From Antedon mediterranea (lineage: Eukaryota > Animalia > Echinodermata): a DNA stretch of 64,000 bases. This document shows, piece after piece, positions 1-64,000 of this stretch (positions within the stretch are counted from its first letter, which is position 1; each line of letters begins with the position of its first letter). Under the pieces are notes generated by a model. The model was given only the letters and a program-made list of their open reading frames with translations, was not told the origin of the DNA and ran no database searches. Position numbers and translations under genes: made by a program. The DNA is taken from positions 24,446,871 through 24,510,870 of the forward strand of contig NC_092676.1 of assembly GCF_964355755.1 (NCBI RefSeq). Reading direction: 5' to 3'.

Positions 1-548
1 CTAGGTAGCTAGATATCCCTTGATAGAGGCTAGACCTACCAGGCCTAGCCTAGGCCTAGGCTATAGGGATATAGTAGGCCTCTAAGCTAGAATAGTAAGC
101 TATCTACTAGAGTAGAGGGCCTAGCCTAGGCGCGGCTTAACTAACTAGGCCTAGGCCTAGTCAGACTTCATCAATCAAATGTCAAATGATCAGTCAGCTC
201 ACTCTCTGTGTGTTCTCCCTGCTAGTTGGGCAGGCATACTACTAGAAGAGAGAGCTTGACTAGAAGACCTAGCTAGCTAGGCTAGTAGGCCTATAGTACA
301 GTACATACAGTAGTAGTATTTACTAATTAATTTATAATAGGGTCTAGCTAGGTCCAAGTAATCCCCAAACTAGTCGAAATTCCATCAAAAAATGATTGTC
401 ATTGATGCATATGCATGGGTCTTAAATAAATATTGAAAACAAAAATAAAAATTAGGCCTAAATTACAAAACAAGTGTCATGAGTCGAGTCAAAGAAAGAA
501 GGTAGAGTACTGAAAAGACAAATTTGAATTCCTTTTTTCTTAGAGAAA

Positions 549-3500
549 ATGGAGAAAGAAAATGTGTTTAAGAAGTTGCGGCATCTTGCAGCAAAAGTTG
601 AGAAGGAAAGCAGACACATTGAAACATGCATCAATATGCCAGCACATATGCGACCAGGAGCACGGTCAGCAGAATTGATCCTCAAAGAGCTGCAATGCAA
701 CGTCCAGACAATGACGGTACATCATCTTCCTCTTCATTTCATGCGCACTTGTCAATTGTGTCATGACATGCATATGATAAAGTAAAATGCACTTCGGACA
801 AATGACGCACCATGGGAGGTCGTATGGTGCGTCATACAACTGACAAAGTGCATTACAATGTTTCGCATGTTAAAAATGCAAGATCAAACCTTAATACAAG
901 AACGCTTGGAAAGAAGAATGTTCACATATATTATCCTAAGCCTTGTCTACACTGATACCACTACTACTATCAAACTTTAAATGTGATGTGCCCATATATG
1001 GACATGGTGATGTCATATCACTACCATATTTGGGCACACCACACTTTTTGTCAAAATAGTTTGATAGTGATAGTCAGAGCTTTAGCTTGCTTTTTCTTTA
1101 ATATTATATATATTTTATTACTATTTCAGTTACAAGCTCAGAAGGATTTAAAAGAGTTACAGGAACAGACTTCTTTTAGGAATCTCCTGGAAAATGTTGA
1201 GATCATTACTAAGCTAACCGAAGAAAGAATCAATCTCTTGGAAGAAAATTTAATGAAATATGGTTACAAGAAAGCAGTAGTAGAAACCAATGTGAAAAAA
1301 CAATGTAAGTTCCACAACCACAGTCTGTTAATAATATAATATAACATCCTGGATTTATATAGTGCTTAATGTTGTGAAACCTCTAAGCGGTGAACATTAT
1401 TATCCCAGTCATTTTTTTTGGGTGGGTCAAACACGTATGGAAACATACTCCCATAATGCAGCTAGTAATCAGCGCAAAGTTGTGTCTTGATCTAACCAGG
1501 TTCCCAATTATACACCTGGTGGTAAGTAAAGTGTCTTAAAGGATACAAGCAATGCGGTGAGAGTTGGATTCGAACCTCGATCTCACGATCAGTAGTCGAA
1601 CATTCAACACCACATGCCCCTAATTACTGTCTGTTTTCTCTACCATCACAAAACGAAAGCTTGTTACTATGTCAATCAGACTACATGTTCTACTACTTCT
1701 ACCTGACCATCCAATAAGTACAAAACATTGCTAAGTTCTAGGTTGAAGCTCTGTCTACACTATCAAACTTTATGCCAAAACAAAATGTGATATGGACATG
1801 ATGATGTCATATAACTACTATATTTGGGCATATCACTTCCATATTTGGGCACATTACACTTTTTTGTAAAACTTGTTTGATGTGTAGTCAGAGCTTTAGG
1901 GAGGTCATGGAGATTTCTTAACTATTCACCCAACACCAAATAATGCAATGCTATTAAATTTACACATTTGTATCATTGAATAGGTCCTGTATACATTCTA
2001 ACTTGTTGCCTGTTGGCAATTTTTAATTTCAGTGCCAGCCGATTCCAATACAGACAAAGAGAACAGAGAACCAGATCAAACTGATAATGATTCATCTTCA
2101 AACACTCTTCCGTATCCTTTTTTATTCTAGTTAACCAGTCAATAATTGTATAGACTAACATACTTTAAGCTCTGTCTTCATTATCAAACTAGTTTGACAC
2201 ATATTTGTTGTCACATAAAGTTTGATAGTTTGGTCAAAGCTTTAGTTTAAAAGTTGTATAATACTGTATGTACTGGTAAATATTTTTGTTTTTTTGGTAC
2301 TAATTGTACCCAAGGCCCAACGTGAGACCAGTCTTTTTGACTGATTGGGCCGCCTTGGTAACATGTTGATATTAAATAAATTGGTTGTATCATCCTTAAT
2401 ATTATACCAGACAAACCCCAAAGCAGGTATCTGCATCAGATGTGCACAAAATACAGGATAGTCTAATGAAAACACCAACATTAGCCGATTTTGGCATCAG
2501 TCGAGCAACCCTAGACTTCCTTGCCAACCAGAACATGGCCTCTCAAAGAAAGAAATCAGCTCAAAATGGGTAAGTTCATAGAAAGACTGTTTACCATTTT
2601 TTTTTTCATTATTATTTATTTTTATTATTATTTATTAATACTGAGTAGCCTCTTCAGTCAAATACTGTTATCCCAGAGGACACTATATGATCAGTGGCTA
2701 TACTCTTTATTCGTTTTTGTACTAAGTTCTTTAAAGTGCACATGAGCTAGATGTGTACACTGGACCTACGGTTTATAGTCCTTATCTAAGAAGATTCGTT
2801 TTACCACCAGAACCATAGAGCGAGTGAATTGTGCTAATTCTGAATTGGGTGGGCTTGAAAAGACATTTGGGTTGTAGTTGTTTAACAAATTAACAAAGTT
2901 CTTGTATATTAGAACACCTTTCAAGAAATTACCAGCAGCACCAACTTTACCAGCAGATCATATTGATGCTGAGTCGCCATTTGACGCCAATGTTGTTTTC
3001 ACACCGGGACTGTTTGGACACGGGAGAAAGGTTCCAACAGCTACACCAGAACACATGCAGGGTAACAAGATAAATATGTTTTTGTGTGTGATAAAGTTTC
3101 TACAGTTTTATCAGCTCTGCAATTCTATCTCAATAGAAACTGAATCATAATACCCAAATCAGAAAGAGTCACTTCGGGACAGCATATACTCTATATCCTC
3201 AAGCTTTGTTTTGTAATACAATTTCTTTGGTAAACAATTCTTTACAGCACATCATACAATTTTTATTGTCCATTCACAGGTTCAGTTTATCAAACTCCCA
3301 GGAATATGACAAGAACTCTTAAGGATGATGCAACCATATGCTTTGGCTTTACTGTGAGTAACCAGCTATTAATCTCTGTCTACACACTATCAGACTAGTT
3401 TGACAAAAACAAATGTAATCTGCCCAAATAATATGGTAGTTGTATGACCTCATCTTGTCCTTATACAGTATGGGCACATCACATTTGTCACATAAACTTT

Positions 3501-5327
3501 GATATTGTAGTGCAGAGCTTTATGCATACAATACGATATTATACAGTTTGCATGTTTTATTCTACCATATTTGGGCATACCACTACCATATTTGGGTATA
3601 TCACTACCATATTTGGGCACATCACACTTTTTTTGATAGTGTGAACAGAGCTTTACATTACAAAGCTGTAATTAATAAATAAGTCTTGATATTAACTAAA
3701 CTGAATTAATTACTTTCAGACTCCTTTTCAGTCAAGATCGATGGCGAGCATCCATCCGACACCCATTGGTTACCAATACCATGCCAGCAACATGACACAA
3801 ACAATCACACAGCCAAAGAACATGTGGCAGGCAGAGACAACCAATGATAACACTCCTACTATACCAGACCTTCAGTACCAACCATCCAGAAGCCCAGACA
3901 ATCCTCAGCTCATTGCCAACCCTACAGACATACAGACTCAGGTACTGCTTAAGGGCTCTTCAGATCATGGAAATGATACTCCTACAGAACCACAGTTGAT
4001 GGGTACACTGCCAGAGAAACTACCTGAGGGACCTGTCTTGCTGTCGCAGGGTGACACCATTTCCTCAAGAACAAACATAAATGGGTCTCATAAGTTCACC
4101 ACTCCTTTTAAAGCCTTCAAGAACTTTAATATTGAGGATGACATGCCAAAAACACCTGAACTAACATTTTCATATGCAAGGTAAGACTCAATAATAATCT
4201 GTTTTTTCTTATTATTGTTCATGTACTACTGTATTATGAAATTATGAAAGTAATAAAACAAAAAAGACTCAATAATGTGGATTCTCTGGCAATGTTTTCT
4301 GAGTGCTTGCAATAAATGCTTATTTCATCAGTGGCATAACACAGAGGCCTGAGGCTCCTGGTTTAAGGATTCCAAGGAGCCCTCCCATATTTATAGCCTT
4401 TTTCCACATGTTTTAATGCCTGTGCTGGGTACTGCTCAGGGGCCCCTGTAAGCTCCGGTGGCCGTTGGGTTTAACCAGTGAGCACTCATAGCTGTAACGC
4501 CGCTGTATTTCATCTTTATAAGGTATGTCGATGTTGGGGCTTCACTTGCAAGTACTAAGGAACAAACTTCAGATTCAACTAATATTGAAAGTGGTACAAG
4601 AGAGTTGGTAATGGAAGAAGTCACTACCACACAAGATGAAGTGGATTCCCAGCCTACTATGCCGCCAGAGACTACTCAGCAACCAAGTAAAGATTGTCAT
4701 AGGTAAGCTAATGATGATGATAAATAACTGTACATTTCTTGCCATTGTCTGAGACTAAAAAGGCACTAAAGTGTCTTTTACATCTGTTCCGGCACGGTTC
4801 TGGTCCGGCGAATCGAACATCAATTTTTTTTTGTGTCAAACGATATGCGCGCAGCCGTGTGAAAACGAAACATTGACGTTCGATCGGATTTTCCGTGAAA
4901 GACCCTCAATTGTTTGATTAGATGTTTAATCAATGGTTGTCATGCCTATCTGAACAACCTACAACTTTCTAATGTAATAGATAATGCCTTTTTGTATTGT
5001 CCAGTGTAACTTATAATATGATTCATGGAGTATCATTATCTTTGGACTAGATCTGGTGCTATTGCCTTTATTTCTGAGGAAGAGTTCCTAGAGCAATCCA
5101 GCTTCTTACAAAGACTTCTTCCATTGGAAGATGTCAATGCTTGGATCAAAAAGATTAACAAGTACGTGGCCAGGAAGAAAGACAGCCAGTACCTGTTGGA
5201 GAGTGAAATAAGTAATCTTGGAATGGGTCCTCGTGCTAAGGCAATGCTGCTGTTGCTTGTTAAGTTGAAGCGACTTGCTCAAGCACGACCAAACGGTGCA
5301 GGCGATCAGGTATATCAGCTCATTTAG
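549..5327 (+). CDS. SKA3: Spindle and kinetochore-associated protein 3 (Ska3), 9 coding exons, ~573 aa
   Basis: GT-AG exons 549-716, 1130-1304, 2033-2111, 2411-2569, 2913-3061, 3280-3353, 3720-4180, 4523-4702 and 5051-5327 join in phase (1722 nt). The N-terminal FKKLRHLAAKVEKES...NLMKYGY and the motif KTPTLADFGIS resemble vertebrate SKA3 (FCGKLRSLA...FQKYGY; PQLSDFGL). A long TP/SP-rich disordered middle follows. Confidence 0.85.
938..1083. mobile_element. MITE family A (~150 bp, TIR AGCTCTGTCTACACTATCAAACT), probably PIF/Harbinger-type; representative copy
   Basis: The same TIR and GTGATGTGCCC/ATCACTACCATATTTGGG core recur at about 1747-1896, 2168-2242, 3372-3518, 3560-3653, 6276-6430, 8540-9088 (x3), 12770-12915, 16967-17108, 17779-17932, 22036-22135, 32716-32862, 44752-44880, 46969-47108, 51506-51663, 54372-54522 and 63079-63235. 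Direct TTA or TAA flanks are seen at 32716 and 46969. Confidence 0.85.
1350..1620 (-). mobile_element. tRNA-derived SINE
   Basis: Reverse-complement copy of the element at 5823-6095, with head GGGCATGTGG...GGTTCGAATCC and a 3' tail ending in GCACTATATAAATCC. Confidence 0.8.
4329..4505. mobile_element. hAT-type MITE
   Basis: Termini CAGTGGCATAAC...GTAACGCCGCTG with a perfect 8-bp TSD TATTTCAT (4321-4328 and 4506-4513). Related copies lie at 7608-7763, ~14403-14529 and 14727-15892. Confidence 0.8.
4771..4906. mobile_element. Short inverted-repeat element (MITE), related to 6958-7190
   Basis: Imperfect terminal inverted repeats GTGTCTTTTACA...GTGAAAGACCC. It shares AGCCGTGTG and AAACATTGAC segments with 6958-7190. 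Confidence 0.5.
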
Positions 5328-5822
5328 TGTATTTTTCCATCTTTAATTTAATAAGCGAGTGATAACATTATTATTAAAACAATGAAAAATTTAAAAACAT
5401 ATAAAATAAGTAAAACTAGCATAGCATGTTGGATTATTTGTGTTAGTACAGATGTACGTATGGGAAATATTATACAGTATTGTATAACAGATTATAAATG
5501 GTTAGTATTTTCACCCCTGTCTCACTCACAACTTGAATATTCTTAGACCGGTCCTGCTTAAAAATGATTACAATATTTCGGTCATAGGGTCTACTAATTT
5601 ACGCCCAGTAGGGTTTAATGATATAAAATGTCATATCATGGTAACATATTTTTAAATATTATTAAAATAATATATTAGATGCTATATTATGTCAATTCAA
5701 TGTATCTGAATAGAAATAATACATGTTTCATTTTGATAATAAATTAGAATTTGAGACTGAGAGTAATAATGTAACTATATGTTCATAGTACTGTAGTAGA
5801 AATTACAACCTCCAGATCATAA

Positions 5823-6095
5823 GGGCATGTGGCGCAGTGTGTTGGATGTTTGACTACTGATCGTGAGATTAAGGTTCGAATCCAACTCTCGCCGCATTGC
5901 TTGTATCCTTAGGCAAGATACTTTACTTTCGTTTGCCTCTCTCCACCCAGGTGTATAAATGGGAACCTAGTTAGATTAAGACACAACTTTGCGCTGATTA
6001 CTAGCTGCATTATGGGAGTATGTTTCCATAAGGTGTTTGATCCAAAAAATGACTACGGTTATAATGTTCAGCGCTTAGAGGTTTCACAACATTGG
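5823..6095 (+). mobile_element. tRNA-derived SINE
   Basis: Pol III A-box-like TGGCGCAGTG and B-box GGTTCGAATCC, a central CCTTAGGCAAGATACTT...TCCACCCAGGTGTATAAATGGG block typical of metazoan SINE central domains, and a GCGCTTAGAG tail. Three copies occur in the window. Confidence 0.8.
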
Positions 6096-6780
6096 GAAAC
6101 AGAGTTTTTAATATTGAATCCATACACAAGAAAGAATCCATACACAAGAAAGAATACACACGCTTGTAGTATTGGTGAATTTATTAAAAACATCTAATTT
6201 AGTACATAAATAAATATCTCAAATTTTACAACTACAAAATACCCGATAATTGCATAATAAATATATGATGTATTTACTCTTCCTATCAAACCAGTTTGAC
6301 AAACAAAGTGTGATGTGCCCAAATGTGGTAGTTATATGCCCAAATATGGTAGTGATATGACATCATTGTGTCCATATATGGGTACTGTACATCACATTTT
6401 TTTGTAACATAAAATTTGATAGTGTAGACTTAACACTCTCTGGTGAATTAAATTGTATGAATTAGTAGCAAGTACCATAAACAACACATCGGGCTGTTAG
6501 TGCACAGACGAATTAGCACCATTTGGATGCTTGACACAAAAGATGCTGCAATTAGACACAGCATGCACAAATTATTTAATTTAGTCTTCCCATAAACTGA
6601 GTAAAAATTCTAAAAATCATAATTAAACAGTGCTTTATACTGTATGTAAACAATTGATTCAAAACTAACCCACAAAAATACACAAACACATTGACAAGTG
6701 CCTCTTTTTATTGGGATAAAATGAATGTGCTTCTCCTCTTTAACAACACACCTTCAACCCTCACTGCAAATCCTCACTCT

Positions 6781-9765
6781 TCAATATTCTAATAGAGAAT
6801 TGACAATGTTGACAAGGGCATGCTTAGATTCTGAGTCTTCTAAGTCTTCAATGGAATCTAATGCTGCTTGTACATAATTTTTTAGTTCAGACTTTATTGT
6901 ATCGGTAGCTGGTCCTGCAGCAATAATTTGGTAAAGCTGCAAAAAAAAAAGGTAAAACGCATCTTTCACACCTGATCCGGACATTTCAATTGAATGAACA
7001 GCATTTATTTGTCCAATATAAAATATCAGAAATTTGCTTTCTGTACATATCATATCCTATGTTACAAATAATAAAGAGAACAATATAATATAAAGTCCAA
7101 ACATATATTCCATAAAGCCGTGTGGAGCATCGTGCAAAATGAAAAACATTGACATTTAATTTGCTGGTGCCGCACCAGGTGTAAAAGACGCTCAACAATA
7201 GTCAACTCCTGCAAAAACCGGAAAATCTCCCAAAACCTGAAGGTCCACAATTTGTTTCTACTATGTAAAATGAATAATTATATAACAATTATATTAATAA
7301 TAATTATTTAATTTACTGTTTACCTGTTGAAAGTCGGCTGCGTTACTCGCCGTTGACATGGGCAGAGCTTCTCCAGTCGTAATGATGTGTTGAATGTGGA
7401 ACATCATTGCAGAGGAGCAAAGATTGAAGGCATCACCAAGTTCATAAGATTCATTTACAAAAGGTTGTAGGTCAAGGTTCAACTACCAAACGAAGAATGT
7501 AGAGATTTGTTTGCATAATTTAAAAATCATTTACTTTATATTAGATATAAAAATAACAAAACAGACATTTTATTTTCTATGCAGCAACAATGTTCTGTTT
7601 ACATAGGCAGTAGTATAATGGCTAAGAGCGCTCTCTGGCTAAACCCAGGGGCCCCATAGCTTATGGGCCCCAGAGCATAAGCAGCCCCAATGCAACTACC
7701 CATCATTTGAGGGCCCCTTACGAGTGCTAAACCAGGGGCCTTTCCTCCTGTGTCATGCCACTATGCATAGGACCTGCTTTTAGCAAAATTATTAAAAACT
7801 AAAACATACTTGTTGTGCAACTGTTAAGTATTTTCCAAATTGAAAAGCTCTGTTTTGCATGTCTTCATCCTGATTGGCCAGAATCAAAGCTGCCTGGCAA
7901 CACTTGGCCAATAAGCTTCCATTAGACAGGTAAACATGATTCAACCAGTCAGCAAAGGTCAGCTGCAGGTTAACGGTGTCCACTGAAAAACCCATGAACT
8001 CTGATTCCGTATAATCAGTAATTGCAGAAGATACCAATTCAACAACCTGATAATGATACATGATCACAGTTAAAATCGTAACAAATACGACAACGACAAA
8101 TACCAATATGTACATATTCTCTGCGGCGCAGTGTCTGTTAAAAGCATGGAACTGGTTGTGTCGCAGCCACAGATAAACCCTTTGATCCCCTGACCTCTAA
8201 CTAAGGTAATAATAGTTCCAATGATTACAGTTTTCATACCTGTGTGTTGTGCAGTTTAGCCAGACCTTGGCTAGCATTTGCCAAAAGGAAGTCACCACTT
8301 AACACCGACATCTTGTTGCCAAACTCCAGATCATCTGGTGAGCCGTCTCCAGGCCTAATTTCTTTTAAGTCAATGATGCCACGGTGTACTAGATAGGCGG
8401 TGTGAATCATTTCAGATATTTCTGCCAGTGTCCTTTGACTGAAACAAATATACACACACTTTGTAATCTTTCAGTTCATGGTTGCTGCTGCCATGTGTGA
8501 CATGCCTATTAATAATGACCTACTGTACTACCCAATCTAAAGATCTGTCTACACTATCAAACTTGTGACAAAAAATGTGATGTGCTCATAATGGACATGA
8601 TGATGTCGTATCACTAGCATATTTGGGTATATCACTACCATATTGGGCACATCACACTTTTTTGGTCAAACTAGTTTGATAGTGTAGACAAAGCTTTAAA
8701 TTAACCACTGACCTTACTACCCAATCTAAAGCTCTGTCTACAGAAATTTACAGTATGTGAGAAAAAAAATGTGATGTGCTCATATATGGACATGATGATG
8801 TCGTATCACTAGCATATTTGGGTATATCACTACCATATTGGGCACATCACACTTTTTTGGTCAAACTAGTTTGATAGTGTAGACAAAGCTTTAAATTAAC
8901 CACTGACCTTACTACCCAATCTAAAGCTCTGTCTACAGAAATTTACAGTATGTGAGAAAAAAAATGTGATGTGCTCAAATATGGACATGATGATGTCATA
9001 TCACTACCATATTTGGGTATATCACTTCCATATTTGGGAACATCACACTTTTTTTGTCAAACTAGTTTGATAGTGTAGACAGAGCTTTAAATTAACTTTA
9101 TTTACACATGAAATCTCAGTTTGTTGCCTTTTCTTCAGCACCTTGGATACTTACCTTTGGTAGACGTTATGTGAGTTGTCTTGGGCATCAGGTGGTAGTC
9201 CAGCCGCTCTTGACAGAAGCAAAATTACAAGACCTCTAGTTTGGAGATTACTACCTTCATAGACAAATGATCTATAAAATATAAATTATTAAATATTATT
9301 GCATGCTGGTTGTTGTTATTTCTTATTTATTTTCTTCTGCTGTAGCTGAAAAGAGGTATTTACAAATACATATATTTCAATTATTTAACAATAACATTGT
9401 CATACATACTTTGCCGTTTTTAAAATAGGGTGATTGGTTCCGACTAATTTCCTCACGTGTAGAGCAACATTTGCGAGTTCATCACTCAAAAGTGTTCTTA
9501 AGCTCATAAACGAGGTGGGATATCCGACCAAACGTTCACCTTCTGACACAGCCTTGTTCCAGGCACTGGTATCACCAGATGCAAATAAACTAGAATTTCG
9601 ACAATGATGGTCGATTCTTGAATCAGCAAGCAATGTGGTTTGTTTACAATGAAAAGTTGATCTGGGGTGCAGCTGCTTCTGAAAACATGCTGACCAATTA
9701 GAAAAACACTTAATGCTTGAGGTTTGTTGACTGATGCGAAGTATGTTATGAATTTTAAATTTCAT
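6781..9765 (-). CDS. PDSS2: Decaprenyl-diphosphate synthase subunit 2, 6 coding exons, ~407 aa
   Basis: Exons 9410-9765, 9155-9271, 8240-8438, 7810-8046, 7324-7482 and 6781-6936 join in phase (1224 nt). Motifs [61 protein letters not shown] and [17 protein letters not shown] match PDSS2. HRGIID stands in place of DDxxD, as in PDSS2. The N-terminus looks like a mitochondrial presequence. Confidence 0.95.
6958..7190. mobile_element. MITE in the last PDSS2 intron
   Basis: Imperfect TIRs GCATCTTTCACACCTGAT and ACCAGGTGTAAAAGACGC. Confidence 0.55.
7608..7763. mobile_element. hAT-type MITE (same family as 4329-4505)
   Basis: CAGTAG...GCCACTA termini, near-perfect 8-bp TSD TACATAGG/TGCATAGG, and a shared TGGCTAAACCCAGGGGCC core. 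Confidence 0.65.
8520..9095. repeat. Tandem triplication (~190-bp unit) containing MITE family A
   Basis: The unit TACTACCCAATCTAAAG-MITE-TTTAAATTAAC is repeated three times in PDSS2 intron 2. Confidence 0.85.
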
Positions 9766-10399
9766 ATTGATTTAAAATGAATAAAACTGCAAAAAAAAAA
9801 TTAAAAAAATTATGGTTTAATTATTAATTTATTTTTCTAAAAAGTAAAAAAACTATTTTTGTTTTCACATGGGGTACTGTACACTTTTACAATACAGTAC
9901 ACCAGTATCTTTTTTAATAACATTAGGTAGGCCTATGTTTAGGCCCACTTATAGTACTACTACTACCTAAGGGCCAGGCCTACCTAGAGAGAGATCAGGT
10001 AAGTTTATCACTCTGCTTTGCCCAGGACTAACTTTAGCCTGTCTGTACTTCTACCTAGCTAGTAACAAAATTAAAGTAGGCCTAAGCCTTACCTAGACTA
10101 GTAGTAGGCCTGTACAGTAGAGTTTAATATTTAGTAGGGCGGTAGGCCTAGAGTACTTACTTAGTATTAGTAGTAGTAGCCGGTACCGTATGCGTGCGTA
10201 GTACGTAGTCTAGTAGCCTTCCTACTAAAAAGAGAGGGTAGACCTGTCCTGTCTTAATTGATAGAAAGAGAGTAACAAGCTTGTATGTAGAGCCTAGAGT
10301 AAACGTATTATTTATTATTATTGTGATATACTTACTAGGCCTAGGGCCTATTGTGTATTTTGGATCAGATCCTTTATTGAAAACTATTGTACTAGGCTA

Positions 10400-10800
10400 T
10401 ATCAATCATGAATGCATGCTGTGTGTGTTTTGGCTAGTTTTTTCCGGATTTTCCTAGTTGCAATTCGCGATCACGCCCTCTATTATATAACTATTAGCAG
10501 ACGATATTTGTGGTATACATACAACTTTTTACACATTTTACATATTCATACAAATACGTGCATGCATATTTGATAAAATTTTAAAATAATTATATATGTT
10601 TTTATCGTATATATTTAAATAAAACAAATGAAGAATATATCATTTTTTATAATGTATAAATATTTATATTATTGTTATTAAAAATGTGCTCACCCTCACC
10701 TCTTATTTTGTATGTAGAGGGCGACAGATTAAGATGACATGTTACGATTTATAAAATAATAAAAAAGTTTCTTTAAATATCCTTTAATAAATAACGCCTT
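10400..10800. promoter_or_regulatory. Probable bidirectional promoter region shared by PDSS2 and MLYCD
   Basis: The genes are divergent. A PDSS2 5'-UTR donor (CTTAC at 10331-10335) and the MLYCD ATG (10802) are under 500 bp apart. Oppositely oriented TAGAGGGCG motifs lie at ~10474-10482 and ~10715-10723. Confidence 0.55.
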
Positions 10801-10801
10801 G

Positions 10802-13800
10802 ATGATGGCAGCATCTGTGTTTAGGAGGTGTATAATAAGGGTAAGAATGACATAATTTATGAATTGTAAACCTGTCTAATTTCCATTACCTAGGCCTAAT
10901 CCTGCAAGCTAATAGTGAAGCACTAAGCTTACTAGCTTACCTTACTAATACTAGGCCTAGGGCCTAGTTAGGCCTAGGCTAGCCTAGCCTAGGAGGCCAG
11001 CAATTGGCGTATTGGCATACTATAATGACGGTGGTCATTTCGCCTGTCATTGTTGTATAAAATACTACAGTGAGATAGTAGAATGGAAAGCTTCGCTTTT
11101 ACGAATAGAATATCCTAACCCAATCATTATTTTTAACATTTATGTTTTAAAACAGAATTGCCTTGTTGTGAAATCATGCAAACATCATCCCTGCAGCAGC
11201 AAGATTTGTCATAAGAAAATGTCATCCTCACAATATGATACGCACAACACAAAATCATTGTTTAGCATTCTTGGAGAATTTGAAGTAAACAGTTCAAGTA
11301 AAAGATCGGTGGGGTCACAACAGCCATGGGTCTCAGAGGTAAAATCTGTCAAGTGTTATGCTTTTTAGAAAGTAATAAAATAAACATCTTTATTTCTTTT
11401 TATTCTAATTAATATTATTTATTGTTATCTTTACAGGAACAAGTGGGAAACTTCTGTCAACGGTATCAAAAACTTGGGGTGAAAGAGAAAGCTGAGGTTT
11501 TATTGTTCCTGTCTGAACGATGCGGCGTGAACCATTCAGATGCAATGTCTGCAGCTTCAGTATTGGCCGCAGCCAAAGTAAATCACTTTTTAGTAATAAC
11601 CATCCTTTGGGATTGGTCATTCGCTTGCGTTGCAGCTTACGTCCTTGTGTTGCATCCTAGTGTGAACCAAGCTTAAAATAACCATCAGAAGCAATAACAA
11701 TATAAAATTCTGTGTGGAAAATTACGTTGGTTATAAAAAATAATAATTGGTTACAAATATAAGTTGGTTTTAAAATGTATATCTTTGCATCAATTACAAA
11801 GAGTCATTAATTAGAATAAGACAATTTTTAAGTTTTCATAATTTTGTCTCCCAAGATTAATTACTTTTTTGTTTTGTTTAGGATGACCCATCAATCTTTA
11901 CATATGAACACCGTTTACAGGAGTCACTGTCGCCCAAATACTCGCACTTATTCACAATGATCAGCCGTACACCAAATGGTGTCAAGTTTCTAGTCGACAT
12001 GAGAAGTAACATTTTGGTAATTACGTTTTGTTTATATACATATATTGTACAGTAAATATTGATATGTACTCTATTAATAGATTGTAAACCAGTATAAATT
12101 TAACTGATGTTCAAGACAATACACTAATCGAAATCAGAGGAAAATGTTTTCACTGTACAGTATATAATTTATAATACACCTATTTATAGTAGAATGTTAA
12201 AATCAGACAAACTTCATCCCCAGCCTTGCTGTATGTAAAAAGGATATGTTATCATGAATGACATAGACAGCATGTTGGCTCTGACGATTCACCTGCACCC
12301 AATCCCAGTTCAGCTTTGCTTTGAGCTGCAAAGGGAGCAATGCACCAAGCTCTAAGAGCATGATTGCAATTATACACAATAATTTGTTATAAATTGTTTT
12401 ACTTTTTTGTGTTTTAGGATTTACTTTCCACTCCATTAAGTCAGAATGAAGCAGAACCTTTAAAACACTTGAATATAAGTCTACGCGGTCTACTAGCTCA
12501 CTGGTTCTCTACCGGCTTGCTTAACCTACAGCGGATAACATGGCAAACATCTTGCGATATGCTACAGAAGGTACGGTAGGACATTTTTTAGGTTAACACG
12601 TCATGCATAACCTGACAAGCAAAATGTGATGCCGAGCATGACAGCGCCCCCTTCTCCCTCCCCACCACACCATACAAATATGTGATGACGAGCACAACAG
12701 CCCTCCCCCACCTCACCATGGAATGATGTAATGTCGTAAGCAACAAAGTTACAGTATTCAAATACTTACTATCACATGTGGTGTGCCCAAATATGGTAGT
12801 GATATGCCCAAATATAGTAGTGATATGCCCAACTATAGTAGTGATATGTCATCATCATGTCCATATATGGGCACATCACATTTTGTTGTCACATAAAGTT
12901 GAATGGTGTAGACTGGATCTGTCACATATTGGTCATGTTTTGTCTTTTGTTTTGTGAATTGTAAAGTTAAATTTTTATTTTTTAAACATGGTAGGTGAGT
13001 GAATATGAGGCAGTGCATCCAGTAAAGAATTGGTTGGATTTAAAGAATAGAGTTGGTGCCTATAGACGTTGTTTTGTTTTCACGCACAATAGTATGCCAA
13101 CAGAACCAGTTGTGGTACTACACACGGCTCTTACAAGTGATATATGTAGTAAAATTCAGGTAGGCTATGGTTAATGGTTCACACAAAAGCATTGAAGTGC
13201 TATCAAAGTTATTACACTATAATATGGATGCCATAAACACTACACCATAGATTCATTGTTGATGGAGTATGCTAAATATAATAAATATACATAATTATTA
13301 CAATGAATATTAATTTGTTTCAGTCAATAGTTGAGAGAACTGAGGGTGGTGATACATTATTGGATAGGGAAGATGTTAACCGCATCAATGCAGCCATCTT
13401 TTATTCGGTTACGTCAACTCAACGAGGTAATACCTAAAACTTCTCAAATTTATTTCTTCGTAATAAAACTAAAATAACTTAAAATACGAAATCATACTAC
13501 TGTATTTGCTATGTTAAGTGAAATAATTTTTAAAAAAATGTTTAATTAATCTGCAGGATTACAAGGTATTGATCTTGGTAATTATCTAATCAAAACGGTC
13601 GTTCAAAAGCTTCGTGCCGAGTTTCCTAACATGAACGTCTTTTCAAGTTTGTCTCCAATTCCAGGATTTCGCGATTGGTTATTACAAGAAATGAACAACA
13701 CTATTCGAGGTAAGTGGGCAGTCAATTACAGCAAAAGAATTTGAATTAAATTCGATTGCTACTTGTGGGTTGTCACAAAACTTGTTTGTCATAGTAGGAG

Positions 13801-16611
13801 AAAACTAATCATAAACTGTACATAGTTAGAAAGACATTTTCAATTTTTGTTGATCCAATATGGTACTTACAACTACGTTTCACAATCAGTTTGCTTTCTC
13901 AAATAGACTGTTGATCTTGGTTACAGTCTGGTCAATACTTCACCTCTGTGTTTTTTAGGGTGCTGTGTTTTTCTTCTGCGACATTGTTTGCGAAATGTCA
14001 TGAGCACCATTTTTAGTATTTTAAATTTGTTGATCAACAATAAAGAAACATTTCTCTAATATAATAATAGGATCCAAATGAAATTAATTTAAGATTGTAA
14101 ATAGTTTTAACTTCTTTTCATTTTTTGGTAATTTTCTTTCTAGGTTCTACAGAGGAATTATTCTTAAAAGAAGAGCAAAATAGTCTTCAATCGTTGTTAA
14201 ATTGCAAGTCAGCTGATTTTACAACTGAGATGAAACAAGTTATTCAATCAAACACATGGAACAAATCAGAAACTTTGAATGCTGCCCTCAAGCTTCCTCT
14301 CACCAGGTTATGTGCTAGGTAATGTAACTTAATTTGTTTTTTCAAAGAAGTATAAAGACGTTACAAAGCAAAGATTTACTAAAAAGCGAAATAAATAATT
14401 TTCAGTGACGTATTAGCTATGGCCACTCACTAGCTAAACCTAAACAGACATTAAAATATGTCAAAAAAGTCTCGAGGCCTCTATCGTTGGAGGGCCACTT
14501 AGGGTTCCTAAACCAGGAGCCTCAGGTCTGAGATGAAACAAGTTATTCAATCAAACACATGGAACAAATCAGAAACTTTGAATGCTGCCCTCAAACTTCC
14601 ACTCACCAGGTTATGTGCTAGGTAATGTACCTTAATTTTTTTTAGTCAAAGAAGTATAAAGACGTTACAAAACAAAGAATGTGAGATTTAAAAAATCAAA
14701 CAGATTCACCAAAAAGCAAAATACATCAGTGACGTAATGGCTATGGGTGCTCACTGGCTAAACCCAGGGGCCTCTGAGCAGTGCCCAGAGAGAAAAAAAA
14801 ACAGACATTAAAATATGTCGAAAAAGGCTAAAAACGCCTCAGGCCTCCATTGTTGTAGGGCCACTTAGGGTATGTTCAGACCTACGGAGTTATGCTTTCG
14901 TATCACAGCCAAGGTCATATTTTAATGAGCGTCATAAGAGCAAAGTGTTCAGATTCATTGCAACGAAGTTGCATTACAAACGGATATGATGTCACTCGCT
15001 GGCAATTAACCAAACTCTAACGCACGCATAGACCTACCTTTGTTGTTATTAAAAGTAGTAGTGGTTGGTTTAGGAACGAACACTTGGGCTCGGCATTATC
15101 GATTGGTTGTCAGGCATACCAACCAGCCGATCGTTTTGGGGTTTGGGTTTATATTTGGTCTATGACCTAAAATATCATTTATGGCAGAAAAATTTTCAAA
15201 TCCCGTACTTGCACCGGCTCCAGATTTATTTACTCGGTCTTTCGCCGCTTTATACGACGACCCCTTCAATTTCGTTTGGATATTAAATCTTTCTTTATGA
15301 GGATGGCCCATCTGCTAACGTGTCCGCCATGTCGTTGAACACAGACATCTTGTTGCCGGTGCTTTTTTTACGCCAGTTTTTCACTTCCAACCGATCTCTG
15401 AACTCAGGGCTTCCCCACAATGAAATAAGGTATTTTACTTCGGTTTCTCGCCAATGCGCACGCTTCGATGACATTTTAAATTAATTAATATAATAATATT
15501 AATAATAATACTGTATAGTGTAACAACAAAAGGTATGCTTTTTTCGCACGTTCACCGATCACAACAAATGGATCAGCTTGGCTATACGATGAGGAGCACA
15601 TGTCACGATGTGATGTGGCGAATATTGTAATTTGATTGGCTAGATATCTAACCTAGGTCATATTCATCGATGCGTGACTTTCGTATTGTAAGCGACGTCC
15701 ACTAAACTCATACCTTGAGCTTTCGTAGCGTACGAAATATCAGTGTCGTACGAGGTGGCTTCCACTAATCTTTTCCTGGTTCAGACGTATGGACTTGTAC
15801 GCCGCGTACAATACGAAAGCATAACTCCGTAGGTCTGAACAGGCCCTTAGGGTTCCTAAACCATTGCCTCAGGTCTTTATGTTACGCCAATGATTATTGT
15901 CAAGTGGCTCAACAAAGTGGAATTGAAAATAGACATCATAGAATAGAATCAAATGAATTACATACATTATGATCCACATGTTTCCTGACTTGTTATCTTC
16001 TTTTGTGTTCAGGTACCTATATCAAGAGAAGAGAAGAGGATATGCGGTCAACCCTGTTGGTAAGTGTAAACTTGATAAACCATCAATTAACATTAATTAT
16101 TAACGTGCTATAATTATAAATAATACTAATATCCTTGATTTATAAAGTGCCTGTTGTGAAACCACTAAGCGCTCTGAACATTATTACCCTGGTCATTTTT
16201 TTATCAAACACGTATGGAAACATATTCTCATAATGCAGCTAGTAATCAGCGAAAAGTTGTGTCTTGACCTTTCCAGGTACCCATTTGTACACCTGGGTGT
16301 AGAGAGGCAAACATAAGTAAAGTGTCTTAAGGATACAAGCAATTCGTTTTAACATAAGATAAAATTACTATTATTTCACAGCAAATTTTCACTTGAGGAA
16401 CGGTGCGACGATGTGGCGTATAAACTGGCTCGGAGATGTCAGTAACAGAGGCCTGACAGCCTCATGTGGCTTGATGGTTAATTATAGGTACTTTTTAGAT
16501 AGGACCACCAATAACAGTCAAATGTATGTAGAACAAAAACACATTGATGCATCAAGCCATGTTTTAAATTTACTCCAACCAAACCATTATAATAAAACAA
16601 GCAAATTATGA
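10802..16611 (+). CDS. MLYCD: Malonyl-CoA decarboxylase, 11 coding exons, ~507 aa, C-terminal PTS1 (SKL)
   Basis: Exons 10802-10840, 11156-11338, 11437-11577, 11882-12016, 12418-12570, 12995-13159, 13324-13426, 13557-13709, 14144-14318, 16013-16059 and 16382-16611 join in phase (1524 nt). Motifs [52 protein letters not shown] and [12 protein letters not shown]...CGLMVNYRY are present. It ends in -SKL like human MLYCD. Confidence 0.95.
14528..14867 (+). repeat. Local tandem duplication of the 3' half of MLYCD exon 9 plus adjacent intron
   Basis: 14528-14660 repeats 14226-14360 almost exactly, including the GT donor. The downstream hAT-MITE segment is also repeated. Confidence 0.9.
14868..15846 (-). 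mobile_element. PIF/Harbinger deletion derivative with a degenerate Myb/SANT gene, nested in a hAT MITE
   Basis: ~36-bp TIRs GGG(TA/CC)TGTTCAGACCTACGGAGTTATGCTTTCGTAT with TTA TSD. The empty site is visible in the duplicated copy at ~14491-14510. The minus strand from 15474 reads [21 protein letters not shown]..., then frameshifts into [20 protein letters not shown]...[12 protein letters not shown] (trihelix Myb/SANT-like). Confidence 0.9.
16134..16345 (-). mobile_element. 5'-truncated SINE copy
   Basis: Matches the central and 3' parts of the SINEs at 1350-1620 and 5823-6095. Confidence 0.75.
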
Positions 16612-19600
16612 ACAAACTTTTGATTCCTAATAAGTGAATTATGTCTATATAAATTAATATTCTTATTTTAAAGAAAGAAATATACTATAATTAAAACAGT
16701 ATTATTAAAAAGATTTTAAATTGTAAATTAAACTGAATACTTGGTTCATTTAAGAACATGTGTAAACAAAAGCTTAAGGTAAAATCAGTTATCTCAGAGT
16801 AAAAATTAGTATCAGTTATTATCAGTATTATCATGCAGAAAAAGAAGCTATAAAGTGGTCAGTTATGTCCAAAAAAAAAATAAAAAGAACAATATTTGGT
16901 CATTAAAAAACAATATAAAGAAGAAATACAGCATTTAAATTGCATGATTTTCCATCTCATTGTCTAAAGCTCTGTTTACACTATCAAACTTTATGCGACA
17001 ACAAAATGTGATGTGCCAATATATTGGGCATATTGCTACCATATTTTGGTATATCAATACCATATTTGGACACATCACATTTTTTTGTCATTATCTGATA
17101 TAGTAAACAGTACAAGCATTAACTTTTGACTTGCCAAGGGATGATGTGTGTGCTATGGAGCATAAATTGGTACTGGACTAATTGCAACGAATGTTGTTTT
17201 ATATCAATTACCAAGGCCAATATAATATTTGATCACAGTTATAAATTTATTGCCGCAATAAAATGGTAATTAATGCTTTTTATGGGAACTATTTTTAGTA
17301 AATCAAGTGTTTACTTTTCATAAATGTATTGGAAACAGAAATCACTAATCGTTAAGATAAACAATTCTTACACACCATGATGAAGGGAGCTGTGGACGAA
17401 AGGGGGGGGGGGGGGTTTATTTGAACTTACGATGCATGAAACACAATACATGATTTAGAATACTAATAAATATATTCTTATATCATTTTATTATCGCAGT
17501 GTAAAACTAAACTCCACTACCTAAGCCTAAATGAGACTTTTTTATAAAATAGTTTATCCGTCCTGTAATTGGCGAGTTACTTGGATGTGTATGAAATAAA
17601 CAAAAAAATGTTGATATTATTTTATTATAGTTATGTCATTGTCGTTTTATTCATGCATAAACATTATTAACTAATTATGTTAACATATAAACCTCGGGAT
17701 CCAACAAAGACCGAAACGTTGAATCATGACTTCCCTCACATATCACATTAATATTTTGTGTAAGTTTTAAACTATCTTAAGCTCTGTCTACATTACTTTG
17801 ACAATAAACGGTGTGATGTGCCCAAATATGGTAGTGATATGCATAAATATGGTAGTGCTATGACATCATCATTTCCATATATGGGCACATCACATTTTTT
17901 GTCGCATACAGTTTGATAGTGTAGACAGATCTTTTGAACAATATTTTTTAATGTAGGCCTACATGAATAATAATGAATAAAAACTATGAATAATTACTGT
18001 AGTGTAATAATAACAGTTTTAGCAGTATCATTAACGAACCAGACAAAGAACATGTCGACTTATGTCGTAAAGCGTTTTCTTAAATCTACTTGGCCTATAA
18101 TTCCAGTATCCGGTCATAATAAATCGTTTGCAATCAAACGTACTTAGAAAGGCATTAAATTGTTTTCGCGACGATACACACACTCGACTAATAATATACA
18201 AAGGCACAAACTCCGATCATTTTCGCTCAAGTTAAAAGCTGTCGAAATAGCCAAGAGGCTTCCTACAGTGTTAAGTACACACAATAAGGTATAATGTCGG
18301 ATTTGCTCGCTTCGATACACTTTTATAAAACAGTCTAACATTCTATTGACTCTAGCAAGCGCTTAGTAAACATGTCGGTTAATTGAAAAATATTCTGGAT
18401 TAAACTTGTAGAAAATAAATCAAACCATATTTTTATAGTCTGGGGATAAATAATAATAATAAAAATAATTCAAACCATTATAGTCTGGGGATATATAGAT
18501 TTCTTTTTCACTCAAGCTCCTGTAAATACTGTTCCGGCGAGCTCTCATGCGGGAGCTTTAAAGTGCTGGATAAAACAAATTTAAATGATTCCTCTGCTTT
18601 TTTCTTTTCTTATTTTTTGTTGTTGGTTATCTTGGCATATTTTATGGAGCATGTTTGTGTGTAAAGCGCTTAGAAACACTGTATTAGGCTACCATTATTA
18701 GTATAAAAACGAAAAGGTAAAAAGACACAACATTTTGGGGTAACAAAATTTAAGAAACTGTTACTTTCTACACATATTTCTACCATGATTTTTTATGTTC
18801 GCAATTTGAATTGTTGATGAGGACTATTATTAGATAACTGTGATGATGTGCCGACATGAGAATGTATATATCATAATTCTCCCGAGTAGGCCTACTTCTT
18901 GCCATCTCCTTCCTACTCTGATAATCCTTCTCAGCCACTCAAAAGTAGACCAATTGTCATTCTATATGTGTTATGAGTAGGCCTAGTTATTAATTCATTG
19001 GTATTTGGTTAAACAACAATGCGGTTTTAAAACATATGTAGGCCGACTTATGCATACTCTACAATGCTAGAATTAAGCAACGAATGAGGGACAATTAACA
19101 CTAACTAATTAACGCTATGGCCAACACTGTACATTATGATGAATTATTTTTCCTTCGTGACTTTACATATGTTGCTAGAAAAAATCGAGCGCCTAATAAT
19201 ATACTTTTGAACTGTATATGTATGCTGCAGTCAACATATCATTGAGAGTTTGCAACACTTTGGCATAGTCTACTTATAAACAGATTTATTTCCAAATATT
19301 TATGCAAACCATATTTCATTGGCGACAATTGGTTACAAAATCTGGTTAACAAAATTAACGTGCGTTTGCACAGCATTGCCAATCAATATGAATTACATTG
19401 CACTCGCAATTATTCAGGCTAAATGGCAAGCAGATTAACTAACACATTCATTTCTCAAAGAAATCATTATAAAATTAGGCTAATCGTACCTGAGTGAATA
19501 ACATTAGTGAATCTATTACTCCGTCGAGAAATCTAGATTACGATAACTAACCAGCGCTTGCTGGCTTACAAAGTGCGAGCGTTTTGTTGCTGTTTTAAAC

Positions 19601-19936
19601 TATTGCTCTATGGTAATCTCAACATTGTTCATTATATCATAAATCCAAAGGCAAATTACTGGAAAAATGACAATGCTGTGGGTATCAGTGGCTGAATCTT
19701 AATGGAGATACACAAAAAAAAACACGAAAAAGCTAAATCAAAACGATACAGTAAAACAGCCAGAAAAGTTAGTAGAACTATGACTTATTGATGTCATTAG
19801 GTTCAGGCTTAAGATATTTACCGGGTAAGTTTGTTTCACAGGCAGCAGTTATAGCTAAAGTTGGCGGGCAGGAACCAACTTACCCAGTCAACTAAGCCTC
19901 CTGAATACAGGCCTATATAGGCCTACAGTAGTTTCC

Positions 19937-20340
19937 AATACCATCTCCTCTCTGTTACAAAAATAATAACAGTTAGTTGTAGGGCAACGTTGATTTTTAC
20001 GTCCAATATTTTTACCGTGCGTACAGGCCATGGCCCGAGAACTTAAAAAGTTCAATTCAAACTTTATAGAATGAGAAAAGTAAATGTCGCTAGCTTCAGA
20101 TTTTTTCCCCGTTTCACCCTTTTAAACTATCAACACCATCTTCCCCTGTTACAAAACTAATTACAGATAGTAGTAGCCTATAAGTTGATTTTTCTGTCCG
20201 GGCATACCCCCGATATTTTTACAATATGTGCAGGCCTTGGCCCGAGAACTGAAAAGTAAAGCTCAATCAAATTTTAACATTATAGAATATGAAAAGTAAA
20301 TGTCGCCAGCCTCAGATTTTTTTTCCTGTTTCACCCTGTT
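19937..20340. repeat. Imperfect tandem duplication (~200-bp unit x2)
   Basis: ACCATCT...TGTTACAAAA...GGCCCGAGAACT...GAAAAGTAAATGTCGC...GTTTCACCCT occurs twice. Confidence 0.75.
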
Positions 20341-20695
20341 ATTATTCGGTTTTTTAACATAAGGTTTGTTACTAATAATAGGGACGTGTTACAATCCTAA
20401 AATGGTTGGGGTTTTACTGCCTTTGTGTGGCACCGACTTCCTGCAATCAAGGATACCAATTGCAATAAAAGTACATGTGGACGGAATTTAAACCTGATGA
20501 ATTTCACAGTCATTGTACTTTGTAGTGTGATGTACTTTTTTATATTCTTGTTTGTGATAAATTCATTCACACAGCAGAAGAACACATAAACAAACGGCAT
20601 TCATCCGCGACGGTTCGATTATGAAGTTTAACTGTCCTTAATGCAAATCGTATACCTTTAATTGAAATACAGTTGGAACTAACAAAAAGATACTT

Positions 20696-21070
20696 TTATA
20701 TGACTACTAAATTACAGGCATTCTTTTTCAAAACTTAAGAAGGTTGAAGAGAAGAGCATTGCTACGCACTCTACAACATATTTCCTACTTTGGTCTAACT
20801 CCTATTGGCCTAAGGAAGAAGATACGTATACCTTGAGGCCTATAACTATAGGCCTACTAATTATTACTATACTAAATCACAGGCACTCTTTTCCAAATTT
20901 AAGGTTTAAATAAAACTCTACAACATATCTCCTACTTTGGGCCAACTCCTATTGGCCTATCAAGATCCTTTTATACTATACCGTACTAATTATGACTATA
21001 CTAAATCACAGGGACTCATATTCAAAACTTAAAGGTTGAAGAAAAGAGTATTAAGCTACGCACTGCACAA
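20696..21070. repeat. Degenerate tandem repeat (~130-170-bp unit, 2-3 copies)
   Basis: Repeated ACTAAAT(C/T)ACAGG, CTCTACAACATAT.TCCTACTTTGG and AACTCCTATTGGCCTA blocks. Confidence 0.65.
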
Positions 21071-21635
21071 CTTATACGTTGCCATTATGGGCACACAGTG
21101 CTTCGTGTGTCCCCGAAGCTGTTTGAAAAACAACATGCAGATCCAACTAACCTAGATAGTGTAAATTACACATTGAAATTTAAATATATATACACTTCAA
21201 GTTTCTTTTGTTGAGATCAAATAGCAAATCGTCTTGTTGAAGCTTGCAGTTTAATTACTATCTACATATATAATTTATTCATGAATTTTTAAATGGAACC
21301 CCCAAAGGATTGTCTGTCGGCGCGGCGGCGTCGAAATAACATTGACCGCATTATTGACGCGCGCGACTGGAATTATTATTAAATTTCGGAAAACAAGATC
21401 TTGCTCGGATCCGGCGGTTCACGTCGAATTCGTTCGAATCGTTGCATAATTGTATATTAGCGTAAAGTAATGGTCTATTTTTGGTGGCATGCATTATTCT
21501 GAAAACACGTTACCAGCGATAAGGGTCGAATCTTATTCTTTAATCCATGGTCGAATAGTAAACGTTTTGTTTTTCTACAGTGTTTTATAGTTTAAAAAAA
21601 TCCTCAGTCGCAGTACTCTACTAGGTAGTTTAATC

Positions 21636-21794
21636 AAGCTTGGTTCCACCTAGGACGCAACGCAAGGACGTAAACGTAACGTAAGCGATTTGACCAATCA
21701 TAAGCGATAGATAATTCGAATTGTCGCTTGTCATTGGTCAACTCGCTTGCGTTGCATCGTTGTCCTTGCGTTGCGTCTCTAGTGGGAACCACGC
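21636..21794. mobile_element. MITE family B (TIR AAGC(G/T)TGGTTCCCACTAG.GACGCAA); representative copy
   Basis: The same TIR and palindromic TGACCAAT...ATTGGTCA core recur at ~11610-11675 (half), 22602-22737, 50038-50220, 50348-50523, 52050-52425 (tandem cluster), 52718-52870 and 57888-57970. Confidence 0.85.
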
Positions 21795-24700
21795 CATGTC
21801 TAACGATATTGTTATACAAGTATGTGTGAATAATAAACTTAGTTGGATCGTATAATGTACCGTAATACAGTACATAATAGGCCTACAGTATGTATTTAAA
21901 TAATGGAGGAATTATTTTGCTTGATATTGCAGTTAGCTAAAAATGAGAAATTGTGCTGCGTGTAAAGTGCACACATGTCATTTTATGTCAATGAATCGCA
22001 ATAAAAAGGGATAAAATTTGAAGCTGTACTGTGTAAAGCTCTGTCTACACTATCCAACTTTAAGTGACAAACTATAGACACGATGATGTCATATCACTAC
22101 CATATTTGGGTACATCACACTTCTTCACAGAGCTTCCATACTTAAAAAAGATTTTCGTTTTTGAACTCAATAATCCAGTAGTTCCAAGTACTGTCAAATA
22201 ATCCCATTGTGTCAATTCCCAGCATACATCAGCAACTATTGTATTTACAAAGGGCGATGACCGTATCCCTACCCAATGGTTTTAATTACGTCAAGTTTTC
22301 TGCTTCGGAATTTACATTAAGCTAAATCAATAATTAGTTTAGCGGCAATCAATGGAAACTTGCGCTGATTACTTTCGATTTAGACACTCGGCTAATTAGC
22401 GTAAAGAATAGTCTGATGCTAATTGAAAAGAATAATTAAAATGAAAGAGAATTTTCAAGGGTTTGAAGTCTACAGTAAAATTAATTCTGTGGAGTGGGAG
22501 AACATTTAAATTGTAATGAAAATATATCGCCCTTGAAATAAATAGAATCGCAGTTACCAATAAATGGTATTGATAATGTTCTATGAACAATCAATGGTTA
22601 AGCTACGGTTCTTCGGTCACAGAGCAACGACGTGGGTACTTATTGTTTGCGACGCACCTACGTTGCTTCCAAGTCAATTTAAAATTTAATTTCACTACAA
22701 AAAAAAAGTATATAGATAAAGTGGAAACCAAGCTTAAATGTCCAGTTATTAGTAAACAACAGTGCCTCTAAACCTGTCTTGATGGATATAGTACATGGGG
22801 TCGAGTGCGAAACCACGGCGATCCACCGGAAGAAGTAACTATAATTCTGGCTTACTGACTGAAGGAATAGTCATACCGGATTAATCATTACAAAATTGCT
22901 ACGGGCAAGTATCACAATTGCTCTATTTGAAGTGATGATAATAGGCTATGTACGTTAATAATGCATGCAATATATACAAATAATAAATAGTGCGTACTAT
23001 TGCACGTCATGTGACCCAAAATCGTCCAATCAAATGACAGAAATTTATTTAGGTGTTTAAAACCATGTATGTATGTTATATTAGCTAACTATGATATCTA
23101 CATCACAAGAAGCATGCCTGCCCAGATGGGTACACGTTTTAAAAACATTGTTTGCCTTGGTAAATAATCACGACGCGGTCTGTTTAATTGATTAATGAAA
23201 AGATGATAATTTAGGCCAAATATCAATAATAAGCATGTTTACGATTGAAATAGGCCTATTGCATTTATTTTATATTATCTCAATTTAACTTGTAGTAATA
23301 AACTTAAATACATGTAAGTATCATCGCGTTGTTGCTGGTAAAATTGAGAGAGTACAACACAGTTACAGTGATGATGGGAAATGAACACGTTAAAGATGAA
23401 ATTGAATTAAGTCGCTAATTTAAACCATTTAAACTATGCACTGGTAAGGATGCAAATCCTGGGGCAATTTCCAAATTCTTGTGTGTTAATTCAATAATAC
23501 CCAGCAGGCTCAGCAGCAACTAGAATCACTGCTGGCATCGTTGATTTTAACCACACAATGGTAACAAATGGCATAGGTCCTATACTTGTTATGATTTGGC
23601 ACAAAGGTGTTCACTGTATGTTTAAAAAAGTATTCACAGTTCTATTAAATATTAAAACAGAATAAAGTATAAGACTTTATATAAAATCACAATTGATCCA
23701 CCGTTCGTTTCGATTACATGAATTAATTCACTCAGTATATCAGTATTTTTTGTCTAATTTTTATTATTGAAGGCCTATAACGCTATACATTTTTTTATGT
23801 ATATGTTTTGAAATGAAATTTAAAAAAAAAATAAATAAATAAATAAACTTCTATGATCGTACAGTTTGCCATTGCAAAGATATGAAGAACAATCTAAATA
23901 TTAGACCTAAATTAAGTCGACCGCACTTTGTTTGTATTCATGTTTCCGCAATGAAGTTAATTCTGTACATATTGCCGTTGTCCTGTTTTTTTTTCCACGA
24001 CCTATATAGTTAAATTTTCGAACAAAAGCGGCGACAAGGATCTAGATACATTTCAAACTTCACAAACACTGTATTTGATACAATTTAAGACGATATAAAG
24101 ATCTCTTTGTTTACTATATTGAAATATTGGTCAATAGCTGAAAGCACAGATCCAACCAAGATAACATTATTTATAATCAGTTATACAATTACTGTAGCTT
24201 GATGCATATGTGTGTACGTGCGCTTATTTAGTGTTTAAGGACATTTTCCCTGACGGTTAATAATATTGATTAGGCGCAAATATGGTTACAATCGTCACGG
24301 TAAACTAAAATAGTTCTGTAAAATTGAAAAAGTACTCTGTACTGTGTTTACAAAATCGTCCTATATTTTAGACTTTAAAAGAAAATATTTAAACAAATGC
24401 AATGAATTTAGTGAGAAGTGAGAGAACCAGTAGACATAATCCCACCGAGGTATAGGAGTTAGCCGCAGTTATTATATACTTCTATAAAACGTTTGATAAA
24501 GCAATGCGAAGAATCACCTAAAAAGAGCCGCTGTTCAGTGGTGTGTGGCTATTGACGAACATTATCAATTGAGAGGCAAAACCATGACACGACGAGAACT
24601 ATGCTTGCACATCAATGGACAATCGTAAATTGATTTGGTGCTAAGGGTGCTTTACGAGAGGAAGACATTAAAACCATATGAAAAGAAAAACTTAAAAGTC

Positions 24701-25166
24701 GGTTAAAGATATCTGTAGGGAATAAGATGAGAGAATACCGAATATAGGTTTTGTTCAAGGTCAGACCACAGTAGCAATGAACTAGCTAACAAATGTAGCG
24801 TACGACAAACAAAGATCTAATACAAGCAATGCAATCTCCTCCATCGAGAATAAAAACAACAAGGAACGCTTAATCTAATAACAATACGGATTTTGCAAGT
24901 CTTGAAATATCTAACATATTAAACACGATAATATCAATCCAATTGTTAATATTGACTTTTAAATCAATGAATAAAATATACTTAAATGTGTTTGTAATTT
25001 TATTTTTATTACATTTTCATACAAACATGGCTTAGAACATTGCATCTTACATAATTATTATATACGGAAATATAAACTTACTAAGAAGATATATTTGGCA
25101 TGGCAACAACTAGTATATAACATGGTTCAAGCATCAGGGAGTATATTAATAAATCCATGGTTCAAG

Positions 25167-25193
25167 CATGGACCTATAAATTAGAGGTCCATG
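25167..25193. mobile_element. Putative P-superfamily transposon excision footprint
   Basis: Hairpin CATGGACCT...AGGTCCATG flanked by 7-bp GTTCAAG/GTTCAAA. Confidence 0.55.
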
Positions 25194-25298
25194 GTTCAAA
25201 CACGAGGAGGAATTACCTTCCATTTTTAAACAATTGGTTATTTAAAACCAGTACAATTTTCTTTCACCCATTGAGATAGACAAATAATACAGTATATT

Positions 25299-25345
25299 CA
25301 GGGAGTTGTAAAATAATATAATAATAATTATTTTACAACTCCCTG
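25299..25345. mobile_element. Putative P-superfamily transposon excision footprint
   Basis: Hairpin CAGGGAGTTGTAAAATAAT...ATTATTTTACAACTCCCTG with a perfect 7-bp TSD GTATATT. Confidence 0.65.
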
Positions 25346-26273
25346 GTATATTTATGGTTGATTCATAATCATGATTTTGTTAATGTATCTGCTAATCGCA
25401 TAGGTAAACATTGTAAACGAATATATATGCCTAGCTAATCACCCACAGCACCATTAATGACAAAGGTTGTTCGGCATCTTTGAAACGTCTACAGAACAAT
25501 ATTTACAGTCCTGACAGAAAATAATGAATTACATTTTTATGACAAGTTGTTTTGTGTTATACTGTAGAGAGTAGGATGACCTTTGGAGTCTGTGATTATC
25601 AACGATACCATCTCTTGATATGTGTTGTTGATACAACCCATTACACTGATTCATATCAATTTTGCAACTCTCTGGTGTTTAATAACATCATGAACTTTAC
25701 GAGTGAATTAAAGAAACCCTTCTTTGCAAAACCATATTATATTAAGACACTTTACCATGAAACAAGTGGAAATGTAGCCTAATAGTTAAACATTACGGAA
25801 ATACTTTGTTGTGTCCCAAGGAATCCCAATTTGAATAGGGGTCTACTGTATTTGTAGCCAACACTTTATAATGCAAAGACTTAAGTTCAATGAACAGACA
25901 TCGGACGTCTTACACTGAACGAAAATTGGAAATAGGGCCTACAAATAATTAGGAAAACCTAGGCCATGCAATCTAGGCCGCTTACTATTACTAGAAAACA
26001 ATTAAGGAAAATACCGAATATTCATGATGAGACTGCATGAGGACCATGATATCGTTTTCAAAATCTTTTAAAGCTCAGTTTAGTTTAGGTTATAATGTGG
26101 TAGAGAATGGCACTAGAGCTCAGAGAAACAGTTTAAAACTACGATACACAGTAGGCCTATACATTAAATATATATATTTACCGGCAATATTATCATACAA
26201 AGTTTTAATGTACAACAACACGGCATAAAAATATGTGTTCTTATTTCTATGTTAAAAATTCATTAAAGATTCA

Positions 26274-28959
26274 TCAAATAATTTCACTTGGAGTTTTATA
26301 AACTGTTTGATTTGGTACACGGGTATACGTAACCGCCTGCAGACTTGACGCTTTACTGGCAGGGTCAGAGTTCACTCCATAGCCTTCAGTTGGCAAGATA
26401 ACAGTCTTCAGGGCTGGGGACGTTCTGTATGACGTCGGTGCGGCAGACGCGGTGGTATTTACGGGCTGGTGTTTCTTTTTCGTAAATCCAAATGTCATAT
26501 CGCAGCATTTCATCCAGCTGGTTATTGTCTTAGGGCCTGTTTCTATAGAGCAGAGAATACGGTTTTGAATACCGTTCTTTTCAAGAACCGTTTTTTCTTG
26601 CCAGCAGAAATGGGTCCCCACAAAAAACCACAAAAAAGAACCGATCTTAAAAACGGTTTCAAAAACCCCAATTGATTGCGGTCTCGATCGCAAAGAACCG
26701 TTCTGAAACCGGTTTCCGCGGAGCAATTTTTAGCTGCAACACAATCGCGGTCTCAATTTGACCCCAAAAACTGAACTCTGCAGTCTGCTGCACTGGGATG
26801 ATTGCGGTCAACTCGCAGTCAAACTCGCGCGATAGGACCTAGGCCTAAGTCATTTTTATTTCTCTAGATAGTGAGTATTTTATTTAACTAAAAAATGTTG
26901 ACCGATGCTATTACGAGGTTCGTAAAAAATATGTGAAGGAAAGAAGATGAGGGGACTTGTCGGGAGTCGGAAGAAAGACTCGCGTATAATAGGCCTACAT
27001 GTTTTTAAGAATATTGTAAAGCGTGTGAAAAATAGACGAGTTCAACTTGACAATATCAGAGGGTGCGACGTAGGCCTACCTATACTTTAACCAAGGACCA
27101 CAATAACGTTTCAGGTAATAATTCCCCCTTCTATGATGAAATGGATGCTATTTCTTGGGGATCGCGCTATGCGAAAAAAAGTAAACATGACCTCGATCAA
27201 ATCGCGCTTCCGCCTAACGAACTGCATTGTGGTGTATATAATGACGTCATTCATAACGAACGCACATGGACGGAACCGGTTTTATTGGAGTAAAAATTGA
27301 GCTGCAACGCGATCTTTATTTATAAACAACAGCCGAAACCGGTTTCCAAAAAACCGTTCTTTTTTTATTTTTCAATAGAAACAGGCCCTTAGAGCTTAAT
27401 ATCCACATGCCACTGGTAATTCCTACAACTAACAACATAAATATCTTAACAGAAAGTACGGGAACAGACGGTATCGAGTACGGTAATGGACATTTTGAAT
27501 CGCCGCTGTCACACGGCATATTCATAGACTGTTCTTTCCACAAATCAAAGTTGCCGTGTTGATAGAAATAACATGCGATAACTGAAGTTGCAGGCACTGT
27601 GTAAAGCACAGAAAACACTCCAATTCTAACCATTAACTTTTCAAGCTTATCAATGTTACTACCGTCTTTCTTCATAACTTTTCTTATTCTAAACAAGTAC
27701 ACAAATCCAGAAACTATGAAAAAAGTGCCTAGAAGAAAATAGATAAACAAAGGTACGAGAACGAACCACGTTAGCGCAGTTATATCCTGATTACCTACAA
27801 AACACATTCCAGTGAGTTCATCTCCGTCTACACGACGCATCGTTAAAATGATGATTGTTTTAAGAGCTGGAATGGCCCATGCAGCCAAATGATAGTAACT
27901 ACTGTGTGAGGCAATTGCTTCATATCCCCACTTCATTCCCGCCGCCAGAAACCAAGTTATGGTTAATATAACCCACCATATTGAACTGGCCATAAAAAAA
28001 TAATATTGAATCAAAAATACGATTGTGCAACCGGTACTCTCCAGGCCTTCCTGGATTAAGTATTTCTCGCCTGCCTGTGTCTCATCGCACGAGATTGCTT
28101 CTGCTCCGACTATAAGACGCACAATATACGCAATCGAATAAACATTATAGCAAAGGCTGAGAAATATAATTGGTCTTTCGGGATATTTGAATCGAACACG
28201 ATCGACGAAGAAAGTTAAAACGGTTACGGCTGTACAGAGGAAGCAGATGACGGCCCAGACTCCCATCCACATTTCGGCAAATTTCTTGTCAGATTCGCGA
28301 TAATAAACATCCACGTTACATCTTGGAGCGCAAGATTTTGTCAATTTTACATAAACAAATCGATCAGGATTTTTACATTCATTTGAATTTTCGTCTGTTT
28401 TTTTATCCGAGTCTTTTGGATCATGTGATATAATAGGTGGAATTAATGTCAATCCTGGTCGTGACCTATTCTTGTACGGACCAGATCCTGTTGATGAGTT
28501 CGGTGCCATCATGCAAAGGACTTGATGGCGATCATCTGAGTTGGCCACTGGAAGGCCCTCGCAGTTCATTGGCTCTGGCCACTTATAATTAAAACTTTCC
28601 ATAATAGGTGCACATTTTGCCTTTACGTCTTCGCACATTTGTCGACAGGGCCATATGGGGAATTCGTACTCTTCCGTACACATGGGTGCAAACATTGAAC
28701 ATAGAAATCTATTTAGTTGGTCCGAGCATCCATGGTTGACAAGAGGTGCAAATTCGTGTATTTTTGGTGCAGCTTCGTCTTGATTTCGATGTTGAAATCT
28801 GTTAGGCATGCTTGTAAGGTTGTAACCTATCCCTATGCACATTGGAATCGTGACCCGTTCACACTTAGGTCGGCTGATATCATCAATCGGAGACAGACAA
28901 CTGCAAACATGAAATGTTGTTAATAAAATCCATATCTGAACAAGCCAGCTAGCTTCCAT
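26274..28959 (-). CDS. FZD9/10: Frizzled-9/10 Wnt receptor (intronless; ~608 aa reconstructed), interrupted by a transposon in its C-terminal tail
   Basis: Signal peptide from ATG 28959, a 10-Cys CRD with HEFAPLV (Fzd9/10 signature), and 7TM motifs YPERPIIFLS, QEGLESTGC and KLEKLMVRIG. Removing 26533-27388 plus one TTA restores ...WILSSKTITSW... and an 85-codon tail ending at 26274. As assembled, the ORF ends at 27316 within the element. Confidence 0.95.
26533..27388 (+). mobile_element. PIF/Harbinger deletion derivative (856 bp) inserted in the frizzled CDS
   Basis: TIRs GGGCCTGTTTCTAT(A/T)GA, TTA TSD at 26530-26532 and 27389-27391, and subterminal AA(A/G)AACCG repeats. An internal Myb/SANT remnant YTLTKDHNNVSGNNSPFYDEMDAI lies at ~27081-27152. 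Confidence 0.92.
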
Positions 28960-30318
28960 CTTGAAGAAGGCCTGCAAATTCCAGCCCTGTTTGGTTGTAC
29001 AATTTGGCTCCAGCATCAATAAAGCTGAATTACCGGCTTAGCTTATCACATAAGTCATCGATACGCCGTGCTAACACATAAGTGATACCACTTACTTAGG
29101 GAATGCTTTGAACGAATAAGCCGAACTGAAAGTCGACACAATGCCTGCCTATACTGAACCGCATTACACTCGCGTAGTCATATGGGACTTGGTAATTAAA
29201 GTTCCTGCTTTATAACACTAATTATGTATGCAATACAATATGAATTACAAAGACATTTTTACAAAGTTACAGAAACATATGTGAAATCAAACAATTTGTT
29301 TTTGTATATAGTTTTTAACACGAAAGAAATTAATTAATCTGTTGAGCACGGCGGAAGGACACTAGTGCAAATGTGTGTATCGCGGTCATGTTGTATCGTT
29401 TGCTGTCGGTGCCCTTTGAAGTTGGATACGTTGGTAGTAAGTTATGGCAGTGAGATCATATCAGTTTAATGCGCTGCTTGTGTATACTCACTTGCAGTTT
29501 GAACTATTCAAAACCAGCATATGAAACCAATCCACCACTTTATTATGTTTGCCGATCTCTTGTGGCCTGTTGTTCAAGTATTATTTTTTTATCTCGTTTT
29601 AATTTTAGAAACGAATAATTGTGTTTCGGCTACTCAAAGAACAGCAAACTATTTGCTTTAAAAGACCATTATCTCCTAAATGTCTTTAGAAAAAAAGAAA
29701 TTTGAAAAGTTTTTTTTTCCATTATTGTATTAATATATAATCAGACTTCACTGTTATAATATAATATTCAACAAAATAAGTATATCATATGTAAAAAAAC
29801 GTACAGGCAAATTAGTAATACTAATACTATAGTAAGTAATGCCTGGATGAGACGGAACTATACACTCAGTTCACCATATTATTATAGATTTTATTTTATA
29901 GGGCCATATTTTTCACCAAAAATGAAGAACAAATTAATGTGGATTTTCAAAATTATAGACTGTTCACGAAGCTCACAAATAAAGAGTCATTGCTTGGCTC
30001 ACTTTGTTTTTTTGATTATGCTTTTTTAATTGTCGTGTTCTATTATTAGGTCGTGAAAACAAAAACAGGTACAGTATTGTACTACTAGTTATAGTATTAT
30101 TGAAATGAAATATACAGTATAACTTGAGATTGAATGATGACTTCAATAAGTTATCAGTGAATATTGTCAGTGGTAATGGTACACCTAAAATTATGAGCAA
30201 ATCAATGTGGATTTTCCAGATTATATATATTCACTGAAGATGAACAAATGCAGTTCATTGCTTGCCTCACCCACATTTTTGGGAGTTATGCTTTTTTAAT
30301 TATCGTGTTCAAGTTTAA

Positions 30319-30672
30319 AGATGCATTGTACCCTGAAAAATATGTTTATTACATTTAGTCCTATTTTGTTGAATATGCCATTTTAATGTCACATAATAGT
30401 CATCCACTTTGATCAAAAATTGGATCTAAACAGAATTTATTTACCTTAATAAAAATGAAATTTAAAGCCAAAAAAATGGTGAAATTGGCTGCTAGTCAAT
30501 GGATATTTGGTTGAATTTAACCATTTATTATGTTATTTTATAAGTGAAAACATTATTTTTGTTGTTTTTTTTTCAATAGAAGTGATTAACTTTATTAAAA
30601 CTACAAACTAACCTATTCAAAGTCTGATTTAATTAATCTTCATTTTTCATGATTTTGGGGGACAATACATAT
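30319..30672. mobile_element. Non-autonomous DNA transposon with TTAA target (Kolobok-like)
   Basis: TTAA on both sides, and imperfect TIRs AGATGCATTGTACCC / GGGACAATACATAT. Confidence 0.5.
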
Positions 30673-32036
30673 TTAATGAAAACATAAGGATTGGGGTAAT
30701 ATTGAAATAAAAATACAGCACTTGTTCACTAAAAGTTACCAGTGAATATTCAGAATGAACAATCTTATCTCATCATTTAAATTGATTGCTATTTGTTTAC
30801 AAAACAGTATTGTTCAGAATAAATAAACAATTATTTCGGAAACACCGCTTGTTAATATATGCACATTGGAAAACCGTCATCATGCATTAAAAGCTGAAAT
30901 ACGAATGTCAATTCAAAATAAGAACAAGGAACGAAAGAATAATTTTAAAATATATGACCATGCAAGAAAAACTTGGTAAATGTACAACATAGGCTACTAT
31001 ACTATTTTTGTCTTTCTTTTTAATTACCCATAAATATAAATTATAAACATTGTAACATACAAAAAATAATAAAAATTATGTCAAGGGAAGGGCTAAAAAT
31101 AGTTAAAACTAATCAAGTTCAGCATAAATAGATATATAAATACATTAGGGCTACCTTTCTAAAAAATAATATACATAAAACATTTTTCTTTTAACACACT
31201 TTCTCTCAAATATATAGGCCTAATTCTCTTATGAAATAAATAAATGGTTTAAACTCATGGCTATCCGGTCGATATAAAGTGTTTAACAGATTTTAAAAGA
31301 CCGGGCCTCGTTTTAGAATTTACTGGTGTTACGTACATGCGTGGGCGCAATAACAACATACTTTGCCATTAAATTGGCTTAACTGCCTATATTGTGACTC
31401 CTTCTTTTAATATTACTCATTTTAATTGAATAATAAAAATCTTCTCTTATCTAAAGGGATACTAATTAAGATTTAAGCCGTCTTGTCTTTGATGTTAAAC
31501 AAAGACGATTGGCCGTTGAAAGGGCACTCGTTTGAGGGCTGGTTAAAACGATACAGTTTAGTATCCGAAGCAACACTTGTTGAATGCGATCCAGCAGGCG
31601 GCATTGTCTGATCCACGTTAGAACTGATCACCGCCTTACAAAACATCTCTTCAGCTTTTAATTAAATCTTTCACCAACAAAAGCATTTTGTAAGACTTTA
31701 GAAATCGAAGGCCCGCTTTCAACAGAGCGTTGCTTTAATCGTTTTTGTAATTATGGAATAATGAGTACAGCCTTCAGTGTAACTTATCGCCCAATACCCC
31801 TCCTAATATCTTTCTTGTCTTGTATCCCGTTTAACGTGTGTAGTGTAATTTAAAAGTGTGTAATATAATCGTAAAACCATTGTAAAACAGGGGAAATAAA
31901 TTATAAAATCATGCTGTAAACCAAAGATACTAAAATCATATCACGTTCTCATTTAGAAACGAAAAGAACTGGCGGCTTATTAAAATACAAAAAATAAAAA
32001 CTCATAAAAATGGCGTTAAGTTTGGCCTGCATTAAT

Positions 32037-32060
32037 CATGGAGGAAATATTTCCTCCATG
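32037..32060. mobile_element. Putative P-superfamily excision footprint
   Basis: Perfect palindrome CATGGAGGAAATATTTCCTCCATG flanked by CATTAAT/CATCAAT. Confidence 0.55.
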
Positions 32061-35055
32061 CATCAATATTCTTTCGTTTTGAATGTGGTTAAAATCGTTT
32101 TTTGGTGTTCTGTCATAATTATTTCATTGTCTTTTTTTATGTTAGTCCACCAGTCGGCGTTCGGTGATTTTTTTCTAAAACTAAAAATTAAAAAAACAAA
32201 CAAAAAAGTACGACATGTGAGCGCAGGTATTATACGTATGAAATGCCATAGGTGCCAAAATATTTATAATTTATTAATTTCTGTAGGCCTATAGAACCTA
32301 GAATAGCCAAAACACGGAGTGGAATTTTGCGTGCAAGATGACGATGACAATCCAGTATTCGCTTATAATAAAAACCAAGTTGTTGGACATTTATGTATTT
32401 TGTGAGACTTTCACGATCTCGTTAAAACAAGACCATGCTATTATGACCTCCAAATTCGCACACACCTCAGTTTTATTATAAATACTTGAAGATACAATAT
32501 CTCAGTTCAAACGCGTACACCTTGTCATAAAGTCGATATTGTGTATACAAGTTTCGCTTAAAGTTTTAGTCATCGATATGGTTATAAAGAAGACTGTAGT
32601 ATGTTATATATAAACACAGGATGCCAAGCAGACAATACGAACCAATCACTTTAAAGTTAAAGTAAAATAACTAAAACACATCATGACGTTATGTATAAGT
32701 TAAAAATTTATTATTAAGCTCTGTCTACACTATTAAACTTGGATGTACCTACAAATGTGATGTGCCCATACAATAACCATTGCGTCATATCGCTACCATA
32801 TTTGTTAGGTACATCACATTTTTTTTTGTCAAAAAACTAGTTTTATAGTGTAGACAGAGCTTTAGAATAATTGATTTACGCTACTAAAATCACAGAGACG
32901 TCGTATGTAACGAATTTTAGCAAACAGGCTAGGCAAACAAAAATTAATAATCCACGTTAGTAGATCAAACCCATTTTGATTTACGATCAATCGGGAAATT
33001 ACCCCACGACCAATAACATGCATCAAAATATGAATGGGTTCAGAGATCGACTTTTTAATGTTTAGGACATTCATAATCTTGCATGAGGTGAACAATAACA
33101 CTCGGCATTAAGTCACACTGCTTGTATTTATTTTTAACACGAAGATGGGATACACATGGAAGTGGTCTTATAGAAAGTGCAATATCAAGTCAAGTAGAAC
33201 TGAGTTCGAATCATCGGTCATTATTTCTATATATTTATCAGGACGGAGTCACCCACTTTTTGAAAAAAAGTAACATAGAACATTTATTTGTTATTTTACA
33301 TAATGTATAGTCGAAGGTTCCTCCAGCTGTCTCGCTCCGGAAAAAATGGGACACCAACAGGTCTTATAATTTGCAACTGTACTAAAAGAACTGTCAACGC
33401 CCGCGCAGCTGCGTCTTGGCAATCACGACCCATTGCGCTCATGCCGAGCGACTAATGCAACTCCACGGATCCGTTTACGTTATAAACCGGTACTACTTTT
33501 TTTGAAGAAGATTTCGCTTGACTGCTGTAGATATCAATTGAGTTTATATAGTGTAATGTGATATGATGTACTCGATCGTACACTTACATTTTACCTGTTC
33601 CAAAAATAAATTCAGGGGTTCCATTTCCGAAAAATGGAGACATTTTAGTAGGTCTCAGTGCACAAACTAAATGATTTATGCGTCTGGTGGCATTATAATT
33701 TTATTTATTAAACCATAAAGTTGCAAACATAGCAACTAACAACATGCCTACAGTTTCAGGCAGAAATTGGTATAGACAGAATATATTGAAACGAATTTGA
33801 CTGATAGTTGACCTACAAATTATAGCCCTACAGTTTCTTAGCCAGCTACCGTTATATACAGAATATATTTAAACAAAGGTAATAGTGTATTCGAACCGGG
33901 TTTCGAACCCATACATGTATATAGGCAGTAGCTTCATAAACATGAAGGTTCAATAATACAGTGAACTGTAGGCCTATATCATAACATAAACAATATTATT
34001 TTACATACTGAAGGGTAGTTATTAATCAAGAATGTTGTACGTGTCTTGAACTAGAACTAAACCTTGACTCGGTTTGATACGGTTGAAAGATAAAAGAATA
34101 CCGAAACATAATACATAATATTAATCGGATTATTATATACAGCCATTGAAATCCACCGCACTTCTCGGGATATAAATCTATTATTTTGCTTATAATAATT
34201 ATTGTTGTAATTTTTTTCGGGACTAAATCTCGCATGCCAAGCACCACACAAGGAATAATTATAATACATATTATTATTACAGGGTCACTTTGGTAACATG
34301 ATTTACTATGTATAGATAGAGGGCAGCCGGCAAGTTATAATTTGGCAAGGAACATAAACGGATTTATTATTTCTACCACGTGAAAATACTGTAATAAAGA
34401 TAATTCATTAGTGATTTTTGTCGGAGAATATTTTAATATTTACTTAATATGCGGCTAGAACTGGTGTATTAGAAATATAGTCTACCTAGGCAAGTGGTAG
34501 TACACTATCTTTGATGCAGTTTCTAAACTTTACAAACTACCGATAGAGGGCGACATGACAAATTTCTGTGTATTCGAGCATTACAGTTAAAATACATAAT
34601 TTGTGCTTATTCAAACAAAAATAAGCATTTCATTGAATGATAAATGTGCATTATCTTGAGAATAACACATTAGACAACCCTGAGCATAAACACATTAGTG
34701 CATATGAGTAAAACTTATAACTAGAAACCACATATTAATTCTTGAGCACACTAATATAATCATTTGAATTTTACGTTTAAGTTAAAATACATGACATATG
34801 TAAATATTATTCAAATTATTATTGCTGCTGATTTTATTAATAAATCAATCAAAAACATTAAAAATGTAATTATTTTATAATTCTCTATGTAGGCTAAAAT
34901 CCTCCTTTCAACTTTCACATACTGTAGTAGCCAAATAAATATAGTAGTCTATTCACTTATAAATTCTCTATAGTTAAAATTTGCTATATTTATTTGTTCT
35001 TATAACAGAACTATAACAACAATAACAAAAATATTTATAATGAACACTTCTAATG

Positions 35056-36019
35056 TTATGAAGATTTATCATTCTTTTTAAATATGTTAACAGCAAGTTT
35101 GTAGCCAACGCCTATTGTCATTGCACCAACCACACAAGCTTGTGACATAACACGTAAACGCATTAGATAGATAGAAGTTGACATTCCTCGACGATTTCGG
35201 TATGCGTATGCTCCATAGGCTAGTGCTGCCACAAAACCAGCAATTCCTGAAAAAAATAATTCAAGATTTTAATAAAAATATGTCATCAATCATTATTCTT
35301 GTTATGTATTTACATCGCACCTTGATATGTAAATTAGGATATTTACAGTTAGTTGTTGTTGTCATTGTAGTTGATGCGAACGTGCACAAGAATTAATAGT
35401 CGGTGTGTTATACTGTATTAACATAAGTTACACCTTTAATGCTAATGCTCCTTGTGGAGACAGAATCTTGTACAAGTGAGCCCTAATATCAGATATTTAT
35501 GTTATATAAAATGTATTTATTAGTAATAGTTGATTTAATTACATTTGATAGACATATCATGATTGTACGCCCATGTTAACACTCATATTTTAAGTTTACA
35601 GAATGGACGGATGGATAGATAAATAGCGTTTATTGCTCAAAGCGCTTCAGATCATTTCCCTGATCACACAACACGTATACAACACATATGGAACACATAT
35701 TATTAAGCTCCTACAATAATCAAATCCAAAACTACACACAAAATAAAACATATCAGTTTTATGCTCAGTCAGAACTTTCAACTTGATAATTTTTAAGCTA
35801 TGACCTTGGGTACCACTACAGTATTGTAGGCTCTATTTAAAAATTCTGGATCTGGCACTATTGTACCTTGTCAACTAATTTAATTAGTTCATAATTTAAC
35901 TCACCAACAGGAACAAAAGGATCCTCAGCGGCCTTCCTTGTAAATTTACTTGTTGCCGATTCAGGAGAATATATATTTTCTGTGTCAAATCCAATTGAAC
36001 GGTTCACATTTCTTGCCAT
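35056..36019 (-). CDS. HIGD1A: HIG1 domain family member 1 (hypoxia-inducible mitochondrial membrane protein), 2 coding exons, 101 aa
   Basis: Exons 35905-36019 and 35056-35246 translate MARNVNRSIG...SKFTRKAAEDPFVPVG/IAGFVAALAYGAYAYRNRRGMSTSIYLMRLRVMSQACVVGAMTIGVGY..., the HIG_1_N pattern. It is missing from the ORF track because each exon piece is short. An upstream non-coding exon donor lies near 36630. Confidence 0.92.
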
Positions 36020-38386
36020 AATTCACTTATCTAGTATCTATAATAGTACATATAAATAGATGAAAGTTGATTTTTGGCTTTGTCGATGTGTTCGTATTTA
36101 CAGTATTGTAGTAGGCCCTAGCCTAGACATTAGACTAGCAAAACTTGCTTTAAAAAAATAACCCAAAAAAATTCAACTGATATAGGCCTAGGCCTAGCTA
36201 GGCTAAATAAATAGATATAGACTAGGCTAGCCTAGGCCTAATCTTTAGGTTCAGTATTTTTTTTTTGCTAGGCCTAAACATTTTAGTTCTAACTTATAGC
36301 TACCTAAGATGATCACCGTTGTTAGTACCCTCATTCAGACAGAGTCTAGCCTAGGCCTACAGTAGTACTGTACTAACAAGTAGTACTAGGCCTAGGCCTA
36401 TAGGCCTAGTACTCACTAGTAGTATAGTAGCCTAGAACTAGCTAGGCCTAGCCTAGTTAGGCCCTAGCCTAGCCAGCTAGTACTAGTAGTAGTAGCCGAG
36501 CGAGAAGTAGAAAAAAGAGAGGGCTTATCTTTATCTAGGCCTAAACTAATCGTAATCCATCTAGCCTAATAATAATAATATTTTCCTAGCTTAGGTATAT
36601 AAATGTCTAATAAAATACTCGCACTGTACTCACATTGAAACTTGAATTTAAAAAATTAACAAATTTTCTTCGCGTGTTGCGTCTCCTCTCTCGACTCTTG
36701 GTGGTATGACGTAATAGTTCAAGTCTAGCCTCTCCTGTCTAGTCGTCGTCCCACGGCAAAAAGCGACGTACGCGCCCGCTGATACGAAAGATAGCGTTTT
36801 TGACGTACATGTAGACTACTCAGCTCTTTCAAGGCGTTCGTACTCAGTGCAATCCACGATAGCCTAGGCTAGAAATTGGACCGAATTAGCAGAGTACCAA
36901 CTTAGTTTAATCTTTACGTTATATCATCGTACACCTACCATGATAAAAGGAACAGAAATGTAAGCCACCCTGTCCTACCTATCAAATACTTTGTATGAAT
37001 AGAAGTTACGATGCTTATTAATAAATAAAAAACTTGCCTGTCTGTCGTCTTCCAACCGCCGCGTGGTGATGATTCCCACGTCACACCGCGTATGCTGGTG
37101 GATGTTTCTGATTGGTCAGTAGTTATTTTGTAGCGTTGACCAAATATATATCACAAGAATGAGTATTCCGCGATTTTTGCATGAGAAATCCAGTGAGTGA
37201 TGCCCGCCCTCATAAGGGCGGATGTATACATACTAAATAAGACTTGATTTAATAAATATTATACATGTCACATTAAATAGAATTATGATAATAATTTTTG
37301 CAATTGTAAACTATTTTATAATATATATTTATTAACAAACTAGTGTACATTCACTTTTACAGACAATTATTTACTAACATGCTAAGTTAGTTCACAAAAA
37401 AGGCCTAACACAGCAACACCAAAAATCAACGAATCGTTACTCAGCACGGCCTATTCTTTACCATTGCCGTGTACTACTCTACGCCCGGTAAATTGAGTAT
37501 TGTTTTTATGATGTAAATTAGTATAAAATACATGTTATTAATAGGACAAAATGTTAAATGTCATTAACATTTATTTGTTTTACCAGAAACGCGTAAACAC
37601 CGACACGCCCGGTCACGCTATCGTAGCGCCCGGTTGATAAAGCAAACTGTTTAGACGGCAGTTTTTACTAAATAAATTTCATAAAACGAACAATTAAATA
37701 TTCAAATAGTATTTAACATGATGTTGGCATGTAGTTGATAACATTTTTTATCATGAAAATACTACCCGGTGGTCCAGCCTTTGATTATTGAAACCGTCAC
37801 AAAAAGTTGTATACATCCCAGATACATCCACACTTATGGCGGCGCCCTACCACATGGACAATATTACTGTTACAGGGAAAATCCCGGATTACTCATTCTT
37901 GTGATATATATTCTTTGCGTTGACACAGGACATTGTCTCACTAGATTGTTAGGGGATGGAGTATATTCGATATTTTCAAACATGAATATTACAAAATGGA
38001 AAGTTTCTGCTTTAAAGTAAATGAACTGTGGTTTGCAGTGCAGAATGAAAAAAAAAAAAACAAGTCAATTAAAACTACAAATACAATGCAGTACGTCTGT
38101 ATTAACTTCAGATATTTTTACATATAGGCCTACATATTTGTTATACTGTTCAATACATTATACAAGAAGCTTTGACTTCCATTGTTAACAAACAATGAGT
38201 ACACCATGGGTATGATGCTACACCTTCTCCATTAATAATTAATATTTACATTTATTATTACAGCATTTTTTAATTTTATTTATTTTTTGTTGCCAACATC
38301 TAAACCACAATATATTTACAATAATAATCACAATAATAGAATGTAATCCAGAACATTCATCATTTAGCAAAATATTGAGCAAGTTT

Positions 38387-41106
38387 TTAACTGTTATTGT
38401 CTGTTGGTTGACTAATTTTAGTAACAACCATCAGTGCACCAAGAAGTGCTACCGACCAACCAAAAACCATCAGTGCACCAAGTGTTACCAACCAACCAAA
38501 AGGGGATGGCACACAATAAACAACAACCATCAGTGAAAGAAGAGCTACCAACCAACCAAAAGGAGATGGCACACAATAAACAACAACCATCAGTGAAAGA
38601 AGAGCTACCAACCAAAAAAAATTGAATGATACTAAATTCACTGTAGAATCTTCACAAATTCCATAGTCGCCAAGTGTTTTTGAATCCTCTAAAACTATTC
38701 CCTTGTAGGTAAATCGTTGAAAGCACAAATGCTTTTTGGAAATCTTTTCTTTTAACTCTTTCACAGTTGATGATGATCGCAAGTCTTCAAATGTTGTTAT
38801 ATTTCCTGTGATTTCCGCGCACACATTTACATTGAAGGAACTATAAAATTATAGGAAAACAAATAAATTTTGTTTTTTTCATCTTACAATTGTTGTTTAT
38901 ACAAGGGAGTACTAATACTTGATTTCAACGTACAAATCTTTAAGCATACCTTGTACTGAAATACGATGACAGAGCCAAACCAGTTAATAGTGCAGCTGCT
39001 TCAGCCTCATCAAGCATTGATGATCCAGATACTAATGAACTTGTTTGTCTTCGTTCTGCTGTTTAATTAAATGGGAAGAAGAAAAAGTATGAAAATCAGT
39101 GGTGATTTAGGGTTATGTAAATTGAAACGGAGAAGCAATTTAAGAAATTTTCACACCAGTATTTAGGTATCTTACCTCTTGTGCCATAACCATCCAACGG
39201 GCTAAAAATGCAAAAAAATGTTATAAAATCAAGGTAACAATAAAAATAACACAAAATAAAACTATAAATAATAGATATTTATTTGATATAGTGTTTCATA
39301 CCACATAGAAGCTATGCAGAAGCATAGAACTAGCCTATTTGTTTCTTAGTGGGACTTTTGATATGTATATGTATACAAATATGTTCTGTATATAGAATAG
39401 AAGAGTACACTGTATGTAGAATTAGACTTACATGGATTCACCAACGATAACAGCTGACGATTCGTTTGTTCCCTGTGATTGGAAACTAAAACAAATACAA
39501 AATGGCATTATGCTTAATAGATGGAAAGACTACCGGTAATGTAGCTTTGAATATGCATTTTTTATAGGCCTTCCTGTTTATATTTTGTCATATATGCTTG
39601 AAAAGCAGCTCCCAGTCAAATGTTTTGTGTCAATTACAGTTACACAGACCTAAGCCAACTTAATAATTTATACTTTCTAGTTTTCGAAACCAGCAAAAGG
39701 AAATTGAGATTTCTTTTTGAAATAAAAAGGATTAAGAAGGAGAAAAAAACTAGTCAAACATAAAGAATTTTGTAAAATATATAACCATAACAGTAACTAG
39801 GACCCTTAATCTGTAGGTGGAAAGAAGCAGTGAATAAACACAAAGAAGCAACCAGAGAATGGAAAATTAGGTTAAAAAGATTTCTAAGATTGTCAAATGA
39901 TTTTTTCAATCCATGGGGCCTAAAATTGCTATGTCATTCTCCTTCCCACTTCTCATTTCATGTTTCCAACTTTTCCCAACATACTGTATATTATTTCCAA
40001 GAGATAATCCCAACAACTATTAGAAGTAGAAGCAAATGGGCAAAGCCCCTACTAAATGTAAATGACAATGGTTGTCTTTACCTGTCTTTCAGCATCATTA
40101 TATAATTGTTATTCTTCTTCAACCAGTTATTTAGGTGATTCAAAGTGTTTTTATAATCACTCACTGGTTCAAAAAGATTAATATTTTCATCAAAGAAGCA
40201 AGGAAGCTCTTTTTTTTTCAAGAAATCTAATAAAATGTTGATAAGTTCTTTAAACCGGATACCAAGATCGTCTTCTTTCCATATCTTGTCACTTCTTTCA
40301 TTAAGATGAAGCAGACATGTTTTGAGATGGTATGATTTTATCTTCCCAAATTGTGAACGTTGAATGAATGCAACTGCTTTCAAAACCTTTAAACATACAC
40401 GATGGTATATATCCATGCTTCGAATAAGTGTCTTCTCCTGTTGAGAGTAACTTCTACGCCAGAGATAGTTGAATACATTCTTCTTGTCAGGGATTTCATG
40501 AAAGCCATTGGCTTTGTGATGTCGCTTTGCAACAAGATATTGGCCTTGAAACTCGACCGCAGGGACCAAATCGATGTAAATTGTGACACCTCTGTATTTT
40601 ACTGTGAGTTGCTTTGCTGGATCATTATCTTGTAATTTAATTTGGTAGTCTGGTAATTCTCTTTCCATAAATACAACTGCATGACCGATTCCCGCTTGCA
40701 TCTTACGGCACATTAGTATTGGGCTTAATTGTCCATCTATAGTGCATTTTTTCCATGTTTCACCGTTGTAATGTATGAAATAGTAGCCTGGTGCATTATC
40801 TTTCTTAGTAATAGTAGGTGTGCTGTCTAACTTCAATGGGACAAGCAGGTCGAACTCAATAGGCTTGGTTACTCTCAGGCCCTCAAAGCTACTACCTTGG
40901 CAAATTACACGATCCATTTTCTCTTTTGTGTAAATTTGGAATTTATCTATGATGTTATTCACTATCATCCTAGCTTGTGTCCAATCAGATTCGTCGATAA
41001 CAACACATTTTTTGTAGAAGAGCATAAGCTCTTCTGATAATAATACATTTTTGTCATCTTCTTTACGTACATTTTCATTCTCATCATATAGCGACATTCT
41101 GTTCAT
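38387..41106 (-). CDS. cGAS-like receptor A (Mab-21 nucleotidyltransferase) predicted to be fused by splicing to a ubiquitin-like domain and transmembrane repeats, ~555 aa
   Basis: Exon 40082-41106 has QGSSFEG...EFDL...IDLVP (intact acidic triad), WRRSYSQQEK, SYHLKT and FFDENINLF. Exons 39432-39485, 39176-39201, 38950-39058 and 38387-38840 are all canonical GT-AG and phase-matched (2-2-1-2). The last exon encodes a UBL (STVKELKEKI...QRFTYKGIVLEDSKTLGDYGI..DSTVNLV) followed by hydrophobic repeats. Confidence 0.85.
38425..38615 (-). repeat. Coding repeat (60-bp x2 plus shorter derivatives) encoding hydrophobic WLVALLSLMVVVYCVPSPFG units
   Basis: Direct repeats of CAACAACCATCAGTGAAAGAAGAGCTACCAACCAA and ACCATCAGTGCACCAAG. 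Confidence 0.85.
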
Positions 41107-42559
41107 TTCTAAAAACAACAAAACTGAATATTTACCGTGTACTTTTCAAATCTTTACAATAGAAAAATCAATATATAGCTGATGAAACCATAATAGTGTA
41201 AGACATGAGACCTGGTATAGGATCACCTGGAACTCCATATAATATCTGTACCATGTATAATGTAGTTTAGTTTCTGTATTAAATAAAAATATTACAATTA
41301 GCTAGTTATACTTGTTTGAATATAGCACCGTTACCTGTAGATACTATTCCTCCTCCTAGTCTATGATTGAGGCATTGCCTTATAGAAAATAGTGATACTA
41401 AATAGGGCTCAGGTTAGCCAATAGAAGGCTATCTAAAGCCTGTTTATCCCAGCCTAAATCCACACATCTGAGGCCGTACCTTGATAGATAATATAAATGG
41501 TGCCCAAACTATTTAGTAATGTATTTTGTCTTCATTCATTACTACGTACGAGACCAGCCATATGCTATCATTATCAACACACCAAACAAAATGTTGACAT
41601 TTTTTTTTTTTTTGTGTGTTTGGTCCCGGCTACTGACTGTACTACTCTATAGGCTACAGTGTAATAGTGGGTCCTTAGACTCCTTACAAAATGAAAAATC
41701 AATAAAATCAAAATGTTCCCCTACTACTATGTTTTGTCTATCTACTAATACTAGCTAGGCCTATCAGTATACTGCTTAGCCTCAGTCAGGCAGTGCTCCC
41801 TCGCAGCGGCGGTGCGTCGGTGGTGTAGGAGGCCTTCAGGCACGTACGTGCGATCACAACCCAGATGACTAGGTAGGCCTATTAGTTTTACTACCTATTT
41901 TTTCCTATAAATATAAATAAGAAAGATGAATGATACTAATAACACTGAAAGAGTGTCTGTCTGTTTTACTCTTCAGTAATTTACTGCTCTGAGTCTTTGC
42001 GTGTCTCGTGTGATGTTATGGCGGTGCCTCCTCTCGACGTACGTCGTGTGTGTACTGTGTATATGATCGGATTGGCTGGTTGGATGTTGTTTTTGATTGG
42101 TCAGTAGTTGGTATATTTCTAAGAAAAATGTTTCACCACACCCACTTTTTTACCAAACTTATTGTTTTTTTTTAAGAATAAGATTTAAAAGGTTTCATGA
42201 AAATGTACAGTACAGTAGGCCATATATAATAGATCAAGTCAAATTCAATATAATAAACAACTCAAACATTCTGGGATGAAAAAGGCACTTTTTACTAATA
42301 TTAAGTCAAAACTCCGTCTAGAACATAGACTAGTCTTCTACTAACAGTAACATATGTATAGAGTGAACCGGGTTTTGCAATAATAACACATTCAATTAAC
42401 TAAAATACAGAAATAATATAGGACTTGTTTTTATTAGCATAATATTCCAGATATTTTAGCTTGGATTGTGACACGTCTCATTCTTTGTTCGCCAGTCAAT
42501 GAGTGCAACTTTTCTCATATCACTATACTAAATTATATGTATTAGGGGTTTTTTTGCCA

Positions 42560-43495
42560 CGTATCTAAACCACAATTATATTTACATTTTTGGAATAGTA
42601 CATTAATTCACAATAGGTAATACCAACCATCAATGAAAGAAGTGCTACAAACCAACCAAATGGAGATGGTACATAATAAACAACAACCATCAGTGAAAAA
42701 AGTAATACTATACCAACCAACAAAAAGAATATGGTTCTAAATTCACTGTAGAATCTTGACCAATTTCATAGTCGCCAAGTGTTTTGGAATTCTCTAAAAC
42801 TCTTCCCTTGTAGGTAAGTCGTTGGAAGCACATGGGTGGCATCATTTTATTTTTCGATTTTTTAAAACTCTTTGACAGTTGATGATGATCGCAAGTCTTC
42901 ATATGTTGTTCTAGTTCCTGTGACTCTTGAGTATACATTTACATTGAAGGATGCTTGGCAACATCTAAACCACAATATATTTACTATTTCCATCTTCGAT
43001 ATTTATATAATTACAATAATAGAATCCAAACCAAAACATTCATCATTTAGCGTAATATTGAGTAATCTTTGTACTTGATATATTGTCTGTAGGTTGACTA
43101 TTTACAGGAATAAATAATAAACAATCAGTGAAAGAGGAGCTAAATGGACAAGTAATTTAAAAATTGTTGATTTAAGAAATGAGACCTGACCAATATATGA
43201 AATTTTCTCCACTCCTACTGGGTTAATTAGAATGTCATTAAGTACAGGATTTATTAGTATGAAGTGAAAAAAAAACCCCAAAAAATAAGTTCTTACCTCT
43301 TGTGTCATTATCCTAATTCTGTGAGCTAAACATAAATTTAAACTATTACAGTACTAAATTATAGACATCTTTTAATTCTGCTAATTATATTGATTGCATT
43401 TCTAGAAACTAAACAAATTAGTTTCCTTAGTTATCCTATTTGTTTCTTGGCAGATTTATCATAAGCGCTGCTTTATTTATCCCTGTTTGAAAACT
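42560..43495 (-). pseudogene. Decayed UBL-TM tail exons of cGLR copy B
   Basis: Homologous to the tail of copy A, but the exon-2 donor is missing and the exon-3 homolog (43297-43325) has an in-frame TAG. The UBL (~42735-42950) is frameshifted at GAG TTT TAA, and there is a stop after WLV in the TM repeat. Confidence 0.75.
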
Positions 43496-43558
43496 TAAAC
43501 AAAATGTACAATATGATTTATTATTGTAAAAATGGAAAAAGCATTCTTAACAATAATC

Positions 43559-44583
43559 AATTAACAACATAGCATGCACACCTTGTCCTGCATGAACTCT
43601 ATGAATTAACAACATAGCATGCACACCTTGTCCTGCATGAACTCTATGAATTAACAACATAGCACGCACACCTTGTCCTGCATGAACTCTATGAATTAAC
43701 AACATAGCACGCACACCTTGTCCTGCATGAACTCTATGAATTAACAACATAGCACGCACACCTTGTCCTGCATGAACTCTATGAATTAACAACATAGCAT
43801 GCACACCTTGTCCTGCATGAACTCTATGAATTAACAACATAGCACGCACACCTTGTCCTGCATGAACTCTATGAATTAACAACATAGCATGCACACCTTG
43901 TCCTGCATGAACTCTATGAATTAACAACATAGCACGCACACCTTGTCCTGCATGAACTCTATGAATTAACAACATAGCATGCACACCTTGTCCTGCATGA
44001 ACTCTATGAATTAACAACATAGCATGCACACCTTGTCCTGCATGAACTCTATGAATTAACAACATAGCACGCACACCTTGTCCTGCATGAACTCTATGAA
44101 TTAACAACATAGCATGCACACCTTGTCCTGCATGAACTCTATGAATTAACAACATAGCACGCACACCTTGTCCTGCATGAACTCTATGAATTAACAACAT
44201 AGCATGCACACCTTGTCCTGCATGAACTCTATGAATTAACAACATAGCATGCACACCTTGTCCTGCATGAACTCTATGAATTAACAACATAGCACGCACA
44301 CCTTGTCCTGCATGAACTCTATGAATTAACAACATAGCACGCACACCTTGTCCTGCATGAACTCTATGAATTAACAACATAGCACGCACACCTTGTCCTG
44401 CATGAACTCTATGAATTAACAACATAGCACGCACACCTTGTCCTGCATGAACTCTATGAATTAACAACATAGCATGCACACCTTGTCCTGCATGAACTCT
44501 ATGAATTAACAACATAGCACGCACACCTTGTCCTGCATGAACTCTATGAATTAACAACATAGCACGCACACATTGTCCTGCAT
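43559..44583. repeat. Minisatellite, 45-bp unit, ~23 copies
   Basis: Unit TTAACAACATAGCA(T/C)GCACACCTTGTCCTGCATGAACTCTATGAA with essentially one variable position. Confidence 0.97.
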
Positions 44584-44917
44584 CTGAAATTGAGTAATTT
44601 GTAAGGCAGATCCTGTACTGGTTGAATTACAATTTTGAACTGAAACAAAAAAGATCATTGATGCATACAGTATAAGGAAGGAAATTTAGTAAAAAATAGT
44701 GTACTGTATCTACCAAAACTGAACTAAAATCTTGCATTATTAATTCATGTAAAGCTCTGTCTAGACTCAAACTGTATGTGAAAAAAAAAATGTGATGTGC
44801 CCATATATGGAAATGATGACATATCACTACCCTATTTGGGCACTTAACACTTTTTATGTCAAATTAAGACTAGAAGTAGAAAAGAATGCACCAAGCTCTG
44901 CTATTATATGGTTGTCT

Positions 44918-45940
44918 TTACCTGTTTTTCAGAATCCTCACAATGCTGGTGTCTTCAGTAAATTTGTAACTCAACCATTTCATTAGGTTATTCAAAGTGT
45001 CATCACTTATCGATTCAAACAGATTAATATTTTCATCAAAGAAGCAAAGAAGCTTCTTTTCTTTTAGGAAATGGATCAAACTATTAACAAGTTTTTTAAA
45101 CCAGACCCCAAGATCATCTTCGTCCCATATCTTGACGTTTCTTTCATTTAGATGAAGCAGGCATGTTTTGAGATGGTATGATTTCAACTTCCCAAATTGT
45201 GAACGATACTGGTGTGAGACTGCAACTGCTTTCAAAATCTTTAAACATACACGATGGTATTTATCCATGCTCCGAATAAGGTTCTTCTCCTGTTGAGAGT
45301 AACTCCTACGCCAGAGATAGTTGAATAAATTCTTCTTGTTAGGGATTTCATGAAAGCCATCAGCTTTGTTATGTCGCTTTGCAACAAGATATTGGCCTTG
45401 AAACTCTACCGCAGGGACCAAATCGATGTCAATTGTCACATCTCTGTATTTTACTGTGAGTTGCTTTGCTGGATCTTTATCTCGTACTTTAATTTGGTAG
45501 TCTGGTAATTCTCTTTCCATAAATGCAACCGCATGACCGACTTCTGCTTGCATCTTAAGGCACATTAGTATTGGGCTTAATTGTCCATCTATAGTGCATT
45601 TTTTCCATGTTTCACCGTTGTAATGTATGAAATAGTAGCCTGGTGCATTATCTTTCTTGGTAATAGTAGGTGTGCTGTCTAACTTCAATGGGACAAGCAG
45701 GTCGAACTCAATAGGCTTGGTTACTCTCAGGTCCTCAAAGCTACTACCTTGGCGAATTACACAATTCATTTTCTCTTTTGTGTAAATTTGGAATTTTTCT
45801 ATGATGTTATCCACTATCATCCTAGCTTGTATCCAATCAGATTTGTTGATAACAACATATTTTTTGTAGAAGCGCTTAAGTTCTGATAAAAATACATTTT
45901 CATCATCTTCTTCACCTACATTATCATCATATAGTGCCAT
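44918..45940 (-). CDS. cGAS-like receptor B (Mab-21 nucleotidyltransferase), tandem paralog of copy A; 340 aa unspliced or 343 aa ending in SKL if spliced to 44627-44639
   Basis: ATG 45940 follows an acceptor. Motifs QGSSFED...EFDL...IDLVP, WRRSYSQQEK, SYHLKT and FFDENINLF are present. It has the same AG|GTAAAG donor at 44922/44921 as copy A. Confidence 0.9.
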   Translation of the reverse strand: MALYDDNVGEEDDENVFLSELKRFYKKYVVINKSDWIQARMIVDNIIEKFQIYTKEKMNCVIRQGSSFEDLRVTKPIEFDLLVPLKLDSTPTITKKDNAPGYYFIHYNGETWKKCTIDGQLSPILMCLKMQAEVGHAVAFMERELPDYQIKVRDKDPAKQLTVKYRDVTIDIDLVPAVEFQGQYLVAKRHNKADGFHEIPNKKNLFNYLWRRSYSQQEKNLIRSMDKYHRVCLKILKAVAVSHQYRSQFGKLKSYHLKTCLLHLNERNVKIWDEDDLGVWFKKLVNSLIHFLKEKKLLCFFDENINLFESISDDTLNNLMKWLSYKFTEDTSIVRILKNR

Positions 45941-46559
45941 TTCTAATAACAACAAAAATGAATATTTACTATAATTAAGTGTAAGACATTAGGGCATGAG
46001 ACCTGGTATAGGAGCACCTAGAACTTACCATATACAGTATGATATTATAATAATGTCTGTTTATTACCATGTATATACTATAGTTTAGTTTCTGTATTAA
46101 ATTATAGTACCTTATAGGCCTGTCCTACTAATAATCCTAAATAATAATATAAATGGTGCCCAAACTATTTAGTACTATATATATCTTCTTTCATCATAAT
46201 ATTATGAGACCAGCCATATGGTTATGACATAAAATAACATTTTAGGGCGCTATATAGGCATGCAGAGAGATTAAATAATTTGTGTAAACAGTGTTTTTTT
46301 TTTAATAGTTGAGAGAGATTAGTTAGAGGGTTAGGCTTAGTATATTTAGGAAGTAGATCAGCTATCTTGCAATTCTTTATAAAAAAAGAAAAATGAAATG
46401 CATTATTATATTATAGGAAAAAAATGATGCATCCCGGCTACTTTAATAATACTTATACGAATAATAGTACTAATAGGCTAATATATAGTGGGTCCTTAAA
46501 AAATGAAAAATCAATAAAAATGTTCCCTACTTTATGCTACTACTAGTACTAGAGCCTAG

Positions 46560-47270
46560 GCCTATCAGTATCACTATCATTAACAAAATACTGCTCACCC
46601 TCAGGCAGTGCTCTCGCCGGCGGCGGTGGAGCACGTAGGCGGTGAGCCTACGATCGTAAACCAGATGACGAGACTGTAGAGGCCTAGTAGTAGTTACTAA
46701 CTGTTATCTTTTCCTATAAATATAAATAAGAAAGTTGAACGATACCAATAACACTGAAAGAGTGTCTGTCTGTTTTACTCTTCAGTAATTTACTGTATCA
46801 ACTTACAATGTTCTGAATCGCGTCTTGTTGTGTGTGTGGTGCTTAATTAAATGGCCTGGCGCTGCCTCCCTCTGTCTCACGTGTGTACTGTGTATGATCG
46901 AATTGGCTGGTTGGATGTTGTTGTTTCTGATTGGTCAATAGTTGGTATAATTAGAGTTTATATTCGTAAAGCTCTAGGTCTACACTATTAAACTTTATGT
47001 GACAAAAAAGCGTGATGTGCCTAAGGTAGTGATATGACATCATCATGTCCATATATGGGCACATCACATTTTTTTGTCACATAAAGTTTGATAGTGTAGA
47101 CAAGGCTTAAGAAATGTTCCACAGTCCACACTCAGTTTTTGCCAAATTTATTTGTCTTATTATTGAGAATAAGATTTAAATGAATGTTTCCTGAATTTAC
47201 AGTACAGTAGGCCTAATATAATAGATCGAGTCAAAATCAACACAAACAACTTAAACAATCTGGGATGAAA
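46560..47270 (-). promoter_or_regulatory. Duplicated 5'/promoter region of cGLR B (homologous to ~41760-42280 of cGLR A)
   Basis: Shared blocks ACACTGAAAGAGTGTCTGTCTGTTTTACTCTTCAGTAATTTACTG and double ATTGG (CCAAT box on the gene strand) occur in both copies. A MITE at 46969-47108 is present only in B. Confidence 0.55.
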
Positions 47271-48003
47271 ATCATGTGCTTTAATCTTAATTTTATTGTT
47301 CTGCATTGTTCAGTAGTAGACTGATGAGAACAAAAAACATTGAGTAGGCCTACACACACGCATCTATATTTTCGAGTACCTCATTATCAATAGAGAAATC
47401 GATAAATCAATAACAAAAGGCCTTTGTATAATTTGATTGAATACATCAAAGTGGTTTTTACATGTGTATAGAACATAGATACAATATCATATTGCACATT
47501 GCTAATAATGGTCAGTCGAGAAGAACAACATGTGTGATGTCACTGAATAAATAATAATGGCACCAGCCAAATGTTAATGTAATACTATAATATTAAATTA
47601 TCATAAATAATTATACATATCTGTTGGATTCATAAAACATTTTACCTTTATCAATGTTCAATCAAAATATAAACACAAAAGTGTTATTTGCTTTTAGCAT
47701 ATAAATTGATTACTCCACCAAGCACATGTTGTACAAGCCCTTACACCTTATTACGAATACAACTCATTGTGTTTTTGGCTTGTTATGTTGTATATTTATA
47801 TCATTTTGTTAACGAGGCAAACTATAATATAAATAATTGTTTAGGTATATTGGCAAGAATGAAATATTGCGCTCTTCCAAGTACTGACATTTTATGTCAT
47901 AAACTGCGAAAGTTCTTCCCCAAGTTACAGTTGAGAGTGTATCACCGACAAATGGGATCGACTGTGACGTTACTAAAAGAATGTCTGCCGCCCTCAACAC
48001 TCG

Positions 48004-51000
48004 TCACCTTTTATCGACTTTTACCCATCCAAGTGTAAAGCAACAGCTTGTATTTTGGAAATTTTGGCCTAAGACGATGTTAGGTGCTTTATTATCTTGA
48101 AACGAATTAAATAATTTAAAACCAGCGGCTTCCACTGCTTTTAGTACACTGTACCAATAGCGAATCACTTCAGGGTTTGAGCCTCGGACCTCAAACCCAC
48201 TCCAGTGCAAATGAGCTGTAAAGACGATTTGCCCCACGCGGTTAATGCTGCCGTCTGCTATAATATTTTCCAATACTTTCCACTCGGAACTTTGTAGGTC
48301 AGCTCGAACAATATCAACCTGTTGAAAGAAGAAAAACACAAATGATTGATGCTATTAAAGCAGTTTTATGACATTATACACAATATAATATTTTCCACGA
48401 CTACTAACACTGCTGAACTGTCGAAAGTCGTGGAACTCTTATTGATGTTTTAGTGTTATTTCTTGTGTTCGTAGTGTGAAATAATTATTAATTTGAAATT
48501 CTTGAGACACAGCACAGTAAAATTCGTCACGGTGAACGATAAACCATTAACCTATTTTTCGTTAGAAGTTCATTTTCTCGTCTGAATGTAGGCCTGATTG
48601 TCGCCGACAGAAAAAGAAATAGTTTTCTTGAAATTGAATTTCAATAATCTTCTATAAATGAATACACTATAACATAAGATGTTATTATATCGTGTAACAA
48701 AACAGAATCCATAAAATAATATAATTTGTTTATAACGTAAAAATCTGGAATCTATTAAAATATCGCACTTGTTACAATACATAGTAGTTTCCTATTCTAC
48801 CAGTTTCCTGACGTAGCAGCCCGATAACAGCAAACATAAGGGGGTACATCATGCTGTTTACGTTACACATACTTCCTCAAATATACCTCTTAGGAATTAA
48901 TTACGCCAATGAGTGGCTGTCGCAAGAGGCCAAAAATTCAATGAAAATACTCATTGAAACGGGAAAATTGATTTATGTTTTCACGTATGTTCACAGAGGG
49001 ATTGGAATATACATTAGACGAACAAATAAATAATATGTATATAACATGATTTAAGCATTTTCAGAGTCTTATTGCCACAATTATGAATTTGTACCATTTG
49101 TTAAAGAGCAACGTGGGAATTTAAATAACTTAGTAATAATGCACTTGTTTCATTCATAAACTATTTTGTCATTTATATCATTTTGTAGTCTGGGTTCCAG
49201 ACGGAGTTTTGACTTAATATAGTAAAAAGATAAACATGTTGCCACATATGACGTTTCATACGTATACTACCTGAGCTTGTAAGCTCAGACCTTTCAGAAA
49301 AACATCGAAAAGTTTTGAAATAACTACAGACTTGGGGCAAGTCTAATCCCTTTGTTGCAAATTCGATATTCTGATTTCTTTAATCAGAGGCAATTTGAAA
49401 TAGTTTATCGACATTGTCATCAACTGCTGGATTTATTCTCTTAATTCTAACATGGATGATTGTAATTTAGAGATGCGTCTCTAAACGTTTTATCGATTTA
49501 TTTTTGGGTTGATCATCGATTTGTTGGGTGAATAAACACATTAACAGATTATAAGATTATCTTTGAAATCCGTAAAAACTTGTTCTAGATCTTATCTCAT
49601 GCAAAGGTACTTTAAGAATTACATAATAAAACGAATATACGACTACTTCATTACTCTCAGAAAGAGAAGGTTTCGAAGTACATGCGCATGCGCAACATAG
49701 ATCACATTGCTAATCGAAGCAGACGACGTATTTCTCGTTGAGTGATGTTTCTCGGGTTGTTTGGAGCTGATTTTCTCATCTGCGACGATAGGCCCATTAC
49801 TGGTAGGCATACTGTATGTCCACATATGGCATAACTACTTCAGTACCATAGGCACCGTCTGCAATACAGTGTCACACATTATATAGCCTATTTGAAAATT
49901 GTATTAAGTTAGGTAAAGATTATGTAGGCTTATGGCCTATCATACAGGGTGTCACATGTGACGCTATATTGTATATTTGCCTATATGACACCGATCTGAA
50001 CAACATTATTGTATACTACGTTTACCAAGGCAATCTAAAGCGTGGTTCCCAATAGCGACGCAACACAAGAACGTAACGCAACGCAAGTAAATTGACCAAT
50101 CACAAGCGATGGCTTATTCGCTTGTGATTGATAACTATCTATAACTTCGCTTGCCATTGGTTAAAACGCTTGCGTTGCGTTTACGTCCTTGCGTTACGTT
50201 ATAGTGGGAACCAAGCTTAACAACAGGACACTGAGCTCTCCTTGCCCAGATAGGAACTCGTAACAGTCCTTTGATTTTATATCTGGCTGCGACAAATACC
50301 AAGTTATACTGTACTATATAGTTCTCCTCAGTGCGCGGTGTCGGTTGAAGCGTGGTTCCCACTAGCGACGCAAGGACGTAACGCAACGCAAGTGAATTGA
50401 CCAATCACAAGCGATGGCTTATTCGCTTGTGATTGCTAACTATCTATAACTTCGCTTGTCATTGGTTAAAACGCTTGCGTTGCGTTTACGTCCTTGCGTT
50501 ACGTTCTAGTGGGAACCAAGCTTTAGGGGCTTTACTTGGAACTGATCATGTCGCAGCCACAGATAAACCCTTTGATTTCCGGAGCTCAACATCCTGTTGT
50601 TAGATTGATTTCCTTGGTTTAAACCCATAGTTCACATCAGCAGTGTTAGTCAGGGTCATAATGTGTTTAAAAACTCTTCAGATATTTGTTCTAATTTGTT
50701 AACATGAGGTTATTATAGATAGAGTTTTCCCCCAGGGAAATACATTGACACGTTCACATGGCACTAGGGACTATTTTCGTTTGTATACTTTATTGGGGTT
50801 CGTAATGTTAATCTGGCCGCCGGGTAGACACATGGAAAAAGGCACAATTACAGTCTGTAGGGATAGCTGGATGAAGGTAAAGAAAGACGATGTACAAAAA
50901 TGATACACATTGAATTGCTACTGTATTTTAAAATAAACGACTACGTTTAAAAACATTCTTAAAGGTTATGAACTTAGCATTTTTATGAAATGTTATTAGG

Positions 51001-54000
51001 GCCTACACACAAATATGTCCCTTGGGAACATTTAAAACTCATATAAGGTACAATGTCGACTTGTCTGTCACTAAGCATAGATTGAAGATAAGGGTTTATT
51101 AATATTTAATTGCGACAGGGCCACGAAATGTTAAATTTATCTGTGGATTTATTGCTTATAGCAAAAAATCTGATGAAGATTTAATCAACAATGTTTAACA
51201 AAATCTATGGCACGTCATAAAAATGGCTGATGTTTTACTTTTGCTTGAACTTGTGACTACAATATTATATTGATAAACGGGAAGACAAGGCTTTGCCCTT
51301 GACACCTGTCGTAAACAGACATGGACCCGGATAACAGCAAAAACTGCACATGTTATCCGAACTACCGGCATAAGACATATCTATTATGACAAAAACAGGA
51401 GGTTACTACAAGTTCAGTAAGCATCTGTATGAAAACGTCATTTATCATTTTCATTTGTCACCGCTGGTCCTGCAAAGTAAAGGCCGTTTGAAACAAAATG
51501 TTTAAGGCTCTGTGTACACTATCAAACTTTGATGTGACAAAAAAATGTGGATGTGTCCATATAATTATGGATATGATGATGTCATATCACTACCATATTT
51601 GGGCATATCACTATCATATTTGGGCACATTTTTTTGACTAGTTTGATAGTACAGACAGAGCTTAACGCATTTACCAACACAGCATAATAGTCAGTGATTA
51701 AATATAGGCCCTACTAACTAACCTGTTCGTGACCGAGTTCCTTCATTATAGTGGTGAGCCGCCGTGATTGGCGTGTCTTTGCGGACGGTCTGCTAGGCCT
51801 ACTTAGCTTCACAAGAGATTCTCTCCAGTCCAAAGTTACTGAATGCGTGTGGATGTTTTTAAGATCAGGTGCATGGATTGATGTTTTCGACGACGGATCA
51901 AACACGTGTACTTCGTATCCTTGCCTCGCCAAATCGATTTCAATTCTGCCTTGGTATATTACTGGCCTGGTAGTACAATAAAGAAAATGTAAAAATACAC
52001 TTTGACAGACATCTCCTATGGCACGCATAGTCAACAACAGTGAAGCCCTAAACGTAAAACCAACGCAAGGACGTAAACGCAACGCATGAGTGTTGACCAA
52101 TGACAATCGATAGTTCGAATATTCCATCGCTTTGTGATTGGTCAAATTCCTTGCGTTGCGTCAAGTGGGAACCAAGCTTTAATGAGTGTTTCTAATGCTT
52201 GGTTCCTGCTAGAGACGCAACACAAAAACGTAACGCAAGCGATGTATTATTCAAACTGTCGCTTTCGTCCTGCCAAGCTTTAATGAGTGTTTCTAATGCT
52301 TGGTTCTCACTAGGGCCGCAACACAAAAACGTAACGCAACGTAAATGAGTTGACCAATCATAAGCGATGGATTATTCGAACTGTCACCGTCGTCCTTGTG
52401 TTGCGATCAGTGGGAACCAAGCTTTAATGAGTGTTTTTTCAGAGGAGGTGTTGTTTTAACAATCATTCAATGTTTATTTAAAAAGTTGAACTGCCAGGTA
52501 TCTGCAGGATGAAAAAGAATTCTTCAAAACCTACCCAAACGAATAGACGATACATTTTCTGTTTCCACATTTCACTTGATGACCAGTATCCTGGCACACT
52601 TTCCAAGCCCAGTCTTGAGAGCTCCCTTTGAGAGCACCAGGACTTTTTAGTTTTTCGCACTGAATCTAAGAACAGAAAAATAACACGTGACTAAGTATTA
52701 TATCAATCAATACTTAAACTTGGTTTCCACTAAGGACGTTACGACGTAGGCACAACGCAAGTGATTTTACCAATTACAAGGGACAGTTCGGATGATCCAT
52801 CGCGTCGTGATTGGTCAAATTACTTGCGTTGCTCTTGCGCCCTTACGTTGCGTCCAAGTAGGAACCAATATTTAAAGTTAGACTATCTATAGAGATTAAC
52901 AAAAACATAAAAACGATCGATCATGATAAAAAAAAAAGAAAATAGATCAATGTTATTTCATTGCATTGTTATAAGTAGATCAAACTTTTTCTTTTGTCTT
53001 TTCTGTTTTTGTCTTTTCTAAATTTGTTATTGAGGATCGACCCCATTGGAAATAAGTCCCATATCGGGACTTTCATGCATGAGCTATCCTGCATCTCTGT
53101 AGGCCTATCTGTCTTTTAAAATTGTATATATATATATATTGTATCATAAACTGTGCATGTTTTTTTAATGAGATGCAAATAAATCAAATCAACTGGCCCA
53201 ATTTTGTGGACAAAACATTCAATATTATTTCAAGGATTTCAATTTGAATACCTCGAGCCACAGATTGAGTTTGGCGACATTATATCTGTAGGTAGATTTG
53301 GTAATTTAAGATAGCAAAATAATCATAAGCCAGCATCGCCTTAATAACACACAGGAGTTCATCAGCTAATGGATTGGCGATCGATCAATAATCTAGCCTA
53401 CATTTTTATATGAATTGGTAATACTAATAAGAATGGTAGTGGACGAAAATGATGATGAAATTGCTTAGATGAGCATTATTCGACATGATGATGACGGTGG
53501 TGGCATGATGATGATGGTGGCATGATGGTGGCGGCATGATGATGATGGTTGCATGATGATGAAGATGGTGGCATGATGATAAAAATACAACGAAAACGAT
53601 GATGACAACAATGATAATGATGAAAAAGACTAATACCATCTGACACGAAATATTTTTAATTTCCTTTTTTGTTTCGAACAAGGGGCCTAAATCTTCCGCT
53701 CATGGATGCTGAGGTAACATGATGACCCGTTCGAGTAGACCCGTAGGCCTACTCGTTGCCCAGCAGGAAAGAGAGACTTATATTATAATAATAAAATCTC
53801 TGATATGATCGTTCTTTTTACTTAGTCAGAAAGTCAATGAGCAATGACATTTTCTATTTTCTTGGACAATAAAAGAATATTGTATTGAAGTGTATTTTTT
53901 TTATTATTTATGAATTATGCATTACATTTGTACTTTTAATTGTTTTAATTGGATTGAAATAATTGCCTTTAAAAATATTATGGTTATGACGACAATGAAT

Positions 54001-57000
54001 GTTACGACAAAATTAAATTGTACAAATTAAGAATTCATCTTACTTGTGGGTTTGAGATATATTCAACAAATCGTTGAGCCTCTGCTTGGAATGTGTGGTT
54101 TTCTGACGCCCATCTCTGCATGTGTAACATCGCCTTCGGTGCTTTATCCGTCTGTGAACATACAGGTTGACAATACTAAATTAAGTCATAATTAGACGCA
54201 TAATAAAAAATACCATGGGCGTCCTCAACATTAATGTGAACCATGTTATTATGTGACATATGGCTTTTTATATACATTCAATTGCTGTACTGTAACACAC
54301 ATTCATCACACCCGATTCTCGTATCACGTCATGTGTACTGACAATACACAGCCACGCAGTTTCTTGTTCTAAAGCTCTGTCTACACTGACAAGTACAAAA
54401 AAGTATGATGTGCCCAAATATGGTAGTGATATGCCTATTATATGGTAGTGATATGACATCATCATGTCCATATATGGGCACATCATACTTTTTATCACAT
54501 TTGATAGTGTAGACAGAGCTTTAGACATGACGGTGACACATGCGCGGACACATCAACAACAATGCCAAGAAAAAACAATAAACCTGCTAGAATTAAGCTT
54601 ATTTTAAAACATTTCAAACCTTGCAAGTCAAAAAAAAAAAGGAAACATTATTCCCACTTGTAATCGATATTCTGCGACATCTACTTTAATCTTAAGTCAC
54701 ATATGTACATACTAGACAGACATGAACAGATAAATTATTTAAACCTAGTATAAATCAATTAAATAAAGAACGGTAAGTGAAAGTTGTCAATAACGATTTT
54801 TGACAGTAATGATCTGACTGCTTCTATCTCCGTGACAGCTGTATCGATCTTGTATAAGGTAACTGAGTATTATGATACGGTAAATAGCAATTTAGCCTCT
54901 ATAATTAAAGAATGTAGTGACTGTAAATAATTTAATGGCCCCTAGTGCATGGATTACAAGCGTGACGCGCACAACCCAATAATGTGCGTTTTTTTTCTTC
55001 AGATTCAGAATAGCACAAGACGAGTTTCGACAACTCGGTTATTTCACGTTTGATTCGTGATGATTATTTTCGTAATTAATGTAATAAATGGAAATGATTG
55101 AAATATAATACTATGCCTATACTTTCGATTTAAATTTAGTTCAGTACCTTATTTGGGGTGTGGTATTTGTCTCATGCAATAGGTTCTAACCATAGAGATA
55201 TTATAGTGAACAATATCTCTATGTTCTAGCTAAGGAAAACACCTACTGATGAAGACCCGTATCTTCATCAGTATAGAAACATGATGATGAAGAGATCTGG
55301 TCGTTCATTTACTTTACATTATGTGCAGTACTGTAATATTAGAAATATGAGTAAGTAGGCTTATTTTAAAATATTCGATACAGACGAGATTGCAAAGCCT
55401 GAGGAAGGTTTCATAATGAATATTCACAATGCCATAACCCAATTCATAAACTTTCTTTTTATTAGCAATTTCTTTGAAAATTTGTCCTTTGAATTTGGTA
55501 AATTTTTATTTTGAATATTGAATATTATTCTGTGTTTTATACAGAATATAAAAACACAGAAATGGCGGTCACTCTAGGTATGACATTATACAGTATAGTA
55601 GACTGTTAATGCGCTAGAGAGCCAAACGAATAAAAACGCATGACGTTCGGTCGCTGTTTCACGCTGTGACGTCATGCTTCCAGTCAATCGCGTGCTGAGC
55701 GGGCAATTTGGGCACACAGTGTTCGTAAGTTTTCTCATGGCCTGTGCTATTGAAAAATCACACTTTCAGGTAATAGAAAATGCTACACAGGATGGCAAAG
55801 AGCTATTATACGTAGCCTACCTGTATATTATAAGTCATTATATTGAGTCGGTCAGATATGGCGCGCCATAGTATGAACCAGGGAGTTACAACTCGAATTA
55901 GGACTCAGTGTTACCTACTGCTTGACAGCAATGCCAACCTGACAATCAGGCCTATTGTGGGCTGATTATCTTACTATTTTTAACTACTATAATCAGCATT
56001 ATCTTTTACAAATAAATTAAATAAATTAAATATAACCGTGACTAATTGCTGCATAAACATGTGTGTTTTGACTAGGTAATTGAAAGTATAGCCATATCAG
56101 TGGGTTGTTGGACATTATATACTGGACTCACATCTGCTTAACACATGCTAAATTATTTCGGCACCTTCATACCCCAGGCTACCATTATTCTTAATAGCTT
56201 TCATGACAAATACTCCCCCAAAGGTTATTAACAAGTACCCTTTTAATTAACCCTATCCCCGCGGTAAATGCTTTAAAAGTAAAACACATTAATTTTAGTG
56301 TTCGAACGACGTGCTATATCGTTTTGTAGGCATAATCGTTAAGCTTTGTATTTGATGGAAAATTTTAGTATTAGTAGCGGTGCATATTCAACTCATTATA
56401 GATATCAATATATTAAAAAAGGCTATGGTTTCGTGTATGTATTAATATTATATAACCAATACAGGAAATGTGGGCAGACTATTTGTTAATAAAAGTAGGG
56501 AAGTGGTAAACCACTCTTGAAATTTACACCTGTTTAGCATAGGGTGTTTCTTAAAGCAAACAAAAAAACAAAACAAAAAACAACAAAAACAAAAAACAAC
56601 AACATGACATGACTACCTATACATTTTTTCTCTCTATCGAGAACAAAAAAAAAAGAAATCGAGAAGACGGCTTGACTGGAAAAACGGTGACGAACGGTTT
56701 GGTACAGGCTGAGGAATAATACATAAAAAAATAATACAATTCTACGGTATGTCAGAATAATAAAGGAACAATTGTTACCGTAGGCCTACATCATCATCCA
56801 CGATTTTAAATATTCGGTTCACACTGTAAGCCCATTCCATTACATTTTTTTAAAAAGGCCGGTGTTATTATGAAATTGAACGCATTAGGTCTAAATGTTT
56901 GTCACCTCCAAATGAGATTTTATTAAATGTGAGAAAATAAATTAGCGACGAAATGGACTAGAAAGAAGACAAGAAAAAAATCATTTCAACCCTATATCAC

Positions 57001-60000
57001 AAGGACAATGAACTGTAGTTTCAATATTCCGAATCACATTCCATTTGCACCAACTGGCGACAATTGCCACGGTCACGTGCGTACGCTGTGCCAAGGTTAG
57101 GGAAAAGTTGTAATTGAGAGGCATTCTATTTTCTTTCGGATATTGTCGGCATGTTATTCTTAGCGTATGCCTCGGGGCGTTCCATACGAAATATAATAGT
57201 AAGCATAGTGACCGCTTATTAAAGCACGTTATGGGTGTTACATTGTTGCTAATTTTTACCAAAGGCCCTAAAATGCTTAAGCCTTTTACAACATATGGTT
57301 ACGCGCGAATTATTGAATATTATTTTTAAGACAATCGTGTTAGTATGGTAATCAACGACAATACGATAAACGAGTAGGCCTAGACACTATACCCAACGTT
57401 GATATTATGTTGGTGTGGGAGAGCTTAAGTTTTCACTTTGACTTTGTATTCAGCACTTATCAACTACTAAGGCTACACAACGTTGATATTATTATCCTCT
57501 TTGATTTTTTCCAGCACTAAGGCTAGAATTTGAATAACCAAATAACCTCAAATCGTAATAATGAATACGATAATGGAAATTGGACAGACATTATTTTATT
57601 CATCATAGCAAACTGTTGATTTTTGCTTTTGGCATATTGAACCAATGAACTCAGGTGGCAAACACAAAATCGTTTATCTATATCGAATATTACTTCCTTT
57701 AACAATTAACAGTTTCCTAAATCACATAACGTCCAGACAAGTAGTCAATAAATAGAGATAGAGCCAATGTTAAAATGTCTTCAAACATTAATAAGGGTGA
57801 ATCTAAGATTTTTCGAAAAGGAGGATAGGTAGAACACTAAATAGAGTAGGCCCTAAATGGGTGGAAAGACTGTGCACGTCAGATTACGCCACGGTTCCCA
57901 CTAGCGACGCAACGCAATACAGCACTTTGCGTCAATACGTCGTTGAGTTGCGTCCTAGAGTGGGAACCACGATTTATGGGTTGCGTTACGTTGCGTCGGG
58001 TATTCGATGAGCCTCTTCCCCGTCTTATATTCTATGTAGTATGTTCGTTCGACCTCATTGGACTTGGTATCAACTTAGCAAGGTAAGACGAATGTCAAAA
58101 GAATTATATTAATTATATTGCACAATCACTCTCCATACCGTAGGCCTACTCTCCATATACCAGTACTACAAATCCTAATGTGACAACGAAAAACAGGAAA
58201 TTCGGAGTTGTCACATAATATTAAAATAAGAAATGAATAAAAATGTAGCCTAATTTAAAAGTACATGGTAACCACAGCATACAGCAAACGTCATGGCTAA
58301 ATTTAAGTACATGTCTATGGTGTCAGGAATGAAAGTGATAGATGCGGATCCTCCCATCAGGGGGCAGCTTCTAATTGCGCGGTATGAATTCAACTTTGTG
58401 CGATGAACTACAGTTGACACGCCTTGGTGTTTGTAATTACACGAAAACGAATGATGATCAGGCTCTACTTGTGTGAATGATAATATGCCAGACATTTTGT
58501 TATGAATATATTGAGTTACAGTTTTGGAATTAACTCAGCTAGCGTAACTGATTCTTTGTGATAAAATATTCAAAATTACAATGGAGATTGTTAGGAGATT
58601 GACTAAAACATCGTCTACAAATTGCAGTCGCAAACGTATATTTGATTAAAGTTATCACCTTGATATTAAAATGTTAATATTGTTTAAAATTCATATAAAA
58701 AAATCACGACGACATAATTCGTAGTCATAGGCAACGAGTGCAGCATATACAGTTTGTAGGCCTATTCTTTTTTTTTATTTCGGAAATATCTCATTATATT
58801 AAAAACTCTAATAAGAAAAAATCTTATCACTTAAAAACTCTAAGTAAGACTGAGGTTGTCAATATATAAAAAAACAGTACGGTACTTAATTCTCCACCTA
58901 TAATATTGTTAATTTTAGAGTCAAGAAGCATATTTACCAACACCTGAAGGAAACAAGAATAGAAACAGCCTGGAACAAACGAGAGGCATAAAGTACTCTT
59001 TTGTAGGTTCTAACTACCGTCATGGTGCACCCCTAAGGGGACCCTTTGTAGCGTCCATGTAAATAGAGAGAGACATATATGAGGTGCTCCTGCACTTTCG
59101 ACTGATTTCTTTCAAAAGTACAGAACTTTAAGGTACTAAGAATCAACAATGATCGATGTATTCGGCCTCCTAAAACACAAATGGTATAATTAAATAACCC
59201 AATTAAGTTTTAAACCAGGAAAGTATCATAACTCTGCTTTAATAAGTATGAGAACTACTATAATATGGCTACTGTATTGGTGTTAAAACGTTTAGCACAG
59301 GTCTGTCGTCATGAAAGTTAAAGACATTCTTCCCCAAAAAGCATCCATGCGATTTTCTATGACGATAAATCAATTTAACCGTTGATGGATTTTGAGGTCG
59401 ACCTTCGTAATAATAGGATATGAATTATGGTAATACACTATGCAGGTAATAACCTGTAACTGACAAGACAGGTCCAAAACGGTTATGATAATAAAGACCC
59501 GTATTCATCTCGGTAAATCGCCAATCATCCGTTAACACAATACGATTAATCGACACTATTTCACAATAATAAGGATAACAAAACTCCGCGAAAGGAAATT
59601 TGTCAAAATTACCATTTAACAGAATATAACTAATACAGGACCAAAACGTTTTGCACGATTTGCAAAATGCATTTCATAAATTATATACCGAACAAAACGT
59701 GGTATTGAAATTTAAGTTTGCAAAATGCATTTGTTTATAAATAATAAACCGTGCAGAACGTGGTATTGAAATCAAATTCAAGTTTGCAATATGTATTTTA
59801 TAAACAATATACCGAGCATAACGTGTTAAATCAAATTCAAATTTGCAATAGGCCTATGTGGTTTATAAATAAATATACCGAACATAACGTGGTAATTCAA
59901 ATTCAAATTTGCAAAATTCATGTTTTCATAAATAATTAATACCGTTATTCAATAATCGTACCTATCTCTTGCGGATCCTTAATATTAGAGGTATACTGAG

Positions 60001-63000
60001 GTAGGCCTTTATATTATTATACAGCAATATTATTATGCAGCTATATTTCAATTTTCATACTTGCTTGAAAATGGTATGCTACTCTTACTCTATCTATTAT
60101 CAAATCGGTTCCGGTTCGCGAACAGTCTTCTTGTTGTAAGTGTGTTGAAGTCAATAGGAAACTAAAGCCGCAATTGTTGCAACTGATCTTTCTGGTCTTT
60201 GACTATTAAATGCCTTTATCACCTGGTAAACTATAGTTGTATGATTTTTCATTTTGATGTATAAGTCCTTTCATTCAAAATGAACAATCATCGTATACTT
60301 TAAAACACTTAACGGATTAAGAATTGTTCCATACACGTTAACAACACATACTTAACTCAATTCCTAACCCTTGGTAACAAACATACAAGCTGGCCTCATA
60401 CCATATAGTTTTTACCGGTGGTGTGCACTTGCTTGGGGTGCCAAAATGCACACCCATGCACCTAGTCTAGGTTCTAGACGAGAGTTTTGACTTAATATTA
60501 GTAAAAAGATATATGGCGTTTCATACATACTTGTGTGTAAGTTCGTAAACTGTTTCAGAAAAAAAATCGAAAAGCCGACACAGTGGTGGACTAATATAAA
60601 AGACAATAACTACAAACTTTTTTCGACGACCACCATTAGAGCCTATTACGTCCCACACGTATCTCTTTCTACACCTGCTGTTCCGACAGGCACCTGTACA
60701 CGTCACTCTCCATTTAAAATAAAACACAACATTAATACGAACAGAAGATACATTTGAGGTCAGTCAGGTCAGCCTTCCCAAATGATCAGCTTCAATAAAT
60801 ATATTTACACAGCATGAATATTATAACATTTGTATCTGCACAAGTATAAATAGACAATCCTTGTTTCATACACAGGTATGTTATAATTGTGTTTAAAAAA
60901 AGATATCGACAATTAGGATCGTATACTGGTTAAAGCATTGATAAAAATAAGAAATGCATGATTTGATGGAAATAACTCGACAATCCTATAGATCGACAAG
61001 GGCCGCAATAACCTCGTCTGAACAGCCATCAAGACCGATGTACAGTAGTATACTGTAACAATGTGTTTTAACGACACGTCTACGTTTAGAATAATATGGT
61101 AAGTTTGACAATACATTTTGTCAACACAATTAAGTCATGTAAACATGTCTGAATAGAAACGTAAACACAACTGAATTGGTATTATTTAATTAAATATAAT
61201 TTATTTACACAAAGTCAGATATGGCAAACAGTGATGCAGTAATATTAATAAACATTGCATTAAAATTAATATATAGCGGACAAAATATATGAATCATAGG
61301 TGCTAATCACGTATCGACCAGTGTAAATGCACTCCCTTGATTCGTTAACCCTGGTTAATCTGGTTAACCCTGGTTAATCCAACTTTAACTAATAATTCAA
61401 GCATGGAGGTATCTTTTTTATACCTCCATGATCCAAGAGTAGGCTAACGGTAAAAATAGAGCCTCAATATTGTTAACGTTTAAAAGAAATCGGTAAAGAA
61501 CATCGCGTTCTTTATCAAATACGGATACTGTAAATGTGTGTTGTTTTTTAATACACATGGCTTTGATGATTTTCAAACTTCATTTTATGATTATAAAATC
61601 ATTATTTATATTGTATAACCCATACGTTGTGACACCCTATTCAGGGAACACGTGTCTGGTAAAAGGAATAAGGGGAAATATACGGTATGTCGACTTAACA
61701 CTGTATGTTTTGATGTCCCCGTAATAGAGGTTGTATAATGTATATTATTACATGGGGTGTCCCCGTAGAGGTTGCAATGTATTATTACATGGGGTGTCCC
61801 CGTAGAGGTTGCAATGTATTATTACATGGGGTGTCCCCGTTGAGGTTGCAATGTATTATTACATGGGGTGTCCCCGTTGAGGTTGCAATGTATTATTACA
61901 TGGGGTGTCCCCGTAGAGGTTGCAATGTATATTATTACATGGGGTGTCCCCGTAGAGGTTGTAATGTATTATTACACGGGGTGTCCCCGTAGAGGTTGCA
62001 ATGTATTATTACATGGGGTGTCCCCGTAGAGGTTGCAATGTATATTATTACATGGGGTGTCCCCGTAGAGGTTGCAATGTATTATTACATGGGGTGTCCC
62101 CGTAGAGGTTGCAATGTATTATTACATGGGGTGTCCCCGTAGAGGTTGCAATGTATTATTACATAACGTAACTATATAGTGCTCACTGTTGGGTTTGTAT
62201 TTTACAATTCATCTATTTTGTATGCAAAAAGTGCTTCGAGACACAGCCATGGCCAGCATAAAACTTGTACTGCTAAAGGATACACATACACCCATATGAC
62301 AGCAGACAGGGATTTCACAACGTCTTAAAAATTAGATCATTAATTAATGTGTTTCCGTATGTAGCGGACGTGCCGTTTCTGGAAGTTACAGATACTCTGT
62401 TCAACAACAACATAACACTGACTATGTTTTTTAATGCAGAACATACGGTAACATGTATATTGCATGTATACTGCGCGGTTTTTTTTTTATGAATAACAAA
62501 TTTTATACGAAACACTGTCTATCTATCTAGGCCTATGTAAGTTTTTATGTGGTGCTCTACAAAGAACAGAGCGCCTAACAATACTAGCATTATCAATTTA
62601 AAAGAAAAGTTTGACATTTAAATAGAGGTGCCTTTCATAACAACACATGGTAACACTATACTGAGAACAAGAACATACAAATACGAGTACTGTTTTAATT
62701 TTTTTTCTTCAAAACTTGTATATCGGTTAATAATAATGTATGACAAGTCCCCTTCAGTTTACATGTGTGTGGGGCATGAATTTTGTCTAACATTAATATA
62801 AACAAGATTTAATATAATTATGAAAATATGATTTAATTATTTGTGCACGTAAATACAGGAATTAAAGGGAAACTGTCAGGACTTAACAAAGTGTCCCCTT
62901 ATTAGTGTAAAACATTTCCCCTGTTCGTTTAACATGAAAGTGACCCATGAATAGGGATGTCCTGAAGGAGCTTCTGCTGTTCAAGTTTCTGCATAATCTT

Positions 63001-63997
63001 CTGTCTGTTATGCGCGATTTGAACGAGTCAATTTAAAATTGCGAAAGAATTCCCTAACACAATTAGAAATTCGGCATGAAGCTCTGTCTACACTACTATC
63101 ATACTAGTTTGACAAAAAAGTGTGATATGCCCAAATACGGTAGTGATATGCCCAAATATGGTAGTGATATGACACCATCCATTATAATATGGGCACATCA
63201 CATTTTTTGTCATATAAAGTTTGATAGACAAAGCTTAACATATCTATCAAACGGAGCAACAGGTTGTTTAATAGAGATGTCATGGTTCAGGCGTTGATTC
63301 CTGACCTTTGTAGGTCATTAATTCACATTAATACCTCATCATTACCAGTATTGTATCCATAGCAACCGGTGGTAGTTATCGACCGTGAACAACCGTACTT
63401 TGGGTACCGTCTTTCACAAGACATAAAAAAACATGACGGTCAAAATGTCAGCACTATCTTATATGAAAATGAGTAGGCCTACCATATTGTTATTACAAGA
63501 TAACAAATGCATTTAAACATATATTTGTTATCTATTGTTAAAACTGTACAATACATAAAATGTCGACGTACAGCGCTTTTGATAATGGTTTCATTCTAAG
63601 AACGCTATATCAAATGAGTAATGTAATGTCTTAATAGGCCTAAATATGACGTAAATAAACTCACTTTCAACTGCTGCTGCCTCCCAAGTCGAGCGTAAAC
63701 AGGTTTCATCATTTTCGTAAGCATAATAACATTGTTTTTGTTTGTTTTCCATTCTTCATCATCCTCAACATCAATGTACAATATATCCCTAGCCGTGTCT
63801 TTAACGTGCTCCTCTTTTGTTCGTATATCAATATTGATGTACGGTCGTTGAGAGTAACTCCACGGTTGCTTTAATTTCTCCACAGAGCCAAGGAACTGGA
63901 GCTGTATAATTCCAAATATAGACAAGATGAACACACTTATAAGACGAATCAGTTTGGGTAACTTCAAAGAAGTGGAACCCAGATGTAACAGAGACAT
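48004..63997 (-). CDS. METTL24: Methyltransferase-like protein 24, 5 coding exons, ~376 aa
   Basis: Exons 63665-63997, 54044-54151, 52535-52665, 51723-51966 and 48004-48318 join in phase (1131 nt). It has an N-terminal signal anchor and motifs QRWA...EAQRFVEYIS, CIVYSFG, EVHVFDPS and ADLQSSEWKVLEN...HLHWSGFEV...YWYS...SCCFTLGWV, all characteristic of METTL24. Confidence 0.92.
53440..53625. repeat. Degenerate (GAT/GGT)n microsatellite
   Basis: Runs of GATGATGATGGTGGCATGATG in a METTL24 intron. Confidence 0.8.
55191..55223. mobile_element. Putative P-superfamily excision footprint
   Basis: Hairpin CATAGAGATATT...AATATCTCTATG flanked by TTCTAAC/TTCTAGC. Confidence 0.55.
59650..59945. repeat. 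Degenerate tandem repeat (~57-62-bp unit, ~5 copies)
   Basis: Recurrent TTTGCAAAATGCA, ATACCGAAC and AACGTGGTATTGAAAT blocks. Confidence 0.7.
61402..61430. mobile_element. Putative P-superfamily excision footprint
   Basis: Hairpin CATGGAGGTAT...ATACCTCCATG flanked by ATTCAAG/ATCCAAG. Confidence 0.55.
61714..62164. repeat. Minisatellite, 34/36-bp unit, ~13 copies
   Basis: Unit AATGTA(TA)TTATTACATGGGGTGTCCCCGTAGAGGTTGC, which contains two short internal hairpins. Confidence 0.95.
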
Positions 63998-64000
63998 AGC

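Follow-up and report, generated by a model that had tools for sequence, protein, structure and literature searches.

A minus-strand gene of the crinoid Antedon mediterranea, located at positions 38387-41106 of the 64,000-nucleotide stretch of DNA analysed here (hereafter, the window), encodes a 555-aa protein that combines a Mab-21/cGAS-like receptor (cGLR) nucleotidyltransferase (NTase) domain, a linker, a ubiquitin-like domain (UBL) and a hydrophobic C-terminal tail. The best explanation of this architecture, to which we assign a probability of about 0.5, is a tail-anchored cGLR that has retained an intact catalytic triad and whose UBL is no longer conjugatable.

The coding sequence consists of five minus-strand exons (41106-40082, 39485-39432, 39201-39176, 39058-38950 and 38840-38387), and every intron has GT/AG ends at these coordinates. 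When joined, with cumulative phases 2, 2, 1 and 2, the exons yield a CDS of 1668 nt in which the sole stop codon is the terminal one. The translation (P0001) matches RefSeq XP_071956355.1, which carries an automatic, generic label, letter for letter. Thus, the spliced fusion put forward in a preceding reading of the DNA alone (hereafter, the sequence-only reading) holds, but the gene is not "hidden", as was supposed there. All four joints are present and canonical in the sequencing run X1 (40082>39485, 39432>39201, 39176>39055 and 38950>38840), which is taken as RNA by guess only and carries alleles different from those of the window. Contig depth is 6.76 at each joint, and this equality is the basis for inferring a single spliced contig; the flanks comprise 44 letters on both sides of the first joint (the bar being at least 31) and 26, 26 and 28 letters at the others, where they are limited by the short exons. 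The RefSeq model may share RNA data with this run. In the DNA-like runs X2 and X5, none of the four joints is found, and the introns are read through in a 1963-nt piece. At the third junction, RefSeq uses the acceptor at 39058, as predicted by the sequence-only reading, whereas run X1 uses the distal AG of CAGCAG at 39055, which makes exon 4 one codon shorter; exon 2 in the same run carries an extra in-frame 3-nt allele, so that both length variants are of 3 nt and keep the frame. Of the five codons that differ between run X1 and the window, four are residue changes.

Exon 1 (40082..41108, minus strand; NTase, aa 1-341, with the triad codons at 40857, 40851 and 40572) ends in a phase-2 donor, AG|GTAAAG, that overlaps the TAA codon (40080-40078) terminating the unspliced form. 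Counted from the ATG at 41106, this form is 342 aa long, and not 347 aa as previously stated. A further joint in run X1, 41212>41108, defines an upstream exon of at least 30 nt (41212..41241, minus strand), which is either 5' UTR or, if the ATG at 41254 is exonic, part of a 15-codon N-terminal extension; this ATG is in frame with exon 1 via the joint, and the RefSeq start is at 41106. The linker is encoded by exon 2 (39432..39485, 54 nt), exon 3 (39176..39201, 26 nt) and exon 4 (38950..39058, 109 nt, shortened to 106 nt when the distal NAGNAG acceptor at 39055 is used), all on the minus strand and all delimited by run X1 joints. On the same strand, exon 5 encodes the UBL (38627..38840, aa about 407-476) followed by the hydrophobic tail, a short polar end and the stop (38387..38629); the 3' UTR (38112..38386, with AATAAA at 38284 and 38256) is delineated by a run X1 contig (38112-38534). 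Just past the exon-1 stop, and in frame with it, lies an ORF of 28 codons with a tail-anchor profile (39991..40077, minus strand), to which 4 of the 8392 stop-to-stop frames of the window are similar; a phase-2 AG at 40053-40052 could turn this ORF into an alternative last exon for the donor of the upstream paralog described below. No joint supports this ORF, and the equivalent stretch of the paralog is out of frame.

A Pfam search started with the joined protein identifies Mab-21 (PF03281), Mab-21_C (PF20266) and ubiquitin (PF00240, E 1.2e-13), all past the cut-offs, in agreement with the proposed domain composition; for the NTase part, only Mab-21 families are detected, and the OAS1_C domain is not matched. 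The cGLR motif defined by Li et al. 2023, h[QT]GS X8-20 [DE]h[DE]h X50-90 h[DE]h, is found as CQGS 69-72, X11, EFDL 84-87, X90 and IDL 178-180, with the second spacer at the upper limit of its range and Cys in the first (h) position. The catalytic triad (E84/D86/D179) is intact, as originally claimed, and the NTase region, with a pI of 8.9, is basic. Homology by the cGLR criterion of Li et al. 2023 extends over the NTase core and the C-terminal helix bundle. A Foldseek search with the AF2 model (built from 21 sequences, mean pLDDT 74) retrieves MiD51 and cGAS structures with E from 1e-19 to 1e-16 (for cGAS, E 4e-17, TM by target 0.73). In the active-site motif, the NTase core with its helix bundle and the cGAS fold match, the window protein is like the cGLRs described in PMC9980059; it differs from them by the UBL and the C-terminal hydrophobic tail, and its cGLR activity is a prediction.

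The best solved match is, however, MiD51 rather than cGAS, both by sequence (E 4e-18 vs 8e-9) and by fold, and the nearest non-crinoid relatives match MID51-like_C and possess N-terminal anchors. The protein might accordingly be a MiD49/51-like, membrane-anchored nucleotide-binding adaptor, e.g., for Drp1 on mitochondria, that makes no immune second messenger. It resembles MiD49 and MiD51 (MIEF2 and MIEF1) in belonging to the Mab-21 branch, in its predicted membrane anchor and in the disordered spacer between the anchor and the NTase. MiD51, on the other hand, has an N-terminal anchor, lacks the acidic triad (one Asp is kept) and requires the PEYFP loop for Drp1, as described in PMC3926961; it also has no UBL. 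In the window protein, the triad is present, the PEYFP loop falls opposite gaps in the alignments to 4nxt and 5x9b, and the sole strong hydrophobic stretch begins near aa 474, so that there is no MiD-type N-terminal anchor and the predicted anchor is at the opposite end. Tandem arrays and the long branch, too, would better suit immune genes, and an adaptor of this kind appears improbable.

Among the 15 further NTases that appear in the listed matches of a profile search, 8 carry at the N terminus a hydrophobic stretch that is rich in Gly and Ala and has basic residues behind it, and the acidic motif is retained in most; a hydrophobic start is found also in 2 crinoid paralogs. Together with the anchor of MiD51, these cases indicate that membrane anchoring is old in the MiD branch, the novel feature here being the predicted C-terminal anchoring behind a UBL. 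Eight non-crinoid, MiD49/51-like proteins (P0055, P0082, P0089, P0101, P0104, P0106, P0110 and P0153, one of them named from the annelid Owenia) have an N-terminal anchor together with a largely intact acidic motif, so that the Drp1 receptors may descend from a catalytically active ancestor.

In the AF2 model, the linker (346-403, with the portion encoded by exon 2) is disordered, and residues 407-476 adopt a ubiquitin-type beta-grasp fold. This is a single UBL, not a tandem, and it shares with the UBLs of the crinoid relatives a one-residue insertion relative to ubiquitin. The alignment covers ubiquitin 8-70 and, consistent with the sequence-only reading of a UBL without di-Gly, ends short of the LRGG position; LRGG is missing from both P0001 and P0002, the two proteins of this locus. 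The idea that the domain acts as a ubiquitin mimic or a degradation handle is weakened by the replacement of the ubiquitin Ile44 with Thr and by the Pfam score of 48.5 bits vs 69-77 bits in four relatives with LRGG.

The tail includes 71 residues without charge (KD19 up to 2.43), for which AF2 predicts three helices (479-493, 500-514 and 520-547), matching the roughly three hydrophobic segments that were proposed. Hydropathy and helices fit a tail-anchored protein, though with three segments in place of one; pLDDT is only 55-72, and two of the helices, at 15 aa, are short for a bilayer. No signal peptide is evident, and the polar C-terminal end contains one K and one D. The exon-5 frame is unique in its combination of length and hydrophobicity among the stop-to-stop frames of the window. 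The tail is built of repeats, with a 60-nt unit (2.6 copies) and a 36-nt unit (2 copies), and its base composition (A 11%, G 26%, T 47%) contrasts with that of the 3' UTR (A 37%, T 37%). The repeat units that are multiples of 3, the base make-up unlike that of the UTR, the frame that is open here and broken by frameshifts and stops in the neighbouring duplicate, and the 3-nt variants in run X1 all count in favour of the tail-anchored cGLR reading. Protein, Atlas and profile searches detect no homologues of the tail beyond the two isoforms of the locus itself, so that conservation lends no support; an Atlas search with aa 403-555 yields generic ubiquitin matches only (0.80 or below), and a viral fold library yields mainly matches to ubiquitin domains.

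A hydrophobic tail need not be an anchor, and the main rival explanation is that this one is a degron. Kesner et al. (10.1101/2022.07.20.500724) report that hydrophobic C-terminal tails lead to degradation or to membranes and describe a BAG6 degron; thus, BAG6-type triage might destroy the spliced form, keeping a dangerous enzyme scarce, with the soluble 342-aa form that retains intron 1 doing the work. The T-rich, repeat-built tail, unique to the window locus, is compatible with this scenario, and so are the clean stop of unspliced exon 1 and the existence of stand-alone paralogs of 347-350 aa; the coverage of the first half of intron 1 in run X1 (depth about 2.9, with none over the second half) hints weakly in the same direction. 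A degron fits poorly with a base make-up unlike that of the UTR and with a frame that was kept while the duplicate decayed. Furthermore, neither AATAAA nor ATTAAA occurs within intron 1, and depth is greater for the spliced contig than for that of the intron, although contig depth is a poor measure. On balance, a degron seems unlikely.

The locus is a tandem duplication in which the paralog's own downstream exons have decayed. A paralogous NTase exon (44922..45940, minus strand) with 87% nucleotide identity and the same phase-2 donor is located 4.8 kb upstream, and is the first coding exon of RefSeq isoform X2 (XP_071956361.1), in which tail exons 2-5 are common to both NTase exons; P0002 follows the paralog ORF for 339 aa and then has the last 214 aa in common with P0001. 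The isoform-X2 joint, 44922>39485, is not seen in run X1, which has no bearing on its absence. Behind the paralog, on the minus strand, are decayed copies of exon 5 (42609-42951 and 42955-43103), whose UBL and UBL-tail junction are interrupted by frameshifts and stops, as well as remnants of exons 3 and 2 (43291-43308 and 43480-43503, respectively) left by the duplication. Between the two NTase exons, dN/dS is about 0.6 (0.101/0.164), and identity falls from 98-99% over codons 67-126 to 72-77% over codons 277-338, a pattern that points to gene conversion in the catalytic core. Within the intron that follows the paralog exon there is also a 45-nt minisatellite (43559-44583; 22.8 copies, 98% matches), which on the minus strand stays open over 359 codons and includes a stretch resembling the exon-4 donor, and the paralog is flanked by a short MITE-like element of very high copy number with inverted repeats (44784-44834 and 46978-47101).

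In such a setting, the gene could be a decaying duplicate of LRGG-type genes, still transcribed and spliced, whose UBL and tail have no selected function. The LRGG is gone, the UBL has diverged, a dead tail copy adjoins, and the four of five allelic codon differences noted above are non-synonymous; in addition, run X1 contains the joint 45364>38937, which leads from the paralog exon into intron 4 over 6.4 kb and would truncate the product. As a splice, this joint was rejected (it has non-canonical ends and a 4-nt shared word), and it is a deletion allele or an artefact. Decay is difficult to reconcile with two open NTase exons and an intact triad, with four canonical introns in phase, with dN below dS, and with a 454-nt last exon that lacks frameshifts where its duplicate has several; we consider it quite improbable.

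Both an NTase and a UBL are present in 11 of the 164 collected proteins, all from Antedon or Anneissia japonica. The sequence (R/G)LRGG is found in 9 of these 11 (about seven genes when isoforms, inferred from names, are counted once), at the extreme end in 6 and followed in the other 3 by 1, 12 or 15 additional residues, the 15-residue extension being mildly hydrophobic. The UBL of P0011 aligns to ubiquitin 2-76 and has one capping residue; in the model of P0007 the last residues are unstructured. Only the two proteins of the window locus lack LRGG and have a repeat-built, uncharged tail instead. In a quick tree, midpoint-rooted like an earlier one and built without P0020, P0021, P0028, P0086 and P0090, all 20 crinoid rows group together (SH-aLRT 100), separate from the 12 remaining rows; each of the three crinoid sub-branches includes UBL fusions, and the window pair sits on a long branch. 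Most simply, a single old fusion was followed by the loss of LRGG at the window locus, although this order of events is inferred. The Anneissia RefSeq isoforms P0008 and P0021 have 334 N-terminal residues in common and different UBL exons, whereas P0008 and P0009 share the last 116 residues and differ in most of the NTase, which is the same exon modularity as at the window locus. Another Anneissia protein, P0006 (871 aa), contains two tandem NTase domains with a Gly/Ala-rich hydrophobic stretch between them and may be a fused gene model.

Outside crinoids, the 150 matches listed from a profile search against 1.84 billion representatives include 141 new ones, namely, 126 ubiquitin-domain proteins and 15 NTases, and none with both domains; since poly-ubiquitin proteins crowd this list, distant fusions of Mab-21 and UBL from other phyla could fall below the cut. 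A metagenome scan reduced 406 pattern matches to 4 loci, all of which are distant, partial Mab-21 matches with no UBL. So far, the LRGG family covers two crinoid species, and the membrane tail one locus.

The sequence-only reading drew an analogy to OASL, and this analogy is closer than it claimed because the crinoid relatives end in LRGG, like avian OASL. The avian protein ends with LRLRGG and is conjugated mainly to itself (Shepard et al. 2022, PMC8764230), a behaviour that the crinoid LRGG relatives are predicted to resemble. OASL and the window protein have in common an immune-type NTase with a C-terminal UBL, but the former belongs to the OAS branch (OAS1_C) and has tandem UBLs and no membrane tail, whereas the latter belongs to the Mab-21 branch and has one UBL without LRGG; the likeness is convergent. 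The top feature look-alikes of P0004 are OASL clusters (score 0.85), a lead only. Bacteria offer a second parallel, type II CBASS with Cap2 conjugation, in which a cGAS-family enzyme is attached via its C terminus: conjugation of bacterial cGAS through the C-terminal glycine leads to more cGAMP (PMC10097602), and a Bacillus cyclase conjugated to PspA is found in the membrane fraction (PMC11153139). In bacteria, attachment relies on the tail of the enzyme itself and on an E1-E2 pair dedicated to the task, whereas in crinoids it would rely on a fused ubiquitin fold and on the E1/E2 of the host; the window protein, having no LRGG, cannot be conjugated in this manner.

Li et al. 2023 (PMC9980059) report that 87% of cGLRs consist of a single domain, and the fusions named there involve TPR, ankyrin and death domains and multiple cGLRs. 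The word "ubiquitin" does not occur in the main text of that paper, where a UBL with a C-terminal hydrophobic tail is likewise undiscussed; its domain table (3,832 rows) includes 6 rows with ubiquitin-type names, all from Anneissia (tables S1 and S2). Supplement 5 gives 47 cGLR and 3 STING genes for Anneissia, and the screen table (supplement 3) contains no match for Anneissia or crinoid. In the searched portions of PMC10732462, PMC10855445, PMC8195603, PMC9334734 and a choanoflagellate preprint, no such fusion appears, and a literature search in which subscription papers are thinly covered listed none that deals with a fusion of cGLR and UBL or with cGAS in Antedon. The sequence-only reading knew of no described cGLR with this architecture; the Mab-21+ubiquitin pairing is recorded in the 2023 supplementary table and in none of the searched main texts. 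The fusion gene is annotated but undiscussed. What is new is the second NTase exon with common tail exons, the crinoid LRGG family with the window locus as the exception, and the affinity to MiD49/51 with the triad kept.

If the protein is indeed a tail-anchored cGLR, its tail would be inserted post-translationally into an internal membrane, given that no signal peptide is evident. The C-terminal flanks of ER-type anchors are less basic than those of mitochondrial ones, and the single K and single D at the polar end suit the ER more than mitochondria. The NTase would then reside in the cytosol on a 60-aa tether and, once bound to a ligand (dsRNA or dsDNA, for example), synthesise a cyclic dinucleotide that acts on STING. 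In this view, the UBL would be left over from a domain that could be conjugated, and would now serve as a spacer or as a binding module that has diverged. With respect to history, an enzyme of the MiD49/51 branch would have expanded in crinoids and become fused to a conjugatable UBL; the window copy would have given up LRGG-mediated covalent attachment in favour of permanent anchoring in a membrane, and a later tandem duplication would have produced two NTase exons with one common set of tail exons. The anchored-cGLR reading is weakened by the lack of a tail ortholog among the search results, the short predicted helices, the four residue changes among five allelic codons, the dN/dS of about 0.6, MiD51 as the best match, the BAG6 degron precedent and the lack of a crinoid enzyme in the published screen table.

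A broader hypothesis, which by analogy with the conjugated enzymes can be offered only tentatively, is that crinoids possess a family of active cGAS-like enzymes with their own ubiquitin tag. Host E1/E2 would ligate the LRGG forms, some of them after uncapping by a protease, to one another or to proteins of the host or of viruses, thereby priming or placing nucleotide signalling, and the splicing of NTase exons to different tail exons would select conjugated, soluble or membrane-anchored sensors, the window locus being the anchored version. If the LRGG forms are conjugated, they would be an animal counterpart of bacterial Cap2 conjugation. How cGAS-family enzymes are placed and restrained is a question in both bacteria and animals; bacteria use ubiquitin-like conjugation and birds a conjugatable OASL. 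The crinoid family provides a natural, cheaply testable series in which the same type of enzyme ends in LRGG, in a capped LRGG or in a hydrophobic tail, or has no tail at all, and the crinoid branch links the non-catalytic mitochondrial receptor MiD51 to relatives with the catalytic triad. Taken alone, the membrane-tail gene is a one-locus curiosity, and its value is as a pointer to the crinoid family that ends in LRGG.

The window contains other genes as well. A Frizzled gene is represented by a long single ORF (27316-29037, minus strand) with the Fz and Frizzled domains; the match to the Frizzled membrane domain ends at profile position 312 of 322, so that a further exon may follow. Polyprenyl synthetase exons (PF00348) and a weak SKA1 match below the cut-off, at 6781-9771 (minus strand) and 3705-5327 (plus strand), are ordinary neighbours.
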